Shown: in pieces, positions 1 through 15,971 of the stretch
Layout: each line of letters starts with the position of its first letter
Numbering within the stretch: position 1 is the first letter of the stretch
Assembly: GCA_050125095.1 (NCBI GenBank)
Contig: JASFEA010000074.1
Coordinates: 1 to 15,971 of the forward strand
Reading direction: 5' to 3'
DNA: 15,971 nucleotides
DNA from: a bacterium
GTDB lineage: Bacteria; Arandabacterota; Arandabacteria; Arandabacterales; JALGWA01
Made by a program: the position numbers and the translations under genes
The notes under the pieces: model-generated
The model's database searches: none
Told to the model about the DNA's origin: nothing
Seen by the model: the letters and a program-made list of their open reading frames with translations, nothing else

Positions 1-62
1 TAATCGACGGTATCGAGGTTTCGATATCGGAGATTGTCGAGATTTACCAGGAAGAAGCGTAA
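1..62 (+). CDS. flgD: 3' fragment of probable flagellar hook capping protein FlgD (partial)
   Basis: Frame from position 3 reads IDGIEVSISEIVEIYQEEA* (TAA 60-62), like the FlgD C-terminal 'V.G..v.l.dI..i' strands. It lies upstream of the operon protein and flgE, the usual flgD slot. Only 19 codons are visible. Confidence 0.65.
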   Translation, partial: IDGIEVSISEIVEIYQEEA

Positions 63-85
63 TGGCGCCTGAAGGAGGTGAAACT

Positions 86-460
86 GTGCAGCGAATAGGC
101 GGGATTGGCAGCCACCCCGAAGTGGCCCGGCAAACGGGGCCGGGGGTACCGCCCGCGAAAGCGGCAGAGGGTTTCAAGGACGTCCTTGCCGAAATCACGC
201 AGGCCGATGGCGTCAAGTTCTCCAAGCACGCGTTAGAGCGCATCTCCGCGAGGGGCATGTCGTTTGATCGCGCAAGTATGGAGAGGCTCAATAACGCCGT
301 TGAAGTGGCCGGCAGCAAGGGCGCCAGCGAGTCTCTGGTGCTCATGGACGAGCTGGCCCTGATCGTCAGCGTCAAGAACAAGACCGTCATCACGGCGATG
401 CCGAGCACGGAGACGAAAGGGAATGTGTTTACGGCGATCGACAGCGCGATCGTCGCGTGA
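86..460 (+). CDS. Flagellar operon protein, TIGR02530/Flagellar_put-like (function unknown)
   Basis: Motifs FKDVL...VKFSKHALERISARG...AGSKGASESLVLMDELALIVSVKNKTVITAM...GNVFTAIDSAIV match this family, which typically lies between flgD and flgE. GTG at 86 is preferred over ATG at 62 because of the strong SD AAGGAGGTGA at 72-81. Confidence 0.88.
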   Translation: MQRIGGIGSHPEVARQTGPGVPPAKAAEGFKDVLAEITQADGVKFSKHALERISARGMSFDRASMERLNNAVEVAGSKGASESLVLMDELALIVSVKNKTVITAMPSTETKGNVFTAIDSAIVA

Positions 461-473
461 GAAATGAACAGAC

Positions 474-536
474 GGGCCGGACCTCTTGGTAGGAGGCCCT
501 TCCGCTGCCGAACGACTGAGGCAGCGCTGAAGGAGG
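474..536 (+). promoter_or_regulatory. Putative structured cis-regulatory RNA element (two hairpins) in the flgE leader, abutting the SD
   Basis: Hairpin 1: GGGCC(474-478)/GGCCC(495-499) plus CCT(482-484)/AGG(491-493). Hairpin 2: CGCTGCC(503-509)/GGCAGCG(520-526) with loop GAACGACTGA. SD AGGAGG at 531-536. Function is inferred. Confidence 0.55.
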
Positions 537-546
537 AGAAGAAGAG

Positions 547-2469
547 ATGTTGATGTCACTTTACACAAGCGTTTCGGGAATGAGATCGAACCTTACGGCG
601 ATCAACGTTTTCGGAAACAACATAAGCAACGTGAATTCCGTCGCGTTCAAGGGCGGCCGCGTGACCTTCAAGGAAACGCTGGTCCAGACCCTTCGCGGCG
701 CGCGCATGCCGGACGGCAACCTGGGCGGCGCAAATCCCGTTCAGATGGGGCTCGGCATGGGCATAGGCAGCATAGACAGCGTGCTCTCGCAGGGCGTGCT
801 CCAGAGTACCGGTCTCATGACCGATCTCGGCATTAACGGAGAGGGTTTCTTCATCGTCAATGACGGCAGGAGAGACTATTACACCAGGGCCGGGGCGTTT
901 ACATATGACAGCGTAGGCAACTATCTCGACCCGACGACCGGCTACATCGTCCAGGGACGCATGGCGGACCAGGACGGCAATATCGGAGCCAGCGCGCCCA
1001 TCGGGAACATCCAGCTCCCGTTCGGCATCAAGATCCCGGCAAGGGCCACTGCTGAACTCACGCTCGGGTGCAACCTCGACGCCTCGGCGACGACGTCCAC
1101 GGCCACGCTTTCCGACGCCGGGACCACGGGTATTGACCTCGTTAACGGCCTGGCGTCCAACGGCGCGGGCGGCACGCATACCATCACCGTAACCGGCGTC
1201 AACGCCACCCACAGCACGGCCACCGGCTCCAATCTGCTCGACCCTGCCGGGCTCGACGGAACCGAGACGCTCGGCGCTCTTGGCGTCACCGACTTCTCGG
1301 ATTTCACGCTCAGCGTTGACGGCGGCACTGCCGTCGCGGTAACGGGGCTCTCCGCGACCTCGACGGTTCAGGATCTCATAACCGCCATCAACAGCGCGGC
1401 TCCCGGCGTCACTGCTTCTCTCGATTCGGGTGAAGTGGTGCTCACGAGAGTCTATGCGGGCGACGGCACCGTTTACAACGTCGCCACGTCCGACGGCGTC
1501 GACGGCAATATCTCGAGGCAGATATTCGGAGCCGCCGGCGGATCGCCCTTTGTTGCCAATAACGGCACCGCGAGCACCCTGGCCGCCGAGGACGTGTTCA
1601 CGCCGACCGGCAGGACGCCGCTTGCAGCCGCTTCCATGAACCTGGTTGCCGATTCCATTACGGGCCTTATCACGGGCGTAGCCGGCATCGGGGGTTCGGG
1701 AGTGGAAGTGACGGCTACCGGCGGTCTCGCAGCCGGCACGGCGGTCATCGATACGGCCGCGACCGAGCATTACACATCAGTCATCACATACGACAGCCTG
1801 GGTGTCTCGCATAATCTCACTCTCAAGTTCTCGAGGTCCCCGGTTGCCAACGAGTGGTACTGGGAGGCCTCGCTCGACGGAGAAGAGGTAATCGCGAGCG
1901 GGCAGTCGGGCACAGTGACGTTTTTTGAAGACGGGTCCCTCAATCAGTTCGCGTTCGATAACGGCGCCACGGCCATCGCATTCGATCCGGGCACCGGCGC
2001 GGACGCGGTTCAGATTTCGATGGACGCGGGGACCGGTGGAGGATTTCAGGGAATAACGCAGTTCGCTTCTCCGTTCAGCACGACGGTGAGGGCGCAGGAC
2101 GGCTATGAGATGGGCAACCTGATTGACGTCGCCATCGACGGCACAGGCATCATCTCGGGTGTCTTTTCCAACGGGCTCACCCGGGCACTGGCCCAGATCG
2201 TCCTGGCCAAGTTCAACAATCCCGGCGGTCTTGAAAGGGTCGGCGAGTCGCTCTTCGCCGAGTCAAGCAACTCCGGTCTGGCCATCAAGGGGGATCCGGG
2301 CGACGTGGTCTTCGCGTCGATCTCATCCGGCACTCTCGAGATGTCCAATGTCGACCTTGCTGAGGAATTCGTGGACATGATTGTCGCTCAGCGTGGTCTT
2401 CAGGCAAACGCCAGAGTGCTGACCGCAAGTGACGAGATGCTGTCGGAGGTAGTGAACCTGACAAGGTAA
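547..2469 (+). CDS. flgE: Flagellar hook protein FlgE, long form (640 aa)
   Basis: N-terminal SLYTSVSGM...GNNISNVNSVAFK, DLGINGEGFFIV, YTRAGAF, YDSLG, QDGY, and C-terminal LEMSNVDLAEEFVDMIVAQRGLQANARV. SD at 531-536. Confidence 0.96.
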   Translation: MLMSLYTSVSGMRSNLTAINVFGNNISNVNSVAFKGGRVTFKETLVQTLRGARMPDGNLGGANPVQMGLGMGIGSIDSVLSQGVLQSTGLMTDLGINGEGFFIVNDGRRDYYTRAGAFTYDSVGNYLDPTTGYIVQGRMADQDGNIGASAPIGNIQLPFGIKIPARATAELTLGCNLDASATTSTATLSDAGTTGIDLVNGLASNGAGGTHTITVTGVNATHSTATGSNLLDPAGLDGTETLGALGVTDFSDFTLSVDGGTAVAVTGLSATSTVQDLITAINSAAPGVTASLDSGEVVLTRVYAGDGTVYNVATSDGVDGNISRQIFGAAGGSPFVANNGTASTLAAEDVFTPTGRTPLAAASMNLVADSITGLITGVAGIGGSGVEVTATGGLAAGTAVIDTAATEHYTSVITYDSLGVSHNLTLKFSRSPVANEWYWEASLDGEEVIASGQSGTVTFFEDGSLNQFAFDNGATAIAFDPGTGADAVQISMDAGTGGGFQGITQFASPFSTTVRAQDGYEMGNLIDVAIDGTGIISGVFSNGLTRALAQIVLAKFNNPGGLERVGESLFAESSNSGLAIKGDPGDVVFASISSGTLEMSNVDLAEEFVDMIVAQRGLQANARVLTASDEMLSEVVNLTR

Positions 2470-2495
2470 TGAACCTTTGAAGGATGGTGGTCAGA

Positions 2496-3443
2496 ATGGC
2501 TGAGGACCCGAAGAAGGAAGAAGCCAAGCAGAAATTGAGATTCTTCAAGAACGGTAAGGACAAGGCTGAGGGCGAAGCCCCTGAGGCTCAGGACTCGACC
2601 GCTCAGGCGGTTGCGACGGAGGAGACGCCGAGGGAAAAAGCAAAGGCAAACGCCCCGTCCGCCGCCGCGGACTCCGGGGCCGAGGAGGCCGGGCCCGAGG
2701 CTGAAAGGCCGAAGGCGGAGGCCGGAGAGCCCGACGCGGATGCGGACGAGCCCAGGGCGGCCGCCCATGGGCGGAAGCCTGCTGCCGAGGACGCCGATGC
2801 CGAGGCCGATGACGCGCCGGCCGGGGACGCTCCAGCAGACGGAGCGCATAAGCCGAGACGGCGCGAGAGAGTACAGGCGCAGGAGTCCGAGCCGGAGAAG
2901 AAGGAAACTGTGATGTCTCAACTGCTTCCCAGTCTCACTCTGGGCTTCCGGACCCTGGTCATTCTGGCCATCATCACTGCCGATGCGTTCGCTGCCTACA
3001 TGCTTACTACTAAGGTCATTGCACCCAAGCTCATAGAAACGAAGATAGTGGACCTCCGGTCAGAGATCAGCCAGTTACCGCCTGAAGGCGGCGTGCTTCC
3101 CAGCGAGAAGCCTCCGAGGCCGGCCTTAGGCCCGGAATCCGTCGGGAAGATGTTCCAGGTAAAGGACATAGTCGTGAACCCGTCGGGCACTAACGGCACA
3201 AGATATCTCTGCACCACGGTCGCATTTGAAATAACCAATCCCATGGTGGAACAAGAGGCGACGGCGCGCGAGGCGCAGGTAAGGGATCTTCTGATCGAAA
3301 TCCTGGGCCGAAGGACCGTGCCAGAGCTCAGCAGCCTCGAGATGCGGGACTACATCAGGGAAGAGATAGAAACATCCGTGAATACGCTGCTCACGAGCGG
3401 CGAGATCGATGGAGTTTATTTCTCGAACTTCGTTCTTCAGTAA
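2496..3443 (+). CDS. fliL: Flagellar basal-body associated protein FliL with long acidic N-terminal extension
   Basis: Single TM segment (LVILAIITADAFAAYML) followed by FliL domain (IVVNPSGTNGTRYL...QVRDLLIEIL...LRxEI-like...GVYFSNFVLQ*), directly upstream of fliM. Start could be 2484, 2496 or, less likely, 2909/2912. Confidence 0.9.
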   Translation: MAEDPKKEEAKQKLRFFKNGKDKAEGEAPEAQDSTAQAVATEETPREKAKANAPSAAADSGAEEAGPEAERPKAEAGEPDADADEPRAAAHGRKPAAEDADAEADDAPAGDAPADGAHKPRRRERVQAQESEPEKKETVMSQLLPSLTLGFRTLVILAIITADAFAAYMLTTKVIAPKLIETKIVDLRSEISQLPPEGGVLPSEKPPRPALGPESVGKMFQVKDIVVNPSGTNGTRYLCTTVAFEITNPMVEQEATAREAQVRDLLIEILGRRTVPELSSLEMRDYIREEIETSVNTLLTSGEIDGVYFSNFVLQ

Positions 3444-3484
3444 AAGGGGCACCAGAAGCTCCGGCTTGGGAAGGAAGAGAGCAA

Positions 3485-4414
3485 ATGGACCAGAAGGAAG
3501 CGCAGGCGGCGGACCAGCCAAAACAGGAGTCTCCCGCCAACGGTCTCAAGTCCTACGACTTCAGGAATCCGAGCAGGCTGTCGCGCGAACACATCAGGAA
3601 GATCGAGTATCTTCACTCGTCGATAGCCAAGAGGCTCGCGGTTTCGCTCGCGGGGCTTATTCGCGATTCTGTCAATGTAGAAGTAGTGGAGGTCAAGGAG
3701 ATCAGCTATGACGAGCTGGTCAAGATGATACCGGTGCCGGGCGCCGCTTTCAGCTTCGCGGTGGAGCCGCTTGGAGGCCTGGGCATCATGGACATCGACA
3801 TGCTCCTGGCATTCAGCCTCGTGGACAGGCTCTTCGGCGGAAAGGGCGAGCCTTTGTCCGAGCCCCGGGAACTCACCACGATCGAGCAGGGCGTCGTCAA
3901 GAAAGTCGTTAGCAAGGTCCTTGCGGAGGTCAAGTTCGCCTGGTCGGCTTTAGGCGAAATCGATTTGGGCGCGCCCAAATACGTGCCCAGCCTTGAGTTC
4001 CTGAGTTCGCCGAGTTTCAACGAGTCCATGGTCTGTGTGCGGCTCGGGATCGAGAAAGGGGAGCTTAACGCCTCGATATCGGTCATATACCCCTACATGA
4101 TGCTCGAGCCGATCATCAAGATGAGCAGGCGTTCCGAGAACAAAGCGGACAGGGGAGCGCCCAATGCAGAGAGCGAGGAGAGGATAAAGCGCGTCGTTCC
4201 TCTTGAACTGACGGCGACACTGCCCGTATCGATGATCCGCTTCGGGGAGCTTATGAATCTCGACAGGGGCGACGTGCTCATTCTCGATACACGCGTATCT
4301 GATGAAATCTACATGAGAGTTGGAGACCGAAGGCTACTGGCAGGTCGGCCCGGCAAGTCCAGAGGCAATCTTGCTGTGAAGGTCACCTCAGTTATCGACA
4401 AGGGAGGATCCTAA
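3485..4414 (+). CDS. fliM: Flagellar motor switch protein FliM (no N-terminal CheY-binding peptide)
   Basis: YDFRNPSRLSREHIR, DRLFGGKG (FliG-binding GGxG), RELTTIEQ, and a C-terminal SpoA domain (ELMNLDRGDVLIL...GRPGKSRGNLAVKV). Confidence 0.92.
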   Translation: MDQKEAQAADQPKQESPANGLKSYDFRNPSRLSREHIRKIEYLHSSIAKRLAVSLAGLIRDSVNVEVVEVKEISYDELVKMIPVPGAAFSFAVEPLGGLGIMDIDMLLAFSLVDRLFGGKGEPLSEPRELTTIEQGVVKKVVSKVLAEVKFAWSALGEIDLGAPKYVPSLEFLSSPSFNESMVCVRLGIEKGELNASISVIYPYMMLEPIIKMSRRSENKADRGAPNAESEERIKRVVPLELTATLPVSMIRFGELMNLDRGDVLILDTRVSDEIYMRVGDRRLLAGRPGKSRGNLAVKVTSVIDKGGS

Positions 4415-4415
4415 G

Positions 4416-4835
4416 ATGTGTCCTGAAGAAGAGGTCGTGGACCGGAACCCGCAGGGAGTCGCTGTGGAAGAAGAAATCCCGCAGGACAGTCCTGCGGCGA
4501 AAAGCGAGGCCGGAGGCGGAAAGGATTCGGTGAAGAAGGCCGAGTTCCAGGAGGTCGCCAGCGGCCCCGACAAGGGCGGCAAGCCGAGTATGGACCTTCT
4601 CATGAACGTGACCCTGCCGGTGTCGGTGGAGCTCGGGAGGGCGACAATGACCATCCAGGAAGTGCTGGCCATATACGAGGGATCGGTCATTGAGCTCGAA
4701 CGGGTCGCCGGTGAGCCGGTTGATATTCTGGTGAGCGGTAAGCTCCTGGGCAGGGGCGAGGTGGTCGTGGTGGACGACAAGTTCGGGATCAGGATCACCG
4801 AACTCATCAATCGCGTGGAAGGCATAGAGCAATGA
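4416..4835 (+). CDS. fliN: Flagellar motor switch protein FliN
   Basis: MDLLMNVTLPVSVELGRATMTIQEVL...GSVIELERVAGEPVDILVSGKLLGRGEVVVVDDKFGIRITEL is a canonical SpoA/FliN domain. Confidence 0.95.
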   Translation: MCPEEEVVDRNPQGVAVEEEIPQDSPAAKSEAGGGKDSVKKAEFQEVASGPDKGGKPSMDLLMNVTLPVSVELGRATMTIQEVLAIYEGSVIELERVAGEPVDILVSGKLLGRGEVVVVDDKFGIRITELINRVEGIEQ

Positions 4836-5350
4836 AGAAGTATCTGCGGCAATTCACCAGACAGCGGAAGACAATGGCAATCCTCGCCTGTCTACTCGGG
4901 GGGATAATACTGCTCTCCCTCTTCCAGGGACCCAAAGCGGGCTCGGACGGGAGCCCGGTGGACGAGGCCGGCCCCGGCTCGCCGATGATGGGGCAGGACA
5001 TGAGGACAATGAGCATGAAGATCATCGGGTCTGTAGTGCTCGTCGTCGGGCTGCTGTACGCGGTGATGTATGCCATGAAGCGGTTCGGGCCGGGACTCAG
5101 ACTCGGCGGTATCAAGGAAAACGCCATCTCGGTCATGCATAAAAGGCACATCGCGCCCAAGAAGGCGATCTACATTCTCAAGATAGGCCAGCGCTCCATG
5201 GTTGTCGGCGTAACGGACTCGCAGATAAACCACCTGGCCGATCTCACGGAAGAGGACCTGGAGAGCATCAGCGCCGAAGATGCCCCGAAGGGGGGCGGCT
5301 TCAGACAGTACCTGTTCGGCGCCGAATCGAGCCCCAGGAGCAGGAGCTGA
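4832..5350 (+). CDS. fliO: Flagellar biosynthesis protein FliO/FliZ
   Basis: Hydrophobic segments followed by ISVMHKRHIAPKKAIYILKIGQRSMVVGVTDSQINHLADL (FliO-like). Lies between fliN and fliP, with ATGA overlap on the fliN stop. Confidence 0.85.
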   Translation: MKKYLRQFTRQRKTMAILACLLGGIILLSLFQGPKAGSDGSPVDEAGPGSPMMGQDMRTMSMKIIGSVVLVVGLLYAVMYAMKRFGPGLRLGGIKENAISVMHKRHIAPKKAIYILKIGQRSMVVGVTDSQINHLADLTEEDLESISAEDAPKGGGFRQYLFGAESSPRSRS

Positions 5351-5361
5351 GGTAACGCTTC

Positions 5362-6129
5362 ATGATGAGAAACACTTCAACAACCCCGGGACGAGTCGCA
5401 ATCGTCATTGCCCTGCTGGCCGCGGTCATAGCGGTTTCCGCGCCGTGGGCCCGCGCCGCGGGCGGGCCGTCTCTCAGCCTCGAGATAAATGGCGAGGAAA
5501 GCAAGATATCACTTCCCATAAAGATCATATTCTTCCTTACCGTGCTGTCGCTTGCACCAGCTGTCATGGTCATGGTGACGTCGTTCACGAGAATCGTGGT
5601 GATACTCTCCTTCCTGAAGCACGCCCTCGGCGCGCATCAGATGCCGCCGAGCCAGCTCCTGATCGGCCTGGCGCTGTTCCTGACCTACTTCACCATGATG
5701 CCGGTCTGGAGCCAGATAAACACCGAGGCGCTGCAGCCGCTCTCCAACGGCGAGATCACGGAGCAGGAAGCCATGTCGCTGGCCGGGGATCCCATAAGGA
5801 CATTCATGTTCAAGCACGTCGGCGAGAAGGACCTCGGCGTGTTCATCGACATGGCCGGCCTGGCGCGACCCGAAAACAAGGAAGACGTGCCGACTTACGT
5901 CCTGATTCCCGCGTTTATAACCAGCGAGCTCAAGACGGCGTTTCAGATCGGGTTCGTGCTTTTCCTGCCGTTCCTGGTCATCGATATGGCGGTCGCCAGC
6001 GTCCTCATGTCCATGGGGATGATGATGGTGCCGCCGATTATGGTCTCACTTCCATTCAAGATACTTCTATTCGTACTGGTAGACGGCTGGAGGATCGTTA
6101 TCGAGTCCGCCGTCTTAGGGTTCCGGTAA
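5362..6129 (+). CDS. fliP: Flagellar export gate protein FliP
   Basis: Signal-peptide-like N-terminus, LTVLSLAPA..MVTSFTRIVVILSFLKHALG..QMPP, LIPAFITSELKTAFQIGF..FLPFLVIDM.VASVLMSMGMMMVPP..VSLPFKILLFVLVDGW. Confidence 0.97.
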   Translation: MMRNTSTTPGRVAIVIALLAAVIAVSAPWARAAGGPSLSLEINGEESKISLPIKIIFFLTVLSLAPAVMVMVTSFTRIVVILSFLKHALGAHQMPPSQLLIGLALFLTYFTMMPVWSQINTEALQPLSNGEITEQEAMSLAGDPIRTFMFKHVGEKDLGVFIDMAGLARPENKEDVPTYVLIPAFITSELKTAFQIGFVLFLPFLVIDMAVASVLMSMGMMMVPPIMVSLPFKILLFVLVDGWRIVIESAVLGFR

Positions 6130-6144
6130 GGGAGGTTGCGGAGC

Positions 6145-6414
6145 ATGACGCAGGAGTTCTGCCAGCAGATAGCCAGAGAGGCGGTGTTCACGTGCCTTTC
6201 GATAGCCGGCCCGATGCTCGTGGCGGCGCTTTTCACGGGGCTTCTGGTCGGAATACTTCAAGCGGTAGCCCAGGTGCATGAGATGACGCTGACGTTCATA
6301 CCCAAGATAGTGGCTGTGGCGGTGGCGCTGGTTATCTTCATGCCCTGGATTCTCTCCAGGATGACGTCTTTCTCGACCTTTGCTTTCGAGAAGATAGCCA
6401 CACTGGGCCATTAG
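6145..6414 (+). CDS. fliQ: Flagellar export gate protein FliQ
   Basis: AGPML..LFTGLLVGILQAVAQVHEMTLTFIPKI...PW. ATG 6145 follows SD GGAGG at 6131-6135, giving 89 aa. Confidence 0.95.
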   Translation: MTQEFCQQIAREAVFTCLSIAGPMLVAALFTGLLVGILQAVAQVHEMTLTFIPKIVAVAVALVIFMPWILSRMTSFSTFAFEKIATLGH

Positions 6415-6425
6415 AGGGAAGATGT

Positions 6426-7202
6426 ATGGGACTTATTGATATGGATCCGGGACAGATGTTCATGGCGTTCATGAGAGTCAGCGGCTTCGTGTTCGCGGCG
6501 CCCGTCCTTGGTTCACCCGTGATTCCCAGGCTGATCAAGGTCTGGTATTCACTTCTCATAGCCATGATCATGGTGCCGATGATGAGCGCACACGCTGAAG
6601 TTCCGCCCGTCGAGACCGCCACTTTCTTCGTTCTCGCCGGGAGAGAGGTAATGCTCGGGATACTCATGGGCATGGTCTGCTCCATATTCATCCACGGCGT
6701 CGAGTTCGGGGGACATCTGGTGGGGCTTCAGATGGGATTTGCGGCCTCGACCCTGTTCGACCCGGTCTCCAGGAACCAGTCAGCCGTGCTGGGACGCTTC
6801 CAGGCAATGCTGGCCCTCGTGCTCTTCCTTATAATGAACGGGCATCATGCGATGTTCCAGAGTCTGGCCCTCAGCTATAAGACAGTGCCCCTTTCGCTCT
6901 CGGGGTTCGGCGCGGACGCGGGAAAGCAGCTCATCGCCCTCGGCGGTACCGTTTTCACCGTGGCGGTGCGCATGGCCATACCCGCGCTCGTTGCTCTGCT
7001 CCTGGCGCAGATCGGGGTCGGCCTGCTGGCCAAGACCATGCCGCAGATGAACGTGTTCGTCATCGGTTTCCCCGTGAAGATAGCCCTCGGGCTCTTCGTA
7101 GTCGGGGTGACGATTCCATATTTCACCTACGTTCTCACCAAGACCGTTAATGAGACGAATGTGGGGCTGGAAAGCCTGTTGCGAACGGTCGGCGGAGGAT
7201 AG
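6426..7202 (+). CDS. fliR: Flagellar export gate protein FliR
   Basis: Multi-TM protein with RVSGFVFAAPVLG, EVMLG, GGHLVGLQMGF..STLFDP, LFLIMNGHH, SY..VP, PQMNVFVIGFPVKI. Confidence 0.96.
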   Translation: MGLIDMDPGQMFMAFMRVSGFVFAAPVLGSPVIPRLIKVWYSLLIAMIMVPMMSAHAEVPPVETATFFVLAGREVMLGILMGMVCSIFIHGVEFGGHLVGLQMGFAASTLFDPVSRNQSAVLGRFQAMLALVLFLIMNGHHAMFQSLALSYKTVPLSLSGFGADAGKQLIALGGTVFTVAVRMAIPALVALLLAQIGVGLLAKTMPQMNVFVIGFPVKIALGLFVVGVTIPYFTYVLTKTVNETNVGLESLLRTVGGG

Positions 7203-7205
7203 ACC

Positions 7206-8285
7206 TTGGAGGAGTCACAAGACCAAAAGACCCTGCAACCGACTCCGCGAAAGCTGGAGAAGGCGAGAGAGGGCGGAAAGGTCTTCAAGAGCAACGAGCT
7301 CACCGCGGGCATCATGATATTCGGGGGCCTCATCGCGTTGAGGCTGCTCTATCCCTGGTTCCTGTCGCAGACGACAGATGTTATAGCCCAGTACCTGGGC
7401 AACATGCAGCTGGCCGAGAACCTCTACGACGTGGAGACGTTGGCGACGACGACCATACTCAGTCTCTTCCGCATAGTCGGGCCGTTTCTTGGAGTGGTCG
7501 CCTGTGTGGCCCTCGTCGCCAATTACTCGCAGGTGGGTTTCATATTCTCGACCGGGCCCATCACGCCGAGCCTCGACAAGATAGATCCCATCCAGGGGGC
7601 GAAGAGACTGGTTTCGATGAAGACGCTCGTTAAGACGGGAGTGAATCTCGCCAAGGCCACTCTGGTGGGGCTCGTGTTCTACTACTCGATAAAGGGGAGC
7701 CTCAGGGAATACGCCATGCTCGCCGACTCGGACGTTTCGGAGATTATCCACTTCATAGCCGGAGAGGCTTTCGACATTGGCATCAGAGCGGCGCTGCTGC
7801 TCCTGGCCCTGGGTTTCGTCGATTACGCATATCAGAAGAAGGAGTACATAAAGAACCTCATGATGACGCATCACGAAATGAAAGAGGAGTTCAAGGAGCT
7901 GGAGGGAAGCCCGGTCACAAAGTCGCGAATCAGGTCGGTGCAGAAGAGCCTCGCAAGGCAGCGAATGATGAAGGAGGTTCCCGAGGCCACCGTCGTAGTC
8001 ACCAACCCGACTCATGTGGCCGTTGCCCTCAAGTACGATGCCGAGATCATGCAGGCCCCCGTGGTTGTCGCGAAGGGCAAGCGACTGCTCGCCGAGCGAA
8101 TCAAGGAAATCGCCGTGGCGCACGGAGTGCCCATATACGAGAACAAACCTCTCGCGAGAAGCCTCTATGACCTGGTAGAAGTCGGCGAGGCCATTCCCGA
8201 GAGCCTGTATAAGGCCGTGGCCGAGATACTCAGCTACGTTTACCGGCTCAGAGGCCGGTTTCCCGATACCGTACAGCAGCGATAA
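7206..8285 (+). CDS. flhB: Flagellar export specificity switch FlhB
   Basis: TTG start after GGAGG. KT..PTPRKLEKARE.G, KIDPIQG.KR, MKEEFKELEGSP..KSRIR, autocleavage motif VVTNPTHVAVAL, PVVVAKG, LARSLY. Confidence 0.96.
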   Translation: MEESQDQKTLQPTPRKLEKAREGGKVFKSNELTAGIMIFGGLIALRLLYPWFLSQTTDVIAQYLGNMQLAENLYDVETLATTTILSLFRIVGPFLGVVACVALVANYSQVGFIFSTGPITPSLDKIDPIQGAKRLVSMKTLVKTGVNLAKATLVGLVFYYSIKGSLREYAMLADSDVSEIIHFIAGEAFDIGIRAALLLLALGFVDYAYQKKEYIKNLMMTHHEMKEEFKELEGSPVTKSRIRSVQKSLARQRMMKEVPEATVVVTNPTHVAVALKYDAEIMQAPVVVAKGKRLLAERIKEIAVAHGVPIYENKPLARSLYDLVEVGEAIPESLYKAVAEILSYVYRLRGRFPDTVQQR

Positions 8286-8295
8286 GGAGTAGAAG

Positions 8296-10368
8296 GTGGC
8301 CAATATCGGACCGTTCAAGAGCCCGTTAGACATCATGAAGTACGGGGATATACCCTTCGCGATAGCGGTCATAGGAATCGTCGTCGTGATGATCATTCCC
8401 CTGCCGACATTCCTCCTGGACCTGGCTCTCTCTTTCAACATAGCGTTCTCGCTGGTCCTGCTGCTCACCGCAATATACGTGGTCAAGCCACTGGATCTTT
8501 CCGTGTTCCCGAGCCTCATGCTCCTGGTCACGCTCCTCAGGCTCTCGCTCAATGTCGCCTCCACGCGTCTCATTCTCGGCGAGGCCTATGCGGGGGAGGT
8601 CATATCGGCCTTTGGTTCGTTCGTCGTAAAGGGCAACTACGTGGTGGGTTTTGTGATATTCGTCATCATTATCGTAATCCAGTACGTCGTGATAGTCCGC
8701 GGTACTCAGCGTAACGCTGAAGTGGGCGCCCGTTTTACATTGGACGCGATGCCCGGAAAGCAGATGAGTATCGACGCAGATCTCAACGCCGGCCTCATCG
8801 ACGACATCGAGGCCATGCGCAGAAGAGAGGAGATCACGCGCGAGGCCGATTTCTACGGGGCAATGGACGGCGCCAGCAAGTTCGTAAGGGGAGACGCCAT
8901 CGCCGGTATCATCATCAACATCATCAACATCCTGGGCGGGCTCGCCATTGGAGTGCTCCAGAACGGCCTCCCGGCGGGCGAGGCGCTTCGCACCTACACC
9001 ACGCTTACCATCGGTGACGGCCTGGTGACGCAGGTGCCCGCGCTCATAGTCTCGACTTCGGCCGGTATCGTGGTCAGCCGGGCGGCGGCCGAGTCGCAGC
9101 TGGGGTCGGACATCTACAGGCAGCTCTTCTCGGGGCACAGGCCGCTGGCCATAGTGGGCGGTGCGCTGGGTGTTATGGCGTTCGTGCCCGGGCTGCCGAC
9201 TGTTCCGTTTCTGGTACTGGCAGGCATAGCGATGGCGCTTGGCTATACGATTCACAGAGGGGCCAGGGCCGCCGGGGCCGTCGAAGAGGCTCCGGCCGAA
9301 CCTTCCCAGCAGACCACGGAGGTAATCGAGGACCTGATCAAAGTCGACAGGCTGGAGCTCGTGATAGGTTACGGGCTCATATCCATGATCGATCCCTCCG
9401 AGGGCGGCGACTTCCTCGACAGGGTGACCGGTATAAGGCGGCAGCTCGCCGTCGACCTCGGCATTGTGGTGCCGCGAATTCGAATCAGGGACGACGTGCG
9501 TCTCAAGCCCTACGAATACGAGTTCAAGATCAAGGGCGCGCGCATAGCCAGAGGCGAGGTCTATCCGGGCCAGTTCCTGGCCATCGGCGACCCCGCAAGA
9601 CTGGGCGAGCTGGACGGCGCGGATACGACCGACCCGGCATTCGGACTGCCGGCCAAGTGGCTCGACGCGGAAGGCCGCGACAGGGCGCAGGGCCTGGGGG
9701 TGACCGTGGTCGAGGCCGCCGTAGCGCTCGGCACGCATCTGTCGGAGATAATAAAGACACATGCGGGTGACATACTGAGCCGCCAGGACGTCAAGGACAC
9801 CCTGGAAGACCTGAAGAAGGAAAGTCCCGCGGTCGTGGAGGAGGCCATACCGCAGATCGTCAGCCTCGGCATGGTGCACCGCGTAATGCAGAACCTCCTC
9901 AGGGAACAGGTTCCGGTCAAGGACGTGGTCTCGATCCTGGAGACGCTCAGTGACTACGGGCAGCACACCAAAGACGTCGACGTTCTCACCGAGTACGTCA
10001 GGGGAGCGCTGCAGCGTACCATATGCAACATGTGCGAGGACGACAAGGGCGTCTTATACGCCGCGACTCTCGACCCGCGGGTGGAGCAGGTCATCTCCGA
10101 GTCGGTCCAGGCCACCAAGTCGGGCATAACGGCGGTGCTCCCGCCGGATGTGGCCCAGAAGATAGTCACTGCGATCGAGCAGGTGACGAAGAACATGGCC
10201 GCCGGTTCGCACCGGGCGATCATATTGTGCTCCCCCAGCGTTCGGCTGCCGGTCAGAAGGCTCATAGAACACATGCTGCCGAGGGTGACGGTGATTTCCT
10301 TCGGCGAGATTTCTCCGGATTGTGAAGTTCACTCCATAGGGATGGTGAAGATCAATGATGAGAATTAG
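8296..10368 (+). CDS. flhA: Flagellar export apparatus protein FlhA
   Basis: GTG start after AAGGAG. LSVFPSLML..TLLRLSLNVASTRLIL, FHIPEP motif AEVGARFTLDAMPGKQMSIDADLNAG, FYGAMDGASKFVRGDAIAG, IGDGLVTQVPAL. Confidence 0.97.
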   Translation: MANIGPFKSPLDIMKYGDIPFAIAVIGIVVVMIIPLPTFLLDLALSFNIAFSLVLLLTAIYVVKPLDLSVFPSLMLLVTLLRLSLNVASTRLILGEAYAGEVISAFGSFVVKGNYVVGFVIFVIIIVIQYVVIVRGTQRNAEVGARFTLDAMPGKQMSIDADLNAGLIDDIEAMRRREEITREADFYGAMDGASKFVRGDAIAGIIINIINILGGLAIGVLQNGLPAGEALRTYTTLTIGDGLVTQVPALIVSTSAGIVVSRAAAESQLGSDIYRQLFSGHRPLAIVGGALGVMAFVPGLPTVPFLVLAGIAMALGYTIHRGARAAGAVEEAPAEPSQQTTEVIEDLIKVDRLELVIGYGLISMIDPSEGGDFLDRVTGIRRQLAVDLGIVVPRIRIRDDVRLKPYEYEFKIKGARIARGEVYPGQFLAIGDPARLGELDGADTTDPAFGLPAKWLDAEGRDRAQGLGVTVVEAAVALGTHLSEIIKTHAGDILSRQDVKDTLEDLKKESPAVVEEAIPQIVSLGMVHRVMQNLLREQVPVKDVVSILETLSDYGQHTKDVDVLTEYVRGALQRTICNMCEDDKGVLYAATLDPRVEQVISESVQATKSGITAVLPPDVAQKIVTAIEQVTKNMAAGSHRAIILCSPSVRLPVRRLIEHMLPRVTVISFGEISPDCEVHSIGMVKINDEN

Positions 10369-11467
10369 GAAGTTCACGGGACCGAACATCGCCCACTCAC
10401 TTTCACTCGCAAAAGCGGAGATGGGAGAGGACGCTCTTATCCTCCAGACGATGCGGAGGCGGAAGGGGGCGGAAAGCGTGGTCGAAGTCGTAGCCGCCAA
10501 CACCCAGGCGGCGAGGTCGGCGGGCGGCCTGGGAGCCGAAGGCTCCGGTGCCGACGCCGCTCGCCGGATCGCGCCCCCGGCCCCCGAAAGCGTGGCCGGC
10601 GGCCTCCGGGCGACGGACCTCAGCGTAATGCGGGAACTCGAGGAAGTCGGGCTTCATCTCAACAGCATAATGACGAGGATCGCCCCGCCGGCCTGGGATG
10701 ACCGGCGGAGGCGGCTCAGCGAGCTTCGCGTCAATCTCCAGAGCGCCGGTTTCGATCCCGGCCTGGTTCAGCGGAGATTCCTCAGGAGGGAGCCTGCTCC
10801 CGGAGGGTCCTTTGAGGCCTACCTCAGGGACCTGGTGGGAGACGTGCCCATCGAGGCCCGGGAAGAGAGAGTGTCGATCTTCGTAGGGCCTTCGGGCTCG
10901 GGCAAGACAACGGCGATTCTCAAGGTGGCAGCGATGCTGAGCGCCGACGGCGCGAAGCCGAGAGTGATCTTCCTGGGTTCAGGCCGCGCCGGGGGCTCGA
11001 AGAGCCTGGCGGCGTCATGCAAAGCGCTCGGGCTCAAGTTCAGGGCGATTCCGGATGCCGGCCGCCTCGCCGGAGAGATCATGAAGAACGGCCGGGAGCC
11101 GGTGCTCATTGACACCCCCGGCATAACAGGACTCAAGGAGGCCGACCTGGAGATTCTGGCGGGGCTCACCAGGGAAGTGGAAGGAGCGGTCATCAGGCTG
11201 GTCGTGAACTCGGCAACAGACCCGGTGAATATCCTCGCCATAGCTTCGTGCATTCCTGAGACGGCCAGGTTGAGCATGGTGCTCACGAAGCTGGACGAGG
11301 CGACGCGGATCGGAGGCGCGATATCGGCCGCGATAGGGCGGGGCATCCCCGTAGCCTACCTGACGGGCGGGCCGGATTACGAGTCGGGAATATACGTACC
11401 CGACCGCATGCTTCTCTATGACAGGATCGTCGAGGGGCTGGCGGAGACGGGGACCGGAGGCAAATAG
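10355..11467 (+). CDS. flhF: FlhF-like SRP-family GTPase (divergent)
   Basis: FlhF N-terminus (RIRKFTG..IAHSL..AKAEMGEDALILQT...VEVVAA), P-loop GPSGSGKTT, DTPG, TKLDE, GIPVAYLTGG. Overlaps the flhA stop. Confidence 0.88.
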   Translation: MMRIRKFTGPNIAHSLSLAKAEMGEDALILQTMRRRKGAESVVEVVAANTQAARSAGGLGAEGSGADAARRIAPPAPESVAGGLRATDLSVMRELEEVGLHLNSIMTRIAPPAWDDRRRRLSELRVNLQSAGFDPGLVQRRFLRREPAPGGSFEAYLRDLVGDVPIEAREERVSIFVGPSGSGKTTAILKVAAMLSADGAKPRVIFLGSGRAGGSKSLAASCKALGLKFRAIPDAGRLAGEIMKNGREPVLIDTPGITGLKEADLEILAGLTREVEGAVIRLVVNSATDPVNILAIASCIPETARLSMVLTKLDEATRIGGAISAAIGRGIPVAYLTGGPDYESGIYVPDRMLLYDRIVEGLAETGTGGK

Positions 11468-11474
11468 GACTGAT

Positions 11475-12260
11475 ATGATGGAACGCGATCGGGACCGCCG
11501 GGAAGGCGGGGGCTGCGGTCCGGCTGTGATGGACCGGGACGAAGCGGTGCGCGAGTTGATGTGGCTCGTCAAGTGCGTCGCCAGGAGCACAGCCGGGAGC
11601 CTCCCGGATTCGGTTGACGTCGAAGATCTCATCGGCGCCGGCGCCGTCGGGTTGATCCAGGCCGTTGAGAACTACGACCCCGCGCGAGGCGCGAATCTCG
11701 AAACCTATGCCAGGTACAGGATAAGGGGCGCGATACTGGATGAGTTGAGAAGGGGAGACCGGCTTCCCCAGGGAACCAGGGCCAAGCTCAAGAAGGTAGA
11801 GCGCGCGGTTGAGGCGTTGGAACTCAAGACGGGAAGGTACCCCACGGACGACGAGATCGCCCTCGAGGCGGGACTTGCGGCCGAGGATGTGCCAGTTCTC
11901 TTCTCGGCCGCGGCGGCGGCGGACCTCTATTCTCTGGAAGAGGTGTTCGAGTCAGCCAGCGGCGAGGCCAGGCTGGATCTGGGCGAAATCAACCGGGAGA
12001 CACCGGACCCGCTCAGCAGGCTCGAGCGCAAAGAACTGGAAAGGAAGCTCGTCCGCGCGATCAGGGACCTGCCGCGGACCGAGAAAATAGTCCTCAGCCT
12101 CTACTACTACGAGGGCCTGAGGATGAGGGAAATCGGGGAGGTGCTCGGAATAAGCGAGTCGCGAATCTCCCAGATCCACTCGCGGGCCGTGCTTCTGCTG
12201 AGGGGGAAGCTGAGGGCGCGCGTATGGGCAGGTGACCGGGATGGACCGGATAGACTTTGA
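11475..12260 (+). CDS. fliA: RNA polymerase sigma-28 factor FliA/WhiG
   Basis: LPDSVDVEDLIGAGAVGLIQAVENYDPARG..LETYARYRIRGAILDELR, GRYPTDDEIA, LSLYYYEGLRMREIGEVLGISESRISQIH. Start uncertain (11475/11478 or 11526/11529). Confidence 0.94.
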   Translation: MMERDRDRREGGGCGPAVMDRDEAVRELMWLVKCVARSTAGSLPDSVDVEDLIGAGAVGLIQAVENYDPARGANLETYARYRIRGAILDELRRGDRLPQGTRAKLKKVERAVEALELKTGRYPTDDEIALEAGLAAEDVPVLFSAAAAADLYSLEEVFESASGEARLDLGEINRETPDPLSRLERKELERKLVRAIRDLPRTEKIVLSLYYYEGLRMREIGEVLGISESRISQIHSRAVLLLRGKLRARVWAGDRDGPDRL

Positions 12261-12447
12261 GAGTTCCAGCGCCGTTGAGAGAAGCGAGCGTATACGCGAA
12301 GCGGAGAGGGCGCGCGGGGATAAAGGAAGGCAACAGCGCGAGAAGCGGAAGCGGCGCGTGAGACGAAGAGGGAAGCATGAGGATGCTGAGGCCGAACACG
12401 GGGGAGAGGGGAAGAAGACAGGCAGCAACCTCGACATAGAGGCCTGA
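12241..12447 (+). CDS. Small highly charged hypothetical protein (68 aa) ending GSNLDIEA
   Basis: Fills the gap between fliA and the PilZ gene (stop 2 nt before the next ATG). Purine-rich coding strand and a C-terminal G-x-x-L-D-I-x-A motif. Confidence 0.65.
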   Translation: MDRIDFESSSAVERSERIREAERARGDKGRQQREKRKRRVRRRGKHEDAEAEHGGEGKKTGSNLDIEA

Positions 12448-12449
12448 CA

Positions 12450-12878
12450 ATGGAAGAGAAGAGCGAAAGAGAACTGGTGGACAGGGAGTTTGTGAGGGTC
12501 CCGACGTCCATAGAGACCAGGCTGGTACTGGTCGATCCCAGCGGTCTTATACCTCATGACGGCTGGGTCAAGGGTGAGATAGTGGAAATCGGCGGCGGTG
12601 GCGCGAGAATACGGCTGGCCTTCAAGGGCGAAGTCGGCGACGCCGTAAGCGTGCGCTTCCTCTTCCCGGACACCGAAGAGGAAATGACGATGTCCGGGCG
12701 GGTAGTCAACGCGTGGCGGGAGGAGGGTCTCACCAAGGTCTGCGTGAAATTCGTGGGCGTTTGTGAAGAAGAGACCAAGCGCCTTCTCACATATGCCTTC
12801 AGGGAACAGATCCGCGAGTCCAAGAGGCAAAAAGCCCCCGGGCCCCCTGAGGCCGGAGGACAATTAGATGAAGATTGA
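12450..12878 (+). CDS. Stand-alone PilZ-domain protein (flagellar brake-like C-terminal domain)
   Basis: RxxxR motif (REFVR), variant second motif EIGGGG, GRVV strand, CVKF, and terminal helix YAFREQIRE similar to YcgR/DgrA-type PilZ domains. Confidence 0.85.
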   Translation: MEEKSERELVDREFVRVPTSIETRLVLVDPSGLIPHDGWVKGEIVEIGGGGARIRLAFKGEVGDAVSVRFLFPDTEEEMTMSGRVVNAWREEGLTKVCVKFVGVCEEETKRLLTYAFREQIRESKRQKAPGPPEAGGQLDED

Positions 12879-13695
12879 ACTCATAACTGACGATATTAGA
12901 CCTGCGGGACATACAGTCGAATACGACGGCAATGTCGAAATCGTGGGCACGGTCAAGTCCGGCGCGCGCCTGGAAGTCAACGGTGACATCGGCATCTTCG
13001 GCAATGTCGAGGACGCCGACATAGTTGCCGCCGGAAACGTCATGATTGACGGCGGTTTTCTCGGAACAGGCGGAGGCCGTATAGCCTGCCACGGCGGTTT
13101 CAAGGCCAGGTTCGTGCAGGGACAGCGCATCGAGGCCGGCGGCGACGTGAAGGTCGCCAAGGGCCTCATCTCGAGCACAGTCTATGCCTCGGGACGCGTG
13201 CTGGTCGGCAAGTCGGGCGGAATCGTCGGAGGAGAGACACACGCCTACCGCGGCGTGGAGGCCGGGAGCCTCGGAAGCCCGAGACCGGTGACGACGGTCA
13301 TCAAGGTCGGGATCGACCCTGCGGTGAGCATGCGCATCGAGGAGCTCGAGCAGGAGGCGATGAGCCTGGCGGCGAAGAGAATACGCTATATCAAAGACCT
13401 GTCCTTCGTGGGGAGTCAGGAAGGCGCAGGGTCGGAGGAGGCGATGAGGGACCTCACGGCGGCAAGCAGTGCCGTGCAGGCGGAGCTCGTCTCCCTTGGG
13501 GAAGAGATAATGAAACTGAGGATGGCCAGCGAACTCGCGAAGGACGCGACGATTGCCGCGCGCGAGCAGACCCATCCTCCCCTGGATGTGGCCATCTGCT
13601 TTTCGAAGATAATAAACGAATCCAGGACAGGACCTGTCGTGTTCAGGCTACTGGACGATCGTATCGTATTGGACACTTGGAACCTGGGGTGGTAA
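12868..13695 (+). CDS. DUF342/FapA-family protein, C-terminal beta-solenoid part only
   Basis: Repeating G-[ND]-V-x-I-x-G-x-V units (YDGNVEIVGTVKSG.RLEVNGDIGIFGNVEDADIVAAGNVMIDGG), GGIVGGET.A, LGS....TVIKVGIDP, then a coiled coil. SD GGAGGA at 12855-12860. Confidence 0.82.
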   Translation: MKIELITDDIRPAGHTVEYDGNVEIVGTVKSGARLEVNGDIGIFGNVEDADIVAAGNVMIDGGFLGTGGGRIACHGGFKARFVQGQRIEAGGDVKVAKGLISSTVYASGRVLVGKSGGIVGGETHAYRGVEAGSLGSPRPVTTVIKVGIDPAVSMRIEELEQEAMSLAAKRIRYIKDLSFVGSQEGAGSEEAMRDLTAASSAVQAELVSLGEEIMKLRMASELAKDATIAAREQTHPPLDVAICFSKIINESRTGPVVFRLLDDRIVLDTWNLGW

Positions 13696-13699
13696 ACCA

Positions 13700-14587
13700 A
13701 TGGAGAATAATTCAAAAGACGACAAGAACCTGGAGAAGTTTGCGGTAAACATCCCTCCCTTCCCGAGAGCGGCCCAGCAGGTCATGGGTATGCTCAGGGA
13801 CCCGAGAGTGCAGATACCCAAGGTGGCTGAGATCGTCGCGCTCGACCAGGGTTTCGCCACCAAGGTTCTGCGCATGGCTAACTCGGCCTATTTCGGGCTG
13901 CCCCGGAAGGTGTCCAATGTGACGGAGGCCCTCGTGCTCCTGGGATGGGCCAATGTGAGAATAGTCCTGATCTCGGCATCGGTGGGCCCGATTCTCTGTC
14001 GCGGTCTCAAAATCTACGGCATGGAGGAAGGAGTGCTCTGGGAGCATTCGGTCGGCTCGGCATTCGCCGCGCAGATGCTGAGCAAGGACCTCGCTCCTGA
14101 TGTATATAACATGTCTTTCACCTCCGGCCTGCTCCACGACGTCGGCAAGGTGGCCATAGATATGCAGCTCAGGGGCGAATTGCGGAAGCAGTTCATCAAC
14201 CTCCCGAGAACCTCAAGCCAGGATATTGCGGAGCGGGAAGTCGTCGGTTATACGCATGCCGAGATCGGCGAGTACCTCTGCAGAAGGTGGAATCTCCCCG
14301 AGGAGATAGCCGAGGCCATCAGGTTCCATCATGAGCCTTCGGGCGCCGAAGGCGCGCTGGCGGGAGTGGTCGCGGCGGCGGATCTCATTGCCAATACCAT
14401 CCTCAAGGATGGCCGCGAAGTCACCCTGGCCGATATGGGAACCGCCCCCCGGGGTACCTTCATGCCCGGCGCGGACCTGCTCGTGAGAGTGACAGACGAG
14501 CTTCCGGCCATGATCGCCTCTGCGCGCGAGCTGCTCGGCGGGACCTCCGAGGTGGTCTCAGTGGGCGCCGACGGCGAGGAGAAATAG
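13700..14587 (+). CDS. HDOD-domain protein (HD superfamily)
   Basis: IPPFPRAA, DQGFATKVLRMANSAYFGLPRKVSNVTEALVLLG, LWEHS, FTSGLLHDVGK, EREVVGYTHAEIG, WNLPEEIAEAIRFHHEP. Confidence 0.93.
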   Translation: MENNSKDDKNLEKFAVNIPPFPRAAQQVMGMLRDPRVQIPKVAEIVALDQGFATKVLRMANSAYFGLPRKVSNVTEALVLLGWANVRIVLISASVGPILCRGLKIYGMEEGVLWEHSVGSAFAAQMLSKDLAPDVYNMSFTSGLLHDVGKVAIDMQLRGELRKQFINLPRTSSQDIAEREVVGYTHAEIGEYLCRRWNLPEEIAEAIRFHHEPSGAEGALAGVVAAADLIANTILKDGREVTLADMGTAPRGTFMPGADLLVRVTDELPAMIASARELLGGTSEVVSVGADGEEK

Positions 14588-14594
14588 ATTCCGC

Positions 14595-14620
14595 AGGGCG
14601 GAAATTCTTTCCGCCCTTTC
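14595..14620 (+). terminator. Possible intrinsic terminator or palindromic operator
   Basis: Perfect 10-bp inverted repeat AGGGCGGAAA-ttc-TTTCCGCCCT (14595-14617) 7 nt after the HDOD stop. The U-tract is short (TTTC), so the terminator role is uncertain. Confidence 0.5.
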
Positions 14621-14677
14621 CTCCGCAATTCCGGGCCGCCCCGACACTGCCCGGGCGGGCCCTTCAACCTCTCTCCC

Positions 14678-14690
14678 TAATCGCTTGATA
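14678..14690 (-). promoter_or_regulatory. IHF binding site (consensus WATCAANNNNTTR)
   Basis: Reverse complement reads TATCAAGCGATTA, an exact consensus match about 48 nt upstream of the sigma-54 box. Confidence 0.65.
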
Positions 14691-14737
14691 TAACGCCAGA
14701 TAGCCCGCACCGGCCATTGCCCCTTTCTGCGCGCATG

Positions 14738-14753
14738 TGGCAGGGTAATTGCT
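14738..14753 (+). promoter_or_regulatory. Sigma-54 (RpoN) -24/-12 promoter for flgFG
   Basis: TGGCAGGGTAATTGCT has GG-N10-GC spacing with both TGGCA and TTGCT half-sites, about 33 nt upstream of the flgF start. Confidence 0.85.
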
Positions 14754-14786
14754 TTTATAAGGGGCGGAGAAAAAGCGGAGGTGAAT

Positions 14787-15503
14787 GTGCTCAAGGGAGT
14801 AAACAGACTGGCAGCCGACATGACGGCGAGAATAACAAGGCAGGACATGGTGGCCGAGAACCTGGCCAACGCGTCCACGCCGGGCTTCAAGACCCAGCGC
14901 CTCTTCTCGACCCTGTTGAGAGAATCCGTGCGGAGCGGCGGCAAGGCGGCCGACCACGGGGCGTACGGCATCTACACCGACTTCAGTCAGGGCCCGGTCG
15001 ACGTGACCAACCGGCCGCTCGATTTCGCCATCAACGGGGAGGGTTTCTTTGCGGTCGAGACGAGCACGGGCGAGCAGTACACCCGCGCAGGCAACTTCAC
15101 CCTCGACGAGGAGGGCACCCTCACCACCAACCGCGGCCACGTCGTGCAGGGGACCTCGGGCCCGATCACCATCGAGAGCGGAGACTTCACGGTGAGCGCA
15201 GAGGGCAAGATCATGGTTCAGGGCGCGGAGGTCGGTGCGATCAAGGTCGTAACTTTCCGGGACCCGCAGAACCTGGTCCGGAGAGGCAATTACTACGAGG
15301 CTCCCGGACAGGCCGCGCAGGAATCGGAAATGACCGACACCCAGGTCCTGCAGGGCGCTCTCGAGAGAGCGAATGTGAGTCCCGTGGATGAAATGGTGAA
15401 CATGATAGCCGTACACAGGGGATTCGAAACCGAACAGGCGACAATCAAGATGCAGGATGACAGTGCCAAGAAACTCATCGATAACGCAGGAAACGTCGGA
15501 TAA
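14787..15503 (+). CDS. flgF: Flagellar basal-body rod protein FlgF
   Basis: QDMVAENLANASTPGFK, TDFSQGP...TNRPLDFAINGEGFFAV, YTRAGNF, QGALERANVSPVDEMVNMI...RGFE. GTG 14787 (MLKG...) follows SD GGAGG at 14777-14781; the ORF track starts at 14781. Confidence 0.92.
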   Translation: MLKGVNRLAADMTARITRQDMVAENLANASTPGFKTQRLFSTLLRESVRSGGKAADHGAYGIYTDFSQGPVDVTNRPLDFAINGEGFFAVETSTGEQYTRAGNFTLDEEGTLTTNRGHVVQGTSGPITIESGDFTVSAEGKIMVQGAEVGAIKVVTFRDPQNLVRRGNYYEAPGQAAQESEMTDTQVLQGALERANVSPVDEMVNMIAVHRGFETEQATIKMQDDSAKKLIDNAGNVG

Positions 15504-15521
15504 GGGCAGGGGGTAACCGTA

Positions 15522-15971
15522 ATGATCAGGGCACTTAAAACTGCGGCGACAGGAATGCGCGCGCAGCAGCTCAATGTCGACAATATCGCGAACAACCTCG
15601 CGAACATCAACACCACCGGTTTCAAGAGAAGCAAGGTGGAGTTCCAGGATCTCTTCTACCAGACGGCCAAGGTGCCGGGGCGAATCGCCGGACAGGGCAT
15701 AGAGGCGCCTTCTGCTCTGGAGATAGGCTACGGCGCGGCGCCGGTGGCCACGCAGAAGATCTTCTCAGAGGGCGAGATCCTCCCGACCAACAATCCTCTC
15801 GATATCGCGATAAACGGGGACGGGTTCTTCCGCATCACTCTGGCAGACGGCTCGTACGCCTACACAAGGGACGGCGCGTTCAAGCTCTCGGGCGACGGGA
15901 GGATAGTGAATACCGACGGCGAGCCCATGGATCCGGAGATAAGCATACCGGAGGGATCGACCGGCATCGTC
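15522..15971 (+). CDS. flgG: Flagellar basal-body distal rod protein FlgG (partial, runs off window)
   Basis: Not in the ORF track; read by hand from ATG 15522: MIRALKTAATGMRAQQLNVDNIANNLANINTTGFKRSKVEFQDLFYQ...LEIGYG...NNPLDIAINGDGFF...AYTRDGAFK. Confidence 0.95.
   Translation, partial: MIRALKTAATGMRAQQLNVDNIANNLANINTTGFKRSKVEFQDLFYQTAKVPGRIAGQGIEAPSALEIGYGAAPVATQKIFSEGEILPTNNPLDIAINGDGFFRITLADGSYAYTRDGAFKLSGDGRIVNTDGEPMDPEISIPEGSTGIV

Follow-up and report, generated by a model that had tools for sequence, protein, structure and literature searches.

In bacteria with one long flagellar operon there are about 100 hook subunits per flagellum versus a few copies of the neighboring gene products, and beyond the enteric and Bacillus models the control of this difference is poorly understood. 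The question arises in the window analyzed here, a stretch of 15,971 nucleotides of DNA from a member of the bacterial phylum Arandabacterota, where flgE is preceded by a gene of the TIGR02530 type and by a leader that can fold into two hairpins (Table 1): does this leader set the output of hook protein, and by what agent?

The open reading frame upstream of flgE scores above the curated NCBIfam cut-off for TIGR02530 (flg_new), and its stop codon (TGA, 458-460) is separated from the flgE start codon (ATG, 547-549) by 86 nt. The initial annotation gave this length correctly but described the spacer as the largest between positions 1 and 14587, which does not hold, since the gap at 12261-12449 between fliA and a PilZ gene measures 189 nt. 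A 71-residue open reading frame at 12232-12447 would fill that gap; it is unsupported as a gene and has no Pfam match. The minimum free energy (MFE) structure of 461-549, at -28.6 kcal/mol, comprises exactly the two hairpins first annotated; both are confirmed. Hairpin 1 has an outer helix of 5 bp (GGGCC/GGCCC, 474-478 with 495-499), a 3x1 internal loop in which GGA 479-481 lies opposite A494, an inner helix CCU/AGG (482-484 with 491-493), and a variable apical loop (485-490). In hairpin 2 the stem CGCUGCC/GGCAGCG (503-509 with 520-526) closes the loop GAACGACUGA at 510-519, for which the family consensus is GA-NY-GA-YN-GA. Taken alone, the folding z-score of -1.86 for 461-549, with 9 of 200 shuffles as stable, is modest, and the minus strand of the leader gives -1.87. 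No U-tract of the kind found in intrinsic terminators follows either hairpin, as had been noted at the outset; inspection of the sequence and a terminator scan agree on this point, and the plus strand between 300 and 700 contains no terminator-like and no sigma-70-like site. A K-turn, a sigma-28 promoter and a sigma-54 promoter were rejected, as none fits the consensus sequences by eye and the relevant bases are not conserved.

Table 1. Features of the flgE leader and the adjoining genes, in window coordinates.
Feature	Position	Strand	Basis
TIGR02530 / Pfam Flagellar_put gene, 132 aa	62..460	+	NCBIfam TIGR02530, 111.9 bits (cut-off 83.2); PF12611 match
Hairpin 1, motif core	474..499	+	MFE fold, order-wide invariance, covariation, strict scanner
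Hairpin 2	503..526	+	7-bp varying, covarying stem; conserved loop
flgE Shine-Dalgarno (SD) region GAAGGAGGAG	529..538	+	Mostly unpaired by prediction (pairing probabilities 0.09-0.35)
flgE, hook protein, 640 aa; leader bears the motif	547..2469	+	TIGR03506, 245.9 bits (cut-off 70.25), and FlgE models

Model R1 was built solely from 8 close relatives, in which the hairpin-1 sequence is invariant while the flanking coding DNA is merely 71-90% identical. At E<=0.01 it finds the motif between the TIGR02530 gene and flgE in 59 of 86 loci, and in a second set, comprising loci of named taxa, it matches 75 of 80 at E<=1, of which 69 reach E<=0.01; all R1 matches lie on the gene strand, directly 3' of TIGR02530. 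The named-taxon loci span 10 phylum-level groups in addition to the phylum of the window, and the carriers include Bacillota, Actinomycetota, Bdellovibrionota, Desulfuromonadales, Chloroflexota, Zixibacteria, and others. A strict scanner finds hairpin 1 in 133 of 164 spacers, some loci (L044, L061) have tandem copies, and one spacer (L074) contains no motif by eye. The suggestion in the initial annotation that other phyla share the GGACC..GG and GA..GA..GA patterns is borne out by this comparative search, and the flgE-leader element at 474-526 is one member of a widespread, conserved, sense-strand structured RNA motif, referred to below as the hook-leader motif.

Between the end of hairpin 1 and the flgE start there are 41-81 nt in 94 of the 108 leaders that have hairpin 2 and, where hairpin 2 is lacking, 20-33 nt in 18 of the 22 leaders; the distance from the upstream stop codon to the hairpin ranges from -14 to 187 nt with a median of 14 nt; the spacing of the motif is fixed relative to the flgE start, not to the upstream stop. 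Further copies are found upstream of flgG (L192), at a junction of flgD and flgE that has no TIGR02530 gene beside it (L208), and ahead of an open reading frame that follows flbB; in some genomes the motif also stands upstream of flgG or another hook-cluster gene.

In alignment A6, 95.3% of cells are paired compared with 77.6% in shuffles (none of 500 as high), double-change cells number 194 compared with 51 in shuffles, and slid controls attain at most 55% pairing. RNAalifold applied to an unfitted MAFFT alignment of 30 sequences recovers the same 15 pairs de novo, 12 of them with compensatory changes. In hairpin 1, covariation is seen in the outer helix and in the third pair of the inner helix, and all 7 pairs of hairpin 2 show changes on both sides. 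Covariation is strong by both approaches: the RNA fold is maintained by compensatory changes on the sense strand, and the comparative evidence for the two-hairpin element is far beyond chance. At the sequence level, conservation falls on the GGN/R internal loop of hairpin 1 with its flanking C-G pairs and on the GA-NY-GA-YN-GA loop of hairpin 2. The GG of the internal loop is invariant, the flanking C-G pairs are kept in 74 and 74 of 75, and the third GGN position is occupied by A in 92 of 132 leaders, by U in 26, by C in 12, and by G in 2. Hairpin 2 is present in 110 of the 132, with GA..GA..GA in 71 of those 110 loops, and is lost in 22 (Actinomycetota, low-GC lineages, Omnitrophota, and others).

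A leader that lies inside an operon and serves a high-copy subunit, bearing two stable hairpins at a fixed position just upstream of the ribosome-binding site with no terminator and no promoter-like site, would suit a passive processing or stability signal for general RNases (RNase III, Y, E or J), in which the hairpins mark cleavage and shield the 5' end of the flgE transcript and no dedicated protein takes part. Operon-internal processing with 5' stabilizer hairpins occurs in E. coli papBA, Rhodobacter puf, and B. subtilis cggR-gapA, where general RNases cleave within the polycistronic mRNA and leave a stable downstream part that encodes the product needed in excess, much as might be envisaged for the hook leader; to our knowledge, however, these systems have neither a phylum-spanning conserved sequence motif nor a dedicated neighboring RNase-like gene. 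A simple stabilizer needs structure rather than sequence, yet in the hook leader the internal-loop GG, the C-G pairs beside it and the hairpin-2 loop are conserved across phyla while the stems vary, and the motif is restricted to TIGR02530-positive genomes (see below) whereas general RNases are everywhere. A passive signal of this kind is considered unlikely.

The initial annotation had also proposed built-in anti-SD alternatives. These exist in the window, where forcing the CCUUC:GAAGG pairing raises the energy by 1.4 kcal/mol over the MFE of 461-560 and forcing CCUCUU:AGGAGG raises it by 4.7 kcal/mol, but as a conserved design they fail, being no commoner than chance family-wide. Across 126 homologous leaders the mean predicted SD pairing is 0.616 with the native upstream sequence and 0.649 with dinucleotide-shuffled upstream sequence (Wilcoxon p = 0.25), a control on which a conserved anti-SD design is rejected; the predicted SD partners change between species, and complementarity between linker and SD is lost even inside the order. 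As judged from the aligned sequences, the conserved features are the hairpin-1 internal loop, the hairpin-2 loop and the distance to the flgE start, not the anti-SD pairings. A self-contained translational switch, in which mutually exclusive folds would expose or sequester the flgE SD, perhaps via ribosomes terminating on the upstream gene, is very improbable: the small energy difference of the first alternative in the window, the short median stop-to-hairpin distance, and an SD predicted to be paired (>=0.6) in 71 of the 126 leaders are consistent with it, but pairing equal to that of the shuffled controls, species-dependent partners and the wide stop-to-hairpin range speak against it, and the conserved loop nucleotides would be left unexplained.

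Rfam 15 at gathering threshold gives no matches in the window or in 20 homologous loci, at E<=10 over 380-640 merely three snoRNA noise matches, and at E<=1 none in 12 diverse loci. The remark that no named RNA family was known for the element agrees with these scans of the window and of homologous loci. A small riboswitch, with a pocket built from the internal loop of hairpin 1 together with the loop of hairpin 2 and responding to a motility signal such as a cyclic dinucleotide, could account for conserved unpaired nucleotides in two adjacent hairpins and for the tandem copies, and flagellar operons are known riboswitch targets. Yet conserved aptamer elements are not all retained, hairpin 2 being absent from the leaders of several lineages as noted above; there is no expression platform, given that no plus-strand terminator is present and SD occlusion is not conserved; and no Rfam riboswitch matches. 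Very little probability indeed is given to this explanation.

Two resemblances to known RNAs were considered and set aside. Termite-flg (Rfam RF01729) is, in the sections of Weinberg et al. (2010; PMC2864571) that treat it, reported from termite gut only, whereas the hook-leader motif occurs in at least 10 phyla. The two are alike as candidate cis-regulatory structured RNAs upstream of flagellar genes that were discovered comparatively. The part of the supplement to that paper containing the Termite-flg seed alignment, however, has neither a GGNCC..GGRRG hairpin nor a GA..GA..GA loop, and no conserved block is common to both; RF01729 finds neither the window nor any of 32 homologous loci at the thresholds used, and the two are regarded as unrelated. 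The helix 8 apex of the SRP RNA of the same genome, GGACC-GGAA-GGUAGC, resembles the GGACC...GGAGGC of hairpin 1, but the 3' strand of its loop has 4 nt (AGCA) compared with 1 nt in hairpin 1, and the base at position N, which is unpaired in hairpin 1, has a partner in the SRP RNA. Because the loops differ and RF00169 gives no match at E<=10, mimicry of helix 8 is rejected, and the likeness is treated as a chance resemblance. No description of a hook-leader RNA was found in the literature, although subscription journals and other PMC articles may hold one, and the hook-leader motif is a clean candidate for a new Rfam family.

Among 18 genomes of the phylum of the window, the same 10 carry both the RNA and TIGR02530. 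In 151 diverse genomes searched with model R2 at E<=1e-5, matches occur in 28 of 35 TIGR02530-positive genomes, the other 7 being without a strong match, and in none of 31 flagellated TIGR02530-negative genomes and none of 85 others; among the genomes searched, strong motif matches are restricted to those encoding TIGR02530. Weak R2 matches in TIGR02530-negative genomes (G057, G102, G111, G121, G008, G120, and G150) are probably due to chance because no flagellar gene adjoins any of them; the match in G102, which lies at a contig end, is possibly an exception. Mutual information between TIGR02530 columns and the GGN/R/Y states yields weak signals only, which are confounded by phylogeny. The co-occurrence of the RNA and the adjacent gene may reflect shared operon ancestry instead of interaction.

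This distribution bears on two alternatives that invoke a different protein. CsrA-FliW acts post-transcriptionally on the flagellin leaders of B. subtilis hag and C. jejuni flaA (PMC4894983). Such leaders resemble the hook leader in having GGA-containing hairpins near the SD, a high-copy flagellar subunit and a possible link to assembly. By analogy with flagellin mRNAs, CsrA dimers might bridge the hairpin-1 GGA and a GGA-rich SD, with relief by FliW. The window has GGA at 479-481, at 492-494, and in the SD, the genome encodes two csrA genes and fliW, and csrA occurs in 32 of the 35 TIGR02530-positive genomes. The target of CsrA-FliW is nevertheless a flagellin gene and not the hook gene, the third GGN base varies as given above, the hairpin-1 GGA occupies an internal and not an apical loop, csrA is about equally common in flagellated genomes without the RNA (23/31), and two genomes with strong RNA matches, G045 (97% complete) and G051 (100% complete), have no csrA at E<=1e-5; the motif tracks TIGR02530, not csrA. 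A CsrA-controlled leader is thus quite improbable. Binding of hairpin 1 by another flagellar-stage protein (e.g., a hook-stage chaperone, FlgD, FliK, or ribosomal protein S1) that couples flgE translation to assembly is rather unlikely: a conserved internal loop and fixed distance to the ribosome-binding site would suit any RNA-binding regulator, and the copies before flgG and the open reading frame after flbB suggest a regulon of the hook and rod stage, but among the profiled TIGR02530, FlgEFG, and CsrA, TIGR02530 alone shares the presence/absence pattern of the motif.

The TIGR02530 protein is listed as "function unknown" (PMC13277936). Its core (residues 50-132; AF2 core pLDDT 86-95) has a predicted RelE/RegB-like fold, the fold criterion for the BECR or RelE-ParE superfamily being two helices packed on a 3-4-stranded sheet, and residues H56 and R64 are invariant and R60 nearly so. 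The first 13 rows returned by VIA-align are RelE/ParE/HigB/YafQ-type toxins, Cami1, and T4 RegB, with 60-100 residues aligned (100 for RegB) and Z of 4.8-5.5, a weak value of about 5 against the tool's caution level of 8. Foldseek with the TIGR02530 model has a best E of 0.21, the TIGR02530 profile finds nothing meaningful among PDB sequences, and an ESM Atlas search gives no usable match. Pfam DUF4258, assigned to the BECR RNase superfamily in passages of PMC11980606 and bioRxiv 10.64898/2026.08.28.747851, matches 55 of 84 TIGR02530 members at E<=1 (best E 2.6e-4), all below the cut-off (12-20 bits compared with 25) and mostly confined to the first 16-18 positions of the profile. Against a RegB profile made from 7 sequences, hhalign reports P = 2.5e-4 with a probability of 43% over a 21-column motif, compared with P = 0.084-0.43 for three unrelated T4 control proteins, and aligns TIGR02530 H56, R60, and R64 with RegB H48, R52, and R56. 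The helix motif of RegB that bears the catalytic His, K-Y-S-x-H-x3-R-x3-R-x-I, is thereby aligned with the invariant motif of TIGR02530; His48 is termed catalytic in the relevant portions of PMC3014915 and PMC1702504, and the second catalytic His68 of RegB has no invariant counterpart. Like TIGR02530, for which the fold is predicted, RegB is small and RelE/YoeB-like, and RegB is basic. From these alignments and models we infer that TIGR02530 is a distant relative of RelE-type RNases and T4 RegB.

In the sections of PMC1702504 and PMC3014915 on its targets, RegB alone recognizes GGA, and the triplet lies in intergenic regions adjoining ribosome-binding sites; the former describes a preference for single-stranded GGAG followed by an A-rich sequence, with inhibition by structure. 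RegB inactivates many early phage mRNAs, cuts inside the SD, and needs S1, whereas each hook leader, which belongs to a cellular operon, has a single structured site that lies 5' of the real SD. Compared with a RegB site, the invariant GG, extended to GGA in 92 of 132 leaders, is found within a structured hairpin and without an A-rich tail. The location of GGN in a hairpin, set against the single-stranded preference of RegB in the passages cited, and the presence of A in only that share of leaders both count against the reading of hairpin 1 by TIGR02530 set out below.

A protein- or cleavage-controlled setting of hook-subunit output, as first suggested in the initial annotation, is the reading favored by the evidence. 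In its specific form, hairpin 1 would be a protein recognition site, probably for TIGR02530, which by cutting or clamping the flgE leader sets the output of hook protein; we hold this tentatively, as somewhat short of an even chance. Hairpin 1 would be read by the TIGR02530 protein as kin of RegB, which recognizes GGA and cuts GG^AG near ribosome-binding sites, and the cut would most likely fall in the GGN loop. Cleavage would yield a flgE transcript with a new 5' end capped by the inner hairpin and hairpin 2; from it, the abundant hook subunit could be produced without dependence on the upstream operon genes and in larger amounts than their products. A close second is a non-cutting TIGR02530 clamp that would tune 30S loading. 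A more far-reaching version, which is doubtful, is that TIGR02530 is a domesticated RegB/RelE-type endoribonuclease with hairpin 1 as its dedicated substrate. Protein and hairpin would then be a pair of ancient origin, shared by at least 10 phyla, in which the protein processes hook-stage leaders (those of flgE and, in certain genomes, of flgG or a further gene of the hook cluster) and thereby uncouples hook-subunit synthesis from the remainder of the operon. The N-terminus of TIGR02530 is disordered, as in flagellar export substrates, and because of this resemblance its cytoplasmic level may follow the assembly state. If true, this would be a toxin-derived, assembly-coupled RNA switch.

That Bacillota, Actinomycetota, Bdellovibrionota, and candidate phyla all keep a structured leader suggests that the hook gene is an old and general point of post-transcriptional control, and the exclusive link of TIGR02530 to the RNA gives this protein a testable function. 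The likeness of TIGR02530 to RelE-type RNases and RegB, as seen in predicted structure and profile alignments, suggests that a toxin-type RNase may have been recruited for the control of a housekeeping gene.

The window, the start of contig C74 in genome G000, encodes a flagellar operon in which the gene for TIGR02530, a small flagellar protein family, is separated from flgE by an 86-nt spacer whose sequence is as read in the initial annotation; flgE is followed by a FliL-domain gene, fliM, fliN, fliO, fliP, fliQ, fliR, flhB, flhA, flhF and fliA, and beyond these by PilZ, FapA and HDOD protein genes and then a flgF-like gene and flgG. The earlier description of this spacer as the largest is not strictly right, since 189 nt (12261–12449) separate fliA from the PilZ-domain gene unless an unsupported 71-aa ORF (12232–12447, GTG start, no Pfam match), the only one in that region, is real. 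The FliL-like protein (2484–3443, 319 aa) has its FliL domain in residues 224–319 only, the long N-terminal part having no family match. The PilZ-domain, FapA (DUF342) and HDOD/HD genes (12450–14587) lie downstream of fliA within the flagellar cluster, which suggests a c-di-GMP-linked control module.

The spacer aligns in seven genomes, two from the genus of the window genome and five others from its order, whose flanking coding DNA is 71–90% identical. In the window and these relatives GGGCYGGACCUCUU-N2-3-AGGAGGCCC is invariant, the hairpin-2 stem is preserved through C-G to G-C and U-A to C-G swaps, and the hairpin-2 loop retains G, A, G, G and A; a spacer conserved beyond its neighboring genes is, on this comparison of sequences, a functional element. 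RNAfold returns exactly two hairpins for the spacer (−28.6 kcal/mol, z = −1.86), which proves little because the opposite strand folds about equally well and 9 of 200 shuffles are equally stable. No U-tract, plus-strand terminator-like site or sigma-70-like site was found around the element.

Covariance model R1, built only from these eight sequences, matches 10 of 18 genomes of the window's phylum, identical to the 10 with TIGR02530. Genome samples comprised one genome per species, many being incomplete MAGs, and covariance-model E-values are rough. TIGR02530 was found in 83 of 401 diverse genomes, and in the DNA collected 3′ of the gene R1 matches 59 of 86 loci at E ≤ 0.01 (62 matches, as three loci hold two copies). 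Most of those inspected among the 27 R1-negative loci have a hairpin-1 variant recognizable by eye, none being seen in L031, L040, L074, L080 and L090. When 80 loci from named genomes were retrieved by scanning with the TIGR02530 alignment, R1 matched 75 at E ≤ 1 and 69 at E ≤ 0.01, always on the gene strand immediately 3′ of TIGR02530. By depositors' titles the carriers include Bacillota (Clostridia, Negativicutes, Peptococcaceae, Paenibacillus), Bdellovibrionota, Desulfuromonadales/Geobacteraceae, Actinomycetota (Solirubrobacteraceae and one unclassified MAG), Chloroflexota, Zixibacteria, Eisenbacteria, Ignavibacteria, Omnitrophota and Armatimonadia, and these matches bear out the initial annotation's statement that the same patterns occur in other phyla.

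In a 75-sequence alignment fitted to the model, 95.3% of cells pair versus 77.6% in shuffles, none of 500 reaching the observed value; both sides change in 194 cells versus 51 expected, the covariation score is 0.434 versus 0.169, and pairing is only 40–55% when the partner is slid by 1–3 columns. Because this alignment is model-fitted, RNAalifold was also applied to 30 named sequences aligned simply with MAFFT, yielding the same 15 pairs, of which 12 show compensatory changes. The pyrimidine preceding GGN has as its partner the second purine beyond the inner helix (U-A 31, C-G 26, U-G 11, other 7), and hairpin 1 therefore has an outer helix of 5 bp, then a 3x1 internal loop in which GGN faces R, and finally an inner helix whose first two pairs are nearly invariant C-G. 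Among 132 leaders the N of GGN is most often A (92), followed by U (26), C (12) and G (2). Of these leaders, 110 carry hairpin 2, with a freely varying stem and the loop pattern GA-NY-GA-YN-GA (GA..GA..GA in 71 of the 110 loops); since it has been lost from 22 leaders of several lineages, hairpin 1 is the core of the motif. The presence of G-U pairs and the location of all matches on the coding strand mean that the structure exists as sense RNA. Rfam 15 gave no family for the window or 32 homologous loci, Termite-flg is unrelated by its seed alignment, and no description of this RNA was found in the full-text literature searched, which includes few subscription journals. The SRP RNA apex of the window genome (GGACC-GGAA-GGUAGC) resembles hairpin 1, a likeness judged to be chance.

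Hairpin 1 ends 41–81 nt before the flgE start in 94 of 108 leaders with hairpin 2 and 20–33 nt before it in 18 of 22 leaders without, and lies −14 to 187 nt from the TIGR02530 stop (quartiles 7, 14, 41). A second model, R2, searched over 151 whole genomes, revealed extra copies of the motif. The distances, together with the extra copies in genomes G098 and G112, place the element in the leader of the hook/rod-type gene downstream and not at the TIGR02530 3′ end. In G098 the spacer 3′ of the TIGR02530 gene (L080) shows no motif; in G112 the extra copy precedes the TIGR02530-flgE copy by ∼2.7 kb, and the ORF downstream of it is possibly fliK. The extra copy in G051 follows an EF-hand protein gene, with no recognizable flagellar gene downstream. 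The whole two-hairpin unit is tandemly duplicated before flgE in two related genomes. In L069 (genome G075) hairpin 1 begins 14 nt before the TIGR02530 ORF ends and encloses its stop codon, so terminating ribosomes must open the hairpin there.

Coordinates of the motif, associated genes, additional motif copies and the SRP RNA
Feature	Location	Strand	Context
TIGR02530 gene	window 62–460
Hairpin 1	window 474–499		flgE leader
Hairpin 2	window 503–526		flgE leader
flgE	window 547–2469
Extra copy	L192:1501–1589	−	G098; between flgF-like gene and flgG
Extra copy	L208:989–1044	+	G098; between flgD and flgE-like gene (at least 833 aa) preceding TIGR02530
Extra copy	L195:1501–1591	+	G112; after flbB, ahead of ORF of at least 442 aa without family match
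Extra copy	L207:994–1079	−	G051, contig 24; strong two-hairpin match, 36.5 bits
Tandem copies	L044:1816–1866 and 1949–2001		before flgE
Tandem copies	L061:817–867 and 682–734		before flgE
csrA	G000:C46:7360–7509
csrA	G000:C8:7377–7529		directly 3′ of fliW
SRP RNA	L103:1490–1610	−	G000, contig 29

The initial annotation envisaged alternative folds of the leader that sequester the Shine-Dalgarno (SD) sequence of flgE. Such alternatives do exist in the window and are cheap (+1.4 and +4.7 kcal/mol), although the SD is still predicted to be largely unpaired. In 126 leaders a paired SD is a frequent prediction (median 0.655), with partners that differ between species, and SD pairing with the native upstream leader is the same as with dinucleotide shuffles (0.616 versus 0.649, p = 0.25), so that these data lend no support to a conserved anti-SD design and a self-contained switch is very unlikely; a riboswitch is the least likely of the readings weighed.

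Of the 151 genomes, 66 are flagellated and 35 carry TIGR02530. R2 at E ≤ 1e-5 matches 28 of these 35, none of the 31 flagellated genomes lacking TIGR02530 and none of the 85 others; no flagellar gene lies beside the 7 inspected of 13 weak matches in TIGR02530-negative genomes (best E 4.4e-5). The window genome encodes fliW and two copies of csrA, and CsrA might control the leader. This is quite unlikely, however, as the distribution of csrA does not track the RNA: the gene occurs in 32/35 TIGR02530-positive and 23/31 flagellated TIGR02530-negative genomes and is absent from two complete genomes with strong RNA matches.

TIGR02530 is listed as "function unknown" in PMC13277936. Residues 50–132 form a confident core in its AF2 model (pLDDT 86–95), and Foldseek with this model gave nothing significant. 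An exhaustive VIA-align comparison ranks toxins of the RelE, ParE, HigB and YafQ types, together with Cami1 and RegB of phage T4, as its first 13 matches, RegB being aligned over 100 residues; by themselves their Z scores (4.8–5.5) may mean no more than a common arrangement. Pfam DUF4258, placed among BECR-fold RNases (PMC11980606; bioRxiv 10.64898/2026.08.28.747851), is matched below cut-off by 55 of 84 TIGR02530 members, mostly over the first 16–18 positions. By hhalign, K-F-S-x-H-A-x-x-R-x-x-x-R-x-I of TIGR02530 falls over K-Y-S-x-H-x-x-x-R-x-x-x-R-x-I of RegB (P = 0.0032 against one RegB sequence; P = 2.5e-4, probability 43%, against a 7-sequence profile; P = 0.084, 0.43 and 0.36 for three unrelated T4 proteins), with the motif His aligned to RegB His48, termed catalytic in a T4 review (PMC3014915). 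RegB alone recognizes GGA and cuts GG^AG adjoining ribosome-binding sites (PMC1702504; PMC3014915).

Because a protein resembling RNases is inherited together with a displayed GG(A) triplet, the TIGR02530 protein is the best candidate reader of the motif. It is tentatively proposed, at somewhat less than even chances, that hairpin 1 is a protein recognition module, likely read by TIGR02530, which would cut or clamp the leader; the fold, its conservation and placement and its co-occurrence with TIGR02530 are shown here, whereas we infer the partner, any cleavage and the direction of the effect. Alternatively, the leader could be processed by a general RNase, which is unlikely, or read by another protein, which is slightly less likely still. 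If TIGR02530 is the reader, the flgE mRNA left by a cut in the GGN loop would carry the inner hairpin and hairpin 2 as protection for its 5′ end, whereas a clamp on the leader would tune 30S loading.
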